From the IMG/VR virus record IMGVR_UViG_2939786809_000002, positions 3,141 to 67,140 of that record: DNA of 64,000 bases. The stretch is one strand, 5' to 3'. Under the pieces are notes generated by a model. That model saw only the letters and a program-made list of their open reading frames with translations. It made no database searches and had not been told where the DNA came from. Positions 1 to 64,000 of this stretch are shown piece by piece. A program made the position numbers and the translations under genes. This DNA comes from a virus. Every line of letters starts with the position of its first letter. Within the stretch, counting starts at the first letter, position 1.

Positions 1-102
1 GTCGACTTCGCCCAGACCGTAGCCGTGAGCGAGGAGCGGAATGCCCGCCGGTGGGCCGAGAAGAAGGGCCTGGAGCTGCGCAAGGCCGGGGTGACGGCAT
101 GA
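1..102 (+). CDS. partial CDS (C-terminal end), hypothetical
   Basis: Open frame 1 (VDFAQTVAVSEERNARRWAEKKGLELRKAGVTA*); its TGA overlaps the next ATG (ATGA at 99-102). Confidence 0.6.
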   Translation, partial: VDFAQTVAVSEERNARRWAEKKGLELRKAGVTA

Positions 103-365
103 AGACTCTCAACCTCTCCTGGGGCGACCGCCCGATCGAGCTGGAGACCGAGGGCAATCGCACGTTCCTGCGTCTCGGTGCCGCTCTGCGAGTCGAGGTG
201 ACGGATGCGTCGCTGGACCAGCTGGAGCAGCTGGCCCAGGTGACCGCCGACCTGGCGGACGTCAGGCGGGACCGGATCCGGGCCGCCCAGGTGGCCGACG
301 AGGTCGCGGCCGAGGACGGGTACCGGTTCGCCGGCGTTCCGTACAAGAGGCCGGTGGCGGCATGA
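99..365 (+). CDS. hypothetical phage protein
   Basis: ATGA-coupled on both sides, high GC3; MKTLNLSWGDRPIELE... Confidence 0.7.
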   Translation: MKTLNLSWGDRPIELETEGNRTFLRLGAALRVEVTDASLDQLEQLAQVTADLADVRRDRIRAAQVADEVAAEDGYRFAGVPYKRPVAA

Positions 366-622
366 CGCCCCGCACGGAGACGGTGGCCGTCTCCCACCTC
401 CTCTGCGACGACGCCCCGCCCGTCATCACCGGTGCCGTCGCCGACACCCTCGTCCGATCCCTGCGACTCGACCGCCCACGGGACCTGAACGCCGAGCGGA
501 ACTACGCGGACAGCGTCACCTCCGGGTACGTCTCCCTCCCCGCCGGCTGCTCGATCCCCGGGCCGGAGCCGACGGCGGACGAACTGAACCGCCTGTGGGC
601 CGATTTGGCGCCCACCCCGTGA
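362..622 (+). CDS. hypothetical phage protein
   Basis: ATGA overlap with upstream gene, GTGA overlap downstream. Confidence 0.65.
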   Translation: MTPRTETVAVSHLLCDDAPPVITGAVADTLVRSLRLDRPRDLNAERNYADSVTSGYVSLPAGCSIPGPEPTADELNRLWADLAPTP

Positions 623-705
623 ACGTCACCGCCACCGTCATCGGCCTCCTGTTCGGCCTGATGGCGGTGGCCCCCAGCCTCTGGACCTGGAAGGGCACGC
701 CATGA
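619..705 (+). CDS. 28-aa hydrophobic membrane peptide
   Basis: Not in the ORF track; MNVTATVIGLLFGLMAVAPSLWTWKGTP, 4-bp overlaps at both ends. Confidence 0.6.
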   Translation: MNVTATVIGLLFGLMAVAPSLWTWKGTP

Positions 706-1190
706 GCCTCACGTCCGTCATATCCCGCAGCAAGCCGAAGTCGAAGCCTGTCCGGAAGCACCGCCTCGCCACCCGGATGGAACTGAAGCGGCAGCTACGG
801 GACCAGCAGGAGCAGACGTCGCAGGCGTTCGGTCAGCTGATCGGGGCGGGCGACACCATCGCCACCCTGGAGCACCAGCTGGTCGACGTTCGGGCCAAGC
901 GGGCGGAGGCCGAGCAGGTCGTGGTGTGCCTCGCCGCCGACCTGGACGAGCGGACCGGGGAGCGCGACCAGGCCCTCGCTGAGATCGACCGGCTCCAGGC
1001 CCTCCTCGCCCCGTTCCTGGCTGCGGAGGCGAACGCCAACGCGGTCACCGTCCCGGCCCCGATCCGCGACACCGCGAAGTTCGAGGACCAGGCGACCGCC
1101 CCGATCAACGTCCGCCCCCTGTGGGAGGCGATCGGCCCCGTGGTCCGCACCGAGGGCAGCACCGACCCGGCGCACCTGCCCGCCGCATGA
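702..1190 (+). CDS. coiled-coil hypothetical protein
   Basis: Heptad-rich middle region, coupled start, hairpin after stop. Confidence 0.7.
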   Translation: MSLTSVISRSKPKSKPVRKHRLATRMELKRQLRDQQEQTSQAFGQLIGAGDTIATLEHQLVDVRAKRAEAEQVVVCLAADLDERTGERDQALAEIDRLQALLAPFLAAEANANAVTVPAPIRDTAKFEDQATAPINVRPLWEAIGPVVRTEGSTDPAHLPAA

Positions 1191-1298
1191 GACCCGCCGG
1201 GCCGCGCGGATGACACCGGTCGCCGGCCCGGCGCACCAGAACACCCCGCGAGTCGAAGTCGCGGGGCGTCCACCACCAGCATCCCAGAGAAGGACGCC

Positions 1299-2186
1299 AT
1301 GAACACCAAGTCGACACCGACCCAGCGGGCCGCTCACCTTCGAGCCCAGCGTGAGGCGAACGGCGAGAACGTCAGCCACCTGTCCGACCTCGACCTCCTC
1401 AACGACCACATCGAGCAGCGCGCCGCCGAACAGACCGACACCCGGGACCGGTACATGGGGCTGCTGCGGGACCAGCGGCTGAATGAAGACCGGGTGCGCG
1501 CCTCGGCGAACCAGACGTTCAAGGAGCGCATCCAGGTCATCGCGGCCGGCGCGGTGGAGCGGCAGCTGCGGGAGATGGGGCGTCTGGTCTCCGCGGTGGA
1601 GGCGCTGCCGGCCCAGCCGAAGCCCGAACGTATCGACGGGGTCCGCGAGGTCGCGTCCAGCGTCAAGCACATGCTGCGACTCCTGGGTGAGGACAGCGCG
1701 GAGTGGAAGCTCGACAACAACTACGACCTCGTCAACGGCGCCAGGCACGTCCTCGGCGTCCTCAAGGCCCGCGACGGCATCCCTGCCGACGAGGTGATCC
1801 GCCTGGTCGGCGAGGCGCTCACCCCGAACGGCAACCTGCGCGACCTGTTCACCGTCGCCGACACCGGCGTTCTGAAGCCCGAGTTCGCACGTCAGCAGCC
1901 GTCGTTCCTCGGCCCCGACTGGGTGGACCGCAACGGGCACTACGCCTACGAGCCGGACGGCGCCGGTGCCCGGGTCGTCGCCTTCAACCTCGGGAACGCC
2001 TGGTACCTCGACCTGTACTCGCCGACCGGCGCCCTTCTGGCCTACGGCCAGACCGCTGAGCAGCAGGTCGCTGACATCGCAGCGGTCCTGGTGGCCGCGG
2101 CCCCGGACATGGTCGGCGACGGTGCGCACGCCTGGATGCGTTTCGAGCGCACCGTCACCCGCCTGATGCAGGCGACCGCCGCGTAA
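1299..2186 (+). CDS. hypothetical phage protein
   Basis: RBS (agaaggac) upstream, 295 aa, high GC3. Confidence 0.75.
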   Translation: MNTKSTPTQRAAHLRAQREANGENVSHLSDLDLLNDHIEQRAAEQTDTRDRYMGLLRDQRLNEDRVRASANQTFKERIQVIAAGAVERQLREMGRLVSAVEALPAQPKPERIDGVREVASSVKHMLRLLGEDSAEWKLDNNYDLVNGARHVLGVLKARDGIPADEVIRLVGEALTPNGNLRDLFTVADTGVLKPEFARQQPSFLGPDWVDRNGHYAYEPDGAGARVVAFNLGNAWYLDLYSPTGALLAYGQTAEQQVADIAAVLVAAAPDMVGDGAHAWMRFERTVTRLMQATAA

Positions 2187-2214
2187 TCCACCTGCCGAAC
2201 CGAAGGGAATCCCC

Positions 2215-2388
2215 ATGTCTGACTACACCCAGCCCGCCCTGTTCGACGAGGCCGAGGTCGTCGGCACCGGTCGGCCGGTGCCGTGGCCCCACCTGGACGA
2301 GGCGACGGCGGACGTAGCCGCCCAGGCCGACAAGCCGTTCAAGATCGAGCGGCTGGACGTTCAGCTGCCCTTCGAGGACGCCGCCTGA
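2215..2388 (+). CDS. 57-aa protein with beta-clamp-binding-like motifs (QPALF, QLPF)
   Basis: RBS gaaggg; MSDYTQPALF...DVQLPFEDAA*; stop overlaps the dnaN ATG (TGATG). Confidence 0.65.
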   Translation: MSDYTQPALFDEAEVVGTGRPVPWPHLDEATADVAAQADKPFKIERLDVQLPFEDAA

Positions 2389-3494
2389 TGCGTGCCACCG
2401 CCCCCCAGCCGGAGCTGGCGGCAGCCCTGAAGGGGGTTGCCCGCCAGATCCCGGCCAAGCCCCTTCAGCCCGCCCTCCTCGGGGTGCGACTCGAAGCCAC
2501 CGACGGCCAGATCCGGGTGAGCGCCTGGGACGGCGCGACCGCGGCTCACGCCCACGTAGACGCCGATGTCGACGAGCCCGGCGTGATCATTGCGCCTGGC
2601 CAGATGCTCGCCGACGTCATCGGCAGCCTCGCCAAGGCGGACGTTGCGCTGGAGGCCCGCGAGGAGCTCCACGTCCACACCGACCGGGCGGAGTTCTTCC
2701 TCCCGACATCATCCGCCCACGACTACCCGACGCTGCCTGCCCTGCCCGACACCCAGGGCACTGTCGACGGGGCCGAGTTCGGGGCCGCATACAAGCGGAT
2801 CAAGGCCGCCATCAGTCGTGACGCGCAGGGCCCCACCGTCGGAATGCGTGGGGTTCGGATCGTCGTCGACGACGGCGAAATGCAGCTGGCGGCCACCGAT
2901 CGGTACCGCATCGCCATCGCCTACCTCCCATGGCAGGGCGACACCATCAGTCCGGCCATGGGCGTCGTCCCCGGCAAAGTGCTCGCCGACAACGCCGCAG
3001 TGTTCACCGGCAAGCTGCGCGTCGGACTCCCGGCCAACGGGTCCGGGGTCGCCGCGCTGATCGGGGACAGGCAGTTCGTGTCCACCACGCTCATGGACTG
3101 GGGGACGTTCCCGCCGGCTCTGGACTCCGTCATTCCGAACGGTGACGCGATCACCGGCACCCTCATCGTCGCCGCCGAGGATCTCAAGGCTGCCGTTGAG
3201 TCCGCCACGGCGGTCGGTGTACCCAGGCACATCTTCCTGACCATCACCGGCGACCGCATCGCAGTCCGCGGCGAGGGCGAGGGTCGCAGCCGGCTGCAGG
3301 TCGACGCCAGCTACGACGGCGACCTCGACAGCATCGAGCTGAGGGTCAACCCGCTCTACCTGCTGGATGCGATCAACCAGTTCACGGGGCCCATCCACTT
3401 CGAGCTGACGACCCCGACCAGGCCCTTCCTGCTCCACCAGCCCGACGACACCACCTACCGGCACGTCGTCATGCCGCTCCAGCCACTCAGCTGA
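2388..3494 (+). CDS. dnaN: DNA polymerase III beta sliding clamp, phage-encoded
   Basis: 368 aa with DnaN hallmarks: LLGVRLEA, DYPTLP, AATDRYRIA, VNPLYLLDA, C-terminal VVMP. Confidence 0.88.
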   Translation: MRATAPQPELAAALKGVARQIPAKPLQPALLGVRLEATDGQIRVSAWDGATAAHAHVDADVDEPGVIIAPGQMLADVIGSLAKADVALEAREELHVHTDRAEFFLPTSSAHDYPTLPALPDTQGTVDGAEFGAAYKRIKAAISRDAQGPTVGMRGVRIVVDDGEMQLAATDRYRIAIAYLPWQGDTISPAMGVVPGKVLADNAAVFTGKLRVGLPANGSGVAALIGDRQFVSTTLMDWGTFPPALDSVIPNGDAITGTLIVAAEDLKAAVESATAVGVPRHIFLTITGDRIAVRGEGEGRSRLQVDASYDGDLDSIELRVNPLYLLDAINQFTGPIHFELTTPTRPFLLHQPDDTTYRHVVMPLQPLS

Positions 3495-3568
3495 CCCGCC
3501 TCACGTGAAGCGCCCCCGCCGAGGCAAGCGGCGGGGGCACCCACCAGCAATCATCCCAGGAGAACCCC

Positions 3569-4198
3569 GTGATCACGATCGCCGACCACTCTCTCAGCCG
3601 AATCGTCGCGCAGACCAAGCCCCACATGGGGGGCCGCGACGACTCCGAAGCCGTCCAGGTCATCACCTTCGAGTTCACCGACGGCCACCTCTACACCTGG
3701 GCCACCAACCGGTACACCCTCGCGGTAGCCCGCACCCAGGCCAAGGGGGGCGACAAGCCGTGGGTGGCGGTCATGGGCCGTCAGCAGATGCCCGAGCTGG
3801 CAGCGGCAATCCGCCTCCTGGACGCCATGCCGATCAGCGTGGAACGCGAAGAGGGCCACCTGATTCTGTCCGGTGCATCTGGCAGCCGCATCGCCATCGA
3901 GCTGCAGGACAACCGGCAGTTGCTCGACTGGCGCAAGGTCGTCGCCGCCGCCGTCGAACGGCCCAGCGCCGCCAAGCCCATGGCTCTCAACCCGAAGTTC
4001 TTCGCGGCATGGAGGAACCTTCCGGGACCGGTGCAGATGTGGTCGTCCGGCGACCAGAAGGCCGGGGTCATCATCGCCGCGGACTTCATCGGCCTGCAGA
4101 TGCCGATCAACCCGAGCCCTGAGGCGGCCAACAGTCTCCAGCGCGAGCTCGACAGCTGGAAGCCGGCCGAGCCGGCCCCGCTGGCCGCAGCCGCCTGA
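3569..4198 (+). CDS. truncated beta-clamp-like protein
   Basis: WATNRYTLAVA, LLDWRKVV, LNPKFF and GLQMPI match the middle and C-terminal DnaN motifs in only 209 aa. Confidence 0.7.
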   Translation: MITIADHSLSRIVAQTKPHMGGRDDSEAVQVITFEFTDGHLYTWATNRYTLAVARTQAKGGDKPWVAVMGRQQMPELAAAIRLLDAMPISVEREEGHLILSGASGSRIAIELQDNRQLLDWRKVVAAAVERPSAAKPMALNPKFFAAWRNLPGPVQMWSSGDQKAGVIIAADFIGLQMPINPSPEAANSLQRELDSWKPAEPAPLAAAA

Positions 4199-4294
4199 CC
4201 CACCGACCGGCAGGCGTGTGAGCCCGGCTCCGTCTGCCCGCTGCGGGCCGCCCCCCCCTGGCGGCCCGCAGCAACCCCGAACCAGGAGAACCAC

Positions 4295-4399
4295 ATGATC
4301 GCCTGCGTCCGCTGCGACGACACCAACGGACCCTTCAGCCGCGAACCCGAAGGCCCCGTCTGCGAGAAGTGCCTCGACGAACAGGACGGCCAGCGATGA
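4295..4399 (+). CDS. 34-aa CxxC...CxxC zinc-finger micro-protein
   Basis: RBS aggaga; MIACVRCDDTNGPFSREPEGPVCEKCLDEQDGQR; ATGA overlap with the RecE-like gene. Confidence 0.6.
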   Translation: MIACVRCDDTNGPFSREPEGPVCEKCLDEQDGQR

Positions 4400-5271
4400 C
4401 CACCACCCTCGAACCCCCGGTCACCGAGGCCCCCGCGCTGGGCATCCACACCGACCTGTCGAACACCGACTACCACGCCGATAAGACGTCCCTCTCCTCC
4501 TCCGGCGCCCGGAAGCTCCTCGCCCCGTCCACCCCCGCCCACTTCCGGTACGAGCAGGACAACCCGCAGCCGGCGACGAAGACGTTCGACTACGGCAACG
4601 CCGCCCACAAGCTCGTCCTCGGCAACGGGCCCGAACTCGTCGTCATCGAGCACGACATGTGGAACACCAAGGCCGCCAAGGCTGAGGTCACTGAAGCCCG
4701 CAACCGCGGCGCCATCCCGCTCAAGCAGCGCGAGATGGACATGGTCACCGGGATGGCCGCCGCGATCCGCCAGCACCCCCTGGCTGCGGCGCTCCTCGAC
4801 CCCGCCTACGGGGCCCCGGAGCAGTCCGGGTTCTGGATCGACGGGCCGACCGGCATCCGCCGCCGGGTGCGCTTCGACTGGCTGCCGTCCATCCAGTCCG
4901 GTCGGCTGATCATCCCCGACTACAAGACGGCCGATGACGCCTCCGAGGAGGCCATGCAGAAGGCCATCGCCAAGTACGGCTACAACATGCAGGCCGACTG
5001 GTACGAAACGGCCGCCCGCGAGCTCGGGCTCGGTGGCCAGGACGCCGAACTCCTCCTGGTCGTACAGGAGAAGAAGGCCCCATACCTGATCAACGTCATC
5101 GGCATCGAGTTCGGGTCCCGCGTCATCGCCGGCGCCAAGAACCGGGCCGCAATTGAGAAGTTCGCCGAGTGCATGTCCACCGGCCACTGGCCCGGCTACG
5201 CCGACGACGAACCCAACTACCTCCCCCTCCCCGCCTACGCAGAGAACCGCGACAAGGAGACGTACCTGTGA
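4396..5271 (+). CDS. recE: RecE/exonuclease VIII-like PD-(D/E)xK exonuclease
   Basis: DYHA..SLSSSGARKLL, GNAAHKLVL, RVRFDWL, DYKT, YGYNMQADWY motifs. Confidence 0.85.
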   Translation: MTTTLEPPVTEAPALGIHTDLSNTDYHADKTSLSSSGARKLLAPSTPAHFRYEQDNPQPATKTFDYGNAAHKLVLGNGPELVVIEHDMWNTKAAKAEVTEARNRGAIPLKQREMDMVTGMAAAIRQHPLAAALLDPAYGAPEQSGFWIDGPTGIRRRVRFDWLPSIQSGRLIIPDYKTADDASEEAMQKAIAKYGYNMQADWYETAARELGLGGQDAELLLVVQEKKAPYLINVIGIEFGSRVIAGAKNRAAIEKFAECMSTGHWPGYADDEPNYLPLPAYAENRDKETYL

Positions 5272-6152
5272 ACTTCCCCGCCCAGATGCCCACCGCACCC
5301 GGAGCCGACCGCATCGGCCAGGGCACCGCCGTCGAGCAGTCCCGTGCCGTCGCCGAGGTCCAGGCCGCCATCTACGTGGCCCGCCAGTTCCCCCGCGAGA
5401 TCGGCCGGGCCCGCAACACCATGCAGGCTGCCTGCCAGTCCATGGCCCTCGCCGGGAAAGCGTTCTACCGGTTCCCGCGGGCTGGCGGCGCCGTCGAAGG
5501 CTCCACCATCCACCTCGCCAAGGCCCTCGCCCAGTCCTTCGGGAACCTCCAGTACGGGGTCACCGAACTCCGCCGCGACGACGACTACCGCCAGTCCGAA
5601 ATGCAGGCGTGGGCGTGGGACGTCGAGAACAACACCCGCCACGTCCTCACCTTCATCGTCCCGCACGCCCGGTTCGCGAAGGGCAAGGTCGAAGCGCTCA
5701 TCGACCTGCGGGACATCTATGAGAACAACGCCAACAACGGGGCGAGGCGTCTCCGCGAGGCGATCTTCGCGACGCTGCCGGACTGGTTCATCGAAGAGGC
5801 CGAAGGTATTTGCCGCCAGACCCTGAACAACGGCGACGGCAAGCCGCTCCCGGAGCGCATCGAAGGCGCCGTCCAGGTCTTCGCCGGCCTCGGCATCACC
5901 GCGGACCGGCTGGAGCAGAAGCTCGGCCGGAAGCGCGACCAGTGGACCGGCCCGGACATCGCCCAACTGCTGATCACCCACAAGTCGATCCAGCGCCGCG
6001 AGATCGCCGTCGAGGACGAGTTCCCCCAGGCCCGCATCACCGCCGCGGAGATCAAGGGCAAGGCCCCGACGAAGACCGGTGGCAACACCTCGCCGCCGGA
6101 CGACGACCCGTGGGCCGGACAGGAAGTCCGCAAGCCCGGCTCCGGCAACTAG
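5268..6152 (+). CDS. RecT-like ssDNA annealing protein (actinophage type)
   Basis: GQGTAVEQSRAVAEVQAA...FPR, FYRFPRAGGAVEGSTIHLA; coupled to the RecE-like gene. Confidence 0.75.
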   Translation: MNFPAQMPTAPGADRIGQGTAVEQSRAVAEVQAAIYVARQFPREIGRARNTMQAACQSMALAGKAFYRFPRAGGAVEGSTIHLAKALAQSFGNLQYGVTELRRDDDYRQSEMQAWAWDVENNTRHVLTFIVPHARFAKGKVEALIDLRDIYENNANNGARRLREAIFATLPDWFIEEAEGICRQTLNNGDGKPLPERIEGAVQVFAGLGITADRLEQKLGRKRDQWTGPDIAQLLITHKSIQRREIAVEDEFPQARITAAEIKGKAPTKTGGNTSPPDDDPWAGQEVRKPGSGN

Positions 6153-6215
6153 CCCGCACACAACAGGCCGCCCCCGCGGGCAATGCGGGGGCGGCCCACC
6201 GGAAGGAAACCACAG

Positions 6216-6788
6216 ATGACCACCGAACAGGCCGAGCCCGAGACCACGTCCACCACTCTCCAGGACATGCGGGACGTCAACACCCTGCTCCGCCGCCGCA
6301 ACAGCGCCATGCAGGAACTGATCGCCACCCACATCGCGAAGGCGCTCGACAGTCGCAAGAAGGAGCGATGGGACGCTGCCATCGAACTCGTCGAGGCCCT
6401 CAACGACGCCGACGTCAGCGTCTACCCGCTCGTCGACAAGTGGCTCGCCGACAACGGCTGGGACCCGAGGGCCGCATACAAGCCTCTGGCCGGCAGTGGC
6501 GGATGGATTGGGTCGATGGCTAACGCCGACGACCCGTACACGGCGGCGGAGAAGGCTTTCGCCCGTGAACCGTGGGGCCCCGGCGTCACCCGAGACCAGG
6601 CCATGGCCAACGTCGTCACCCCTCACCTCGCCGAAGCGCTCCTCGACGGCAAGAGCGAGGAAGTCCGCGCCTGGGCCCGAGGCCTCGCCCACGAGCTGAA
6701 GCGCGAGCGCATCGACCTGCTCGACGACATCGGCCGCCACATGCAGCGCATGGCCCTTGGCGAACCCAGCAGCGAGATCCCGTCCTAG
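6216..6788 (+). CDS. hypothetical phage protein
   Basis: RBS gaagga after a hairpin; MTTEQAEPE... Confidence 0.7.
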   Translation: MTTEQAEPETTSTTLQDMRDVNTLLRRRNSAMQELIATHIAKALDSRKKERWDAAIELVEALNDADVSVYPLVDKWLADNGWDPRAAYKPLAGSGGWIGSMANADDPYTAAEKAFAREPWGPGVTRDQAMANVVTPHLAEALLDGKSEEVRAWARGLAHELKRERIDLLDDIGRHMQRMALGEPSSEIPS

Positions 6789-6858
6789 CCCACCCGCACT
6801 TCGGGGCAGCCCCGTACCCGATATACGGGGCTGCCCCACCCGAGAAGGGAACCACGCC

Positions 6859-7224
6859 ATGGCCCGCCTGTCCGTCGCCGAACGTCACGCCGCCGCCACC
6901 AAAGACCTCCTCCTCACCGACATAGCTAGCCAGTCCGCCTGGGACCAGTTCCTCGTCGAGCAGGCCGTGTACGCCGTCGCCCTCAACGAGCAGGACTTCA
7001 GCTGCAACCTGCTCCGAGACCTCCTCCCCGAGCTCGGCCACGGCTTCCTCGGCGCCGCGATCAACGCCATGCGGCAGGGCGGGCTCATCGAGCACACCGG
7101 CCAGTACGTGCCGTCCACCAGCCAGGCCACCCACGGGCACCCCATCGCGGTGTGGCGGATGTCGATCAAGGGTTCCGAGGTTGCCGCCCAGCGGCGGGCC
7201 CGAGCCCAGGGGGGGGCGGCATGA
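6859..7224 (+). CDS. hypothetical protein, possible winged helix
   Basis: RBS gaaggg; MARLSVAERHAAA...FSCNLLRDLLP... Confidence 0.7.
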   Translation: MARLSVAERHAAATKDLLLTDIASQSAWDQFLVEQAVYAVALNEQDFSCNLLRDLLPELGHGFLGAAINAMRQGGLIEHTGQYVPSTSQATHGHPIAVWRMSIKGSEVAAQRRARAQGGAA

Positions 7225-7670
7225 ACGGCCCCTACCTCGCCCTCGTCCTCGGCCTGGGCTCCCGCGCGTGGACCGACCGCACCGCCATCGACACCGCCCT
7301 CACCGAGGTGTGGCACGACGCCCGCCAGGACGGCTACAGCGGCATCGAAGTCATGGAAGGCACCGCACCGGGCGCCGACCGCATGTGCGGCGACTGGGCG
7401 AAGGCCCGCTTCGAGCACGGCGTCGGCCACCTCCCCGTCGAAGCCGACTGGGAAGGCCCCTGCCCCGACAGCTGCCCGCCCGGCCACCGACGGACCCGGC
7501 GCGACGACACCGAGTTCTGCCCGCTCGCCGGACACCGCCGCAACCAGAACATGGTCGACCGCCGCCCGCTCATCGCCCTGGCCTTCCAGGTGGGGGAGTC
7601 CACCGGCACCGCCGACTGCCTCCGCCGGCTGAAGAAGGCCGGCATCCCCACGAGGCGGTGGCCGGCATGA
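7221..7670 (+). CDS. SLOG superfamily (YspA/DUF2493-like) protein
   Basis: GSRAWTD, EGTAPGADRMCGDWA, RRNQNMVD, AF...STGTADC are characteristic SLOG motifs. Confidence 0.8.
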   Translation: MNGPYLALVLGLGSRAWTDRTAIDTALTEVWHDARQDGYSGIEVMEGTAPGADRMCGDWAKARFEHGVGHLPVEADWEGPCPDSCPPGHRRTRRDDTEFCPLAGHRRNQNMVDRRPLIALAFQVGESTGTADCLRRLKKAGIPTRRWPA

Positions 7671-7825
7671 CCCTCTGGACGCTGGCCACCCTCCTCATCT
7701 GGGCCGCCACCCTAGGCGCCCTCATCGTCACCGCCACCAAATGGGCCCTGTTCGCGGCCGTCGCCTACTGGGCCCTCCACCTCGGCACCCACCTGGCCGT
7801 CCGTGCCATCGGGAGGCGGACGTGA
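7667..7825 (+). CDS. small membrane protein
   Basis: MTLWTLATLLIWAATLGALIV...; hydrophobic, 4-bp overlaps. Confidence 0.65.
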   Translation: MTLWTLATLLIWAATLGALIVTATKWALFAAVAYWALHLGTHLAVRAIGRRT

Positions 7826-8019
7826 AGCCCCGAGACAAACCCCGCCAGCGCGGCGAGCTCGGCACCCCACGCGAAGTCGCCGCCGACCAATGGCTCGCCG
7901 CCATCCGCAACATCCCCGCCGCCCCCGACAACTGGGCCGGCACCGACCTGGACACCGCCAGACGCTGCGAACACATCTGGGACACGCCCGCCAACAACGC
8001 CCACAAGGAGGGCCGATGA
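7822..8019 (+). CDS. hypothetical protein
   Basis: GTGA/ATGA-coupled, high GC3. Confidence 0.6.
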   Translation: MKPRDKPRQRGELGTPREVAADQWLAAIRNIPAAPDNWAGTDLDTARRCEHIWDTPANNAHKEGR

Positions 8020-8807
8020 CCACCGACCAAGCACTTCGCGAAGCCACCTGCCGATGGGCGCGACGCCGCAACCGGCTCATCGCATACGGCCAGTGGCAGC
8101 CGTTCGTCGACGCCGAACCCGCCCGCCAGCACGTCCTCACCATCCGCGCCAACACGGGCATGTCGCTCGCGAATCTCGCCGCGGTCACCGGGGTCGGCAT
8201 CGGAACCCTTCAGCACCTGATCTACGGCTGCACTGGCTACCCGCCCGCCAGGCAGATTCGCCCCGAGAGCTCCACGGCCCTCCTCGACTACTGGCCCACC
8301 CTCGACGACTACATCAACGGTGCCGTAGTCGACGCAACCGGAACCCGGCGCCGCATGCAGGCTCTGGCGACCATGGGCTGGGTCTCGGCCGCCGTGCAGA
8401 AACGAATCGACTTCATCAGCGTCAGAGCCGTCTCCAACCTCAAAGGCAGAGACCTGGTGACAGCGCGCGTCGCCCGAGCCGTCAGGGACTTCTACCAGAC
8501 AGTCTGCGGCAGTCCGGCAGAAGCGCACGGCGTCGCGCCGGCCGTAGCCAAGCAGGCCAGGAGTCACGCCCGGAAGAACCAGTGGGCCGGGCCAAGCACC
8601 TGGGACGACGACACCATCGACGACCCGCAGGCCACCCCTGAGTGGACGGGGCACTGCGGCACGATGCGCGGCTGGAAAGCCCACCGGGAGCAGGACATCC
8701 CGATGTGCGCAGCCTGCCAAGCCGCCTGCGACCGGAAGCAGGAGCGGGAGCAGGCCAGGGCCCTGTGCGGGGCGGCTTCCTCCCTCGATGGGCAGGTGGC
8801 GGCATGA
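8016..8807 (+). CDS. HTH DNA-binding protein with C-terminal Cys/His motif
   Basis: GMSLANLAAVTGVGIGTLQHLIYG HTH; C-terminal HCGT..GWKAH...CAAC. Confidence 0.7.
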   Translation: MTTDQALREATCRWARRRNRLIAYGQWQPFVDAEPARQHVLTIRANTGMSLANLAAVTGVGIGTLQHLIYGCTGYPPARQIRPESSTALLDYWPTLDDYINGAVVDATGTRRRMQALATMGWVSAAVQKRIDFISVRAVSNLKGRDLVTARVARAVRDFYQTVCGSPAEAHGVAPAVAKQARSHARKNQWAGPSTWDDDTIDDPQATPEWTGHCGTMRGWKAHREQDIPMCAACQAACDRKQEREQARALCGAASSLDGQVAA

Positions 8808-9037
8808 GCGACAACCCGAAGTGGTGGGAGTCCGCCCTCTGCGCCCAGACCGACCCGGAAGCCCACTTCCCCGAGGCCGGCAACAGCAGCCGGGATGCGA
8901 AGAAGACCTGCGGGGCGTGCGAGGTGCGCCCCGAATGCCTGGCCTACGCCCTCAGCAGCGGCCAGCGCTACGGGGTGTGGGGCGGGCTCGGGCAGCAGGA
9001 ACTCCGCCGGGCCGCAGCGCGCAAGCAGACCGCATGA
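8804..9037 (+). CDS. whiB: WhiB-family Fe-S transcription factor
   Basis: C-x22-C-x2-C-x5-C spacing with GVWGG turn (ALCAQTDPEAHFP...CGACEVRPEC...YGVWGG). Confidence 0.92.
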   Translation: MSDNPKWWESALCAQTDPEAHFPEAGNSSRDAKKTCGACEVRPECLAYALSSGQRYGVWGGLGQQELRRAAARKQTA

Positions 9038-9041
9038 CAAC

Positions 9042-9068
9042 GGGCGGGCCACCACACGTGGCCCGCCC
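9042..9068. terminator. GC hairpin between convergent whiB and Phd-like genes
   Basis: GGGCGGGCCAC / GTGGCCCGCCC perfect 11-bp stem. Confidence 0.6.
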
Positions 9069-9120
9069 ACAGGCACGACAAAACCCCGCCGCGGCGGGGG
9101 AGGGAGGAGGGGACGTGACG

Positions 9121-9555
9121 TCAGTCCTCGGCGGCCGGCTTCTTGCGGCGGACGACGATCTTGCGCTTCTTCGGCGTGAAGTCCGGGTCCGTCTTGGGGC
9201 CCTCGGCTGCAGCAAGAGCTTCGCTAAGGATGCGCGCCTGGGACTTGACGTCGGGCTTGTCGCCGGCTTCGAGCTTGCGGACGCGTTCGCGCAGCGCATC
9301 AAGTGTTGCGGCGTCGTGAGCGGCCTGTTCGTAGAAGTCGGGCGTGACGACGTAGGCCTGGCGGGCTCCGCGTTCGGTGAAGGCGCCGACCTTTCCGCCG
9401 TACCTGACCTCGCGAATGAGGCTGGTCAGCAGTGCTCGCGCGTCGGTCATGCCGACGGTCGCGACGCCGTCGTCTGCGGTCTCGATGCCCTTCCCAGTAG
9501 CCATGGCCAGAGTGTAAGCCATCTCCAGAACTTCCTTCCTGTTCATCCTCGCCAA
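9121..9555 (-). CDS. Phd/YefM-like antitoxin-domain protein (orphan)
   Basis: VGMTDARALLTSLIREVRYGGKVGAFTERGARQAYVVTPDFYE fits the Phd/YefM N-terminal DNA-binding pattern; no adjacent toxin. Confidence 0.65.
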   Translation of the reverse strand: MARMNRKEVLEMAYTLAMATGKGIETADDGVATVGMTDARALLTSLIREVRYGGKVGAFTERGARQAYVVTPDFYEQAAHDAATLDALRERVRKLEAGDKPDVKSQARILSEALAAAEGPKTDPDFTPKKRKIVVRRKKPAAED

Positions 9556-9693
9556 CCTTTAAAGAAGTGTGGCAGAGTAGACCCCAGGAACGCCAGACCT
9601 AGCCGACTGCGGATCACGAAAGAAGAGGCCCACAAGGGCCTGGTTCCGTGCGCCCACTCGGCCCCCGCCACCCGTTCCGCGAGAGGGATCGAA

Positions 9694-10137
9694 ATGACCA
9701 TCGCCGACGACCTGAACCTCATCGGAAACGACCAGCTGAAACGGCGTGTACGCGCCGCCGAATCCGTCGCCTGGCAGGCACTCAACATCACCCCCAACCC
9801 CGGCGAGACCGCCACCGAAGTCCTCGCCCGCATCCGCTACTCCGCCGAGCGCGACCACCCCGAACTGATCCTCCGGCGTGAGCACAGCCGCCAGGAGATC
9901 CTCCCCATCGCCGACGACTGCGGCTGCGACCCGAACAGCGACGGCTACGACGACGACCACTGCGAATCCGGCGAAGCAGGCGAGTACCTGTGTGCCCGCC
10001 GCCACCTCGGCTGGGTCTGCGGCACCTGCATCAATAAGGGCGACGACGGCCCCAGCTGGCGACCCGACCGCTACGAGTGGCCCTGCCCCACCGTGACCGC
10101 CCTCGACGTCGGCGATTCACAGGACGGCAAGCGATGA
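9694..10137 (+). CDS. Cys-rich hypothetical protein
   Basis: RBS gagggg-like; MTIADDLNLIG...CGC...C...C..C...WPC; ATGA-coupled to the methyltransferase. Confidence 0.65.
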   Translation: MTIADDLNLIGNDQLKRRVRAAESVAWQALNITPNPGETATEVLARIRYSAERDHPELILRREHSRQEILPIADDCGCDPNSDGYDDDHCESGEAGEYLCARRHLGWVCGTCINKGDDGPSWRPDRYEWPCPTVTALDVGDSQDGKR

Positions 10138-11150
10138 CCAACCTCAGCCTCTGCTCCGGCTACGGCGGACTTGATCTTGCCGTCGAGCAGATCACCGGCA
10201 ACAAGACCCTCGTCTACGCGGAAAGCGACCCCTACGCCTCCGAGGTCATGGCCGCCCGCTTCCCGTGGGCCGTCAACCTCGGCGACATCAAGACGGCCGA
10301 CTGGGCCGGTCTCGCCCATAACAACACCTTCACCACCATCACCGCCGGCTTCCCGTGCCAGGACATCTCCTCGGCCGGCCGCAGGAAAGGAATCACCGGT
10401 GCCCGCTCGGGAATCTGGAAAAACGTCGCTCAAGCTGTGGGCGTCATTCGACCGCGCTACGTCTTCCTGGAAAATGTGGCGGCCATCAAAGCGCGCGGCC
10501 TCGACGTCGTCATCGCCGACCTGGCCCAAATCGGGTATGACGCGCGCTGGACATGTCTACGAGCTGGCGACCCCGCGGTCGGCAACCCGACGCCGCGCGA
10601 CCGGTGGCTCTGCATCGCCTATCCCGCTGCTCAAGACCCCGACAGCGCAGCTTGGCGTGAACGGTGGGCCACAGCACCCGGACAAGCGGAAAGCGGGCGG
10701 GCACGGGCCGACCTTGGAGGACGAAGTGGTGTTCCTGCTTCCGACACCAACGGCACGGCTGGGCGACTCGACCTCGCGGGGAGCGGACCCCGCCCGGTAC
10801 AAGGGGCCGAAGTCACTGAACGGCAGGCGCAGCAACCTGGACGACTGCGTGGCGGCAGTGGAGGCGAAGTCCCCCTGGCTTGGGGTGCTTTTGAACCCGC
10901 CATCCGACGCTGGGAAGCCGTCATCGGGCGCCCCGCACCCGCCCCTACGGAGCCCGGGATCCGAGGAAACCGCCGCCTGACGCCGCTCTTCGTCGAGTGG
11001 CTTATGGGCTGCGACGAGGGATGGGTCACCGACCTCGACCTGCCACGGAACAAGCAGCTGAAGATCCTCGGCAACGGCGTAGTCACCCGCCAGGCCGTCG
11101 AAGGCTACCGCCGGCTGCTGTGCGCCGACATTGAGGCGATGACCGCGTGA
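10134..11150 (+). CDS. orphan DNA (cytosine-5) methyltransferase
   Basis: Motif I LCSGYGGLD, motif IV AGFPCQ, motif VI ENV, motif IX/X-like VEWLMG...LGNGVV; no cognate endonuclease adjacent. Confidence 0.9.
   Translation: MTNLSLCSGYGGLDLAVEQITGNKTLVYAESDPYASEVMAARFPWAVNLGDIKTADWAGLAHNNTFTTITAGFPCQDISSAGRRKGITGARSGIWKNVAQAVGVIRPRYVFLENVAAIKARGLDVVIADLAQIGYDARWTCLRAGDPAVGNPTPRDRWLCIAYPAAQDPDSAAWRERWATAPGQAESGRARADLGGRSGVPASDTNGTAGRLDLAGSGPRPVQGAEVTERQAQQPGRLRGGSGGEVPLAWGAFEPAIRRWEAVIGRPAPAPTEPGIRGNRRLTPLFVEWLMGCDEGWVTDLDLPRNKQLKILGNGVVTRQAVEGYRRLLCADIEAMTA
10537..10980 (+). CDS. nested out-of-frame ORF inside the methyltransferase (LL[K/P]TPT repeat protein)
   Basis: Alternative frame stays open from 10171; MTRAGHVYEL...LLKTPTAQLGVNGGPQHPDKRKAGGHGPTLEDEVVFLLPTPTA looks protein-like. 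Confidence 0.55.
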   Translation: MTRAGHVYELATPRSATRRRATGGSASPIPLLKTPTAQLGVNGGPQHPDKRKAGGHGPTLEDEVVFLLPTPTARLGDSTSRGADPARYKGPKSLNGRRSNLDDCVAAVEAKSPWLGVLLNPPSDAGKPSSGAPHPPLRSPGSEETAA

Positions 11151-11244
11151 CGCCCCGCCCGGACCCCGCCCCCACCTGACCCGACCGCGGGCCCCACACC
11201 GCTGACAGCCCGTACCTATCCGTACCGCCAGAAGGAAGACATCC

Positions 11245-12162
11245 GTGGGTATTCGCCTGTTCGTCGAGGTGCTGGAACACGCACCCGACTCCTTGACGTG
11301 GCGTGAGCGGTACGTCCTTTCCGTGCTGGCGGAGAACGCCAACGACGGCACCCGCGAGTGCTGGCCCGGCATCGAGGACGACCCGGTGATCGCCCGCCGT
11401 ATGCGTATCCCGGGCCGCTCCAGCCGCTACGAGGTGCTGCGCGCACTGCGGGAGAAGAAGGCCCTGGAGACCGTCTCCGCCGGCCGCCGCGGGCACCGAG
11501 CCGTCTACCGCATCCCCACTCTTGGCCCCGCTTTGGGTCCGGGAACTACGGACCCTAACGTCTCCACAGGGTCCGGAAACTCCGGACACAGCGTCCAGGA
11601 ACCCCGGACCCTAACCGCAGAAAAGGGTCCGGAAACCACGGACCCTAACTCTGAGAAAGGGTCCGGGAACGACGTAGTTAGGGTCCGGGAACGACCGCTA
11701 CAGGGTCCGGAAACCACGGACCCCTTCCCCTCAGTCCCCTCAGTCCCCTCAGCTAGCAAGCAAGAGGGCCCGGTCGAAACGTTCGGCATCCCGGAAGCTG
11801 CCCGCCCCCTCGTAGACGGTGTGACCGCAGCCGGAGTAACTGTCCGCTGGCCCTTCCGCGGCAACAGCTGGTTCCCAGTTCTCGCCATGATCAGCAAATC
11901 CGGCGTGAACGCCATGGTCGAACACGCGATCACCGCCGCCAGCCGAACGCGCGTCGAGTCAGCGAACTACTTCCTCAAGGGCTGGGGCGAACTACCGCCC
12001 CTCCCGCCCCCAGGCGCCCAACGGCCCGCGCTCCGCTCCGTGCCCGCCACCCGCTCCACCACCGACGAACGCGTCGCCCAGGGCCAAGCCCTTGCCGCGA
12101 AGTTCCGCGAAGAAGAACGCCGAGCCCTCGAAGCCGGCCACCACCCCCAGGAGACCGCGTGA
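11245..12162 (+). CDS. phage replication initiator (N-terminal HTH, lambda O-like layout)
   Basis: N-terminal HTH (RERYVLSVLAENAND...CWPG), central low-complexity iteron region, followed by loader and helicase genes. Confidence 0.75.
   Translation: MGIRLFVEVLEHAPDSLTWRERYVLSVLAENANDGTRECWPGIEDDPVIARRMRIPGRSSRYEVLRALREKKALETVSAGRRGHRAVYRIPTLGPALGPGTTDPNVSTGSGNSGHSVQEPRTLTAEKGPETTDPNSEKGSGNDVVRVRERPLQGPETTDPFPSVPSVPSASKQEGPVETFGIPEAARPLVDGVTAAGVTVRWPFRGNSWFPVLAMISKSGVNAMVEHAITAASRTRVESANYFLKGWGELPPLPPPGAQRPALRSVPATRSTTDERVAQGQALAAKFREEERRALEAGHHPQETA
11535..11752. repeat. iteron array, probable replication origin
   Basis: GGGTCCG-N7-CGGACCC at 11535, 11625, 11703; variants at 11569, 11591; half-sites at 11659, 11681; then a CCCCTCAG triplet. 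Confidence 0.75.
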
Positions 12163-12401
12163 CCCTCGCCGAAACGGCAGACCTTCTGTCCATCGCCGCC
12201 GGAATCGACCAGCGAACCATCGGCGAATCCGACGTCCGGGCCTGGCAGATGGTCCTCGACGACATCCCGTTCCACGCCGCCCATAGCGCCCTTCGCGACC
12301 ACTACCGGTCCACCACCCGGCGCCTCACTCCAGCCGACATCGTCCAGCGCACCAACCCTCGCGGCGGCTACGAAGCCAACGCCGAGAAAGGGATCTTCTA
12401 A
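12159..12401 (+). CDS. helicase loader/inhibitor-like protein (G39P-like)
   Basis: AWQMVLDDIPFHAAHSALRDHY...TPADI; sits between initiator and helicase. Confidence 0.65.
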   Translation: MTLAETADLLSIAAGIDQRTIGESDVRAWQMVLDDIPFHAAHSALRDHYRSTTRRLTPADIVQRTNPRGGYEANAEKGIF

Positions 12402-13742
12402 GTGATCGCCGACCAGTACGCGCCCGAAGACACCAACGTCCTCGAAGGGACCGTCTTCGAGCGCACCCCGCCCAACGACATCGCCGCCGAGATGTGCGTC
12501 CTCGGCTCCTGCATCCTGTCGCCGATCGCCTGCCGCCTGGTCCTCGACATCCTCGACCCCGCAGCGTTCTACCGGCCGGCGCACACCGTGATCCTCCTCG
12601 GCATCGCCGAAATGCACGCCGCCAAGCAGCCCATCGACCCGGTCACCCTCAGCAAGCACCTCGCCGACCGCGGCGACCTCGACCGGGTCGGTGGCTGGCA
12701 GTACCTCACCGAACTCGTCAAGGCCGTCCCCACCGCGGCGAACGCCGACTACTACGCCGACATCGTCCAAGACCGCCACCTGCGTCGCGCCCTCATCGGC
12801 ATCGGTACCGCCCTCGTTCAGATGGGCTACGCCGCAGACGACGCCACCGCCGAGCTTGTTGAGCGGGCCGTCACTCTCACCCGCGAGCTCCGCGACCAGG
12901 GCATGGCCACCGAAGACCTTCCCACCGAAGACATCCTCGACTTTGTCCAGCACGAGGACACCCACGACTGGATCGTCCCCGGTCTCCTGGAGCGCCAGGA
13001 CCGGCTGATCCTCACCGCCTCCGAGGGCGGCGGGAAGTCCACCCTGCTCCGGCAGCTGTCCGTCACCCTCGCCGCAGGCATCCACCCCTTCCGTACCTGG
13101 GAAACCATCAAGCCGATCAAGGTGCTCACCCTCGACTGTGAGAACGGGGCACCCGCCTCCCGCCGCAAGTTCCGGCCCCTCCTCGACTCCGCCGCGGCTC
13201 TGGAACTCCCCGTACAGCGAGGCCAGTTCCACATCGAATGCAAGCCCGAAGGGCTCGACCTCACCCGCCCCCAGGACCGGGCGTGGATGATGCGCCGCGT
13301 AGAAAAGCTCAACCCCGACCTGCTGATCATCGGCCCGATCTACCGGCTCCACGCGGGCGACCCCAACAGCGAAGAACTCGCACGCAAGGTCAGCGTCGTC
13401 ATCGACGAAGCCCGCGGCACCGCCGGCTGCGCCGTCCTCATGGAAGCCCACGCCCCCCACCACAACGGCATGGGCCAGCACCGCAACCTCCGCCCCCTCG
13501 GCTCCTCGCTGTGGATGCGGTGGCCCGAGTTCGGCTTCGGCCTTCGCCCCGTCGAGGACGAGAAGTCCGCGGCCAACGCCGAAGGTGCCCGCGGCCGGCG
13601 CGTCGTCCCCTGGCGCGGTATGCGGGACGAGCGGGACTGGCCCCAGTTCATCAAGCAGGGCGAGAAGTGGCCCTGGACCTCGTACACCCCCATCGACGCC
13701 GACCAGTACAGCGGCTTCTCCCCGACAGGAGCGATCTGGTGA
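12402..13742 (+). CDS. DnaB-like replicative helicase (DnaB N-domain plus RecA-type ATPase)
   Basis: PPNDIAAEMCVLGS...FYRPAH...PIDPVT; Walker A ASEGGGKST; MRWPEFGFGL. Confidence 0.85.
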   Translation: MIADQYAPEDTNVLEGTVFERTPPNDIAAEMCVLGSCILSPIACRLVLDILDPAAFYRPAHTVILLGIAEMHAAKQPIDPVTLSKHLADRGDLDRVGGWQYLTELVKAVPTAANADYYADIVQDRHLRRALIGIGTALVQMGYAADDATAELVERAVTLTRELRDQGMATEDLPTEDILDFVQHEDTHDWIVPGLLERQDRLILTASEGGGKSTLLRQLSVTLAAGIHPFRTWETIKPIKVLTLDCENGAPASRRKFRPLLDSAAALELPVQRGQFHIECKPEGLDLTRPQDRAWMMRRVEKLNPDLLIIGPIYRLHAGDPNSEELARKVSVVIDEARGTAGCAVLMEAHAPHHNGMGQHRNLRPLGSSLWMRWPEFGFGLRPVEDEKSAANAEGARGRRVVPWRGMRDERDWPQFIKQGEKWPWTSYTPIDADQYSGFSPTGAIW

Positions 13743-14485
13743 CCATCCAAGACGACTGGCACAACTGGACCGTCGGTGAGGCCGTCGAGACGGCCATGCA
13801 CCAGCAGATCACCCGCGCGGGCCACGTCCCAGGCCAGCCCGGTGCGCTCGACGGTGGCATGACGATCGAGGCGCTCCCCACCTGGTACGGCGGGACAACG
13901 TTCCGGTCCGCCCTGGAAGCGTCCTGGGCCGCGACCCTCGACACCCTCCGCATCGCCTGGGAGTACGAGCCCGAGACGGTGACCTTGCCGTCCGGGGCCA
14001 CGTACATCCCGGACTTCAAGCTCCCCGACATCGGAGCCTGGCTGGAGGTCAAAGGCACCGGCGTACCGCGGGTCGAGAAGGCCATCGAGTTCGGGAAGTC
14101 CCTCGCCTGCGACTGCGACTTCCGCTCCTGCGCCTGCTGGTGGCGTGGCGGCGAGCTCGTCGTCATCGGCCACCCGCCGGCCCCGTACAGCGCATGGTCC
14201 GACCCGCAGTTCGCCGACGTCGAGAACATCAACTACCGGGCGATGGCCAACGCTCAGCGGCGCCACGGCGGCCACCCCAACTGGACGTCCACCCGCGGCC
14301 GAACCCTGTGGCTGACCCGCTGCCAGGACTGCAACCGCGGCACATGGTTCGACTGGGGGCAGTGCCGCGCCTGCCACGGCCCGCTCGCTGGCACCCGGGG
14401 CTACCGGCCCGGCGAGGCCGGCGTCGAGTTCCGGCGGATCACCGGGCCGAAACCCGCAGGTGACGAGTCTGCGGAGGCCGCCTGA
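13739..14485 (+). CDS. PD-(D/E)xK endonuclease with C-terminal Cys cluster
   Basis: IEALPTWYGGTTFRSALEASWA...WEYEPE...YIPDF...WLEVKG. Confidence 0.75.
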   Translation: MTIQDDWHNWTVGEAVETAMHQQITRAGHVPGQPGALDGGMTIEALPTWYGGTTFRSALEASWAATLDTLRIAWEYEPETVTLPSGATYIPDFKLPDIGAWLEVKGTGVPRVEKAIEFGKSLACDCDFRSCACWWRGGELVVIGHPPAPYSAWSDPQFADVENINYRAMANAQRRHGGHPNWTSTRGRTLWLTRCQDCNRGTWFDWGQCRACHGPLAGTRGYRPGEAGVEFRRITGPKPAGDESAEAA

Positions 14486-14548
14486 TGCGCACGTTGAACC
14501 CCGACTCGGCGGGGGACCGGTCGTCGGGTGGGGCGCGGGCGCGAGGCC

Positions 14549-14734
14549 GTGACGCCCCCGTCGCGGGCCAGAACGCGGCCTCTCGCGGCCGAACAGGCTT
14601 CCAGCGCCCCGGAGTCCCAGTGGGGCGGAGAGCGCCAGGGAGACGCCCAGCGGGCCGATCCGACCTCAGAGCAGATCCCCGGGCAGACCGAACTGCCCCT
14701 CGTCTACCGGCAACCAACCCTCTGGAGCTTGTGA
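14549..14734 (+). CDS. hypothetical protein (C-terminal QIPGQTELPL)
   Basis: Higher GC3 than the competing 14485 frame; TGATG-coupled to the next gene. Confidence 0.5.
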   Translation: MTPPSRARTRPLAAEQASSAPESQWGGERQGDAQRADPTSEQIPGQTELPLVYRQPTLWSL

Positions 14735-14937
14735 TGAACACCAGCCTCGCCCCTGCTCCCGTGAAGGCCACGAACGGCGGCAGCGACCTCGACCACATCT
14801 ACTGCTGCGACCCGGACCTGGCCCTGTGCGGCACGGACGTGAGCGACGTCCCGGAGATCGACGCCGACAGCGACATCAACTGCGTCGTGTGCGCCGACCT
14901 CGACGGCGGGCCGTGCTCGCCGAACTGCACCCCGTGA
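14734..14937 (+). CDS. small Cys-rich protein
   Basis: HIYCCDPDLALCG...CVVC...C...C. Confidence 0.6.
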   Translation: MNTSLAPAPVKATNGGSDLDHIYCCDPDLALCGTDVSDVPEIDADSDINCVVCADLDGGPCSPNCTP

Positions 14938-15011
14938 ACGCAGTACCGGCTGCCCCCGTTGGACCCGGGGGCAGCCGGCCCGCCCACCGTACCGATCACC
15001 TGGAGCCCCTG

Positions 15012-15938
15012 ATGCCCAACCCCACCCCCGCCGACCTGCTGCGCGCCGCCGCCGTGCGTGCCCGGCGGACCGGCGACCCTCTGCAAACCGACCTGGCCCT
15101 CCTGCTGGAGGCGGTCTCCAACTCGGACGACGAGACGCTGAACGACCCGTGGTCCGACCGGCACGACGGGTGCGGCCGGGAGTACTGCGTACCCGCCGCT
15201 GCCCTGGCGGTGGCCCGGCAGCTCCTCGGCACCACGAGTGAGGACGACCGGGCCGCGACCGAGAAGAAGCTGGGGGCCCTCCAGCGGCGCCGTGACGAGG
15301 TGGGCGCAGAGTGCAGGCGGCGTGGCAGGCGGGTGCTGGAGCAGTCCGAGCAGATCCTCGCTCTGGAGCGGTCCCTTGACGAGGTCCGGCGGCAGTTGGG
15401 CCAGGAGATCCTGCGGGCGGGCGAGGCTGAGGCTGCGCTGAACGCCGCCCCGCCCGCGCCTGCCGACCGGGCCGCGATCGAGGCGCTGGCCGCCGAGTGG
15501 GAGAAGCGCGGCGAGTACGGCGACTCCAGCATCACCGACCGCGCACGGGAGCTCCGGGCCGTGCTGGCCGGTGAGGCTGCCGCCGGGGTGCAGCCGCCCA
15601 CCACCACCGCCGACCGTGCCGCCGCGCTCGGCATGACCCCCACCGAGTACCGGCAGCACAGCCACACCACCGCCGTCCAGCAGATCCAGGCCGCCGCCCA
15701 GGGCCTGTTCGCCGGGACCGCGATCCGGGTCGCGGACGCCCTGAAGGAGCCGGACGAGAACGAGGCGGAGCCCGAGCCGCTGACCGAGGAGCAGCTCATC
15801 CGGCAGCACGTCACCACCGTGCACCTCATCGGCGACCAGCTCGCGAACGTCGAGTCGTGGCTGTGGCAGCAGCTGGCCGACGCACGCGACACCACCCCGC
15901 CCGCTGCCCCTGCCGCGCCCGAGGAGCCCACACGATGA
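15012..15938 (+). CDS. mosaic hypothetical phage protein with coiled coil
   Basis: RBS ggag; high GC3; ATGA-coupled downstream. Confidence 0.7.
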   Translation: MPNPTPADLLRAAAVRARRTGDPLQTDLALLLEAVSNSDDETLNDPWSDRHDGCGREYCVPAAALAVARQLLGTTSEDDRAATEKKLGALQRRRDEVGAECRRRGRRVLEQSEQILALERSLDEVRRQLGQEILRAGEAEAALNAAPPAPADRAAIEALAAEWEKRGEYGDSSITDRARELRAVLAGEAAAGVQPPTTTADRAAALGMTPTEYRQHSHTTAVQQIQAAAQGLFAGTAIRVADALKEPDENEAEPEPLTEEQLIRQHVTTVHLIGDQLANVESWLWQQLADARDTTPPAAPAAPEEPTR

Positions 15939-16210
15939 CCACGCCCGAGGTGCGGCCCCTGTCCTGCACCAGGTGCGGTGGTCAGTGCGGGGTCGTCGAG
16001 GACTACACGCTGCGAAGCGACCTGGGCCCCGCCGTCATCAACGAGGACGGCGTCATCCAGCCTCAGTCGCCCGACACCGACGAGGAGTTCGGCTACAAGC
16101 TCGACCCGCGCCTGATCCGTTCCCGCGCCTACTGCCTCAACCGAGCCTGCGGCCACTGGTGGACGCTGCGCCGCCGAGTCGACCCCACCCCCGCCCCTGC
16201 TGCCGGGTGA
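15935..16210 (+). CDS. zinc-ribbon protein
   Basis: CTRCGG...CLNRACGHWW. Confidence 0.65.
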   Translation: MTTPEVRPLSCTRCGGQCGVVEDYTLRSDLGPAVINEDGVIQPQSPDTDEEFGYKLDPRLIRSRAYCLNRACGHWWTLRRRVDPTPAPAAG

Positions 16211-16235
16211 TCCCGGCCCACCGAGGAGACACCAC

Positions 16236-16490
16236 ATGACCCAGCTCGCCGCCACCCTGCACCGCGCCGCCGACCTCGCCGAAACCCACTGGACCCCGGA
16301 CCCGAACGGCCCCGGCATCTGCTCCCTGCTGAGCCAGGCCGCGCCCAGCGACGGAAGCCGCCCCGACGAGACCGACCTCTGGGACGCCGTCGTCACCCAC
16401 CTCGGCGAGGAGATGACCGTCGCCTGGGAGCAGCAGCCCGGCAGGACCCGAGCCGACGTCGCGGCGATGCTCCGCGCAACCGCCGTCTGA
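16236..16490 (+). CDS. hypothetical phage protein
   Basis: RBS gaggag; ends WEQQPGRTRADVAAMLRATA. Confidence 0.65.
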   Translation: MTQLAATLHRAADLAETHWTPDPNGPGICSLLSQAAPSDGSRPDETDLWDAVVTHLGEEMTVAWEQQPGRTRADVAAMLRATAV

Positions 16491-16554
16491 CGCCCCTGCC
16501 CCTGTGGGTGGCCGCCCCACCCGGCGGCCACCCCTGACCGGAAGGACCACGACC

Positions 16555-16812
16555 GTGGCCAGCACCCACACCCGTACCCACGTCACCACCACCTTCGCGA
16601 ACCCCTACCTCGTCTGCTCCCCCTGCCGCCAGACGGCCACCGGCTTCCACCAAGGGGACCCCAGCGCCTGCGGCTGCGAGACCGGGGACTGGCTCGTCCC
16701 GTGCCGCCACGCCGCCGAGGCCATCGACATCTGCTGGTCGTGGTCCCCGGCCAACGGCTGCCAGTGCCCCAACGGGCCCGCCGACCACGCGAGCCCCACC
16801 CCCGCCGCCTGA
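16555..16812 (+). CDS. Cys-rich hypothetical protein flanked by homologous linkers
   Basis: RBS gaagga; CSPC, CGC, PCRH, C..WS...GCQC. Confidence 0.6.
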   Translation: MASTHTRTHVTTTFANPYLVCSPCRQTATGFHQGDPSACGCETGDWLVPCRHAAEAIDICWSWSPANGCQCPNGPADHASPTPAA

Positions 16813-16874
16813 CGCCCCTGCTGTGTGGCCGCCCCGGGTGGGGCGGCCACCCCAACCCGGAAGGACCACCCGCC

Positions 16875-17063
16875 ATGGCCAAGACCGCCGAGTTCACCGT
16901 CACCGCCGACCGAGGCCCCTGCGTCATCTACGCCTCCAGCACCGGCGACGCCATCACCCTCGTCGACCAGATGGTCGTCTCCGACCCTCGCGAGCGGGCC
17001 ATCTGCCGGGCGCTCCTCGTCCACGCCCTGGCCCTGCTCGACGCCACCGAGGGGGCCCGGTGA
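16875..17063 (+). CDS. hypothetical protein
   Basis: RBS gaagga; coupled to the next gene. Confidence 0.6.
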   Translation: MAKTAEFTVTADRGPCVIYASSTGDAITLVDQMVVSDPRERAICRALLVHALALLDATEGAR

Positions 17064-17329
17064 CCACCCAGCCCGCCGAGCTCGACCACCTCCTCGACCG
17101 GGCCGACCGCAACGTCCTCCTCCCCGAGGAGGCCGCCCGGCTCCGCACCCTCGTCGGCCACCTCGTCGCCGCCCAGTGCACCGACCGCCGCGACATCTGC
17201 GACCGCTACCACCTGCCCCCGGTGGCCGGCTGCCCGTACCCCCGATGCCGGGCCGCACGCGGCGACCAGCCCACCCCGGCACCACGCACCCCCGGGGTGA
17301 TCGACCTCCCCGACATCAGCAACGCCTGA
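17060..17329 (+). CDS. hypothetical protein
   Basis: GTGA overlap; ELDHLLDRADR... Confidence 0.6.
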   Translation: MTTQPAELDHLLDRADRNVLLPEEAARLRTLVGHLVAAQCTDRRDICDRYHLPPVAGCPYPRCRAARGDQPTPAPRTPGVIDLPDISNA

Positions 17330-17380
17330 CCCTGGGCGCGCAGCCACCGCCTGACCCCGCCCCACCCACAGGAGAACCAC

Positions 17381-17545
17381 ATGATCCGCCCACTCACCGT
17401 CCGCCTCACCCCGGACACGTCCCGACTGCTCCGCCTGTACCGCGGCCAGCCACCGGCCACCGTCCTCGGCCGGGCCATGCGGATGCTCGCGCAAGCCGAC
17501 GGGCACCTCGACCCCGCCGGCAACATCAAGCAGCAGCGGCCATGA
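17381..17545 (+). CDS. small ribbon-helix-helix-like protein
   Basis: RBS aggaga; MIRPLTVRLTPDTSRLL...VLGRAMRML; ATGA overlap. Confidence 0.55.
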   Translation: MIRPLTVRLTPDTSRLLRLYRGQPPATVLGRAMRMLAQADGHLDPAGNIKQQRP

Positions 17546-17874
17546 ACACCCTGTCGCCCCGGCAGCGCACCATCCTCTGGCACCGCGCCCAAGGCCTGTC
17601 CGGCCCGCAGATCGCCCACACCATGCACCTCGCCGTGGCCACGATCAGCTACCACGAAAAGGTCATCTGCCACACCCTGCGGGCCACGAACATCACCCAC
17701 GCCGTCCACCTCGGCCACCTCCACCACCTCATCGGCAGCCGGCCCGACTGCGGGGATCGGGCCGCCTACCTCCGGCACCTCCGCCGCGACGAACCGACCT
17801 GCCCCGCCTGCAAAGCCGCCAACGCCGAACACGCTGTTGCGCAACGCGCCGGCCAACTGAAAGAGGCAGCATGA
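17542..17874 (+). CDS. LuxR-type HTH regulator with C-terminal Cys/His motif
   Basis: LSPRQRTILWHRAQGLSGPQIAHTMHLAVATISYH; CGDRAAYLRHLRRDEPTCPAC. Confidence 0.8.
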   Translation: MNTLSPRQRTILWHRAQGLSGPQIAHTMHLAVATISYHEKVICHTLRATNITHAVHLGHLHHLIGSRPDCGDRAAYLRHLRRDEPTCPACKAANAEHAVAQRAGQLKEAA

Positions 17875-18407
17875 GCGACACGATCACCGCCCCGTGGACC
17901 AGCGAACAGGTCGCCGCCCTCGAAGCGTTCCAGACCGCCAGCGGCATGCATCCGTTCACCTGCGGCGGCGACCAGCACAGCCTCCCGCCGACCCTGGTCC
18001 CGTCCCACTCCGGGTGGTACTGCCCCGACCCCGCCTGCGACTACCAGCAGGACTGGGCGCACACGTTCATGACCAACCCGTCAGCCTGGCCGAAGCCGTT
18101 CGGGGAGCGGCACGGGCCGACACCGGAGGAGGCCCGCGACGCCGTCCTCGCCGCCATCAGCAACCAGTCCGCCGCCAACATCCCGGGTGCCACCACGGAG
18201 CAGCTCCCCGCCGACGTGCTGGCCCTCCTCGACACCGGCCGGTACCTGTCGACCGCCTGCGAAACCGGGCGGCTCCTCGACGGGGCCGTCATCCGCAACC
18301 CCGACCGCGGCGACCTGCCCGGGTGGCGGGACCGGCTGCACACTAGGTGCCGGCTCAATCAGAAATTCACTGGGGAGACCTGTTCCTGCTCGTGCCACCA
18401 CCGCTGA
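17871..18407 (+). CDS. mosaic hypothetical protein
   Basis: HPFTCG...GWYCPDPACDYQQDWAH; last gene before a hairpin. Confidence 0.7.
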   Translation: MSDTITAPWTSEQVAALEAFQTASGMHPFTCGGDQHSLPPTLVPSHSGWYCPDPACDYQQDWAHTFMTNPSAWPKPFGERHGPTPEEARDAVLAAISNQSAANIPGATTEQLPADVLALLDTGRYLSTACETGRLLDGAVIRNPDRGDLPGWRDRLHTRCRLNQKFTGETCSCSCHHR

Positions 18408-18420
18408 CCCCGGACGCACC

Positions 18421-18450
18421 GCGGCCCCCACCCAGACGGGTAGGGGCCGC
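18421..18450. terminator. hairpin at the convergence of the early operon and the leftward block
   Basis: GCGGCCCC...GGGGCCGC stem between convergent genes. Confidence 0.55.
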
Positions 18451-18457
18451 AGTCATG

Positions 18458-18769
18458 TCAGCCGTCCACCAGGTCGTTCCGGAAGGGTGACTCGATCGCC
18501 ATCCCGCCCGGCAGGAGGCGCTTCAGCGTGTTCGCGAGTTGCAGGCACGGCTCGTAGCAGGTGCCGTCACCCGCAGCCACAATCCGCAATCCGATGATTG
18601 CCGCCTCCAACTGCGCCGCCCCCACGGTCACACCCGGCCCCGACGGGCCGTCAAGCAGCCCCCACATGTGCGCCTCCAGCTTGTCGATCGGAGGCGCGTG
18701 AAGGGCCGGCAGGTGCTCATCGAACCCAGACAGGTCGACGGCTGCTCCAGATGCTGTGTCAACGGTCAT
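18458..18769 (-). CDS. hypothetical protein
   Basis: MTVDTASGAAVDLSGFDEHLP...; start uncertain. Confidence 0.55.
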   Translation of the reverse strand: MTVDTASGAAVDLSGFDEHLPALHAPPIDKLEAHMWGLLDGPSGPGVTVGAAQLEAAIIGLRIVAAGDGTCYEPCLQLANTLKRLLPGGMAIESPFRNDLVDG

Positions 18770-18824
18770 GCCCCAGTAACTCGACAGGTCGCTCCCGGTT
18801 ACGCAGCCGATGGGGCCACGGCCC

Positions 18825-19061
18825 TCAGAACCGCATCGCCGGATGACACCGCTGGCACAACGTCGTCGTCGGCAGGCCGTCATGGCCGGTTGTCTCCCGC
18901 CGGCGCGTCACCTCGTCACAGTCCGCATCCCCGCAGTACGCCACCGTCTCCCAGCCCTGCGGCCTCGACCCGTTCCGGCCTTCCTCCTCCAGGCGCCCCC
19001 ACGAGTCCTGGTACGGCTTGTGCGGGCCCGGACGCCCGGCGAGCTGCATCCACCCGCTCAC
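18825..19061 (-). CDS. hypothetical protein
   Basis: Short ORF in a minus-strand run; Cys pairs. Confidence 0.4.
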   Translation of the reverse strand: MSGWMQLAGRPGPHKPYQDSWGRLEEEGRNGSRPQGWETVAYCGDADCDEVTRRRETTGHDGLPTTTLCQRCHPAMRF

Positions 19062-19093
19062 GATGGCGTCCGCGCCCTCCAGGGGGCGGCGAG

Positions 19094-19387
19094 CTACGGC
19101 GTGGGCGGGTTGATCGTGAAGGAGAGACCGACATCGATGGTGGCCGCGATGCCCATATCGCTCCTATAGCCCGACTCGGTGTAGACGTGGTTGTACTCCG
19201 CGTGGAAGAAGACGGCCTCCATCCGGGTGCCGCACAGGCCGTTCTTGTCGCTATCCATCGTGGTTGACGCCCACGCCACGACCTGGTGTTCCTCGTCAGG
19301 GTGTTTGCCGTCCGCCCACTCCACAGTGACCGTCCACCCCGGCTGGGCAGCAGCAAGGGCCGTGACGTTGCCCGGTGCCAGATTCAT
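19094..19387 (-). CDS. hypothetical protein
   Basis: RBS ggagg upstream on the minus strand; MNLAPGNVTALAAAQPGWTV... Confidence 0.65.
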   Translation of the reverse strand: MNLAPGNVTALAAAQPGWTVTVEWADGKHPDEEHQVVAWASTTMDSDKNGLCGTRMEAVFFHAEYNHVYTESGYRSDMGIAATIDVGLSFTINPPTP

Positions 19388-19455
19388 CAGATACCTCCAT
19401 CGTTCACCGCGGGAACCGGGTCAGCCAGTCCGGCAACGGCTTCCCCTCCCGGGCG

Positions 19456-20121
19456 TCAGTTCCAGGAGGTGCACGCACCCGTCGGCACCAGATAGAAGAT
19501 CTCCGTGGACGCCCTTACGGCCTTGACAGGGTCCGAGTCGCCGAAGTCGAACCACTCTCCGACCATCTGCCTATCAACGAAGCGCCTGTGCAGGTGGGCC
19601 TCCAGCTCTGCGCCACCGCCGAACGACCACAGCACCCGCAGCTCGTAAGCAGACCCAGTCTGGAGGCCGCTCAACCGCCGTTGAAGATTCGATGTAGTCC
19701 CGATCTTCACCACCCCGCTCCGGCCGTCGCCGATCACATACACGACGTTCCCCGCTCCCCGGCGAGGCAAGTGATGAGGACCCCGCTCGGCGACACTCCA
19801 GGAATGCGGCACATCAGTGACCTCCAGCACCGTGTAGAAGACCCCCGAGTTCGCTCGCATCCGCAGGCGCCGCATGTAACCCGCGCCCTCCAGCTCCGAG
19901 AACAGCGCCCGCATCGCGCGCCGCCCCTCACCGGCCGCGTCCCCGCGTGCCTGGCGGGCAGCCCGCGACAACTCGTCGGCGTTGGCCTCCCAGCCCTCCG
20001 GCCGGGCAAGAACGTCCAGCAGCAGCCCGCGCGCCGCATAGGTCAACCGGTCGTCCAGCGCCAAGGCCGCCGGAACGGACAGGCCACCCGCCGAGGCTGA
20101 CCGGTAGATGCGCATAGCCAT
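19456..20121 (-). CDS. HTH (replication-protein-like) fused to GIY-YIG/T5orf172 nuclease domain
   Basis: N-terminal RLTYAARGLLLDVLARPEGW; C-terminal VYVI...VKIGTT...RRLSGLQTG...LEAHLHRRF...GEWF. Confidence 0.8.
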   Translation of the reverse strand: MAMRIYRSASAGGLSVPAALALDDRLTYAARGLLLDVLARPEGWEANADELSRAARQARGDAAGEGRRAMRALFSELEGAGYMRRLRMRANSGVFYTVLEVTDVPHSWSVAERGPHHLPRRGAGNVVYVIGDGRSGVVKIGTTSNLQRRLSGLQTGSAYELRVLWSFGGGAELEAHLHRRFVDRQMVGEWFDFGDSDPVKAVRASTEIFYLVPTGACTSWN

Positions 20122-20187
20122 TGAAACCCCCACGTCGAAGAAGAGGCCGGGCAGCTGGTGCTGCCCGGCCGTGAGAAACCGCAGGGG

Positions 20188-20625
20188 CTAGCGGGCGGCC
20201 CGCACCATCGCCCGCACCTTCTGCGCCACCGCAACCAGGCCGTCAGCGAACGCGTCAGCCCCATCCAGCGGCACGAACGCGTCGAACCCGCCGCCATCCG
20301 CCACATACAGATGCGGCTTCCGCAACTCCGGGTTCGAACTACCCGGCTCACACGACACCTGGACGTGGGCGAGGAGTTGCACCTCGCCATCCAGATCCGT
20401 CAACGTCACGTCCGCCATCTCGCTGCCGTGATCCAGATCCGCGAGATGCTTCACCGACGACGCCACATGATCCTCGACGCAGAACGCGGGGCACTCAACC
20501 CAGATGCGAACACCGTCAACCAAGGCGGGGCGGAGACGAGGAGCCAGCGGCGGGGGCGGAACCGGGGCCGACAGGACCGGGGCGGGGGAGGGCAGCACCG
20601 ACGACTTGTTTTCGGTTACGCTCAT
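20188..20625 (-). CDS. conserved actinomycete mobile-element protein (DUF6907-like)
   Basis: ECPAFCVEDH...LDH motif; RBS gaagaagg. Confidence 0.6.
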   Translation of the reverse strand: MSVTENKSSVLPSPAPVLSAPVPPPPLAPRLRPALVDGVRIWVECPAFCVEDHVASSVKHLADLDHGSEMADVTLTDLDGEVQLLAHVQVSCEPGSSNPELRKPHLYVADGGGFDAFVPLDGADAFADGLVAVAQKVRAMVRAAR

Positions 20626-20687
20626 GACGAGACCTTCTTCCTGGACGGAGACGGTTGAAGACCAGACGGGTGGTGCCGCTGGTCACA

Positions 20688-20718
20688 GGCCGGGCGGATG
20701 ATGACCGCCCGGCCTTTT
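20688..20718 (+). terminator. intrinsic terminator-like hairpin
   Basis: GGCCGGGCGG...CCGCCCGGCC followed by TTTT. Confidence 0.55.
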
Positions 20719-21355
20719 GACGTCCCCGGGGCGGTGAACCCCGAGGTGCTGCAGCGCCGGCTGGTGAGGCCGACGACGTGAGAAGAACGCTAGATCAGGC
20801 CAGGGGAGGCCTGTGCTGCATTGAGACTCCGGTGCGGCCTCCGTAATTCTCAGCACTGGGAATTCGCTGAGCCTCTACGCCGCAGGTCAGGTCAGTTCTT
20901 CCTTGTCGAAGCGATCCAGCGGACCTCTCTGACCTCGAACAACTCCCCGGCCCGAGCAACCTTTCTCGCGAGAAACCTTGCTCTCCGGCTCAGGCAAAAG
21001 CCCCATAACCAACTCCGAGACTCTGGCCAAAAACGACCAGTCCACATCAGCCGTCACGCAACATCCGCAAGGCCACGGACTGGCCGCTGCCCCCACCTAG
21101 ACCAACGGACGGAACAAGCGCCGGGTTATGCACGACCAGTCCCCTCTGCCGACCGCCGAGACGACGCTAGAACAAGCCGCCAGGGACAGGACGGGAAGCG
21201 GACACCGTTCAGCGGCAACCGCAACACGTTAGCGTATTGAGAAGGACACCTTTCCGCAGGTCAGTGACCTGGTGAAGGATCCTGCACCCCTCGGGGAAAC
21301 GTGCGCCGAAACGGGCAAAGCGGGCAAAACGAGGGGTTGGAAAACGTGGCCGGAA

Positions 21356-21982
21356 CTAAGTTGCCGGGTTCCGTCGCCCATGGGGGCGCAGCCGGTTCTC
21401 CGGGTCGGTCACGAACAGGCCGAAGCCGTGCAGGAGGGTCAGCCGGCCTTCCCGTCGAAGGATTCGAATGGCGTGGGTGGCGACTGTCTTCCCTGTGCCC
21501 GTGGCTTCGCCGAGCGCGCGGCAGTTGGGAATCCTGGACCCCGGCGGCCATCTGTCCGAGGTGATCTCCAGGCGGATCAGGTCGGCGAGCTTCTCCGCCC
21601 TGCCGCCGCGCCCAGGAAGCTGGGGCCAAGTCTCGGGATCGAACGGCGCCAGGGTGTAGTTGTGGGCCCCGTTGAATCGGGGAGCCTCCGCTCGGATGGC
21701 GATCTCCTCGGCGGCGAAGGCTGCGTCCCGGGATGGAAGCCACTCCACGCGGCTCCTGGCCACATCGGGCCACCAGGCGCGGAACATCTTGTGGCGCTCC
21801 CAGCGGGCCTCGGGGTTGTTGCTGATCCCGATGTAGAGCAGCCGTTCGTCGGTGCCGTAGAGGCGGTAGAGCGCGGTGCGCTCGGGTGGTTCGGCCCCCG
21901 CGTCCTTTCGATCCGGGAGGGCCTGGAGGCTCGGGTGGCCGGTGGGGCGAGGAGTGCTCAAGGCGTACTTTCCTTTCGGCAC
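21356..21982 (-). CDS. GIY-YIG nuclease domain fused to GntR-type winged helix
   Basis: ALYRLY...LLYIGISNNP..RW..H...WW...AEEIAI..E.P.FN, then LADLIRLEI...WPPGSRIP...G...FV. Confidence 0.8.
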   Translation of the reverse strand: MPKGKYALSTPRPTGHPSLQALPDRKDAGAEPPERTALYRLYGTDERLLYIGISNNPEARWERHKMFRAWWPDVARSRVEWLPSRDAAFAAEEIAIRAEAPRFNGAHNYTLAPFDPETWPQLPGRGGRAEKLADLIRLEITSDRWPPGSRIPNCRALGEATGTGKTVATHAIRILRREGRLTLLHGFGLFVTDPENRLRPHGRRNPAT

Positions 21983-22044
21983 GCATGGTGACCATCGCGA
22001 TTCACGCGGTTGCTCCGTGTTGTCGCACGCCCACCGTGACCTAT

Positions 22045-22058
22045 CTCCTTCGAAGGAG
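22045..22058. promoter_or_regulatory. putative Kor/GntR operator O1
   Basis: Perfect 14-bp palindrome CTCCTTCGAAGGAG between the divergent GIY-YIG-GntR and GntR genes. Confidence 0.75.
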
Positions 22059-22143
22059 TCAAGGGCTTCGCGGGTTTCGCCCACTTCGCGCGCCAGATCG
22101 GGGGGTGGCTAACATCTTCGAAGGGGTCGATTTAGGAGGAGTT

Positions 22144-22896
22144 TTGGCACCACGCAAGGGAGAACCCGGGCGGTTCCTGTACAAGGAGCTCGCGGCGGAG
22201 TTTCGGGCGCAGATCCAGTCGGGTGCGCTGGCCCCTGGCGACGCGCTGCCAAGTGAGGCTGCCCTGATGGAGGGGCGCGGTCTCGCGCGGTCAACTGTTC
22301 GCCAGGCATACGACCTCCTGAAGGCCGAAGGCCTGGCGACGGCCAAGCAGGGCAAGGGTGTCTTCGCGCTCAACCCCAAGAAGGTCATCCGGAACGCGCA
22401 GAAGCGGCTGTCCCGAGAGGTCTGGGAGTCTGGGCGGTCGATCTGGAGCGTTGACCTCGAAGGGCGTGATCCAGACGCCGAGGTCGAAGTTGACGCGGAG
22501 ATCGAAGCTCCGGAGTACATCGCGGGGGTGTTGGATAGCCGCCGCGTATGTCGCCGGCGCCGGGTCTTCTCCCTCGATGACCGTACCCTCCAGGTCGCAA
22601 CCTCCTACCTGGATGCCAGCCTTGCGGCTGCTGCTGGCATCGGGCAGGTCGACACCGGGCCCGGGGGGATGTACGCGCGGCTTGCGGACATCGGGCGCGC
22701 GCCCGTGGCTGCGAAAGAGCGCATCAGGAGTCGTGTGGCCATGCCGGACGAGGTGGACGTCCTTGAGGTGGGTGTCGGCTCGTGCGTCATCGTCATCGAG
22801 CGCACGGTCACTGATGCCGAGGGTCGAATCTTGGAGGTCAACGAGATGACGCTCGATGCTGCTCGCTACATCCTGGAGTACGACTTCAACCTCTAG
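22144..22896 (+). CDS. korSA: GntR/UTRA (HutC-type) repressor, KorSA/KorA/TraR-like
   Basis: RBS aggagg plus TTG; LYKELAAEFRAQIQSGALAPGDALPSE...STVRQAY...GKGVF; UTRA C-terminus; heads a tra/spd operon. Confidence 0.85.
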   Translation: MAPRKGEPGRFLYKELAAEFRAQIQSGALAPGDALPSEAALMEGRGLARSTVRQAYDLLKAEGLATAKQGKGVFALNPKKVIRNAQKRLSREVWESGRSIWSVDLEGRDPDAEVEVDAEIEAPEYIAGVLDSRRVCRRRRVFSLDDRTLQVATSYLDASLAAAAGIGQVDTGPGGMYARLADIGRAPVAAKERIRSRVAMPDEVDVLEVGVGSCVIVIERTVTDAEGRILEVNEMTLDAARYILEYDFNL

Positions 22897-22910
22897 CGTC
22901 GCCATTCATC

Positions 22911-22943
22911 GGGCCCCGCAGGCACTGCCTGTGGGGCCCTTTT
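22911..22943 (+). terminator. Rho-independent terminator after the kor gene
   Basis: GGGCCCCGCAGGC-ACT-GCCTGTGGGGCCC-TTTT. Confidence 0.8.
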
Positions 22944-22984
22944 GCGTGCCCGGAAACTCTGCGAACTCTGACCGCTGAGCAAGC

Positions 22985-23041
22985 TTGACAACTCCTTCGA
23001 AGGAGGCCATGGTTAACCCATCGCCTTCTCCTTCGAAGGAG
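22985..23041 (+). promoter_or_regulatory. transfer-operon promoter with two Kor operators (O2, O3)
   Basis: TTGACA at 22985; CTCCTTCGAAGGAG at 22992-23005 (in the spacer) and 23028-23041; candidate -10 CATGGT at 23008. Confidence 0.78.
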
Positions 23042-23067
23042 TCAACCGGCTAGCTATTGGAGATCGA

Positions 23068-23310
23068 ATGACGACCGACACCAGGAGCCACGAGCCCACC
23101 CCGGGCGATGAGCTGCTGACCGCTAAGCAGATCGCCGAGATCATGAAGGTCCACGTGGCGACCGTCTACCGCCTCGCGGACAGCGGCGAGCTGCGCGCCA
23201 TGCGGTTCGGCCGGGGAGAGAGTCGGCGGCGAGGCTTCCGGTGCTGGAAGTCAGTCGTCCTGGACTTCATGCGCGACTCGGAATACCCCGCCGAGGAGGC
23301 TGCGGCATGA
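23068..23310 (+). CDS. excisionase-like HTH_17 DNA-binding protein
   Basis: LLTAKQIAEIMKVHVATVYRLADSGELRAMRFG. Confidence 0.8.
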   Translation: MTTDTRSHEPTPGDELLTAKQIAEIMKVHVATVYRLADSGELRAMRFGRGESRRRGFRCWKSVVLDFMRDSEYPAEEAAA

Positions 23311-23546
23311 CCCCGCCGATCACCCCCGCTGAGCGTGTGGCTGCTGTTCGCCGGTTTGGCACCCCGGCCGGCCCGGAGGTGATCGCCGAGGCGGTTGCCC
23401 TCCTGGAGGCTCTCCTTGCTGCTGCTACCGGGCACGGTGTGACCTTGGCCGACTTCGACGATGCGATCGACCTTCCCGGCGGGTGCCTCGACGTGGTGGT
23501 CGGTATCGCCCGGCAGGCTGAGCGTGCCGCCGAAAGGCGGCGGTGA
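23307..23546 (+). CDS. hypothetical protein
   Basis: ATGA/GTGA-coupled. Confidence 0.6.
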   Translation: MTPPITPAERVAAVRRFGTPAGPEVIAEAVALLEALLAAATGHGVTLADFDDAIDLPGGCLDVVVGIARQAERAAERRR

Positions 23547-23686
23547 CCGTGCTCGGGTCCGCTGACCTCTGTATCGCCGACCAGGCCACGAAGCGCGCCA
23601 TACACCGGGCCGCGCAGGCCGCGAAGGACGCCGAGGCCGCTAAGGCTCGCCGTGAGGCCGCCGAGAAGGCGCGCAAGACCCACTGA
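23543..23686 (+). CDS. small basic helical protein
   Basis: MTVLGSADLCIADQATKRAIHRAAQAAKDAEAAKARREAAEKARKTH; coupled start. Confidence 0.55.
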   Translation: MTVLGSADLCIADQATKRAIHRAAQAAKDAEAAKARREAAEKARKTH

Positions 23687-23782
23687 CCGCCGTGCTGGCG
23701 GGTTGACCAACCCCCGCGGTCCCCGCCAGCACGGCTTCCTACCCCCCTCAACACCCCCACCACTTACTCGAAGGGCACTTCC

Positions 23783-24085
23783 ATGTCTCCTTACGTCTCG
23801 AACGTGACCAGCCTGTTCTCCGGCGACCTCGCCACCGTGTCCGCGTCGATCCGGGACGCCGGCCGGGACATTCTCAACGCCGACATCGACCTGGCCCGCC
23901 AGGAGGCGGACGGCATCGACGCGGCGGAGATCGTCACCCACTACGTGGCGGCCCGCGGCAACTACGGCATCCGGCACTGGCTGCGGTCTCTGGCGGCCGA
24001 GTACGACGCGGCGCAGCCGTTCGGGCCGCGGCTCGTGGACGAGCTCGACCAGCTGGACGGCGTGCACACCCTGGCCGCCGCCTGA
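23783..24085 (+). CDS. hypothetical protein
   Basis: RBS gaaggg; high GC3. Confidence 0.65.
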   Translation: MSPYVSNVTSLFSGDLATVSASIRDAGRDILNADIDLARQEADGIDAAEIVTHYVAARGNYGIRHWLRSLAAEYDAAQPFGPRLVDELDQLDGVHTLAAA

Positions 24086-24189
24086 TGCGCGCCCGAATCC
24101 GGCGCACACTTCGCGCCCTCGCCTGGCTCTGCGGCAACTGCAACACGAACAACCCGAGTGAAGAGCCCGTTTGCCTCACCTGCAGCTGA
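24085..24189 (+). CDS. 34-aa protein with RanBP2-type zinc-finger signature
   Basis: TGATG-coupled; MRARIRRTLRALAWLCGNCNTNNPSEEPVCLTCS fits W-x-C-x2-C-x3-N-x6-C-x2-C. Confidence 0.6.
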   Translation: MRARIRRTLRALAWLCGNCNTNNPSEEPVCLTCS

Positions 24190-24282
24190 CCCCGGCCCGC
24201 TCTGTCGTCCCCAGCCCCCACAGCTGGTGGCGGCAGAGAGGCCCGGGAGTCACCCGGACCCGAACTCAGGTTGGAGGCCCCC

Positions 24283-24483
24283 ATGGGCCGATTCAGGAAG
24301 ACCGCCGAAGAGAAGAAGGCCGTCGCCAAGATGAAGGCCGCGGACGCCGCCCTCAACGAGAACTCGGACCGGGAGTTCAGGGCCGGGATCCGGGAGGAGA
24401 CCCCCGAGTACCAGCGGCTCAACGGTGCGGCGAACGAGGCCGCGGCGGAGGTGTCGTGGTGGCACGGCGGTACCGGGCGCTGA
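24283..24483 (+). CDS. hypothetical protein
   Basis: RBS ggagg; MGRFRKTAEEKK... Confidence 0.65.
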   Translation: MGRFRKTAEEKKAVAKMKAADAALNENSDREFRAGIREETPEYQRLNGAANEAAAEVSWWHGGTGR

Positions 24484-24511
24484 CCCAACCCCGAACCGGA
24501 AGGACTCCTCC

Positions 24512-24592
24512 GTGAGCGACACCGAGCCGATCTTCGCGAGTGACGACAACGGACTGCGCGGCGCGACCGAAGACGAGGACACCGACGACTGA
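24512..24592 (+). CDS. 26-aa acidic peptide
   Basis: RBS gaagga; MSDTEPIFASDDNGLRGATEDEDTDD; coupled to the next ATG. Confidence 0.45.
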   Translation: MSDTEPIFASDDNGLRGATEDEDTDD

Positions 24593-24792
24593 TGTGCCAG
24601 TGCCCCGACAGCAACGCCCGCCGGGGTGACCCGTGCGCGAACCACTGCCCGCAGGAACTCGACCACGAGCACTACTTCGCCCAGGACCGGCCCGCACCGT
24701 GCGGGTGCACTCCCATCACCAGGCAGCCCGGCCGTATCCGGCGGGCACTCACCCGAAAGGACCGCCATGGGCCTGTTCACCCGGATCACTGA
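24592..24792 (+). CDS. small Cys/His-rich protein
   Basis: MCQC...C..HC...H..PCGC; TGATG coupling. Confidence 0.5.
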   Translation: MCQCPDSNARRGDPCANHCPQELDHEHYFAQDRPAPCGCTPITRQPGRIRRALTRKDRHGPVHPDH

Positions 24793-25015
24793 CACCGCGA
24801 CCGAGGTCACCGGCCACGCCAGCCTGACCAGGGATATCCGCAAGGCCGTCAAGGGCGGCGACCAGGAGGCTGCGGCCACGTTCCGGACCGGCACCCTGGC
24901 GGCTGCGCTGACGACCAAGGGCTGCCATGCCCGCGGTCAGGAGGTTGTGGCCTACGTCGAGCAGGTTGTTGCCGCGGACGGCGACGGCCGGCGCACCGGC
25001 TGGCTGAACCGCTGA
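24767..25015 (+). CDS. hypothetical protein
   Basis: RBS aaagga; MGLFTRITDTA... Confidence 0.6.
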   Translation: MGLFTRITDTATEVTGHASLTRDIRKAVKGGDQEAAATFRTGTLAAALTTKGCHARGQEVVAYVEQVVAADGDGRRTGWLNR

Positions 25016-25107
25016 CCTATCAGCCCCGGCCCAGCCGTGAGGCGCCCGATCTAACCGGGCCCGGGGCGCTTCCCGCACCACCCGTCGAGCCCAGAAGGGC
25101 GCACCCC

Positions 25108-25302
25108 GTGAAGAAGCTGATGTTGATCGCCGCAGCCCTGGTGCTGCTGGTCCTGTTCCCCAACCTCGCGCAGGCGGTGGCCACCGTGCTGTCCGCGACC
25201 GTGCAGTTCGTGGCCGCCCAGCCGGTCCTCATCGGGTTCGCGCTCGGCGTCGCCACCTTCGCCCACCTCCGCGGCAAGAACCCCGCCACCGCCCGCATCT
25301 GA
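25108..25302 (+). CDS. small two-TM membrane protein (Spd-like)
   Basis: MKKLMLIAAALVLLVLFP...VLIGFALGVATF; lies in the tra operon. Confidence 0.65.
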   Translation: MKKLMLIAAALVLLVLFPNLAQAVATVLSATVQFVAAQPVLIGFALGVATFAHLRGKNPATARI

Positions 25303-25318
25303 CCGAGAGGACACCGCC

Positions 25319-25594
25319 ATGGACGCCGACACCCTGATCTACCAGTCGAAGAGGGCCCTGGATGGGGACCACCCCCGGCACGGCTTCCTCATCAAGGACG
25401 GGGCCGAGCAGGCATCGGCGCGCGCCCTCGTCGCCCTCGCCGAGCAGCAGCAGGAGACGAACCGTCACCTCGCCAGCATCGCCGAGAGCCTCGCCACGCT
25501 GGCCGACGCATCCACCAACCGCCCGAGCGCCCCGGCCACCGACCCCGAGCCGAAGCGCCGCCTCTGGCTCCCCACCCGCCGCAAGAACGCCTAG
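25319..25594 (+). CDS. hypothetical protein
   Basis: RBS gagagga; short coiled coil. Confidence 0.65.
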   Translation: MDADTLIYQSKRALDGDHPRHGFLIKDGAEQASARALVALAEQQQETNRHLASIAESLATLADASTNRPSAPATDPEPKRRLWLPTRRKNA

Positions 25595-25650
25595 TCGCAC
25601 CACAGAGCCGAACCCACTCGCCCCCACCCGTCCCGGAAGGACACACCGTC

Positions 25651-27000
25651 ATGAGTGCCGACTACCGTTCCTGGGAGGAGCGTGAGGCCACCGCCAAGAA
25701 GACCCGCGCCGAGGCAGAACGTATCGCCGCCGAGGCCGAAGCCGCCCGTACCGCCAGCGCCCAGGCTGCCGAAGCCGGCGCGGCGAGGACCGCCACCGAT
25801 CTTCTCGCCGAGCAGGTCAAGCAGGCCGGGCTGAAGAAGAGGCTCGACGCCGTCGCCGAAGCCGCCAAGGACGAGAAGGCGGAGCACAAGGCCCGGCGCC
25901 GCGAGGCGAGCGCCGACAACGGCACCGCTTTCAAGCGCATCGTCAACGTCGCCGTCGTCCTCGGCCTCCTCGCCGCACTCCCCGCCCAGCTGTCGTACTT
26001 CCTCACCCTCCACAAGGAAGGCGAGAAGAACCCTGGTACCGCGTGGCTCCTCGGGCCGATCCCGTTCTTCCTGGAGCTCCTCGCCTGGGTCGGTGTCCTC
26101 GGTACCCGATGGGCACACCGCAAGGGTCTGCCCCGGTGGCCGTTCTGGATCCTGACCGCGTCGCTGGCCTCGGTCGCCGGATACATCAACCTCGCCCACG
26201 GCACCGACGAGTACGGGATCGTCGCCGGCGTCGCCCTGGCCGCCACGTCGGTGATCGGCCCGGTCCTTGCGGAGGTCCGCGACTTCCTCGAAGGGCGGGC
26301 CGCCGCCGACACCCGAAGCCTGGAGCAGCGGGCTGCCGCGAAGGCCGCAGCGAAGAAGCAGGCCCGAGAGCAGCGGGCGCTCGCGAAGGTACACGCCACC
26401 GAGGACAGGCGGCGCAAGGAACTGTTCAAGCACGAGTTCGCCGAGTACCAGCGGATCATCGTCGCGCACCCCACCGGCGCCATCAGCCGCGAGGCCGCGT
26501 GGCAGCAGGCGTGGGACAACATCCACCTCCTCCCGCTCGCCACAACCGCAGACACGCTCGCCGGCCGCGAGGAAGCCCGCGCCGCGATCAACGCGGTCCT
26601 GTCGAACGCCGACCGCACCCCCGAGAGCGAAGCAGTCGACCGGCTCCTCGCCGAAATCTTCCGCCCCGACGGCGGCGACAGCGGACCTTCCCAGAAGCCC
26701 ACAGAGGGCGGGCCCAAGGGTGGTGGGGGGGGAGGGTCACGGGCCCGCCGACCGGCCGACCCGAAGAAGCCTGGAGCCCTTGGGGGGATTGGCAACCGGC
26801 CCTCTGGTCGCGCCCCCCGAACCGATGCTGTAGAGCCCCTCCGAAGTGAGGACATCGAAGCGGCGAAGAAGCTTCGCGACGCCGTGCCCGCCGACCAGTT
26901 CTCCACTCCCGCCGTTGCCAAGCTCCTCGGCCGCAGCAAGGTCTACGCCCGCCGAGTCCGCGACGCCGTACAGCCCGACGCCACCCAGGAGCAGAAGTGA
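25651..27000 (+). CDS. SpdB2-like integral membrane spread protein
   Basis: N-terminal coiled coil, about 4 hydrophobic helices, Gly/Pro linker, basic HTH-like C-terminus; directly upstream of and coupled to traB. Confidence 0.7.
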   Translation: MSADYRSWEEREATAKKTRAEAERIAAEAEAARTASAQAAEAGAARTATDLLAEQVKQAGLKKRLDAVAEAAKDEKAEHKARRREASADNGTAFKRIVNVAVVLGLLAALPAQLSYFLTLHKEGEKNPGTAWLLGPIPFFLELLAWVGVLGTRWAHRKGLPRWPFWILTASLASVAGYINLAHGTDEYGIVAGVALAATSVIGPVLAEVRDFLEGRAAADTRSLEQRAAAKAAAKKQAREQRALAKVHATEDRRRKELFKHEFAEYQRIIVAHPTGAISREAAWQQAWDNIHLLPLATTADTLAGREEARAAINAVLSNADRTPESEAVDRLLAEIFRPDGGDSGPSQKPTEGGPKGGGGGGSRARRPADPKKPGALGGIGNRPSGRAPRTDAVEPLRSEDIEAAKKLRDAVPADQFSTPAVAKLLGRSKVYARRVRDAVQPDATQEQK

Positions 27001-29222
27001 GCATCGAGACCACCCCCGCCAGCACACCGGATCCCGAGTGGGACAAGCTCGTCTCCGGCTTCTCCGCCGACCCGGCCGAGAAGTCCGCCGGCCCCGTCCT
27101 CCAGAAGACGACCGACGTCCCCGTCAACCGCCCGGACCTCCTCGGCGACATGCCCCTCACGCCGCAGTGGGCGCGGACGTCGACGGGGTGGAGGGCGCGC
27201 GCCGCCGTCGGCAAGGTGAACTCCGTCCGGGCGTTCCGCCGGTGGGTGCGCCGGCAGAACACCGAGCACGGGCACACCGCCCAGGTCTTCCGCGGGATGC
27301 GGCGCACGTTCCTGTGGGTGCAGGGCACCGAAGGCGTCCAGGTCGCCACCGCCCGCCGTGAAGTCCAGCAGGCCCAGGCCGACTACAAGACGGCGAAGTG
27401 GCACCACGGCAAGCGGCTCATCCCCGACAAGGAGAAGGGCAGGCGGCGGACCGAGATGGAGAAGGCGTTCGGTGGATCCGTCACCGCCATGGGCAGGTAC
27501 AAGTCTGCCCAGCGGGACGCCCGGACACGGCGTGCGGTCCGCGGCACGCTCGCCGCCGCGGCCGTCGCAGTGCCGGAGGGCGCCGGGATCTACCTGATCG
27601 GCGGCACCGGCGGTGTCATCGCGACTGGGTCCGCCCTCCTCGCGTTTGCCCTGATCGGCCGGCGCACCACGGGTGGCGAGGTGTACACCGATCGGGACGC
27701 GAAGATCGGTGACGGCGACCGGATGACCGACGACATGATCGACCGGGCGTTCCGCGACGCCGGAATCATCCGCGGCGACCAGGCCGTCGTGTTCCGCTCC
27801 CCGGTCATCCAGGACGGGCGGGCCTGGCTCGCCCACCTGGAGATCACCGGCGGTGTCGAAGTCGCCGACGTCCAGAAGAAGACCGGGCCCCTCGCCTCCG
27901 CCCTCGGCATCCCGAAGCACCAGATGGACATCCGCCACGAAGGACGCGAAGACCACCTCAGCCTCTGGGTATCCATGACCGACCCGTTCGGCCGGACCAT
28001 CACCAACCCGCTCATCGGCACTACCGACAAGGTCAACGCCTGGCGCGACGGGCTCCCGCTCGGCTTCGACAAGCGCGGCAGCATCGTCCTCGCCACCATC
28101 TCCGACTACTCGCTGCTCGTCGGCGGCACCACCCGCTCCGGCAAGGGCATGGCCGTCGCGAACATCCTCGTCGGCGCCATGCTCGACCCCCGCATCCGTG
28201 TCCGCCTCTTCGACGGCAAAGGCACCGGCGAGTACGTCGGTATCGCCCCCGCCCTCGACACGTTCGTCCGCCGCAACCCCGAACGGCTCCGCGACTTCCT
28301 CAAAGTCCTTGTCGCCGAACTGGAACGGCGGACCGAGATCCTCGTCGACCTCGGCGTATCGAAAGCCACCGAGGAGCTCCTGGAGCAGCTCGGCGGCATC
28401 GAGCTCCTCATCGTCGACGAGCTCGCCACCTACACCGTCAAGGGCGGTCTCAACGGCCAGTACGCCGAAGAGATCGTCGAACTCCTCGCCCAGACCGCCG
28501 CGGTCGGCGCCGCAGTCGGGATCATCCTCGTCCTCGCCACCCAGCACCCCAAGGTCGACGTCATCCCGTCCCGGCTCCGCGGCAACTGCAACGGCCGGTG
28601 GTCGATGCGCGTCGAGTCCGCGACCGCGTCGAACACCATCCTCGGGGACGGCGTCGCCGGGGACGGATACGACGCCAGCGACATCAAGAACAGCAAGTCG
28701 ACCCGAGGGCGCGGGTGGCTCACCACCCCCGACACCGGGTTCATCGAAGCCCGCTCCCTGTTCGTCGACGTCGAAGGCGGCGACCTCCGTAAGGCCGCCA
28801 AGGCGGGCATGGCACTTCGTAAGGCCATAGGCCGCCTGCCCTTGCACTGCCCGGACCCGATCGAAGACCAGCTCAAGGCCGACACCGGCATCAGCATGGT
28901 CGCCGGCGGTCCCACCGGAAAGGGCACCCTGGTCCAGGCCGAGGCGGAGCCGACGATCCTCGACCACATCATCAAGGCCGTCACCGCCACCGGCCGCAGC
29001 GAAGCGACCCGCGGCGAGGTCTTCGCCTACATGGCCTCGGTCGACGAGCGGTACGAGCGGGGCGACTCGGAAAGCGACGCCCAGTACGGGTCCCGTGCCG
29101 GGAAGCTCCTGGCCGCCGACTTGGAGGCCGACGACTTCGAGTTGAAGGCCGTGAAGGTGTCGACCGCGGACGGCAGGGAGGGACGCGGGTTCAGGCTCGC
29201 CGACCTCCATGCCGCCCTATAG
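26997..29222 (+). CDS. traB: TraB/TraSA-type FtsK/SpoIIIE conjugal DNA translocase
   Basis: Two TM segments, Walker A GGTTRSGKG, Walker B LLIVDE, ATQHP, C-terminal winged-helix-like region. Confidence 0.9.
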   Translation: MSIETTPASTPDPEWDKLVSGFSADPAEKSAGPVLQKTTDVPVNRPDLLGDMPLTPQWARTSTGWRARAAVGKVNSVRAFRRWVRRQNTEHGHTAQVFRGMRRTFLWVQGTEGVQVATARREVQQAQADYKTAKWHHGKRLIPDKEKGRRRTEMEKAFGGSVTAMGRYKSAQRDARTRRAVRGTLAAAAVAVPEGAGIYLIGGTGGVIATGSALLAFALIGRRTTGGEVYTDRDAKIGDGDRMTDDMIDRAFRDAGIIRGDQAVVFRSPVIQDGRAWLAHLEITGGVEVADVQKKTGPLASALGIPKHQMDIRHEGREDHLSLWVSMTDPFGRTITNPLIGTTDKVNAWRDGLPLGFDKRGSIVLATISDYSLLVGGTTRSGKGMAVANILVGAMLDPRIRVRLFDGKGTGEYVGIAPALDTFVRRNPERLRDFLKVLVAELERRTEILVDLGVSKATEELLEQLGGIELLIVDELATYTVKGGLNGQYAEEIVELLAQTAAVGAAVGIILVLATQHPKVDVIPSRLRGNCNGRWSMRVESATASNTILGDGVAGDGYDASDIKNSKSTRGRGWLTTPDTGFIEARSLFVDVEGGDLRKAAKAGMALRKAIGRLPLHCPDPIEDQLKADTGISMVAGGPTGKGTLVQAEAEPTILDHIIKAVTATGRSEATRGEVFAYMASVDERYERGDSESDAQYGSRAGKLLAADLEADDFELKAVKVSTADGREGRGFRLADLHAAL

Positions 29223-29232
29223 ATCACTTTTG

Positions 29233-29418
29233 CACCCTGCCCCGACCCTGCCCGGACCCGCATCACCGCAGGTCAGCAGGTCGGGCTCCCTGCCCCGACC
29301 CTGCCCCGCGCGGGCAGGGTCACCCCACCCCGGAACGACACCCAGCCCACCTGGGCAGGGTGCGGGCAGGGTCGCCACCTGCGGAAACGCCAGCGCCGGA
29401 CACGGTCCAGGCAGGGTC
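29233..29418. repeat. clt-like locus with TraB recognition repeats
   Basis: (G/C)(A/T)CCCTGCCC at 29233, 29244, 29286, 29297; inverted copies at 29312, 29353, 29364, 29409; paired copies have an 11-bp period. Confidence 0.78.
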
Positions 29419-29451
29419 CGGCACCCCCTCACCGCCACCTAGGAGTCCCGC

Positions 29452-29655
29452 ATGCCGATCACGTTCCGCAAGAGCTTCCGGATCTTCCCCGGGGTCCGGC
29501 TCAACATCAACCGAATGTCCTGGTCGATCACCCTCGGAGCCGGCCGCGGCCCCCGGCACACCATCAGCAGCACCGGCCAGCGCACCACATCGCTCGACCT
29601 ACCCGGCCCCCTCGGCTGGCGCAGGACCCGAACCCGCCGCAACCGCAACCGCTAG
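29452..29655 (+). CDS. DUF4236-family protein
   Basis: ITFRKSFRIFPGVRLNIN...; RBS aggag. Confidence 0.8.
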   Translation: MPITFRKSFRIFPGVRLNINRMSWSITLGAGRGPRHTISSTGQRTTSLDLPGPLGWRRTRTRRNRNR

Positions 29656-29664
29656 GAGGCCGCC

Positions 29665-29850
29665 ATGGAGCGCTACCACTCCCTCTACTTCGTGTCGATC
29701 ATCGGCCCCGCCGTTCTCGGCTTGATCGCCCTCGCTCTCATCGCGCTGCCTGGCGATCCGAGCACCGCCCGCATGCTCATCGGGCTTGCCGTCTATCTCG
29801 CTGTCGTCGTCGGCGGCGGGGTCGTCATGACTCGACGGCTCGACCGGTAA
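29665..29850 (+). CDS. two-TM membrane protein (Spd-like)
   Basis: RBS aggagg; two hydrophobic helices. Confidence 0.7.
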   Translation: MERYHSLYFVSIIGPAVLGLIALALIALPGDPSTARMLIGLAVYLAVVVGGGVVMTRRLDR

Positions 29851-29883
29851 CTGAAGACCACCTCGACAACTAGGAGCCTCCTC

Positions 29884-30390
29884 ATGCAGCTGCCCGAGCA
29901 GCCCGTCGCCGGGCAGCCCACCGACAACCCCCTGGCGCAAGCCGTCAATGAAGCCATCACCAAAGAGCTCGCGAAGACCTACCACCGGGACACCGCCCCG
30001 CTGCCCGTCACCGGATCGGCCCCGCCCGTCGCGCAGCCTGGCCGGGCAGCCATGAGCCAGCGGGCCGTCGACCGCAACACGACCATCCTCACCAGCAGCA
30101 TCCTCACCGCCGTCGCCGGAGGGGCCGTCAGCCTCGTCCTCTGGACTTCGGGCCACGCCAACGAGACGGTCATCGCCTGGATCTGCGGCGGGATCGTTGG
30201 AGTGCCCGTCGTCCTCACGCTGCCCGTGCTGGCCCTGAAGGGACTGATGAAGAGCGTCAAGGAGGCCGCTGAGGCAGCGCCGGCGCCGGTCACCAACCAC
30301 TTCCACGGCCCCGTCCACCACAACAGGCGCACCGTCACCAGCACCACCCGCGGCGTCATCGCCAACACTCGGAACCAGCAAGCCCACTGA
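29884..30390 (+). CDS. SpdD-like membrane protein
   Basis: Pro-rich N-terminus, two TM helices, C-terminal PVTNHFHGPVHH. Confidence 0.6.
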   Translation: MQLPEQPVAGQPTDNPLAQAVNEAITKELAKTYHRDTAPLPVTGSAPPVAQPGRAAMSQRAVDRNTTILTSSILTAVAGGAVSLVLWTSGHANETVIAWICGGIVGVPVVLTLPVLALKGLMKSVKEAAEAAPAPVTNHFHGPVHHNRRTVTSTTRGVIANTRNQQAH

Positions 30391-30415
30391 CTGCCCACCA
30401 CATGCAGGAGATGAT

Positions 30416-30703
30416 GTGGCGATGACGAAGAAGTCGAAGCCCACCCTCGATGAACACCAAGACCTCGGACGGCGCCTCGCCAGCATTCGGGACGAACTGA
30501 GCCGCATCCAGGTTCAGCTGTCAGGCGCCTACCCTCAGACGGGATCAGCTTCCCTGCCCGCGCGGAAGCTGATCAAGGCCCGTGAGGCGATTGACGAAGC
30601 CCGCTCTGCACTGGACAACGCGGTGTTCGCCGAGCACCCGGAGGGCGCCGAAACCACCGTGTACTACCCGCACCCCGAAGATCGGGTACCTCCCGGCAAG
30701 TAG
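30416..30703 (+). CDS. hypothetical protein
   Basis: RBS aggag; last gene of the tra/spd operon. Confidence 0.7.
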   Translation: MAMTKKSKPTLDEHQDLGRRLASIRDELSRIQVQLSGAYPQTGSASLPARKLIKAREAIDEARSALDNAVFAEHPEGAETTVYYPHPEDRVPPGK

Positions 30704-30707
30704 CAGC

Positions 30708-30890
30708 TCACCGCACGACAAGGCCCCGGACCGTCTGGTTCGGGGCCTTCCGTGTCGCACGGGCGATCCAGCTGCCGCCGAGGGAGTTCGTCGGGAACAG
30801 CGTCACCCGCACGTCCAGCAGCCGGCCGAGTTCATCCAGGGCGTCCTGGCACTCCTGCCGGGTGCTGCCGTGGACCGTGTACCTCGCCAT
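30708..30890 (-). CDS. hypothetical protein
   Basis: MARYTVHGSTRQECQDALDELGRLL... Confidence 0.55.
   Translation of the reverse strand: MARYTVHGSTRQECQDALDELGRLLDVRVTLFPTNSLGGSWIARATRKAPNQTVRGLVVR
30720..30749. terminator. hairpin ending the tra/spd operon
   Basis: AAGGCCCCGGACC-GTCT-GGTTCGGGGCCTT. Confidence 0.7.
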
Positions 30891-30934
30891 GACCGCATTC
30901 TGCCGGGGGAGTGGTGGCGGTGGGGTGGGAACGG

Positions 30935-31441
30935 TTAAGGCCGCCGCTCCCGGAGTTCGTCGAGCAGCGACGGGTTGACGATGTTGATGATGGCCTCGAT
31001 GTCCCGGTCCTCGGCGGCCTGCCACAGGATGTCCCGGGCCGCCCGGTACTTCCTGGCCAGCCGGGTCCGCTTCTCCTCGGGAAGCTGTGCGGCCCGGTCG
31101 GGGCGGCTGTTGTGCGCGTTGTCGGCGATCTTCACGAGGGTGGCGTCGCTACTCGTCATGATGCGGCGGATCTTCTCCTCGTAGGGCACGCCCTTCTGGT
31201 TGGTCACCGCCTCGACAGCGGAGACGACGCGGTCTGGGAGACCGTGCTCACGCAGCTGCACGGCGGTCCAGTCAGTGTCCTCGATGACGTCATGCAGCAG
31301 CCCAGCCATCACCAGCTCGTCCCCGAACGGGACCAGCCCGGCGGCGACGGCACGGACGTGCTCGATGTACGGGACGCCGATCTTGTCGAACTGGCCGGCG
31401 TGCGCGGAGGCGGCTAGGGCGTCGACCTCGGCGACGTTCAT
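30935..31441 (-). CDS. HD-domain small alarmone hydrolase (SpoT/Mesh1-like)
   Basis: AHAGQFDKIGVPYIEH...AGLLHDVIEDT...VKIADNAHN are RSH hydrolase motifs; no synthetase domain. Confidence 0.85.
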   Translation of the reverse strand: MNVAEVDALAASAHAGQFDKIGVPYIEHVRAVAAGLVPFGDELVMAGLLHDVIEDTDWTAVQLREHGLPDRVVSAVEAVTNQKGVPYEEKIRRIMTSSDATLVKIADNAHNSRPDRAAQLPEEKRTRLARKYRAARDILWQAAEDRDIEAIINIVNPSLLDELRERRP

Positions 31442-31734
31442 GAGGCGCTCCCGGTGCTGGTGGACTTCAGGGCTTCCTTGCGGGCGCGAGCCAGTTCGGC
31501 GCGGCTCTGGTAACGCGGGTCGACGGGGATGTCGTTGGCGTCGCGGATGCGGCGGAAGGTCTCGGCGGACTCGCCGGTGAGCTCGGCCAGCTGTGCGGGG
31601 TTCGCGCCCTTCCGGAGGGCGTCGAGCGCGATGGTGCGGGTCTCGGGCTTCAACTCCTTCTCGGTCTTCCTGGCCTGCTTGTAGCGGGCGAGGGTGCGGG
31701 CCTCTTCCTCGGTGGGGGTCCAGTCGCTGGTCAT
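31438..31734 (-). CDS. small HTH repressor
   Basis: ALRKGANPAQLAELTGESAETFRRIR HTH; divergent from the 31873 operon and coupled to the SAH gene. Confidence 0.7.
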   Translation of the reverse strand: MTSDWTPTEEEARTLARYKQARKTEKELKPETRTIALDALRKGANPAQLAELTGESAETFRRIRDANDIPVDPRYQSRAELARARKEALKSTSTGSAS

Positions 31735-31781
31735 GCCTGCATTCTGACACGCCTTGTAGTGCTCGGCATAGTGCACGCATC

Positions 31782-31830
31782 AGTACACATGCGAGGACTC
31801 TTGACAGTGCTCACATGTGGACTGCATGAT
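31782..31830 (+). promoter_or_regulatory. promoter flanked by an inverted pair of 18-bp operators
   Basis: TTGACA at 31801, CATGAT at 31825; AGTACACATGCGAGGACT (31782) and AGTGCTCACATGTGGACT (31806) match 15/18 in inverted orientation. Confidence 0.7.
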
Positions 31831-31872
31831 GAGGTCATCGCCAAGCCGCACAGCACCACCCGAGGGGGACCC

Positions 31873-32277
31873 GTGATCGCCAGCAACCGCACCCGCCGCG
31901 CCACACTCCGCACCATCGCCGCCACCCACCGCGCCGCCCGCCACACGGCGAAGGCCCTCCGCTACCGGTGCCTCTCCGGCCTCATCGCCGTCGCCGTCGA
32001 CGCCGGCACCCTCATCAAGACTGGCGACATGCTCGACCGGCTCGGCGCCGACGACCTCAAGGACGGGTACAAGTCCTGGTACGGCCGGCACGTCAAGAAG
32101 GCGTACATCGCCGCGAACGGGCAGCCCCCGGTCATGGTGTGGGCGCAGCACCGCACCACCGGGAAGTGGATTCACGTCGCCGCCTATACCCCCCTGGATC
32201 GGGCCCTGTTCGTCGGCCTCGCCACGTACAAGCAGACCCGGCACCTGGTCGCCGCCGACTTCGCGAGGTGCGCCTAG
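31873..32277 (+). CDS. hypothetical phage protein
   Basis: RBS gagggg; high GC3. Confidence 0.7.
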   Translation: MIASNRTRRATLRTIAATHRAARHTAKALRYRCLSGLIAVAVDAGTLIKTGDMLDRLGADDLKDGYKSWYGRHVKKAYIAANGQPPVMVWAQHRTTGKWIHVAAYTPLDRALFVGLATYKQTRHLVAADFARCA

Positions 32278-32301
32278 ACCAACTTCCGAGCAGGAGACGC
32301 C

Positions 32302-32538
32302 ATGAGCGCAACCGCCGGCTTCTTCGAGGCCGACCGCACCTACCAGCGTCGTCGCTGGATTTTCCAGTGCCTCGCAGTCGCTCCGAGCCCCTTCGATCAG
32401 GAGATTCGAGCAGTCGGCTTTCTCTACCGCCCCGGTGAGCCCGCCACTGCAACTGCCCTGGATCCGGAGGACTGGGAGCTCGACGAGTGGAAGCCCACGC
32501 CCACCGCCCCGGCCCTGTCTCCGGAAGGCCCCCGATGA
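32302..32538 (+). CDS. hypothetical phage protein
   Basis: RBS aggaga; FFEADRTYQR...IFQCLAV. Confidence 0.7.
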   Translation: MSATAGFFEADRTYQRRRWIFQCLAVAPSPFDQEIRAVGFLYRPGEPATATALDPEDWELDEWKPTPTAPALSPEGPR

Positions 32539-32711
32539 CCGACAAGAGCAGCGAGGAGCCCCGCTTCGTCGTGGAGCAGCACGGTCGGCGCAGCTTCTAC
32601 GTCTTCGACAGGGGCACCGGTCTCAGCCGCTACCCGAGCTTCACCCGCCGTGGCGCCCAGAAGATCGCCGACCGGAAGAACGCCGAGCACACCGCTGGAG
32701 GTACCCGATGA
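32535..32711 (+). CDS. hypothetical protein
   Basis: ATGA-coupled on both sides. Confidence 0.65.
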   Translation: MTDKSSEEPRFVVEQHGRRSFYVFDRGTGLSRYPSFTRRGAQKIADRKNAEHTAGGTR

Positions 32712-33259
32712 CCGACACCCCGATGACCCCGGACCGTGACCCGTCCCGCCGTGAGGAGCTGCTGTTCATGCTGCTCCACGGTGGGGCCCGCTCCGAGGCC
32801 ATTGCCCAGCGGGTCGTTGACCTTGCACTGGCCGAGGCGCGCGCCGAGAAGAAGACCGAGGTCGACCGGCTACGGAAGGCCCTGTCCGACGCGACTGGCC
32901 AGGTTGCCGAGCTGGAGGACGGACTCGGTCAGGCCAGTGCCGAGAACGCTGCATTGAGGGAGCGCATCCGTGAAGCGGCACGCCCCTCCCGGTTCAGTGC
33001 CACCCCCGCCCAGGTCGACGCGTTCCTGCGCCAGCACTTTGCCGAGGACACCTACCTGGGCTTCCAGCAGGCCATCGGCGCCCACGCCCTCGAAGAGGCA
33101 GTAGAGGACGCGGGCGCGGTAAGGGCCTCGGCGGACAACGACGGGCTCTACAACACCGACTGGCGTGAGGGCTGGGACGACGCGATCGAACGCGTGGACC
33201 CCGACCGGAACGGGCCGACCCCGGTGCAGCTGATCCAGTTCGGCGAGGCCACCCCGTAA
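32708..33259 (+). CDS. hypothetical protein with coiled coil
   Basis: Coupled start; MTDTPMTPDRDPSRREELL... Confidence 0.7.
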   Translation: MTDTPMTPDRDPSRREELLFMLLHGGARSEAIAQRVVDLALAEARAEKKTEVDRLRKALSDATGQVAELEDGLGQASAENAALRERIREAARPSRFSATPAQVDAFLRQHFAEDTYLGFQQAIGAHALEEAVEDAGAVRASADNDGLYNTDWREGWDDAIERVDPDRNGPTPVQLIQFGEATP

Positions 33260-33303
33260 CTCCGCTCCGCTGCCCCAACCGCGCAACCACAGAAGGAAGC
33301 CCG

Positions 33304-33720
33304 ATGACCGACGTCACTGCCGTGACCCGCAGCCAAGACGAAATCCTTGCCCGCGCCCAGGCCGCCGACGACATGTTCGGCTTCGCGCAGGAAGTCCTCC
33401 TGCCCTACCTGGACTTCGAGCACGCCAAGCCCCTCCTCAACGACGGAGTCGACGCCGACCAGTGGGCCGAGTACGCAAACGACCCGGCAGCGGTACAGAG
33501 CGAGGCGCGCGAGTACTACCTCTTCGCCCTCGGGAAGATCGAAGACCGGCGGGGCCTCTCCGCCGAACGGTCCGTGGTCAAGCTGCGGGAGTACGCCTGG
33601 CTGATGGGCCGGGACGACGTCATCGCCGCCATGGATACCGCCCGGTACTCGCCTTACGGGGAGCCGAAGGTGTCCGCGTTCGCCGCCGGCTTCGGCTTCG
33701 CGCCGGACGGCACCCCGTGA
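33304..33720 (+). CDS. hypothetical phage protein
   Basis: RBS gaagga; RSQDEILARA...DMFGFAQEVL. Confidence 0.7.
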   Translation: MTDVTAVTRSQDEILARAQAADDMFGFAQEVLLPYLDFEHAKPLLNDGVDADQWAEYANDPAAVQSEAREYYLFALGKIEDRRGLSAERSVVKLREYAWLMGRDDVIAAMDTARYSPYGEPKVSAFAAGFGFAPDGTP

Positions 33721-33833
33721 CCCCGCCGTCTGCCCCGGCCCCGTTGCCGCCGTGGGAGGACACCGCACGCGAAGTAGCCCAGGCCGACGACCGGCACTGG
33801 GACGCTCGATACGACAACGAGGACCCCGAATGA
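33717..33833 (+). CDS. small hypothetical protein
   Basis: GTGA/ATGA-coupled. Confidence 0.5.
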   Translation: MTPPSAPAPLPPWEDTAREVAQADDRHWDARYDNEDPE

Positions 33834-34336
33834 TCAGCACCACGTACAAGGGCCGCCCCATCAAGATCCTGGCCGCCCGAGGCAACCCGCACCAGCGGAA
33901 GCTCGTCATCAACGGCCGCACCGTCAGCCACGGTTTCCAGGGCGACGACGTGGCCGCCCTGGGCTGGTTCCGCCTCATCATCGACAAGATCGACAGCAAC
34001 GGTGGGGCCGGAACCGTCGCCATGCTCATCCCCGGCCAGTACACCGAAGCCCACTGGTACGAGCCCGGCACCATCGACATCAACCCCGCCCACCACGCCA
34101 CCAAGCCCGGCGGGGTCTGCGCGTGCAGCCTGTGCATCATCGACGACACCAACGGCAGCCGATCCCGACACATGCCCCTCCACCCGGACGCCTGCCAGCA
34201 CTGCCACCAGGTCCGCGACGGCCACCGCCACGACATCGACTTCCTCAACCCGCACCCCTACACCGAACCCACCATCACCCAGCGGGCCGGACGGCAGAAC
34301 GCTGTCACCGCCCCGGCACCCAGGAGCGCAGCCTGA
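33830..34336 (+). CDS. Cys/His-rich hypothetical protein
   Basis: MISTTYKGRPIKIL...CACSLC...CQHC. Confidence 0.7.
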   Translation: MISTTYKGRPIKILAARGNPHQRKLVINGRTVSHGFQGDDVAALGWFRLIIDKIDSNGGAGTVAMLIPGQYTEAHWYEPGTIDINPAHHATKPGGVCACSLCIIDDTNGSRSRHMPLHPDACQHCHQVRDGHRHDIDFLNPHPYTEPTITQRAGRQNAVTAPAPRSAA

Positions 34337-34671
34337 TGCCCGAGAAGCTGATCCGCGACTACATCCCAGAGATCGCAGCCAGCCACGGGCGGCGCCTGAC
34401 AGTACGAACCGCTACACCGGCAGAGCTCCCCAACCTGCTGCTTTCCAAGCTCCTCGAAGAAGCCGACGAAGCAGCCACCGCCGAGGACGGCGAACTCCTG
34501 GAGGAATTGGCTGACGTGCTGGAGGTTGTATACGCCCTAGCCGCCCATCACGGGCACAGCGTTGAAGACCTTGAGCGGATTCGGGCTGTAAAGGCAGGCG
34601 GCCGTGGCCGGTTTACGCGCCACCTCGTCATGCAGATCCCTGCCACCAGCCACTCAAAGGAATCCGCCTGA
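34336..34671 (+). CDS. MazG-like / PRA-PH-like nucleoside triphosphate pyrophosphohydrolase
   Basis: KLIRDYIPEI...KLLEEADE...EELADVLEV...K...RGRF. Confidence 0.85.
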   Translation: MPEKLIRDYIPEIAASHGRRLTVRTATPAELPNLLLSKLLEEADEAATAEDGELLEELADVLEVVYALAAHHGHSVEDLERIRAVKAGGRGRFTRHLVMQIPATSHSKESA

Positions 34672-34922
34672 TGACCACAACAGTCCCCAACGGCTGCCGA
34701 CACTGCGGTATCGCGGAACGCCCCCACGCCCGCCAGTGGACCGAAGAAGCCGGCTGGCACTCCTGGACTCAGCCCACCACGGGACAGATCAAGGACCGGA
34801 TGCGTGCCCGGCGGCTGGCCCGCACGGAACGCATCCGGCACTCCGGGCCCGACACCAAGTTCTGCGTCCTCTGCCTGTCAGGGGAACACCAGCGCACCGA
34901 CGCCACCGACGACGAGGAGTAG
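34671..34922 (+). CDS. Cys-containing hypothetical protein
   Basis: PNGCRHCG...HARQW...IKDRMRARR. Confidence 0.65.
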   Translation: MTTTVPNGCRHCGIAERPHARQWTEEAGWHSWTQPTTGQIKDRMRARRLARTERIRHSGPDTKFCVLCLSGEHQRTDATDDEE

Positions 34923-34926
34923 ACCG

Positions 34927-35091
34927 ATGCCCATCACGCCCATCTACCAGGTCCAGTGCGATGTCTGCTTCGGGTTCATGGACGGCGACTACGAGAGCCG
35001 CGAGGACGCACAGGAGGCCCGCAAGCGGCTCGGCTGGGAGGACACCGACGGCCGCACCGCCTGCCCTGAGCACAACACGACGACCACCTGA
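34927..35091 (+). CDS. small zinc-finger protein
   Basis: RBS aggag; CDVC...GW...CPEH. Confidence 0.65.
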   Translation: MPITPIYQVQCDVCFGFMDGDYESREDAQEARKRLGWEDTDGRTACPEHNTTTT

Positions 35092-35144
35092 CCGCCCCTG
35101 GGCTGCTGTGTACGGCACGGCGGCCCACAACCCGAAGGAGCACC

Positions 35145-35372
35145 ATGTTCATCGTCGACGACATCGAGTTCTTCGGCCGCGCCGCCGACGCAGGCGACAT
35201 GACACGTGACGCAGCCATCCGAGCCTTGGCCGCCGCCAGTGGGGGCAGCCTCACCGAGCTCGGCGCCGCGTCACTCATCGACAACTGGCAAACCGCCCGC
35301 GCCGACTACGAAGCGGCCTACGAGACCGCCGCCGACAACCTCCGCAAGTGGACCCAGGAGCCCCCGCGATGA
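35145..35372 (+). CDS. hypothetical protein
   Basis: RBS gaaggag. Confidence 0.7.
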   Translation: MFIVDDIEFFGRAADAGDMTRDAAIRALAAASGGSLTELGAASLIDNWQTARADYEAAYETAADNLRKWTQEPPR

Positions 35373-35433
35373 TCCAGCCCGGACAGACCCGCGACGGGGC
35401 GCGCTGGCGCACCGGATACGTCCTGGAGGGCAC

Positions 35434-35667
35434 GTGAACATCACCCGCTACGTCTGGTGCTTCAGTCACGGCGCGCTCCACACCTTCCGTGAAGGCGACA
35501 CCCCCTGGTGCACCGCCACCTGGATCGCCTTCACCGCCACCACCAAAGCCGAGGCCCTCGCCGCCAAGCACGCCGCCTACGGTGACGCCCAGTTCCTCCA
35601 CGACCTCCCCGCCGACAAGCAGATCGAGGTCATCGAAATAGCCGAAGCCCGAACCGGCCAGCTGTAG
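35434..35667 (+). CDS. hypothetical protein
   Basis: RBS ggaggg; MNITRYVWCFSHG...; preceded by a coupled 22-aa ORF at 35369-35437. Confidence 0.65.
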   Translation: MNITRYVWCFSHGALHTFREGDTPWCTATWIAFTATTKAEALAAKHAAYGDAQFLHDLPADKQIEVIEIAEARTGQL

Positions 35668-35681
35668 ACCACCCCCACCCT

Positions 35682-35710
35682 GGGCCCGCCCTGAACCATC
35701 AGGCGGGCCC
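35682..35710 (+). terminator. hairpin ending the accessory operon
   Basis: GGGCCCGCCCTGA-ACCA-TCAGGCGGGCCC. Confidence 0.6.
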
Positions 35711-35772
35711 GAGGCGTTGGTGCGGGGCGGCAGCGGGAACACTCCAGACGGGACCAACGAACGGAGAACCCC

Positions 35773-35937
35773 ATGGCCAGGCAACGCGGCAAGGTCCGAT
35801 CCCGGGCGCAATACAGGTGGATGTACGCGGCGAAGATGCCCTTCCGGAAACGTTGGTCGCAAGCCCGGAAGCGCAGCCACGGCAAGACCACTGGCTACCG
35901 CACACTCCCCGCCCGACGCGGCACCCGCCGCCGCTAA
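35773..35937 (+). CDS. 54-aa Arg/Lys-rich protein
   Basis: Not in the ORF track; RBS ggaga; MARQRGKVRSRAQYRWMYAAKMPFRKRW...LPARRGTRRR. Confidence 0.6.
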   Translation: MARQRGKVRSRAQYRWMYAAKMPFRKRWSQARKRSHGKTTGYRTLPARRGTRRR

Positions 35938-36134
35938 GCCGCGCGCGAACCCCCACCCACCAAACGAAGACCGTCGAACTCCTCGGCAGGCTTGAAGAAG
36001 CCGCACCCCTCCAGCCGACACGACCAGCCGAACCGCGTCGGATGCTTCACCAACACATGGTGGTGATCAGCAACCCGAGGTGTCGCCTGCGCCATCGCGT
36101 ACAGCGCGCTGTCCATGTGGTGATAGCCGCTCAC
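35934..36134 (-). CDS. small His/Cys protein
   Basis: GTGA overlap with the portal stop; HHHVLV...CRLEGC. Confidence 0.55.
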   Translation of the reverse strand: MSGYHHMDSALYAMAQATPRVADHHHVLVKHPTRFGWSCRLEGCGFFKPAEEFDGLRLVGGGSRAA

Positions 36135-37801
36135 GCCGCCCTCAACTCCGATGCATCGGGGTCCTCTTCCTGACCTTCGTCGTACCCGGGCTCCACCTCG
36201 TCGTCCGGCTGCCCCTCGTTCGGCTCCCCGCCACCAGTGTTGAACGGGTCCCCGGCCGGCGTTGCCTGCGCCTTGTCGTCTCGAATCCGCCGCACCTCCG
36301 CCAGCACCTCCGCCTCGTCCCACGATGGCTCCCGCATCTTCACTTTCATGTACGTCGAGATCGCCCCAGCCGCGTCCAGCAGCGACAGCGAGCGCGCGGT
36401 GGCCTCCGGGTCCGGCTGCACCGCCTGCGGCCACGACGCGGTCAGCTCCGCCGCCGGATCCACACCCTTCGCCCCGCAGTGCCTCACGTCGACCATCATC
36501 AGAGTCGTCAGATGCTCCAGCAACGCCGGCCGCTGGTACAGGATCTTCAGGCCGCGGGTCGTGAGGGATTCTTCCTTGCGGGCTGCGACCTCGGTAGCGG
36601 TCACCGCCACCGACCCCTCCTCGCCGTAGGACTGGGCGGAGTAGCCGGCCGACGCCAGGATCTGGCGCCGCAGCGCCTTCGTCGTCGCCTCATGCTCCTC
36701 GACCCGAATCTTGAACTGGATCTCGGTGAGCGAGTCCTTCATCGTCTCCGCGCCGATCAGGCCACCCAGCGCGACGACAACCTCCCTGTCCAGGTCGAAC
36801 GTCGACCCCGAGCCGGCGCCGTCCGTTTCCAGCATCGACTGGGGCACCACGATTTTCGCCTTGCCGAGACGCAGATCGCGCATCCAGGACGTCCAGGACT
36901 CATCCAGGGCATCCATCATCGGCTCGATGCCCGCGAAGTCGCTGCGCCCCAGTGGGGCCGTGTCCGGCACCCCGTCCCAGATCCGGTTGGGCAGCACGTT
37001 CGGCAGGTGTGTGATCAGCAGCCGGTCGACCCCTGTCGCCTGACGACCCTGGCTGTCGGTGCGCTTCACCAGGAACTCGGTCTCGTGGTGGTCGACGAAC
37101 CCCATCTGCATGCCGAGGGTGCTGCCGTCACCCTTGTACACCCCGTACTCGATCGCCCCCGGGGTGTGGTACTCCAGCAGCCGCCACACACCACTGTCCT
37201 CGTCTAGCGGCTCAAGCTCCCGCCACACTGTCGCCGCCGCCAGCATGCCCCACCGCCATTCCGGCACCACGGCGTTCGCCAGGATCACGTCCGACCACGG
37301 GCGCGGGCGCAGCGTCGTGTCCCACACGGCGCGCAGGTATACGTTGGACAGCCCAGCCGTCAGCTCGGCCGCTTCCCGCATCTTGGCGTGGCCGCGGTCA
37401 TCGAGGTACCGGCCGATCTGGGCCTGGGTGGTCTTCGCCGTGGCCTTGTCGGTTGAGTCGCCGTCGACCGTCACCGTGGGGACGTCCGCCCAGAGGAGGT
37501 TCGCGGACATCTCCGCAATGTCCCCGCCGATCGGGACGTGCAGTTTGGCTGCCTGCTGGCCCGGTGACGGCTCCTGACCCCAGAACATGCGCAGCTCATC
37601 ACCACCCACAGCCCGGCGCTTGTCTACTTCGAAGAACGCGCGGGCCACACCGTTCCGGGTGTAGCTGGCCGGCCCCCCGTACACCTGAGCCAAATGCCCG
37701 GTGTCGCCCGCGTACCAGGCCCGCCACATGTCCATGTCGGCGTGCGGAATCTCCAGACGAGGCGGCGGCCACGGTGTGTTCCCAGACGGGGGCAGCGGCA
37801 T
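36131..37801 (-). CDS. portal protein (SPP1-like)
   Basis: 556 aa directly after terL; MPLP...PWPP, LGRSDFAGIE..MDALDESWTSW. Confidence 0.88.
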   Translation of the reverse strand: MPLPPSGNTPWPPPRLEIPHADMDMWRAWYAGDTGHLAQVYGGPASYTRNGVARAFFEVDKRRAVGGDELRMFWGQEPSPGQQAAKLHVPIGGDIAEMSANLLWADVPTVTVDGDSTDKATAKTTQAQIGRYLDDRGHAKMREAAELTAGLSNVYLRAVWDTTLRPRPWSDVILANAVVPEWRWGMLAAATVWRELEPLDEDSGVWRLLEYHTPGAIEYGVYKGDGSTLGMQMGFVDHHETEFLVKRTDSQGRQATGVDRLLITHLPNVLPNRIWDGVPDTAPLGRSDFAGIEPMMDALDESWTSWMRDLRLGKAKIVVPQSMLETDGAGSGSTFDLDREVVVALGGLIGAETMKDSLTEIQFKIRVEEHEATTKALRRQILASAGYSAQSYGEEGSVAVTATEVAARKEESLTTRGLKILYQRPALLEHLTTLMMVDVRHCGAKGVDPAAELTASWPQAVQPDPEATARSLSLLDAAGAISTYMKVKMREPSWDEAEVLAEVRRIRDDKAQATPAGDPFNTGGGEPNEGQPDDEVEPGYDEGQEEDPDASELRAA

Positions 37802-37816
37802 GACAGATCCTTTCGG

Positions 37817-39067
37817 TCAGGCGGCCAGGGCGAGCTGGCGCTGCCACAGGGCACGGGTAGTGAAGATCGCGTAGCGGAGGGCGTCGACACCGTGGTCGGC
37901 GACCTTGATGGGGCGCTCCTCGCCGCGGAGGGCGGCCTGGTCGTCCCAGGAGTAGCCGCCGATCTCCGTGATCAAGTCCTTGCAGGAGGCGTGGACGAGG
38001 AGCTTGTTCGCGGCCAGGAGGGAGCTGACCGTGCGGATGCCGTCCATGACGTCGTTCTTCGCCGCAGTCGGGGTGAGCTTGTCCCGGCGCAGCTGAGTGC
38101 TGAACGATGCGGCGGACGGGTCGACGGTGACGAACTGCGGGCGTACCGGGCCGATCCCCGGGACGTTGCCGAGCCAGGCCCGCATCCGCTGCGAGTATTC
38201 GGCATCAGTGAGCTGCCGTCTCTGCTGCCGGGAGTCGTACCGCCAGTCGGCCGCCGCGTACAGCTTCCGGTCCGCGCCCAGGCCGAGGAGGACAGCGTGG
38301 AACGGGTTCTTCGTGCCGTAGTCCACGCCCAGGCTGATCCACCGGTGGATGCCCGCCTTCGGAAGCGCGGTGACGATGTGCCGCTCACGGTCCCACGAGT
38401 CGTAGATCGCACCCTCGGCTGCAACCCACTCGCCCAGAATGAACCGGCGGTAGAACAGGCCCTCATGCATTGCCTTGATGTCCCGAACGTAGTCCGGGTC
38501 AAGGTACGGGTTGTCGTCGATCGTGAACGAGAATCGACGCAGAGGTTTCTTGCCCTCCTGTGACAACCAGTCCCGCATGAACCAATGCGCCGGATTATCG
38601 GGGTTCGTCGTACAGAAAAGCTGCGCACCCTTCACCGACATACGCCCTAGCAGCTGCTCGAAGAACACCTGCGGGACGAGTGTCACCTCGTCGACGTAGG
38701 CGCCACACAGAGTCATGCCTCGAATCTTCGGCTCCGCCTTGGCGTCGTTGGCGCCAATGACGTGCACGAGACGCCCGAGGATGATCGCGGTCGGGGCGCC
38801 CGGTGTGTAGTGAACGAGCTTGGCGATCGGCCCGAACAAAGCCTCATCCTGAAGCGGCAAAAAAAGGTTACGGTGCGCCGTTTGGCTGGTCTTCGCGATG
38901 ACAACAAGTTCCCCCGTCGTCGGCGCATTCGCCACAAAGACCAGCCACCGCAACAGCGACGCAATCGTTTTCCCTGAACGGATAGCGCCTTCCCAGCAAG
39001 AAATCTTCGTCGTCGAATCGACAACAGACCTGATCTGCTTGCGGGAAAGAGGCAGCGTATCCAGCAC
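37817..39067 (-). CDS. terL: terminase large subunit (PBSX-type)
   Basis: Walker A EGAIRSGKT, Walker B GAYVDE, TTNPD, LGVDYG, DHGVDALRY. Confidence 0.93.
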   Translation of the reverse strand: MLDTLPLSRKQIRSVVDSTTKISCWEGAIRSGKTIASLLRWLVFVANAPTTGELVVIAKTSQTAHRNLFLPLQDEALFGPIAKLVHYTPGAPTAIILGRLVHVIGANDAKAEPKIRGMTLCGAYVDEVTLVPQVFFEQLLGRMSVKGAQLFCTTNPDNPAHWFMRDWLSQEGKKPLRRFSFTIDDNPYLDPDYVRDIKAMHEGLFYRRFILGEWVAAEGAIYDSWDRERHIVTALPKAGIHRWISLGVDYGTKNPFHAVLLGLGADRKLYAAADWRYDSRQQRRQLTDAEYSQRMRAWLGNVPGIGPVRPQFVTVDPSAASFSTQLRRDKLTPTAAKNDVMDGIRTVSSLLAANKLLVHASCKDLITEIGGYSWDDQAALRGEERPIKVADHGVDALRYAIFTTRALWQRQLALAA

Positions 39068-39069
39068 AG

Positions 39070-39585
39070 TTACTCGCCGCCGTCGTCCGACGGGGTCTCG
39101 TCGCCTGCCTGTGCGGTCAGGAACGTCATGATGTCGCCCAGCATCGACTTGCCGGCCTCGATGTTCGCGCCGGTCTCTGCCGGGGCGAGCTTGAGGGACT
39201 TGTCCGTGGCGACCCCTGCTGCGGAGACGAGCGCGCGGCGTTCCGCAGCCGGCGCTTCGTCGAAGGTGTGCTCCTCGTAGGTGTTCTGCGACCCGCCGAA
39301 CGCGTACACCGTGGTCGGCTGGTAGACCCGGTCGAGGGAGTCTTCTGCGACGTCGGTGAACTTCACGGCGATGACGCTGCGCCGCTCCGCAAGGTCCGCC
39401 AGTCGGGCTGCGGTTGCTGCCTGGATCGCCGTGCGGTCGAAGGTCAATCCAAGGTGTTCGGCGGTCCGGGATACGCAGCCGGTGGCTATGCCCATCTCGC
39501 GGGCGATGACGTTCCGCCCCTTTCCTTCGGCATGCAGGTCGCGGAGTTCGTCCCACCGATCCTCGGCCATCACTCCATGGGGCAT
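39070..39585 (-). CDS. terS: terminase small subunit
   Basis: N-terminal HTH (GKGRNVIAREMGIATGCVSR), helical body, immediately upstream of terL. Confidence 0.75.
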   Translation of the reverse strand: MPHGVMAEDRWDELRDLHAEGKGRNVIAREMGIATGCVSRTAEHLGLTFDRTAIQAATAARLADLAERRSVIAVKFTDVAEDSLDRVYQPTTVYAFGGSQNTYEEHTFDEAPAAERRALVSAAGVATDKSLKLAPAETGANIEAGKSMLGDIMTFLTAQAGDETPSDDGGE

Positions 39586-40460
39586 CAGGCCCTCCGATCA
39601 GCTCGTGCGTACTGGCGCAGCAGTCTTGGCAGTGGAGTGCCGTCGACACGCCAGGCGGGGGAGTAGGGGATGATCCAGCACCGGCAGTGTGGGTGCAGCG
39701 GTGGCCCTTTGGGTGCGGTGGCGAACACTGTGTGCCTCGGGTCGAGGGAGAGCGCGGCGGGGAACCGCCGGCCGGTGATGACGCTGCGCCCTGCGTAGGC
39801 GGCGCAGGCGGGGCAGGCTCCGGGTTCGGCGACCCACAGGAGCCGGGTGGTGGGCCCGATCGCGCGGGCGACCGCGGCGGCGACGTGCGAGGCAGCACTG
39901 GTGACGGCGACGGCGGCATGCCGGGCGATGCGGGTTATGGCACGTCTGGCCCGGTTGAACACACCGGTCAGGCCTGCGAATCCGAGGGCGGTGAGGCTGG
40001 CCGCGGTGAGCAGCGCCAGGGCGTGGTGGTGTTCTTCCTCGACGGCTGCGGGTGTGGCGTCGGCTGCTGCGGTGGCGTCGGGGCCGATGACGGGCTGGAT
40101 CGGCGGGGTGGGTGTTCCGCTCATTGCGGCGGCGAGCGCAGAGGCCTGCCGGGCGCTGAGCTGGGCGGAGTTGTAGGCGGCGATCCGGATGGTGTCGGCG
40201 GCCAGCTTGCCCTTGCCGCGGAACGCTTCGGCGAGCAACTGCTTGATGACCTTGATGAGCCGGTCCAGGGCGCCGGGTGACGGCATGGCCTGCCGGTCAG
40301 TGGCGTGGATCCACTGTCGCGTGGCCGCGTCCTGTGCTGCTGCGAGGGCTTGGGCGAGGGGCTGCCCGGCATCGCGGGCGGCTTGCTGTTCGATGCGGCG
40401 GATGACGGCGGACTGGTTCCGTGCCGCTGCTGCGATTTGGTTGCTACTGGCTGCCACCAC
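39585..40460 (-). CDS. MuF-like minor head protein
   Basis: C-terminal WVAEPGACPACAAYAG...PPLHPHCRC. Confidence 0.8.
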   Translation of the reverse strand: MVAASSNQIAAAARNQSAVIRRIEQQAARDAGQPLAQALAAAQDAATRQWIHATDRQAMPSPGALDRLIKVIKQLLAEAFRGKGKLAADTIRIAAYNSAQLSARQASALAAAMSGTPTPPIQPVIGPDATAAADATPAAVEEEHHHALALLTAASLTALGFAGLTGVFNRARRAITRIARHAAVAVTSAASHVAAAVARAIGPTTRLLWVAEPGACPACAAYAGRSVITGRRFPAALSLDPRHTVFATAPKGPPLHPHCRCWIIPYSPAWRVDGTPLPRLLRQYARADRRA

Positions 40461-40473
40461 CCACCCCCTTGAT

Positions 40474-40519
40474 CCTTGGATTCTAAGGACATCTTGCGCT
40501 ATGACCTTTGATTGTGCAG
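40474..40519. promoter_or_regulatory. divergent late control region with paired 15-bp operator-like sites
   Basis: CCTTGGATTCTAAGG (40474) and CCTTTGATTGTGCAG (40505) in an AT-rich gap between divergent packaging and head operons. Confidence 0.55.
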
Positions 40520-40611
40520 CATTGTGGTGGGTTCAGGGTTAACATCTGGGCTAACACGCCAGCGGACAAGGCGCCGCCAACCGCGTGTAGGCCGCCCAAG
40601 GAGGCACCGAG

Positions 40612-41388
40612 ATGACGACCCCCGCCCCCGCCACACCCGAGGGAACGACGACGGACCCCGGCACCCAGCCGGCCACCCCGCCCGCACCCCCGGCCGCACC
40701 GACTCCGCCAGAGCCGGCCGCACCCGCCACCGAACCGATAGAGCCCGCCACCGAACCCAAGGGGAAGTCCCCGACGTTCGAAGGCGACTTCGACCCGGCC
40801 AAGTTCCAGAAGCTCGTCGAGAACCTCCGTGGCGACGTCGAAGCCGAGAAGGCCAAGCGAACCGCCGCAGAGAAGAAAGCCGCAGACGATCAGGCCGCCT
40901 TCATGAAGAAGGTCGCCGGAGCGTTCGGCATCGAGACCGACGAGCAGAAGCCGCCCACCCCCGAAGAGCTCAGCGCGCAGCTGGCTGAGGCGCAGACCCG
41001 GACCAAGGCGTCCGACGATCGCGCCCGCCAGACGCAGGTGGAGCTCGCCGTGTACAAGACGGCCGGGACGCACGGCGGCGACCCCGACGCACTCCTCGAC
41101 TCGCGCCAGTTCGCCAACGCCATCGCCAAGCTCGACCCGGCCGACACCGGGTTCGACGAGGCGGTCGGCAAGGCGGTCAAGGCGGCAGTCGACTCCAACA
41201 GGAAGCTCGCGGCCAAGGCGCCGGAGCCGAAGGAGCCGGAGCCCACCCCCGCAGGTGGCGCACCGATGGACGGGGCCGGGAACGGCAAGCGGCAGCTGGG
41301 CGAGGCGGACCGCAAGCGCATGTCCCCCGAAGAGATCGACAAGGCCACCAGGGAGGGGCGTTTCAACGCCTATCTCGCCGGCGGCTAA
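40612..41388 (+). CDS. capsid scaffolding protein
   Basis: Pro-rich N-terminus, coiled coil, DPDALLDSRQF; precedes the major capsid gene. Confidence 0.8.
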   Translation: MTTPAPATPEGTTTDPGTQPATPPAPPAAPTPPEPAAPATEPIEPATEPKGKSPTFEGDFDPAKFQKLVENLRGDVEAEKAKRTAAEKKAADDQAAFMKKVAGAFGIETDEQKPPTPEELSAQLAEAQTRTKASDDRARQTQVELAVYKTAGTHGGDPDALLDSRQFANAIAKLDPADTGFDEAVGKAVKAAVDSNRKLAAKAPEPKEPEPTPAGGAPMDGAGNGKRQLGEADRKRMSPEEIDKATREGRFNAYLAGG

Positions 41389-41407
41389 TGCCCCCTAGGA
41401 GCCTCCG

Positions 41408-42265
41408 TTGTCCATCGCCAACTTCAAGCCGGAGATCTGGAGCGCCCTGACGCTCACGGCGCTCCGTAGCAGCCTCGTGTACGCGCAGCCGCAGCTCGTG
41501 AACACCAACTACCAGGGCGAGATCACCTCCCAGGGACAGTCGGTGCACATCACGACGATCGGCGACCCGACGATCTTCGACTACGCGTCCGGCGACACCA
41601 TCAACTACGAGGACGTCGAGACCGCGGGCACCGACCTCGTCATCGACCAGGGCAAGGCCTTCGCGTTCAAGATCGACGACGTGGACAAGGCGCAGGCCCT
41701 CGTGTCGCCCATGCAGGAGATGGCGCAGAACGCCGCCTACGGTCTCCGCGACAAGGCCGACGCCTACGTCGCCTCCCTCTACACCGGGGTCGCCGCAGCG
41801 AACACCCTCGGCTCCACCGGCGCCCCGATCAACACGTACACGTCGCCGACCGACGCCTACAACAAGGTGCTGGTGCCGCTCCGCACGAAGCTGAACCGGG
41901 CCAACGTCCCCTCCGAGGGTCGGTACCTGGTCGGCTCCCCGGAGTTCATCGGCTCCCTCCTCTCCGACGACCGGTTCGTCCGCGCCGACGCCTCCGGCAC
42001 CACCGAGGGTCTCCGCAACGGTTTCGTCGGACGGGCCGCCGGATTCGACATCCTCGAATCCAACAACACCCCCAACCCCACCGGTGACATCCAGGTCGTC
42101 CAGGCCGGCTACCCGGGCGCGATCACCTACGCCGAGCAGATCCTGGAGACCGAGGCGCTGCGCCTCCAGTCGACGATCGCCGACGCGATCCGTGGTCTCC
42201 ACGTGTACGGCGCGAAGCTCCTGCGGCCCACCGGGATCGCGGTCGCCTTCATCGACCCCGCGTAA
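41408..42265 (+). CDS. major capsid protein
   Basis: RBS aggag plus TTG; FKPEIWS...YQGEI...IDQGKAFAFKIDDVDKAQ...RGLHVYGAK. Confidence 0.88.
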   Translation: MSIANFKPEIWSALTLTALRSSLVYAQPQLVNTNYQGEITSQGQSVHITTIGDPTIFDYASGDTINYEDVETAGTDLVIDQGKAFAFKIDDVDKAQALVSPMQEMAQNAAYGLRDKADAYVASLYTGVAAANTLGSTGAPINTYTSPTDAYNKVLVPLRTKLNRANVPSEGRYLVGSPEFIGSLLSDDRFVRADASGTTEGLRNGFVGRAAGFDILESNNTPNPTGDIQVVQAGYPGAITYAEQILETEALRLQSTIADAIRGLHVYGAKLLRPTGIAVAFIDPA

Positions 42266-42292
42266 CCCCACGACTCGACCCGGGAGACTCCC

Positions 42293-42670
42293 ATGCCTCG
42301 CACCGCAGTTCCGTACACGCCGTTCGTCCCGAACGGGGCGCTCGCCGACCCGGCGGGCACCACCATCGACTCCACCCTCGTCACCAACGGCGTCGTCATC
42401 AACAACGTCGACCCCGAGCGCACCCTCATCCGCGTCACCAACAGCGCCGGCACCGACAAGGTCGTCACCGTCAAGGCAGGCACCGGCAACCAGGCGTGGA
42501 TGGGCGGCCAGGGCGACAGCGCCACCACCGTGGCGGCGACGACCGGGAAGCAGTTCCTGGGCCCGTTCACCTCCGCCCGGTTCCAGCAGAAGGGCTCGAA
42601 GCTGTACGTCGACTTCGCGTCCGGCACCACGGGCACGATCACGGTGTTCAAGCTCCCGAAGGCGTACTGA
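42293..42670 (+). CDS. capsid decoration-like protein
   Basis: Beta-rich 125 aa directly after the MCP gene. Confidence 0.55.
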   Translation: MPRTAVPYTPFVPNGALADPAGTTIDSTLVTNGVVINNVDPERTLIRVTNSAGTDKVVTVKAGTGNQAWMGGQGDSATTVAATTGKQFLGPFTSARFQQKGSKLYVDFASGTTGTITVFKLPKAY

Positions 42671-42671
42671 C

Positions 42672-43259
42672 ATGGGGCGCCGCGAGTACATCGGCACGGG
42701 TGGGCTTCGGCTCCACCTGGATGACCCGCCGACCGGGGAGATGGCCAAGCAGGTCGCCCGCGGCTACCTGGTCCCGGCCTCCGGCAGCGCCCCGGACGTC
42801 CCGGACGGCGACAAGTCTCTTGTCGTAGTCGACGGGGCCGAGGCGACCACGGCGGACCGGATCGGCACGAAGCCCCCGGTGGGCGAAAGGCCTGGTGACG
42901 ACGGCACGGCGAAGCAGTGGGCAACCTACGCCGTCACCCTGGGCCTCCTCGGCGACCACGCCTACTCCCTCACCGTCACCCAGCTCCAGGAGTGGGTGGC
43001 CGCCCACGAGAAGGCCCTCGGCGAGGGCACCCCGGCACCGGTCCCGAACCTGGACCCGGAGTCCCCGGCCACGCCCGCCAGCGAGCACCCGGACCGGCCT
43101 GCGGCGAACGCGAAGGTTGCCGACTGGCGGGAGTACGCAATCGCCCTGGGCATGGACCCGGATCAGGCGAAGGACGCCACCAAGCAGGAGTGCCAGGACT
43201 ACGCCCAGGTCGTCGAGGACTCCCGCGAGACCGCCGTCGACCCCGAGGGCCAGGAGTAG
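42672..43259 (+). CDS. head-region protein with duplicated helical motif
   Basis: RP..D...QWATYAVTLG and RP..N...DWREYAIALG internal repeats. Confidence 0.65.
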   Translation: MGRREYIGTGGLRLHLDDPPTGEMAKQVARGYLVPASGSAPDVPDGDKSLVVVDGAEATTADRIGTKPPVGERPGDDGTAKQWATYAVTLGLLGDHAYSLTVTQLQEWVAAHEKALGEGTPAPVPNLDPESPATPASEHPDRPAANAKVADWREYAIALGMDPDQAKDATKQECQDYAQVVEDSRETAVDPEGQE

Positions 43260-43262
43260 CCG

Positions 43263-43634
43263 GTGCCCTACGCGACCGTCCCCGAACTCACGGCATGGCT
43301 GGCCCCCGAGCCGGCCCCGCCGAACGCCGTGCGCCTGCTGACGTTGGCGTCACAGCGGATCGACCGCGCCCTGCTCGGGGCGTGGTACGACCGCGATGAC
43401 GCCGAGGTTGTGGAGGTGTTGCGGCAGGCGACGGTCCAGCAGGTGCACTGGATGCTGGAGCGCGGCGACGAGACCGACGCCGAGTCGGACCTCCAGTCGA
43501 TGTCGACGGGGCAACGGTCGTTCACGAAGCGGGCGCTCCGGGATGGGGAGCAGCCGCAGCGGCTCGCCTCGTCCGTCGGGGACCTGCTGCGTACCTGCGG
43601 GTTGTTCCGTTTCGATCCACTGGTGGTGGGCTGA
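43263..43634 (+). CDS. head-tail adaptor
   Basis: YATVPEL...LLTLASQRID; position in the operon. Confidence 0.75.
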   Translation: MPYATVPELTAWLAPEPAPPNAVRLLTLASQRIDRALLGAWYDRDDAEVVEVLRQATVQQVHWMLERGDETDAESDLQSMSTGQRSFTKRALRDGEQPQRLASSVGDLLRTCGLFRFDPLVVG

Positions 43635-43972
43635 TGCCTGGCCACATCGGACGACAGACCGTCGTGCTCGTCGATGCCCCTCTGGTCGACGGGGACTACA
43701 ACACCGAGGTTCGGGACTGGGCTCACGCCACCCGCACCCCCGTGTACGGGTGCACCGTCGACTACGTGTCCTCCACGGAATCCCGGGAGGCGCGCGACCA
43801 GACGGCCACCGCCGCCCAGCTGGACATGCCACGCCGCGCCCCCCGGGTGACGGAGTGGCAGCGCGTCGAATGGGACGGCCGCACCTGGGAGGTCGACGGG
43901 ATTCCGCGCGACGTCCAGGAGGCCGGTCCGCTGTCGGGGCAGACGGTGCGGCTGCTGGAGGTGGCCGGATGA
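43634..43972 (+). CDS. head-tail stopper/closure protein
   Basis: RVEWDGRTWEVDG; position in the operon. Confidence 0.75.
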   Translation: MPGHIGRQTVVLVDAPLVDGDYNTEVRDWAHATRTPVYGCTVDYVSSTESREARDQTATAAQLDMPRRAPRVTEWQRVEWDGRTWEVDGIPRDVQEAGPLSGQTVRLLEVAG

Positions 43973-44295
43973 ACGACATTCGTGTCGACCTTGATGAGGA
44001 CGCCATCGCCGGACTGGTCCTGCACCCCGATGTGCAGAACGACTTTCGGGGTCGCATGAAGAAGGTCGAGGAGGTCGCGATCGCGACAGCCCCGGTCTAT
44101 TCGGGCGAGTTCCAGGAGTCGATCCACCTCGTCGACCACCCCGACGCAGACGGCACTTGGCACGTCGATGCGGACGCCCCGCACTCGTACTTCGTGGAGC
44201 ACGGGACCCGACAGACGGACCGCAACGGCCATTCGATCCACCCGCCCCGCTACACGATGTCCCACGCTCTCGACGCCGCAGGAGGCGACCACTGA
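43969..44295 (+). CDS. HK97 gp10-like neck protein
   Basis: APVYSGEFQESI...YFVEHGT. Confidence 0.75.
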   Translation: MNDIRVDLDEDAIAGLVLHPDVQNDFRGRMKKVEEVAIATAPVYSGEFQESIHLVDHPDADGTWHVDADAPHSYFVEHGTRQTDRNGHSIHPPRYTMSHALDAAGGDH

Positions 44296-44507
44296 TGTCC
44301 AACGACACCGTGAAGATGAAGCTCACGTTCCCCCGGGGCAAGCAGATGCCCGGCGAGACCGTCGAGGTGGCGGCCGACGAGGTCCACCGCTGGAAGGGCT
44401 ACGCCGAGCTGGTCGAGGACACTCCGAAGGCCGACGAGGCCGCCAAGACGGCAGGCGACAAGAACCCGACCACGGGCAGCGTGCCGCAGAAGGCCGCAGG
44501 CAAGTAG
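44295..44507 (+). CDS. small virion-associated protein
   Basis: TGATG-coupled; PGETVEV motif. Confidence 0.65.
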   Translation: MSNDTVKMKLTFPRGKQMPGETVEVAADEVHRWKGYAELVEDTPKADEAAKTAGDKNPTTGSVPQKAAGK

Positions 44508-44509
44508 CC

Positions 44510-44941
44510 ATGGCCGAGCTGCTGGTCCTCCCTGACGGCAAGAAGGTCGCCATCGACCTTCTGAGCCTCGCCATGCCCGACGCCTATGTGACGTCGAAGC
44601 TCCCCGAGGGTAAGGCGCTGAACGCCAAGCTCCCGGCGGTCAGGGTCCTGAGGGTCGGCGGCACCAGCACCATGCGCGGCTGGTCCGACCCGGCCACCAC
44701 CGACCGGCCCCGCTTCTCGATCGACTGCTACGCCGCTGACGAGGGCGCGGCCATGGGCCTCGCGCGGCGGGTCTGCGCCGAGTGGGAGCTGCTCCCGAAC
44801 CAGTCCACGGAGGACGGCATCGTCTCGGGGATCTCGCAGGAGACCGGCCCGCAAGACCGACCAGAAGAGCCCAACACCGGCATCGCACGCGTCGGCATGA
44901 TCCTGGGGATGAGCGTCCGCCCACCCCTCCCGAGCAGCTAG
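44510..44941 (+). CDS. tail terminator protein
   Basis: VRVLRVGG...PRFSIDCYA; precedes the major tail gene. Confidence 0.75.
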   Translation: MAELLVLPDGKKVAIDLLSLAMPDAYVTSKLPEGKALNAKLPAVRVLRVGGTSTMRGWSDPATTDRPRFSIDCYAADEGAAMGLARRVCAEWELLPNQSTEDGIVSGISQETGPQDRPEEPNTGIARVGMILGMSVRPPLPSS

Positions 44942-44951
44942 GAGGCCCGTC

Positions 44952-45539
44952 GTGGGCGACTCAACCAACATCATCGTGGGCACGGCGGGCAAGGCATACG
45001 CCGCCGCCGTCGGCACCACCTTCCCCGTCGGACCGGAGGTCGCCTGGCCTGCCGGTTTCGCCGACATGGGGTTCATCACCCCGGACGGTCTCGAAGAGGC
45101 TCTGGCGGAGGAGCGCACCCAGCTCGACGCGTGGGGTGAGGACGCACCCGTCGTCGACCTCGCGAAGAAGCGAAACCAGACGTTCAAGCTCGTTTTCCGG
45201 GAGACGACCGCACAGCTGCTGGCCCTGTACTACCAGGTGCAGATGGACAACATGACCAGCACCGCTTCGGCGGTCGGCCCCCCGGCGACGAAGCAGTTCC
45301 TGTCCTTCGGCTCCGGATCCACCCAGGACACGGTGGAGATCGCCCTGGGCCTGGATGTCATTTACGGCGGCAAGCGCCACCGCATCATGGTCGCCCGCTG
45401 CGGCGTGTCCGACCGCGGCGCCCGCAAGCACTCGGCCGACGACAGCTCGAACTACGAGTTGACGTTCACCGCCTTGTCCGCCCCGGGTGGCGCCCAGTCC
45501 GTCCAGCACATGATCACCGAGGTCACCCTTCCTGCCTGA
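44952..45539 (+). CDS. major tail protein
   Basis: GFITPDGL...LDAWG...FRET...YELTFTAL. Confidence 0.85.
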   Translation: MGDSTNIIVGTAGKAYAAAVGTTFPVGPEVAWPAGFADMGFITPDGLEEALAEERTQLDAWGEDAPVVDLAKKRNQTFKLVFRETTAQLLALYYQVQMDNMTSTASAVGPPATKQFLSFGSGSTQDTVEIALGLDVIYGGKRHRIMVARCGVSDRGARKHSADDSSNYELTFTALSAPGGAQSVQHMITEVTLPA

Positions 45540-45640
45540 CCCACGACTGGTGATCCGCTGCGCCCATCTCCCGGGCGGGGGCGGCACAGCGGATCACCTG
45601 CAAGCCCCCGCCCCGCCCCTGCCCGCGAAGGAACCACACC

Positions 45641-46069
45641 ATGTCGAAGCCGAACCGCAAGGTCATCCGCCTCCAGGAGATGCGCGCCCAGATCGCGCAG
45701 AAGGCCGGGGTCAAGCACGTCGACCTCGTCTTCGAGGTCCCCAGCGACACCGAGGGCGAGGTCAGTGAGCACACCTGCTCGTTCCTCACCCAGGACTACT
45801 GGCCCCTCGCCGTCGTCAAGGCCGTCGAAGCGGAAGGTGACAGCAACAACCTCGGCGTCCTCCGGAAGATCGCAACCCCGCCCGAGGCGTTCGACCAGCT
45901 CATCGAGACCGCCCAGCTTACCGTCGGTGAACTCACCGAACTTCTCAAGGACATCAGCGGGGAGGCGGGCACCGACACGGGGGAAGGCTCCGGCTCCTCC
46001 AGCTCCTCGAAGAGCACTCCGGAGCCCTCCGCGCCGACCTCATCCGCTACTACCCCGGTCGCCGCCTAG
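45641..46069 (+). CDS. tail assembly chaperone (G-like)
   Basis: Between the major tail and tape measure genes; slippery site near the 3' end. Confidence 0.8.
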   Translation: MSKPNRKVIRLQEMRAQIAQKAGVKHVDLVFEVPSDTEGEVSEHTCSFLTQDYWPLAVVKAVEAEGDSNNLGVLRKIATPPEAFDQLIETAQLTVGELTELLKDISGEAGTDTGEGSGSSSSSKSTPEPSAPTSSATTPVAA

Positions 46070-46473
46070 ACGAGTTCTGGGCCATGTCCTGGGGCGAGGG
46101 GTCAATGAATTGGGCTGAACTCCGGGACCTGGTCGAGCACCTACCGGAGGACTCCGCGACGAAGGCGGCGGTGGGTGGGGACGTGGACGGGCGGCGGTGG
46201 ACACAGGGCACCTACATCCAGGCCGCCCAGTACAACGCCCTCCTCCTCATGATCCGCGTCCTCTGGGCCGCCCACCTCAAGGGCGAACCACCGGACATGC
46301 CGCCCGTCGAATCACCCGCCACGGAGGTCGACGAACAGCAAGCCGAACTCGAAGCCGCCGGTGCGGCGTACAGCGAGGCGCTCCTCAACCAGTTCTCACC
46401 CGGCACCACGGTCAACCAGGCGGAAGTTGACCACTGGGCCGACAAGCTCCGCGAACTCGAAGCAGCACGGTAG
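45641..46473 (+). CDS. tail assembly chaperone frameshift product (G-T-like)
   Basis: -1 frame continuous from 45982 to the stop at 46473. Confidence 0.8.
45979..45985 (+). other. -1 programmed ribosomal frameshift site GGGGGAA
   Basis: ACG GGG GAA; the -1 frame reads GRLRLLQLLEEHSGALRADLIRYY... without a stop into ORF 46084-46473. Confidence 0.85.
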
Positions 46474-46487
46474 GAAGGGAGGGCAGC

Positions 46488-49400
46488 ATGGCCGAGCCGA
46501 CACTCGTCGGATCCACCCGGGTGAGTCTCATCCCGGACACATCCAGCTTCGGCGACCGGCTCCGCATTGAGCTGCCCTCCGCTATCCGCCAGCCCGCCAA
46601 GCTCGCCGGCGAAGTCGCCGGGGATCAGATCCTCGACGGAATCCGGCGGAAGCTTGCCGCCGCCACGCCCACCGTGCGGGTCGGCGTCGACCTCCTGACA
46701 ACGGTGGCCGAGGCCAAGCTCACCAAACTCACCAAGGCCCGCACGATCAAGCTCACGGCAGAGCTCGACGACAAGGCTGCCACCACCGCACTGACCCGCC
46801 TTACGCGCGACCGCACCGTCAAGGTGCGGGCCGAACTTGATGACACCGCCGCCAGGACAGGGCTCGGCAGGCTCACGGACCAACGCACCGTCAAGGTCAC
46901 TGCCCAGCTGGAGGACACTGCAGCGAAGGCGGCGCTCGGGAAGCTGAACGCCGACCGCACCGTCAAGATCACAGCCCAGGTCGACGACACCGCCGCCAAA
47001 GCGCGCCTCGCCGGTTTCGGGCAGACCACCGTTGACATCGTCGCGAAGATCCAAGACGCAGCGTACAAGCGCGTCGAGAAGGCCCTCGCCAAGCTCACCG
47101 CTGACCGCTTCGTTCAAATCAGGGCCACGCTCGACACCCGCGTCGCCGCCAACGAGCTGCGCGGCCTCACCCAGCGGCAGCGCGTTCGCATCGGTGTCGA
47201 CGTCGACACCCGCGTTGCCGCCGACGACATCAACAACCTCACCCGCAGACGCACCGTTCGCGTCGCCGCCCAAGCCGACACCGCAGCGGCGAACACTGCA
47301 CTCAACCACGTCGCACGAGACCGCACCGTCAACATCCGCACCCGCCTATTCGGGCTCGCCGGAATCACCTCCGCACTCGGCAGCTTCGGCGGTAGCGGCG
47401 GCAGCGCATCCGCCCAGGCCGGGATCCTCTCCGGCCGAATAGCGAAAATTGCTGCCGCCGCACTCCTGGCCACACCGCAGCTGTCGGCGATGGGGTCGGC
47501 CATCGGGCAGCTCGGCCCGCTCGCCGCCGTCGCAGCACCCGGCATCCTTACCCTCGTCTCCGCGTTCGCCGCGATCAAGCTCGGCACCTCAGGGGTTGGC
47601 GACGCCATCAAGGCCGCCTTCACCCCGGCGCCCGCTGAGGCGAAGGCGGCGGTGACCGCCGCGCGGCAGGTGGAGTCGGCGCAACGGTCCCTCGCCAACG
47701 CCCAGCGCGGCGTGGCCGATGCGGAACGAAACTTGTCCCAGGCCCAGCGGGCCGCACGCCAGGCGCAGCAGGAGCTGTCTGTTGCCCGACGGCAGGCCAT
47801 TCGCGACCTGGAGGACATGAACCAGCGCCTCCGCCAGGGCGCGCTGGATCAGAAGCAGGCTGCCCTCGACATCGAGCAGGCCGAACTCGACCTGGCCAAG
47901 ACCCGCTCCGACCCGACCGCCACCCAACTTCAGATTCAGCAGGCCGACCTTGCCGTACAGCGGGCGCGTGCCGCGGCCGAGGAGCAGAAGCGGCAGCACA
48001 AGCGCCAGCAGGTCGACACGGCCGCCGCGAACAAGGCGGGGGTCGCCGGCTCTGACGCGGTTGTGCAGGCGCAGGAACGAATTCGGGCGGCAAGCGAGCA
48101 GGTTGCCGACCAGGAACGCGGTCTTGCCGACGCCCACCGGGCGGTCGCTGACGCGGCCCGTGCCGTGGCGGACGCCCAGACGAGCGCTGCCACGCAGACC
48201 ACGAAGCTCAACGACGCCATCAGTAAGCTGTCGCCGAACGCCCGCGGCTTCATCGGCATCCTCCAGGAGATGGCGCCCGCCTGGCGGGCCATGAAACTCG
48301 ACGTCCAGGACAGCTTGTTCGCCGGGCTCGGCACCCGCCTCCGGGAGGTCGGCGGACGGATCCTGCCTACCGTTCGGGCTGGCCTCGTGGGCGCTGCGGG
48401 CGAGCTCGGCAACATGGCGAAGAACGCCCTCACCGCGGTCGGGAACCTCGAAAAGTCCGGGCAGCTCAAGGGCACCTTCGACGTCATCCGCAACGGCCTC
48501 GGCAACCTCAACAAGATCCCCGGCCAAGTCCTCACCGGACTGTCTCAGCTCACCATCGCCGCCGGCCCCGCCTGGGACCGGATTACTGGCGGTGCGGGCG
48601 AGGCCATGGACCGGGTCATGGGCAAGCTGGCCAAGGGTTTGGAGAACGGGCGCCTCGAAGAAGCGATCAACACCGCCCTCGATGTCGCCGTGTCCTTCGG
48701 CGGGGTCCTCGCGGACCTCGGCGGCATCATCAAAAACGTTTTCGGGGCGGCAGCCGAAGGGGGCGGCGACTTCTTCGCCGTCGTCGGCGAGGCGCTGAAG
48801 GAGATCCGCAGGGTGACCGCCCTGCCGGAAGTGCAGGAGTCCCTGAAGGCGATCTTCTCCGCTGTTCAGGCTGTCGCCAGCCTCATCGCCGGGGCGCTGG
48901 GTTCTGCGCTCCAGGCGGTTCTGCCGATCCTTGCCGCCCTGGCGCCGTCAGTGATCCAGATTTCGAAGCTCCTCGGGCCTGCCATCCGTGAGCTGATGGA
49001 GTCGCTCGGTGGGGCGTTGCTCCCCATTGCTCAGGCGCTCGGCCCGGTGCTGGTGGTGGCGGCGCAGGCCATCATCGCGTTGGTCAAGGCCGTGTCACCC
49101 CTGCTGCCGGTCCTTGGGAAGCTCATCGCCGATCTTCTGCCGCTGGTCGTTCCGATCTTCGACATGCTGATCAGTGTTTTCAACGACCTCGTACCCGTCG
49201 TCACGAAGATTGCGGGCATGCTCGGGCCGATCCTGTCCCCGATCATCGAAGGACTGTCCGCGGTCATCGCCGAGCTGGCCGGCCAGTACGCGGCGGCGTT
49301 CATGCGAGTGCTGCAGGCGCTCCTGCCGATCATCCCGATGCTCGTGCCGCCGCTCATGCAGCTCGGGAAGAGCATCGGCGACATCCTCCTCGCCCTGGCG

Positions 49401-52352
49401 CCGCTTCTCCCTCAGTTGGCGCTGCTGGGGACTGAGTTTCTGATCCAGTTGCTGCCTGCGATCCTGCCGTTGTTGCCGCCGCTGATTCAGTTCTCGATGC
49501 TCATGACGCAGCTGGCCACGGCGGTCATCCTGAAGATCGTCATTCCGGCGATGAAGATGTTCATCAAGTCGATGACGGACCTCCGCAAGGACATCCAGCC
49601 CGGTGTCGACGCGGTGAAGTGGCTCACCGACAAGATCGCCAAGGCCTTCGAGTGGCTATACGACTTCCTTCTTGGCCACTCCGTCATCCCCGACATTGTG
49701 AACGGTGCGATCCGCTGGTTCACCAGCCTCCGCGACCGCGCCCTCCTGATCTTCAACTGGATCAAGGAAAAGGTCTCCGGGGCCTGGAGCAGCCTCTGGA
49801 CGAACATCAAGACCACCGCCACAGGCGCCTGGGGCTCCGTCCGCCGCGGCTTCGACACCTTCGCCGAGAAGCTGTCCGGCGCGTTCGAGACCCTCAAGAA
49901 GGGCCTCGGGAAAATCTGGGCCGGGCTCAAGGATCTCGTCAAGGCCCCCGTGAAGTTCTGGATTGAGACGGTCTACAACCAAGGCATCCGAAAAGTCTGG
50001 AATGCCACGGCTGCGAAGATCCCGGGCGTCGACGACATGAAGTCGATGCCGCTCCCCAAGGGTTTCGCCCGGGGCGGGATCCTCCCCGGCCAGTCCTCGT
50101 GGCGGCAGGGCGACGACCAGCTCGTCCCCATGCGCCGCGGTGAAGGCGTCTACGTCTCCGAGGCCATGCAGGACCCGTATGAGCGGGCCCGGCTCCACGC
50201 CGTCAACCAGGCAGCCATGCAGGGACGCAGCCTCCGCCGGTTCCGCGGCTTCGCCGAGGGCGGCATCTTCGACGGCATCACCAACGCCGTCGGCAGCGTC
50301 CTCTCCAAGGGCGCCGACGTCGCCCGCGGCGGCCTCGCCGACCTGGCCGAGTCGGCTTTCTCCCCAGTGAAGAAGGGCATCACCAAGGCCCTCGGGAAGA
50401 ACAAGGGCACCTGGCCCGGCCTCGTGGCCCAGGCCCCGATCGGGCTCATCAACAAGGCCATCGACTACATCCGCGGCAAGGACATCGTCGAAGGCACCGG
50501 GCAGTGGCTCAAGCCCGTCTCCGCCCCCTACGGCACCCCGTTCGGGAAGGCCGGGCTGATGTGGTCGTCCGGCAGGCACACCGGTCTGGACTTCCCGGCG
50601 AAGGGCGGCACGCCGATCCGGGCCGTTGACTCCGGCATCGTCCGGCAGGCCGTCGATTCGGGGCCCTACGGCAAGCACATCGAGATCAACCACGGATCCG
50701 GCCTGTCATCCCTGTACGCCCACATGTCCGCCATGCTCGCCAAAGCGTCCGACACGGTGAAGCGCGGCCAGCAGATCGGCCGCGTTGGCGCCACCGGCAA
50801 CACCACCGGCCCCCACCTCCACCTCGAAGCCCGCATCAACGGCAAGACCGTCGACCCCATGCGCTACCTCGAAGGCGGCACCGGGGGAGAAGCCGGGGCC
50901 GGAGTCGAACGGTTCCGCGGCGTGGTGACTCAGGCACTGGGGCAGGTCGGCCAGTCCTTGTCCTTGGTGAACACCACGCTCCGCCGAATGAACCAGGAGA
51001 GCGGCGGCAACCCCCGCGCGGTCAACCGCAACGACATCAACTGGATCAACGGAACGCCCAGCGTCGGGTTGATGCAGGTCATCGAGCCCACGTTCAACGC
51101 CCACGCCGGGAAGTACCGCAAGACCGGGCCCAAGCTGTACGGCGTGTCCGTCGACCCGATGGCGAACATCTACGCCTCCATGCGGTACGCCCTCAGTCGG
51201 TACGGATCCCTGTCGGCGGCGTACAACCGGATCGGCGGGTACGCCCAAGGCGGCATCGTCGGCGGCGGAGTGCAGATCTACACCGGCTTCCGGCGCGGCG
51301 CCGGCTACGCCACCGGTGGCATCATCCGGGTCGGCGGGAAGAACATCGACACCGGACCCATTGCAGCGTCGGTCGGCGCGAACTTCCTGAAGGCGTTGGC
51401 CGGAACAGCGTCCGCGATCGACAAGGCCATGACGACCGTGGCCACCGCGGTGAAGAACGCCTTCAAGGGCGTGAAGACGACCCTCGACGACAGGCTGATC
51501 AAGAACCTCAACGCCCAGAACAAGACCCTGCAAGCCTTGGCCGTCAAGCGCGATGCCCTCACCGCGAAGATCGCACAGGCCAAGGCGTTCGCCACCGAAA
51601 CCACCACAGCGGCGGGCAGCTTCGCCTCCCTCACAGGCCTCCCGAACTCCGGTCTTCCGTTCGGTGCGGACGGCATCCTCAACGGCCTCAAGGTCCGCCT
51701 CGGGCAGCTCCAGGCGTTCTCCTCCAACCTGGCCGTCCTCGGGAAGAGGGGTCTGTCGAAGGAGTTCCTCGGCCAGCTCATCGCCGCTGGCCCCGACCAG
51801 GGCGCGCCCTACGCGGCAGCACTGGTGAAGGCCACGGACGCACAGCTGAAGTCCATCAACGCGACTCAGGTGCAGATCGGGAAGGCGGCCACCGCCTACG
51901 GACAGTCCGCGGCCGACGTCATGTATGACGCCGGTGCCATGTCCGGCAAGGGGTTCCTGACCGGCCTGGTCGCCCAAGAGAAGTCGATCATCAAGGCTCT
52001 GGCTGACTTGGCGAAGAAGATCCAGAAGACCCTGCGGGTCGAGCTGAAAATTTTCAGCCCGTCCAAGGTCGCCGACCAGCTGGGCCGCTTCTTCGGCGGC
52101 GGCTTCGAAGGCGGCATCCGGGCCAGCATCCCCGGCGCAGCCGACGCAGCTGCAGCCATGGCCCGCACCGTTCGCTCGTCTGCGGCGGCCACCATGTCAC
52201 GCACCGAAACCCGCACCGTCAACAACACCAGCGGAGACCGGGTCCTCAACTACAACGCCCGCGTCACCGAGGTCGCCTCGAAGCGAAGCATCCTCGACGC
52301 CCTCGCCGCTGACGAAATGCTCCACGCCCCCGTCATGAGCGGAGCCGGCTGA
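46488..52352 (+). CDS. tape measure protein with M23 peptidase and SLT transglycosylase domains
   Basis: 1954 aa; HTGLDF...YAHMS...GPHLHLE (M23); QESGGNP...GLMQVI (SLT); N-terminal ~22-aa repeats. Confidence 0.93.
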   Translation: MAEPTLVGSTRVSLIPDTSSFGDRLRIELPSAIRQPAKLAGEVAGDQILDGIRRKLAAATPTVRVGVDLLTTVAEAKLTKLTKARTIKLTAELDDKAATTALTRLTRDRTVKVRAELDDTAARTGLGRLTDQRTVKVTAQLEDTAAKAALGKLNADRTVKITAQVDDTAAKARLAGFGQTTVDIVAKIQDAAYKRVEKALAKLTADRFVQIRATLDTRVAANELRGLTQRQRVRIGVDVDTRVAADDINNLTRRRTVRVAAQADTAAANTALNHVARDRTVNIRTRLFGLAGITSALGSFGGSGGSASAQAGILSGRIAKIAAAALLATPQLSAMGSAIGQLGPLAAVAAPGILTLVSAFAAIKLGTSGVGDAIKAAFTPAPAEAKAAVTAARQVESAQRSLANAQRGVADAERNLSQAQRAARQAQQELSVARRQAIRDLEDMNQRLRQGALDQKQAALDIEQAELDLAKTRSDPTATQLQIQQADLAVQRARAAAEEQKRQHKRQQVDTAAANKAGVAGSDAVVQAQERIRAASEQVADQERGLADAHRAVADAARAVADAQTSAATQTTKLNDAISKLSPNARGFIGILQEMAPAWRAMKLDVQDSLFAGLGTRLREVGGRILPTVRAGLVGAAGELGNMAKNALTAVGNLEKSGQLKGTFDVIRNGLGNLNKIPGQVLTGLSQLTIAAGPAWDRITGGAGEAMDRVMGKLAKGLENGRLEEAINTALDVAVSFGGVLADLGGIIKNVFGAAAEGGGDFFAVVGEALKEIRRVTALPEVQESLKAIFSAVQAVASLIAGALGSALQAVLPILAALAPSVIQISKLLGPAIRELMESLGGALLPIAQALGPVLVVAAQAIIALVKAVSPLLPVLGKLIADLLPLVVPIFDMLISVFNDLVPVVTKIAGMLGPILSPIIEGLSAVIAELAGQYAAAFMRVLQALLPIIPMLVPPLMQLGKSIGDILLALAPLLPQLALLGTEFLIQLLPAILPLLPPLIQFSMLMTQLATAVILKIVIPAMKMFIKSMTDLRKDIQPGVDAVKWLTDKIAKAFEWLYDFLLGHSVIPDIVNGAIRWFTSLRDRALLIFNWIKEKVSGAWSSLWTNIKTTATGAWGSVRRGFDTFAEKLSGAFETLKKGLGKIWAGLKDLVKAPVKFWIETVYNQGIRKVWNATAAKIPGVDDMKSMPLPKGFARGGILPGQSSWRQGDDQLVPMRRGEGVYVSEAMQDPYERARLHAVNQAAMQGRSLRRFRGFAEGGIFDGITNAVGSVLSKGADVARGGLADLAESAFSPVKKGITKALGKNKGTWPGLVAQAPIGLINKAIDYIRGKDIVEGTGQWLKPVSAPYGTPFGKAGLMWSSGRHTGLDFPAKGGTPIRAVDSGIVRQAVDSGPYGKHIEINHGSGLSSLYAHMSAMLAKASDTVKRGQQIGRVGATGNTTGPHLHLEARINGKTVDPMRYLEGGTGGEAGAGVERFRGVVTQALGQVGQSLSLVNTTLRRMNQESGGNPRAVNRNDINWINGTPSVGLMQVIEPTFNAHAGKYRKTGPKLYGVSVDPMANIYASMRYALSRYGSLSAAYNRIGGYAQGGIVGGGVQIYTGFRRGAGYATGGIIRVGGKNIDTGPIAASVGANFLKALAGTASAIDKAMTTVATAVKNAFKGVKTTLDDRLIKNLNAQNKTLQALAVKRDALTAKIAQAKAFATETTTAAGSFASLTGLPNSGLPFGADGILNGLKVRLGQLQAFSSNLAVLGKRGLSKEFLGQLIAAGPDQGAPYAAALVKATDAQLKSINATQVQIGKAATAYGQSAADVMYDAGAMSGKGFLTGLVAQEKSIIKALADLAKKIQKTLRVELKIFSPSKVADQLGRFFGGGFEGGIRASIPGAADAAAAMARTVRSSAAATMSRTETRTVNNTSGDRVLNYNARVTEVASKRSILDALAADEMLHAPVMSGAG

Positions 52353-53287
52353 TGCCGATCCTCGTAGCCTCAGCCCCAGTAGAGCCGCAGCCGCCGTGGG
52401 AGTGGCCGCAGCGCCTTGTCGAAATGCCCCTGGTCTCCTTTACCGACCCGGGTGGCGTGACGACGCTCCTCACCGACTGGGAGCGCGGCTGGGCAGTCCA
52501 GCCCGGCGCCAAGGGCCTGGACATGCCCGGGTACGCCATGGCGACCGACGAGTCACCGGGCATCGACGGGTACGAGGTGCGGCAGGTTCGCGCCGGAGGA
52601 AAGACGATCACTCTCCCGATCGCGTTCTGGGCCAACGACAGCCGGGTCGCCTACAAAGCCCGCCGTCGGGCGTTCATCCGCTCCCTCAACCCCAAGCGCG
52701 GGCAAGGCACGCTCACCCTCACCGAACCCGACGGGGTGCAGCGCAGCATCGGCGTCCTCTACCAGGACGGGATGGAAGGCGACGAATCCCGCGACGCCGC
52801 CGGCGCCCGCTGGTGCATCAGCGCCCTGGTGTTCGCTGTCCCGTCCCCGTACTGGTCCGGGGGAGAGGTGACCACCACCTGGAGGACGGACCCGGGCGGG
52901 GATTTCTTCCCGTTCCTTCCGCTCGTCGTCGGCGACTCCCAGGTGCTCGGTGCGGTCACCGTCGACAACGACGGCGACGACGACGCCTTCCCCGTATGGA
53001 CCATCACCGGCCCGGCCACCACCGTCACCCTCACCAACGTCACCACTGGGCAGACCTTGGTCCTGACCCGCACGATCACTGGCGCGGACGAGATCGTCAT
53101 CGACACCCGGGAACGGCAGCAGACCGCCCTGCTCAACGGGATCACCAACCTGTGGCCGGACCTCTCCGACGACTCCGCCCTGTGGCCATTGGAGACCGGC
53201 ATCAACGAACTCACGTTGACCGTCGCCGGATCCACAGCCGACACGTCGGTCCGCATGACGTACCAGCCCCGCTACCTGGCCGCCTGA
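52352..53287 (+). CDS. distal tail (Dit-like) protein
   Basis: Directly after the TMP gene; TITGPAT...LWPL..G.N. Confidence 0.8.
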   Translation: MPILVASAPVEPQPPWEWPQRLVEMPLVSFTDPGGVTTLLTDWERGWAVQPGAKGLDMPGYAMATDESPGIDGYEVRQVRAGGKTITLPIAFWANDSRVAYKARRRAFIRSLNPKRGQGTLTLTEPDGVQRSIGVLYQDGMEGDESRDAAGARWCISALVFAVPSPYWSGGEVTTTWRTDPGGDFFPFLPLVVGDSQVLGAVTVDNDGDDDAFPVWTITGPATTVTLTNVTTGQTLVLTRTITGADEIVIDTRERQQTALLNGITNLWPDLSDDSALWPLETGINELTLTVAGSTADTSVRMTYQPRYLAA

Positions 53288-53300
53288 GAGGAGGACCCCT

Positions 53301-54470
53301 ATGAGCACCGCGCTTCGTGTCTACGTCCGCAATCCCGCCCTGGAGCGCATCGGGCAGATCGACGACTACACGAGCCTCACCGTCATCCCCCGCTACAACG
53401 CGATCGGGTCCTTCGTCCTGGAAATTTCCGCCGACTCAGGGAAGGCGAACCTGCTGGCCGAGGGTAACGGGCTGATCATCCGCACCGCTGACGGCACCCT
53501 TGTCGACTCCGGGCCGATTCGTACCGTCGACTGGTCCCGCTCCAAGGACGACTCCGGCGCCGGGAAGCTGACGGTCGGCGGGGTTTCCGACACCGAGGTG
53601 CTGGCCCGCTACACCTGCTGGCCCGCCCCGGGCAGCGCCATCGGGTCACAGGCGGACACGGTGTACAAGATCAGCGGCGCAGTCACCGAAACCGCAATGC
53701 GCACCCTCGTCAACGCCAATGCTGGACCCGGGGCGCTGGCGTCCCGGAAGAACCCGCTGCTCACCCTCGCCGCAAACGGCCTGCACGGTCCGACCATCAC
53801 CAGGCAGCTCAACCAGTTCGAAAGTCTCCTCGCCGTCCTCACCGACCTGGCCAACACGGCCGGCCTCGGTTTCCGTGTCGTCCAGGTGGGCTCAGGGCTG
53901 CAGTTCCAGGTGTACGAGCCCACCGACCGCAGCGGCACCGCCCGGTTCGCGTTCCGGCGGGGGAACCTCACCGACGCCAACTACACCACCACGCCACCCA
54001 CCTGCACCCGGGCCCTCGTCGTCGCCGGCGGGCAGTCCACGCCACGGGCGTGCAAAACCGTCGACCGGGCCGACCCTCTGTTCCCCGGGCTGATCATCGA
54101 GCAGTTCGTCGACCTCACCTCCGTCGATACCGCGTCCGTCGACCTGGTGGCACAGATGGACCAAGCCGCCGAAGAGGCCCTCACCACGGGGGCCGGACAG
54201 GGTTCCCTGTCGATCAGCCCGATCGACATTCCGCAGCTCCGCTATGGGCGGGACTACCAGGTCGGCGACACCGTCTCCGCGATGGTCCGCGAATCATGGA
54301 TGACCGACATCGTCCGCGAAGTGACTCTCACCTGCACCGCCAGCGAAGGCACGACGGTGAAGGCCGCCGTCGGATCGAGCGACGGCGACGGAACGGTTGC
54401 CCGCATCTACAAGTACCTCGCCCAGGTCAAGAAGGACGTTGGGCGCCTGAAGACAAGGAAGGCCGCCTGA
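53301..54470 (+). CDS. minor tail / baseplate hub protein (ReqiPepy6 Gp37-like)
   Basis: RYNAIGSFVLEI...YGRDYQVGDTV. Confidence 0.8.
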   Translation: MSTALRVYVRNPALERIGQIDDYTSLTVIPRYNAIGSFVLEISADSGKANLLAEGNGLIIRTADGTLVDSGPIRTVDWSRSKDDSGAGKLTVGGVSDTEVLARYTCWPAPGSAIGSQADTVYKISGAVTETAMRTLVNANAGPGALASRKNPLLTLAANGLHGPTITRQLNQFESLLAVLTDLANTAGLGFRVVQVGSGLQFQVYEPTDRSGTARFAFRRGNLTDANYTTTPPTCTRALVVAGGQSTPRACKTVDRADPLFPGLIIEQFVDLTSVDTASVDLVAQMDQAAEEALTTGAGQGSLSISPIDIPQLRYGRDYQVGDTVSAMVRESWMTDIVREVTLTCTASEGTTVKAAVGSSDGDGTVARIYKYLAQVKKDVGRLKTRKAA

Positions 54471-54471
54471 T

Positions 54472-55476
54472 ATGGCCGAGTTCAGTGCGCCGTTCGACAC
54501 CTCCCCGATCGCCACCCAGTCTCAGTGGTCACGCATGGCCCGCCGGTGGGGACTCGACGGCGTCCACGCCTCCGACGCCGCCAGTACCAGCCTGAAGGTC
54601 ACCGGGAACGGCACCGGCAACGTCGTCCTGCAGCCCGGGGAGGCGTTCGTCAACGGCTTCTACTACCTCAACGACGCCGTGAAGAACATCCCGGTCACTG
54701 CGAACGCCGGCTCCACCACGAGGGTCGACACCGTCATCCTCCGCGCCTCCATGAGCGCCAAGTCCGTCGTCTCCGCCTACAAAACCGGGGGCAGCAGCGC
54801 CCCGGCCCTCACCTCGGACGAGAACGGCATCTACGAAATCCCGCTCGCCCAGTGCACCGTCGCGGCAGGGTCCTCCGTTGTTACCGCCGTCAACGTCGTC
54901 GACTGCCGCTGGTTCACGGACCGCGGTGTCATGCCCAGCATCCCGGGAGCGCGACGGCCCAGCATTCGAGGTCAGCTCCTCGTCGAGGGCACCACCCTGT
55001 ACGTCGGTGACGGGGCCGCTTGGTTGTGGCTCGGGTCTGCAGGCCAGGACGACACCACGTACACCCCGGCATGGACCGCGGGGTCTACCGCCATCAGCTG
55101 GGGAGCCGGATCCCAGAATGTGGGCCGGTTCCAGGTGCGCGGGAAGCGCGTCGACGTGACGATCCAACTGTCCCCGACGGGCAACCCGGGGAACATCAAC
55201 TCGCCGCTGATGGTGACGCTCCCGCCCGGGTACCCGGCCACGCCTGCCATGCGATCCATCTTCACGTGGACGTACACGTCGACCGGGTCTCAGGGGTCCG
55301 GCCTGGGCTCCGGCATCGTTTTCCCGGACCAGTCGGCTACGAAGATCGGCGCCCTGCGGTACGCGCTGCCATCCGGGACCACATCCTCCAGCACCCACAC
55401 GATCACCAACGGCATTCCGTGGGACATCCAGGACGGATCAGTCCTCACCATCGACGGCTCCTACTGGCTCGCCTAA
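54472..55476 (+). CDS. minor tail protein
   Basis: VVLQPGEAFVNGFYY...RVDTVILR...YEIPLAQ; variable C-terminus. Confidence 0.75.
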   Translation: MAEFSAPFDTSPIATQSQWSRMARRWGLDGVHASDAASTSLKVTGNGTGNVVLQPGEAFVNGFYYLNDAVKNIPVTANAGSTTRVDTVILRASMSAKSVVSAYKTGGSSAPALTSDENGIYEIPLAQCTVAAGSSVVTAVNVVDCRWFTDRGVMPSIPGARRPSIRGQLLVEGTTLYVGDGAAWLWLGSAGQDDTTYTPAWTAGSTAISWGAGSQNVGRFQVRGKRVDVTIQLSPTGNPGNINSPLMVTLPPGYPATPAMRSIFTWTYTSTGSQGSGLGSGIVFPDQSATKIGALRYALPSGTTSSSTHTITNGIPWDIQDGSVLTIDGSYWLA

Positions 55477-55494
55477 TCCCCGAAAGGAATCACC

Positions 55495-57270
55495 ATGCGT
55501 CACCTCTTCGGGGGCACCACCTCGGACTACGCCATGCAGCAGGTCGGGAACCAGCTCCTGCTCCGCCCCGGTGCGATCGGCCAGGTATGGAACGCGATCG
55601 TTGGCGGTGTGCAGCTCACCGACCTGACCGACACCACCGGAGTGCCGATCACCAGCGTGATCGCCGCCTCCGACGGGGCCGTGGCCTTCTATGGCCCAGA
55701 GGACGTCACCGAATGCTTCATTGACTTCGGGTTCGGCCGCCGGTACACCCTGATCGCCTCCGACATTGCCAGCACAGTCTCCGCACGCCTCGACGGCCTG
55801 GTGGCTGCAGCTGCTGACGACGCCACGACGAAGGCCAACGCCGCGGGGGCTGGGGCTGTTGCCACGGCGGCGTCTTCGGCATCTGTCCTCTATCTCCCGA
55901 ACGCCATCACCACCGTGGACAGCATCATCAGCCCCGCGACTCCGGCGGCTCCTGTGTACTTCGCTCATCGGGGCGGCGGCATGGTGCGCCCGGAGCACAC
56001 GCTCGTCGGCTATCGGGCTGCCGCAGCCATGCGTTACCCGCTTGAAATCTCCGTCAACGTTGACGCGTCCGGCGAGCTGTGGTGTCTGCACGACGCCACG
56101 CTGGATCGGACGACGAACCGGACCGGGAACCTCAACGGGTACACCACGGAGGAGGTCGGGCAGCAGGTCCAGACGAACAGCCGGTCTCTGCTGGGCGCCG
56201 GCTGGGCGGAGCAGCGCCTGGTGCCGTTGAGGCAGGTGCTGGACGAGTTCCTGGGCAAGGTGCCGATCCTGCTGGAGCCGAAGGCCAACGACGCTGTGGT
56301 GCCGACGCAGCAACTGCTGGACGCCTCGTACCCGCACGCCCCGCGGTCTGTGATCTGGAAGGCGCACATCGGGACCCTGTCGCTGCCGTGGGCGAAGACG
56401 CGCGGCTACCGGACGTGGGTCTACCTGGACTCGGGCACCAGCGACGCGACGATGGACGCGAAGGACGCTGACGTCGACTACTGGGGTGTGAACACCACGT
56501 TCACCGACCTGCGGATCACCCAGGTCGTGGCCCGTGGCAAGCCCGTCTTTGCGTGGGCGGTGTACAGGCGCTCCCAGGTCGCCCGCCTCACGGGGCTGGG
56601 CGTGGTCGGCATGATGTCGTCCGACCCCCGGTACGTGTCGACCGCGGCCCCGATGCGGACGGCTTCTCGCTGGGATCTCCAGATCAAGGAACCGGGCTGC
56701 ACGCCGACGATTGACTACGACCCCGACTACGCCCTGGCGTTCGCCCCGACCCCGGACGTGGGCTGGGTGTCGGTGCCGGCGCTGCCATTCCAGTCGGTTG
56801 GGTTGGGCACGTATTGCCCGATCGCTGTTGGCGCAGGCGGTTACCGCATCAGCTTCGACATGAAGTTCAAGGTGCTGCCTGCGTCAACGCTGCACGGCGG
56901 GATCTACTTCGGGAAGCAGTCGGACGACGCGTACAGGTTCAGCCAGTCGAATGCGACGGGCGGGTATCACCTGGTGATGCGGGCGAACGGGCAGATGCAG
57001 CTGAACCGGCATACGGCTGGGGTGACGTCCGGGACAACGCTGGGCTCGGCAATCGCGACGACGGCCCCAGTGGCGGATGCGGCGATGAGTTTCCAGGTGG
57101 ATGTGACGCCGACGACGGTAGAGGTGCGGCGCACGGACGGGGTGGGTTGGACGACGGGTGCGTTGGCGGATACGACGTACCGGGGCGGGTACTTCGGGTT
57201 GTCGAACGGGTCGATCACGGATGTGGCGACTCGGCCGTACTGGCGGAACCTGGTGGTGACCCAGCTGTGA
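55495..57270 (+). CDS. tail fibre/spike with glycerophosphodiester phosphodiesterase (GDPD) domain
   Basis: Tail-adaptor N-terminus (RHLFGG); AHRGG...PEHTL...HDATLDRTT, EPK, D GDPD motifs; beta-sandwich-like C-terminus. Confidence 0.82.
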   Translation: MRHLFGGTTSDYAMQQVGNQLLLRPGAIGQVWNAIVGGVQLTDLTDTTGVPITSVIAASDGAVAFYGPEDVTECFIDFGFGRRYTLIASDIASTVSARLDGLVAAAADDATTKANAAGAGAVATAASSASVLYLPNAITTVDSIISPATPAAPVYFAHRGGGMVRPEHTLVGYRAAAAMRYPLEISVNVDASGELWCLHDATLDRTTNRTGNLNGYTTEEVGQQVQTNSRSLLGAGWAEQRLVPLRQVLDEFLGKVPILLEPKANDAVVPTQQLLDASYPHAPRSVIWKAHIGTLSLPWAKTRGYRTWVYLDSGTSDATMDAKDADVDYWGVNTTFTDLRITQVVARGKPVFAWAVYRRSQVARLTGLGVVGMMSSDPRYVSTAAPMRTASRWDLQIKEPGCTPTIDYDPDYALAFAPTPDVGWVSVPALPFQSVGLGTYCPIAVGAGGYRISFDMKFKVLPASTLHGGIYFGKQSDDAYRFSQSNATGGYHLVMRANGQMQLNRHTAGVTSGTTLGSAIATTAPVADAAMSFQVDVTPTTVEVRRTDGVGWTTGALADTTYRGGYFGLSNGSITDVATRPYWRNLVVTQL

Positions 57271-57274
57271 TGAC

Positions 57275-57335
57275 TTGCCTGGATCCCCGACTTTTCCGCC
57301 TGAGGAAAGTTGCGATCCAGGCAACTTTTCGAAAA
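57275..57335. terminator. bidirectional terminator between convergent tail and accessory operons
   Basis: TTGCCTGGATC (57275) / GATCCAGGCAA (57314) with an inner ACTTTTCC/GGAAAGT stem, then TTTTCGAAAA. Confidence 0.7.
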
Positions 57336-57382
57336 CGAGCCCCTCGACGGCGCCTATGGGGAGCGCCTCACGGAGCGGGTGG

Positions 57383-57814
57383 CTAGTCGATGTAGTCCCG
57401 CCAGTTCATGCCGCGGGGGAGCGTGCCCGGGTCTACTGGCGGGCTCTGCATAGTGATGGTGCCGTCGTCGTTGATGCTGGTGGCGGTTCCGTGGGCGAGG
57501 ATCTCCCCGTTCGTGCCGACAAGGATGACGTCCACGGGCGGCTGGAGGGCGTGGGGCTTCCCGGCGGCCGGGCACGGCTGTGTGGGTTCACCCCAGGGCG
57601 TCTTGTGCCCTTCGTCGCGCGCTTGGGCGCAGAGATCGAGGGATTGGGCGCCGGAGGCGAAGGACGGTTCTCTGTGGGGTTCGTCAGGGTCTCGGGCGAC
57701 GATCCAGTCGGGCCCGGCGGCTTCGATGCGGACGCAGTGGTAGTGGTCGCGGCCGAAGGCGCCGTAGGCGAAGCCGTGGATGATGTCCCCGACGGCTAGC
57801 GGGCGGGCTGTCAT
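57383..57814 (-). CDS. hypothetical protein
   Basis: MTARPLAVGDIIHGFAYGAFGRDHYHCVRIEA; ATGA-coupled. Confidence 0.7.
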   Translation of the reverse strand: MTARPLAVGDIIHGFAYGAFGRDHYHCVRIEAAGPDWIVARDPDEPHREPSFASGAQSLDLCAQARDEGHKTPWGEPTQPCPAAGKPHALQPPVDVILVGTNGEILAHGTATSINDDGTITMQSPPVDPGTLPRGMNWRDYID

Positions 57815-58230
57815 CGGTTCCTCGCGATCTCGCAGCGCCCGGTTTCGGTGTGCATCTCCGAGCACTCGGGGCCGCAGCTCGACTGCTTCCTGCGCCCGCT
57901 GTACCAGGGCAGGGCGAGCCCGTCGTTCGCGGCCCTGGGCACGAGGTGCAGGTGCAGGTGGAAGACGCTTTGGGTCGCCTCCGCACCCCGGCTGGTGATG
58001 AGATTCATGGGCCGGTCCGTCTGCTGCATGAGCTGGGCGGCGCGCCGCATCGTGCTGGCGGAGACGGTCGGGTCGCTCGCGAAGTCCGCGACGTGGGTCT
58101 TCGGGATGACGAGGGTGTGACCCTCGACGACGGGGTTGAGGGGGACGATCGCGATGGCGTCGGACCACTCGCGCACGAACTCGGCGGGTGCACGGCCTTC
58201 GTTGATCTCGCAGAACGGGCAGGTGGTCAC
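57811..58230 (-). CDS. HIT-family hydrolase
   Basis: CPFCEI...PLNPVVEGHTLVIPKTH...QSVFHLHLHLVPR histidine triad. Confidence 0.9.
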   Translation of the reverse strand: MTTCPFCEINEGRAPAEFVREWSDAIAIVPLNPVVEGHTLVIPKTHVADFASDPTVSASTMRRAAQLMQQTDRPMNLITSRGAEATQSVFHLHLHLVPRAANDGLALPWYSGRRKQSSCGPECSEMHTETGRCEIARNR

Positions 58231-58811
58231 GGGGCCTCCTGGCCGTCGAGCGCCTTGATGGTGTCGCAGGGGTGCACGGTGGGCGGGTTGTCGGTGCTGC
58301 CGTTGCCCCATGCGGAGCACTCGACGCAGATGGTGCGGCCCCGGTGCTCGACCGGGCGGTGTAGGTCGCGGACGCGCCGCACGGTGGCGTCCACCATGCC
58401 CTGGGCGAAGGGGGCGACCTTGCCCTCTGCGTCGATGATTCCGGTGCCGCGCAGCCGGGCGACAAGAGAGGCAAGTTCCCTGGCCGAGGCCTCCGCTATC
58501 TCAACCCGCTCGCGTAGCTCAATCTCGTCGCGGTCGAGGCCGTCTACGTACTCGCGCAGGTTGTGCTCGTCGATGGCGTGATCCACGAGGCTGAGGATGT
58601 ACTCGGCGTTGTTGATGTCCCGGTCGACGCAGCGGTTGGCCATGAAGCGGAGCAGCTTCAAGGCGGCAGCCGGGACGGTAGGCGGCTCGTCGTCACGCCG
58701 CTTCTGTTCGGCTTCCTGAAGGGCGGCGTCGATGAGTTCGTCGGCCCGCTCCTCAGTCATGTAGAGGTGGTTGTGGACCATCTCCCGGCGCAGCTCTTCG
58801 CGGGCGGTCAC
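58227..58811 (-). CDS. mosaic hypothetical protein
   Basis: Coupled; C-terminal RVRDLHRP...CVEC...PCDTIKAL. Confidence 0.7.
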   Translation of the reverse strand: MTAREELRREMVHNHLYMTEERADELIDAALQEAEQKRRDDEPPTVPAAALKLLRFMANRCVDRDINNAEYILSLVDHAIDEHNLREYVDGLDRDEIELRERVEIAEASARELASLVARLRGTGIIDAEGKVAPFAQGMVDATVRRVRDLHRPVEHRGRTICVECSAWGNGSTDNPPTVHPCDTIKALDGQEAP

Positions 58812-59197
58812 GGTGTCTCCCTGAGTTGAAGGTCGAGTTCGTCCCGCAGCCGCAGAAGTCGCTCCCACGGCCAGCACATGGTGTGCGCCTTCTTCACGGC
58901 CGCTTCGACGAGCGGGTCCGTGGTCTGGTAGCCGGCGGCAAGCACCCGCAGCCAGTCCCGGTCGACCCAACTCGTACCACTGTGGCAGCAGGGGAGCTTG
59001 GCCGGTTGGTGACGGGTGGTGGGGCAGCCGATTCGGACGAGCGGGGAGGAGAAGGCGCCAATGATGAGGTCGCAGTGGGGGTGTCCTTCGATCCCGGCCG
59101 CGACGGCTTCTTCGGCGCCTTCGGGGCGGTGCCAGTCCCGGTCGACGACGATGGCCGGGTCGTGGGACAGGCACAGGACACGGTAGGTGCTGCTCAC
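58808..59197 (-). CDS. Cys/His-rich hypothetical protein
   Basis: MSSTYRVLCLSHDPA...HPHCDL...GCP; coupled. Confidence 0.7.
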   Translation of the reverse strand: MSSTYRVLCLSHDPAIVVDRDWHRPEGAEEAVAAGIEGHPHCDLIIGAFSSPLVRIGCPTTRHQPAKLPCCHSGTSWVDRDWLRVLAAGYQTTDPLVEAAVKKAHTMCWPWERLLRLRDELDLQLRETP

Positions 59198-59216
59198 GGC
59201 GTCTCCTCGCGGTGGG

Positions 59217-59567
59217 TTAGCTGAAGTAGCGGGTGCGGAACTCGTGTCCGTCGCTGATGAACCAGTCGTCGCTGGCGCGGCGGTCATGGGGGTCGGGTTC
59301 GGCGTGGCTGCGGAGTTCCTTTTGGCTGTGGATGAGGTCCAGCAGGTCGGCGAGGGAGTGAACTCTCCCGCCCTCGTCGATGATCACGCCGCTCATAGCG
59401 AGCTTCATCCACTCGATGAAGCCATTCAGTGACCCCTAGCCGGGCTGAGCTTGGAAGCTGAAGCGCCAGCCCATGCCGCTCTTGCCGAGGTGGATGCGCT
59501 CGCTGGCTGAGCAGTGCTCGCAGGCCTCGGGGCAGGGTTCGGTCTGAACGTAGTAGTTGTTGCTCAC
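59217..59567 (-). pseudogene. phage gene interrupted by one in-frame amber stop
   Basis: MSNNYYV..C..C.HC...IHLGKSGMGWRFSFQAQPG-TAG(59436-59438)-GSLNGFIEWMKLAMSG... continues in the same frame to 59217. Confidence 0.7.
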
Positions 59568-59686
59568 GGGCTCCTCCTCGTACTGATCCACGGCGCTTTC
59601 CGCAGGGCCAGCCGCCCATCGGGCATCCGCTCCCACCAGTACGGCTTGCCGAACAGCCAGACGGTGCGCAGGGTTTCAGTCGTCAT
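59564..59686 (-). CDS. small hypothetical protein
   Basis: MTTETLRTVWLFGKPYWWERMPDG...; coupled. Confidence 0.55.
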   Translation of the reverse strand: MTTETLRTVWLFGKPYWWERMPDGRLALRKAPWISTRRSP

Positions 59687-59942
59687 CTGCTGCCGCCATG
59701 GCTCGCATGCGGGTCTGGACGAAGTCGAGGAGCCCCATGACCCGGTGGTGGGGAATTGCGCCACCACCGCTGGGGAGGAGGGTCCCGACCTGGGTGATGC
59801 CGTCGCCGTCCTCGTCGAAGCGTTGGGATGCGGCGATCACCACCCACTCGGTGAGGACACCTTGGTATCCCTCCAGGCGGCAGACTTCCTCGACTGCTGC
59901 TTCCAGCCGCTGGTAGGCGGCCTTCTCCTGGGCGTCAGGCAC
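59676..59942 (-). CDS. hypothetical protein
   Basis: RBS aggaga; AYQRLEAAVEEV...LTEWVVI. Confidence 0.7.
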   Translation of the reverse strand: MPDAQEKAAYQRLEAAVEEVCRLEGYQGVLTEWVVIAASQRFDEDGDGITQVGTLLPSGGGAIPHHRVMGLLDFVQTRMRAMAAADDD

Positions 59943-60435
59943 GGTTGGTCTCCTCGGTGTTGACCCCCGAAACTTTGCGCACCGACGCCAGGTATCTGGC
60001 GACGGCGCCCCCCAGCGCGTCCGTGTCGGCAAGCATTTGGTGGGTGTGGATGATGTGAGCCAGCTCGGGCCAGCGAGGGAGGCGCGAGTACCCTCTGCCC
60101 AGCTCGACGCGCTCACGTCGAACCCCACGGAGCTGATCCGGACGGGACACGTGACGCACCTTCGGGTCGCGCGGTCGCCGCTGGTTGTTCCGGCACCACG
60201 CCTCGAAGTCCCGGACTGTTTCTGCGATCACGTGCACGGGGCGGAGGTCTGGGTCCATCTGCTCTGCGAGCCGACTGAGCATGGCGGCTCTTTCCGGTGC
60301 TGCTGTGCCCGCTTGGTCTCGGCAGTCGCGGGCTAGATCGCGGCAGAAGGGGATTGCGAACCGGTATGCCTCGGCTGCGCCGTCCTGGCGTATCAGCCGT
60401 TCCGTGAACGCCTCGAACGTCGTCTCAAACGCCAC
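59935..60435 (-). CDS. hypothetical protein
   Basis: MAFETTFEAFTERLIRQ...; overlaps neighbours. Confidence 0.6.
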   Translation of the reverse strand: MAFETTFEAFTERLIRQDGAAEAYRFAIPFCRDLARDCRDQAGTAAPERAAMLSRLAEQMDPDLRPVHVIAETVRDFEAWCRNNQRRPRDPKVRHVSRPDQLRGVRRERVELGRGYSRLPRWPELAHIIHTHQMLADTDALGGAVARYLASVRKVSGVNTEETNRA

Positions 60436-60823
60436 GGACGACCTCCACGTCGGCGTTGTCTTCGTCGTCGAGTCCGTAGCCCTCGGCGAGGGCGAGGATG
60501 GTGGGGCAGTTCCCGCGCCCTTCGGTGTCCGTGCCGCCGTACTCGTCTGCGGTGACGTGGCAGGTGATGCACCCGAAGTCGGCGCCCTTGGTCCGGTAGA
60601 TGGGGCTGACAACCTCGTTGGTGTACGGGTGCGCTTCGAGGATCTTGCGGTGGGCGGCACACCACCGGTCCTCTACCGACCCGATCTCGGCTGCCGCCTG
60701 CGCCTTGTCGAGGAGGCCGCCGATCCAGTCGTGGAGGCCGGGCGTGACGTCGAACGCCACCAAGTCGTAGTTGGCATCGGGGTCGCGCCGGAGGTCGGCC
60801 AGGCTCAGCTTCTCCACTCTCAT
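60425..60823 (-). CDS. hypothetical phage protein
   Basis: HRKILEAH...C..C...C.TILALAEGYG. Confidence 0.7.
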   Translation of the reverse strand: MRVEKLSLADLRRDPDANYDLVAFDVTPGLHDWIGGLLDKAQAAAEIGSVEDRWCAAHRKILEAHPYTNEVVSPIYRTKGADFGCITCHVTADEYGGTDTEGRGNCPTILALAEGYGLDDEDNADVEVVRGV

Positions 60824-60975
60824 GTCCCACCTCCGATGTTGGCGACGATGACGGCTTTCGTCAGGTCCAGGGCTTGCTGTTCGGTGAACCCGGCGTCGAC
60901 GTAGGCCTGGTACATCTCGTGGAGTTGGGCGGATGCGGCAGCAAGCTCGGTCATGGGGTCGGTTGGCTCAGGCAT
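60820..60975 (-). CDS. small hypothetical protein
   Basis: Not in the ORF track; MPEPTDPMTELAAASAQLHEMYQAYVDAGFTEQQALDL...; coupled. Confidence 0.65.
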   Translation of the reverse strand: MPEPTDPMTELAAASAQLHEMYQAYVDAGFTEQQALDLTKAVIVANIGGGT

Positions 60976-61579
60976 CGGGGCGCTCCTCGCGGAGTACGGC
61001 CAGTACTGCTGTGGCTACGTGCCCGCCCATGTCGCCGGGGAGATCCTGGTTCAGCACGGTGCGCACGGCGGTAGCGACGCGGGCATGGGTGGGGTCGCCG
61101 TCCTCGTCGAGGGCGGCGTCGATGATGTCGGCTACGGGATCCCAGGTGCACGTGGTGGCACGGATGTAGGCAGAGGCGTCGCGTACCCGCCGGAGGGTGG
61201 CTTCGGCCTGCTCGGCGCGGGCCACGGCCTGGGCGCGCTCGAACTCGGGCAGGTTCGCCGTCGTGGGGGTGGTCACGTCCATGTGGATGCGCGCCGTGGC
61301 GACCACGGGCGGCTCGGATGCTGGCGGGGCGAAGGTCTCTATCTCGCCCATCGCCCGGAGAACCTCCAGAACGGCCAGGACGTGGTGCACGGGCACCCCA
61401 GGGCGGGCCTGGTGGATGCGCCTCGCTGTGGCGACGTCGGCCGCATGGTCATCGGCGAGTTCCTGGGGCGTGGGGCGCGCGCCCGCGATGACGGCGAGCT
61501 GATCCCGCAGGCGAGAGAGGGCCCGCTCCAGTGCCACGACGTCGGACGGCGGGGCGGAGGGGCGTTGAGCGTCAGGCAT
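60968..61579 (-). CDS. hypothetical protein
   Basis: RBS ggagg; RAEQAEATLRRVR coiled segment. Confidence 0.7.
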   Translation of the reverse strand: MPDAQRPSAPPSDVVALERALSRLRDQLAVIAGARPTPQELADDHAADVATARRIHQARPGVPVHHVLAVLEVLRAMGEIETFAPPASEPPVVATARIHMDVTTPTTANLPEFERAQAVARAEQAEATLRRVRDASAYIRATTCTWDPVADIIDAALDEDGDPTHARVATAVRTVLNQDLPGDMGGHVATAVLAVLREERPDA

Positions 61580-61985
61580 CGGGGCCCTCCTCCGTGATCA
61601 GCCGTATGCCGAGGATGCGGGCTGTCGGGGCGAGGAACGTCTGCACGCCGCGCAGGTAGAACGCAGTCCAGGTTTCGCCAGTGTCGACCGTGCCTGCATT
61701 GACCGAGTGCGTGAGGCCGCCGTCCACGGTCACCTCGTACACCGGGTCGCGCTCCTCGATGGTGTCCTCCGCCTCAGGGTCGTTCGACAGCATCCGCTCG
61801 GGGGTCACACCGAAGACCTCGGCGAACTGGGCGAGGTCGTTGACGGTGACCCGTCGCCGCCCAACTTCCAGCCCCCAGATGCGGTTCTCGGAGGCGCCCG
61901 AGTTGGCAGCCAGCTCGGCTTGTGTCCAGCCGCGTCGGGTGCGGAGCAGCTTCAGGTTCGCAGCCACCCGCTCAGCGGGAGTCAC
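61572..61985 (-). CDS. XRE-family HTH regulator
   Basis: NLKLLRTRRGWTQAELA...IWGLEVGRRRVTVNDL...FGVTP. Confidence 0.85.
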   Translation of the reverse strand: MTPAERVAANLKLLRTRRGWTQAELAANSGASENRIWGLEVGRRRVTVNDLAQFAEVFGVTPERMLSNDPEAEDTIEERDPVYEVTVDGGLTHSVNAGTVDTGETWTAFYLRGVQTFLAPTARILGIRLITEEGPDA

Positions 61986-62536
61986 GACGCGCCCCTCCAT
62001 GCCTGCCGGGCGAGCCAGCGACGCACGGTCTGATTGTGGCGGGCGTCCGCCAGCGCGTTGTGCTCGCCGGACTCCTGCTTCGGCAGGTCGTCCCAGTTGA
62101 ACCCGAGGCGCCGAGCTTCCTGCTGAATGTCGTGGGTGAACATGGGCACCCCCTCCGGCAGGGCGATCATCGGCCCCCAGAGCTGGGCGAGCGCCACGTG
62201 GTCGTAGGCCCCGTAGTTCGCCCACAGCTCCACGTCGTCGGTGGCCTGTATGAACGCGGCCACCTCGGCGGCGATGGTCTTACGGGTCTTCACGCGCGGA
62301 TCGCCGTAGTGGAACAGCCAGCGCTTCGACATGCTGTTCCGCAGGTCGCCGTGCCCTCTGGGCAGGTGCGGGACGACGTTCTCCATGAGCCACGCGTGCT
62401 TCCGGATTCGCCGCACAGGCATGTCCCGGTTTGCCGCGTAGTACTCCCGGCCGTCGTCGCAGACCATGCCGATGGAGATCAGCTCGATGGTGCGGCCGTC
62501 TTCCAGGAACTCAAGGTCGTAGTCGATAGCGGTCAT
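61982..62536 (-). CDS. DEDD 3'-5' exoribonuclease (RNase AS/Rv2179c-like)
   Basis: YDLEFLEDG.TIELISIG, WANYGAYDHV, HNALADA. Confidence 0.88.
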   Translation of the reverse strand: MTAIDYDLEFLEDGRTIELISIGMVCDDGREYYAANRDMPVRRIRKHAWLMENVVPHLPRGHGDLRNSMSKRWLFHYGDPRVKTRKTIAAEVAAFIQATDDVELWANYGAYDHVALAQLWGPMIALPEGVPMFTHDIQQEARRLGFNWDDLPKQESGEHNALADARHNQTVRRWLARQAWRGAS

Positions 62537-62652
62537 GTCCGCCTCCGGTGCGGGTGGGTGCGGGTTGGGGTGGCTGGCCTAGACCCGCACGGCCAGGCCA
62601 GCCACCAGAGGTCGCCTCGCGGCAACGACCTAGGTGCACCATAACCCCTGAG

Positions 62653-62699
62653 CCTTGGAATCGTAGGCATATGCGAATAGAAAGCCTATGATTCAAAGG
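62653..62699. promoter_or_regulatory. divergent control region with paired 15-bp operator-like palindromes
   Basis: CCTTGGAATCGTAGG (62653) and CCTATGATTCAAAGG (62685); the same motif occurs at 40474/40505. Confidence 0.62.
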
Positions 62700-62746
62700 T
62701 CAACGGTCGATGCGGGCCAGCACCCCGCCACCCCGCAGGAGACACC

Positions 62747-63700
62747 ATGGCCACACCACTCACAGCAGACCGGCTCCTCAAAGCCCTCCGTGACGAAGGC
62801 CTCCACGTCATCGAGCACCGCAACTGGCGCACGAACAACCGCAACCACAAAGGCCCCTGGGGCCCGACGCACGGCGTGATGATCCACCACACCGTCACCA
62901 GCGGCACCGCCAACAGCGTCGAGCTCTGCTACAACGGCCACAGCACACTCCCCGGGCCCCTCTGCCACGGCGTCATCGACAAGACCGGTGCCGTGCACCT
63001 GGTGTCCGCCGGGCGAGCCAACCACGCAGGCCTGGGCGACGACGATGTGCTGCGCGCCGTCATGTCCGAGCAGGAGCTCCCGCCGGACAACGAGGCCAAC
63101 ACCGACGGCAACCGCGCCTTCTACGGCTTCGAGGCCGTGAACCTCGGGGACGGAAAGGATCCATGGCCGCCCGCGCAGCTGCTCGCGATCGAGCGGGCGG
63201 CGGCAGCCATCTGCCGGGCGCATGGCTGGTCCGTGCGATCCGTACTCCGACACCTCGACTGGCAGCCCGGAAAGATCGACCCCCGAGGCGTCGACTGGAC
63301 CGCCATGCAAGCCCGCATCGCTAAGCGCCTGACCCCGGATCCGGCCCCGACCAAGCCGCCCGCCACGAAGCCCCCCACCCCGGCCAAGCCCAACCCGCCG
63401 AAGGCGCCGGTCGTCGACCTCTCAAAGCTCATCGCCGCCGCCCGCTCCAACCCGAAGGTCAAGGGCACTCCCGTCACCTACGCCGGGGTCCGCATCGTCG
63501 AAACCGCCCTCGTCGACGCCGGCCTGCTGGCCAAGCCCCTTTCTGACGGGCACTACGGCACCAGCACCGTCACCGCCTACTCCCGCTGGCAGAAGTCCAA
63601 GGCCGGCGGCAGCTACACCGGGAAGGCCGCCGACGGCATCCCCGGCAAGGACTCCCTCACCCGGCTCGGCAAACGTGCCGGGTTCACCGTCACCCCCTGA
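62747..63700 (+). CDS. endolysin, N-acetylmuramoyl-L-alanine amidase plus peptidoglycan-binding domain
   Basis: VMIHHT, CH, NH, GFE, RH..W...KIDP; Pro linker; DGHYG...DGIPG. Confidence 0.9.
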   Translation: MATPLTADRLLKALRDEGLHVIEHRNWRTNNRNHKGPWGPTHGVMIHHTVTSGTANSVELCYNGHSTLPGPLCHGVIDKTGAVHLVSAGRANHAGLGDDDVLRAVMSEQELPPDNEANTDGNRAFYGFEAVNLGDGKDPWPPAQLLAIERAAAAICRAHGWSVRSVLRHLDWQPGKIDPRGVDWTAMQARIAKRLTPDPAPTKPPATKPPTPAKPNPPKAPVVDLSKLIAAARSNPKVKGTPVTYAGVRIVETALVDAGLLAKPLSDGHYGTSTVTAYSRWQKSKAGGSYTGKAADGIPGKDSLTRLGKRAGFTVTP

Positions 63701-63720
63701 CCTCACCGAAGGAATCCACC

Positions 63721-63978
63721 ATGACTCACTTCCCTCTCCCCGACACGCAGACCGTCATCAAGAGCGCGAGCACCTACGCCCGGGACCTCGCCGAGCGAGT
63801 TGCCGCAACGTTCCTTCAGGCGTTCGTCGGTGGGGCCGTGCTCACCCAGCCGTTCGACATCGGCATGTGGCAGGCAGCCGGTGTCGCAGGCGTTGCCGCA
63901 GCCGCATCCCTCGTCAAGGGAATCGTCGCCCGGTGGCGCGACGTCACCAACAGCGCATCCTTCGCCAAGGGAGTCTGA
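63721..63978 (+). CDS. holin (r1t-like)
   Basis: DLAERVAATFLQAF...GVAAAASLVKG; follows the endolysin. Confidence 0.8.
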   Translation: MTHFPLPDTQTVIKSASTYARDLAERVAATFLQAFVGGAVLTQPFDIGMWQAAGVAGVAAAASLVKGIVARWRDVTNSASFAKGV

Positions 63979-64000
63979 TGCGGCAGGCGGCCCGGCGGCT
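63978..64000 (+). CDS. partial CDS running off the window edge
   Basis: TGATG coupling to the holin stop. Confidence 0.4.

Follow-up and report, generated by a model that had tools for sequence, protein, structure and literature searches.

A probable clt-type docking site with its own repeat word lies directly downstream of traB in a tailed prophage of Streptomyces

Introduction

In three publications (PMC4447253, PMC4170104, PMC5133688), binding by the DNA translocase TraB is placed at the clt locus of plasmid pSVH1 and its 8-bp repeats. A compact array of short repeats was found directly 3' of a traB gene in a provirus, and raises the question of whether this array is the docking site of the adjacent TraB or serves instead as an operator, an RNA structure, a replication or partition site, or a place at which the host FtsK is loaded. 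The sequence analyzed (64,000 nucleotides, here termed the window) comes from a Streptomyces prophage, recorded in IMG/VR as a provirus of 77.9 kb. The window was compared to 24 further Streptomyces traB loci (31-90% identity) and three plasmids, giving a survey of 28 loci in which individual loci are referred to by L numbers.

Results

Anatomy of the repeat array

A preliminary description of this DNA had listed four direct and then four inverted repeat copies between positions 29233 and 29418, with paired copies spaced 11 bp apart and with CCGCAGGT (29266) mirrored by ACCTGCGG (29377). By reading of the sequence, all eight copies and the 11-bp spacing were confirmed, and the mirrored elements proved to be a perfect 8-bp inverted repeat. 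The copies, the pairs they form and the elements between them are as follows.

29233, + strand: direct copy CACCCTGCCC
29244 and 29297, + strand: direct copy GACCCTGCCC
29286, + strand: direct copy CTCCCTGCCC
29312 and 29364, - strand: inverted copy GGGCAGGGTC
29353, - strand: inverted copy GGGCAGGGTG
29409, - strand: inverted copy AGGCAGGGTC
29398-29407, - strand: ninth copy, degenerate and inverted, GGACACGGTC (repeat family D1; kept in relatives)
29233-29253, + strand: direct pair P1, CACCCTGCCC and GACCCTGCCC, starts 11 bp apart; nearly invariant in L006-L008
29286-29306, + strand: direct pair P2, CTCCCTGCCC and GACCCTGCCC, 11 bp apart; 53 bp from P1
29297-29321, no strand assigned: central tight palindrome, GACCCTGCCC, 5-nt spacer and GGGCAGGGTC; 10-nt arms, 100% complementary
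29353-29373, - strand: inverted pair P2', GGGCAGGGTG and GGGCAGGGTC, 11 bp apart
29398-29418, - strand: inverted pair P1', degenerate GGACACGGTC and AGGCAGGGTC, 11 bp apart
29264-29275, + strand: L element CACCGCAGGTCA, between the two direct pairs; invariant in the four close relatives
29375-29386, + strand: R element CCACCTGCGGAA, inverted partner of the L element

The array spans 186 bp with a consensus unit of (G/C)ACCCTGCC(C/T), and is intergenic and non-coding. It starts 10 nt beyond the traB stop codon (TAG, 29220-29222) and ends 34 nt ahead of the next start codon. Its architecture is that of two mirror modules, each composed of a pair, a GCAGGTCA element and a pair. The left module (+ strand) consists of P1 (29233, 29244), the L element and P2 (29286, 29297), and the right module, read on the - strand, of a pair (29409, 29398), the R element and a further pair (29364, 29353). 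An extra inverted copy at 29312 abuts P2 and thereby generates the tight palindrome, at which the polarity of the repeats switches. The pairs are separated by 53, 52 and 45 bp; together with the 11-bp spacing within pairs, these distances would place most copies on one face of the helix.

The clustering of the repeats is not due to chance. The 64-kb window has 15 exact CCCTGCCC sites, and seven of them are confined to 137 bp (29235-29371), a cluster with a Poisson probability of about 1e-16 at the background rate of the window. When the sequence was shuffled by a Markov procedure, the top 8-mer count per 190 bp was usually 3-4 and once 6 in 40 shuffles, compared to the 7 observed.

A symmetry of this kind could act mainly in RNA, as a terminator or as a stem-loop that stabilizes the traB message at its 3' end. 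The arms of the central palindrome form a 10-bp GC stem, and for 29223-29430 as a single strand a folding energy of -59 kcal/mol was obtained (z = -4.2), which is stronger than all 200 shuffles; this strong folding is simply what the dyad symmetry entails. No T tract follows the stem, a terminator scan of 28900-29800 returned no terminator-like sites, and an Rfam search of the same interval was without match. A hairpin also leaves the tandem 11-bp pairs unexplained, the changes examined in relatives (e.g., TACCCTGTCC in L008) are unmatched in the partner arm, and L010 and L017 keep the array in the absence of a tight central hairpin. We therefore regard a primary role in RNA as very improbable; an RNA hairpin may accompany a clt function as a secondary role or be its side effect.

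The adjacent gene encodes a TraB of the pSVH1 family

The gene that ends immediately upstream of the array is the following.

26997-29222, + strand: traB, encoding a 741-aa FtsK/SpoIIIE-type dsDNA translocase (Pfam PF01580, E 2.8e-9)

Its product matched phrog_1358 (E 9e-86) and the FtsK motor chains of the PDB (E 7e-10), and has Walker A (GTTRSGKG, residue 377) and Walker B (LLIVDE, residue 470) motifs. By BLASTP it was 32% identical to the TraB of pSVH1 over 614 aa (E 5e-61), with residues 34-628 aligned to residues 78-679 of the plasmid protein. This alignment takes in the TraB-specific N-terminal region, so the homology extends beyond the motor; it includes a moderately hydrophobic segment (residues 183-221, Kyte-Doolittle 1.4-1.6), a candidate membrane anchor ahead of the motor, that is aligned with the equivalent segment of pSVH1 TraB. 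Judged by this homology, the gene is a true traB of the pSVH1 family.

The C-terminal tail was modeled separately. For the C-terminal 105 aa, an AF2 prediction built with 23 homologues reached a pLDDT of 88 with the topology helix-strand-helix-helix-hairpin (H-b-H-H-b-b). Its top Foldseek and VIA matches were all winged-helix DNA binders (forkhead, ORC/Cdc6, H5 and PafBC), at moderate scores (Foldseek E of about 0.015; VIA Z up to 5.4), and FtsK gamma was not among these leading structural matches. At the sequence level, a Pfam search of the tail alone gave no family and a profile search against PDB sequences gave only chance-level matches (EF-hand proteins, E above 0.2), so that neither search linked the tail to FtsK gamma. 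On the basis of the model, residues ~655-741 are confidently predicted to form a winged helix-turn-helix DNA-recognition domain.

Comparison with pSVH1 and other clt loci

The region 3' of traB in pSVH1 (NC_007431.1, 8143-8370) was read directly for comparison. Right after the traB stop codon, GACCCGGC is followed by GACCCGGA at a distance of 11 bp, and three more + strand copies come next, such that GACCCGGA occurs on the + strand at 8158, 8180, 8212 and 8233. A tight palindrome (GACCCGGACG cccg CGTCCGGGTC) is present, GACCCGGA appears on the - strand at 8249, and past the palindrome come degenerate inverted copies, TGACCTGCG and a last inverted pair 11 bp apart. The locus of the window and that of pSVH1 thus are alike in their position directly 3' of traB, in a first pair with 11-bp spacing, in direct and then inverted copies around a tight central palindrome, in a (C/G)ACCTGC(G/A) element ahead of the last inverted pair, in a total length of ~190-230 bp and in the homology of their TraB proteins. 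The same layout was found in pSG5 and in plasmid CP075612.

The two loci differ in the word that is repeated, (G/C)ACCCTGCC(C/T) in the window and the TraB recognition sequence GACCCGGA in pSVH1, with only GACCC in common. They differ also in the TraB tail, which in the window is of a short winged-helix type to which the tail of pSVH1 TraB is not aligned by BLAST, and in the replicon, which is a ~78-kb tailed prophage compared to a 12.7-kb rolling-circle plasmid of Streptomyces venezuelae.

The clt loci of pIJ101, pJV1 and pWTY27 combine direct with inverted repeats, and that of pWTY27, which is 175 bp long, begins inside the end of traA and was footprinted by TraA (PMC3583192). By published description these loci resemble that of the window in being short, non-coding, located beside a tra gene and built of direct and inverted repeats, but their words differ from that of the window (TGACACC and CCCGCCC in pWTY27, CCGCACA(C/G)(C/G) in pJV1 and GC/AAAC in pIJ101; PMC3583192). 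Thus, the type of locus is already known, and what is new here is the repeat word.

Conservation of the repeats and delimitation of the word

Selection on the repeats was assessed by aligning the window with its close relatives L006-L008 (four loci). Columns were invariant at 90% of positions in the repeats and at 100% in the L and R elements, compared to 52% in the remaining intergenic DNA (Fisher P 4e-11). The first copy reads TACCCTGTCC in L008. This distribution of changes indicates that the repeats are under selection.

The preliminary description had proposed GACCCTGC as the word recognized by TraB. This octamer stands as one frame of the conserved unit, but conservation spans ACCCTGCC and, less strictly, the single base that flanks it at either end. 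As the conserved unit is therefore 10 bp (G/C before ACCCTGCC, C/T after), GACCCTGC is one possible frame among others, and sequence by itself cannot tell which 8 bp are contacted.

The word was also counted, as the preliminary description had suggested, in a host chromosome, using an 8-Mb draft Streptomyces genome in which a 90% relative of the element is present, with the reversed pattern as control. Pairs spaced 11 bp apart, with one mismatch allowed, occurred six times in this genome, four of them within the locus itself, and were absent from the control. The single 10-mer was not enriched in this related genome (75 copies compared to 56 for the control). Mobilization of the chromosome by way of clt-like sites is thus not indicated.

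Layout across the survey and co-variation of word and TraB tail

In nearly all of the 28 loci, a repeat array begins a few bases past the traB stop codon. Polarity was scored in each locus by the exact 7-mer that occurs there most often, a measure chosen since a repeat caller that allows one mismatch was noisy for near-palindromic words, and 23 loci were informative. The two orientations were fully segregated, one before the other, in 20 of these 23 loci, compared to 5.4 expected by random order. Among same-strand spacings, 11 bp was the most common (43 cases), followed by 21, 33, 42 and 54 bp, which approximate multiples of one helical turn. The preliminary description had contrasted the head-to-head symmetry with a purely direct array; the segregated orientations in these 20 loci and the layout of pSVH1 do not support a reading in which this symmetry sets the locus apart from known clt loci, and it is instead the norm of the family.

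The words themselves vary between loci, as listed below.

ACCCTGCC: window, L006, L007, L008 and L013
GGTGCGCA-like: L009
GTCGGACA: L010
CCGGACG: L011 and L014
CCCTGTG: L015
GGTCTGCC: L017
GACCCGGAC: L021 and L023
ACCTGGA: L026

L009 belongs to S. litmocidini, and its word (~6190-6350) reads GGTGCGCACC, a perfect palindrome, as a result of which the copies in this locus are without polarity.

The word was found to follow the TraB tail. The motors of L013 and L009 are nearly equally similar to that of the window TraB (88% and 87% identity, respectively), whereas their C-terminal 88 residues are 72% identical to the window in L013, which has the same word, and 48% identical in L009, which has a different one. 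The predicted third helix of the tail reads AQYGSRAGKLL in the four closest relatives of the window, all of which share its word, AQYGSRVGKLL in L013, which likewise has this word, and TAYATRAGTLV in L009, which does not. Flanking genes did not show this correspondence: the upstream protein of L008 is only 26% identical to that of the window while the word is the same, and the word is different in L015, in which the upstream protein is 62% identical, and in L011, in which the homologue of downstream orf29884 is 81% identical. The repeat word thus varies with the winged-helix tail of TraB, and not with the flanking genes, in a comparison that includes few independent word switches and in which common ancestry is a partial confounder. 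L013 and L009 are alike in the motor and differ in both tail and word, and so form a natural pair that is ready for specificity-swap work.

A second conserved element

The L and R elements were traced through the same survey. The L-type pattern, (C/T)GCAGGT(C/G), was present in 10 of the 28 loci, at +34 to +52 after the stop codon and with differing repeat words. The R-type pattern, (C/G)ACCTGC(G/A), was present in 22 of the 28, including pSVH1 (L032, ~3736) and pSG5, and was in every case located on the + strand, between +122 and +154 from the stop codon, with a density ~20-fold above that of flanking DNA; it was not found at L009 (~6190-6350). The element (GCAGGTCA or (C/G)ACCTGC(G/A)) is kept across TraB clades that have different repeat words, including L010-L031, and its conservation is not explained by recognition of the repeats by TraB. 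Identity with the sps palindrome of SpdA was considered and rejected, as sps (CGTCACGTGACG) is a different sequence (PMC4170104), and a literature search for an ACCTGC element together with clt found no mention of one. From this distribution, a second element of the L/R type appears to be a general feature of TraB-adjacent clt regions, that of pSVH1 included.

Genomic context of the array

The window encodes a portal, major head, major tail, tape measure, Dit, minor tail and tail fibre protein, an endolysin and a DnaB-like helicase (12402-13742), and the tyrosine integrase gene of the record is located outside the window. The traB module is thus embedded in the genome of a tailed prophage. Directly upstream, a 449-aa protein (25651-27000) is translationally coupled to traB; it had no Pfam or PHROG family and no BLAST similarity to pSVH1 SpdB2 (E 1.2), and is therefore not named SpdB2 here. 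In L008, in which traB is 90% identical, this protein is exchanged for an unrelated one. The first gene downstream is the following.

29452-29655, + strand: 67-aa DUF4236 protein (Pfam PF14020, E 1.2e-16)

This gene is absent directly after the same array in L007 and L008. The gene that follows the array encodes the DUF4236 protein in the window and L006 and a protein that begins with MQLPEQ in L007 and L008. In the window the MQLPEQ gene is located at 29884-30390, which is 466 bp further away, and the DUF4236 gene together with a 61-aa hydrophobic ORF (29665-29850) is inserted ahead of it, as in L006. The MQLPEQ gene was observed directly after the array in L011 and L014 as well as in L007 and L008.

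These arrangements bear on the possibility that the repeats are operators of a transcription factor for the small membrane and spread-like genes downstream of traB. Phased repeats with dyad symmetry are typical of operators, and the intergenic position of the array, 34 bp ahead of a start codon, would suit such a role. The same array precedes different genes, however (DUF4236 in the window and L006, MQLPEQ in L007 and L008), a promoter scan of 28900-29800 found no sigma-70-like promoter, and the word tracks the TraB tail and not the flanking genes. In addition, the palindrome CTCCTTCGAAGGAG beside the neighboring GntR gene, assigned by the preliminary description as the likely GntR operator, occurs only at 22045, 22992 and 23028 and is absent from the array. 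An operator function is thus considered improbable. Separately, the ribosome-binding region of the MQLPEQ gene in L007 (~6420-6445) and L008 (~6418-6443) contains CACTTCGAAGGAG, which equals half of the CTCCTTCGAAGGAG palindrome and may be a further operator of this type or a Shine-Dalgarno look-alike.

Arrays of phased 10- to 11-bp repeats are also typical of iterons and of plasmid centromeres, and the array after traB might on this ground help the element to replicate or segregate. Neither a rep nor a par gene was found next to it, though, and it accompanies traB across plasmids, integrated elements and prophages that differ in their other modules. Furthermore, a separate iteron-like array is present at 11530-11725, beside the DnaB-like helicase gene. 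We consider an iteron or centromere-like role of the traB-adjacent array to be highly unlikely.

The array at 11530-11725, upstream of the helicase gene, is likewise dense, with about eight units of GGGTCCGG(A/G)AAC...CGGACCCTAAC and with eight occurrences of AGGGTCCG within 190 bp. It is followed at 11727-11753 by CCCCTCAGT, repeated three times in tandem. It is possibly a replication origin with iterons or a partition site.

Relation of the repeat word to KOPS

On the opposite, G-rich strand, the window word reads GGGCAGGG and matches GGGNAGGG, the octamer that is known as KOPS (PMC3384302) and is read by FtsK in E. coli, V. cholerae and P. aeruginosa. The inverted copies at 29312-29319, 29353-29360 and 29364-29371 read GGGCAGGG, and this G-rich reading faces outward from the center on both arms. 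The window word resembles KOPS and the SpoIIIE SRS in being an 8-bp word for the winged-helix tail of an FtsK-family motor (predicted in the case of the window), and its polarity switches at a defined point, as does that of KOPS at dif. By contrast, KOPS are scattered and strand-skewed chromosome-wide, whereas the copies in the window are packed in 186 bp.

This identity, together with the outward orientation of the copies on both arms, would be compatible with an array that loads the host FtsK and not the TraB of the element, although the KOPS octamer of these three species may not be the Streptomyces word. Sister loci carry unrelated words that track their own TraB tails, and the 10-mer had no clear strand bias or enrichment in the related draft genome (31 forward and 44 reverse copies, control 56), in which the strands were mixed on most contigs and replichores were unassigned. 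Loading of host FtsK is accordingly extremely improbable. The match to KOPS is striking for a word next to the gene of an FtsK relative, and may be coincidence.

Discussion

Taken together, the position of the array, its layout, the selection on its repeats and their co-variation with the TraB tail support the assignment, made in the preliminary description, of this array to the clt type, with the adjacent TraB as its partner. On these comparative grounds, we conclude that 29233-29418 is probably the docking site of this TraB. The winged-helix tails of the TraB hexamer would bind the repeat copies and the ring would assemble around the duplex at the array. ATP hydrolysis would then pump the DNA of the element through a membrane pore into the neighboring hypha or compartment. 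The two mirror modules would let two motors load in opposite directions, so that each arm of a circular molecule would have its own.

A more extensive reading can be built on these features. SpoIIIE is thought to pump two chromosome arms at once. In a similar manner, each of the two modules (pair, GCAGGTCA, pair) might carry one TraB hexamer, with the two hexamers back to back, and both arms of the prophage, excised as a circle, would be pumped simultaneously. In this clade, the TraB tail would still read, or would read once more, the ancestral FtsK word GGGCAGGG. The GCAGGTCA/TGACCTGC element, which is conserved, would be a second signal, undescribed so far, that is independent of specificity. 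If so, the genome of a tailed phage would spread between hyphae without virions. As a combination of two-way loading, virion-free spread, an ancestral FtsK word and a specificity-independent second signal, this reading is speculative and, in our estimate, rather unlikely to hold as a whole.

Virion genes and a conjugal transfer locus in one Streptomyces replicon have a precedent in pZL12 (phage ZL12, GQ919031), a case cited in two reports (PMC4487206, PMC3583192), and the window record is alike in this respect. By megablast and blastn the two share only short matches (one of 180 bp with 91% identity and one of 83 bp with 77%), and pZL12 is an autonomous plasmid whereas the window record is a provirus with a tyrosine integrase. 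A tblastn search of 50,697 phage records with the window TraB gave no match. Thus, none of the isolated phages searched had a detectable relative of this TraB, and DNA searches gave only the short matches to pZL12.

The locus supplies a concrete candidate recognition word for the TraB clade of the window, and mirror layout and helical phasing emerge as general features of TraB-adjacent clt regions, including that of pSVH1. Given the location of the module within a tailed prophage, a functional clt would mean that the phage genome can also move as naked dsDNA, which would bear on the spread of Streptomyces prophages and phage-plasmids.
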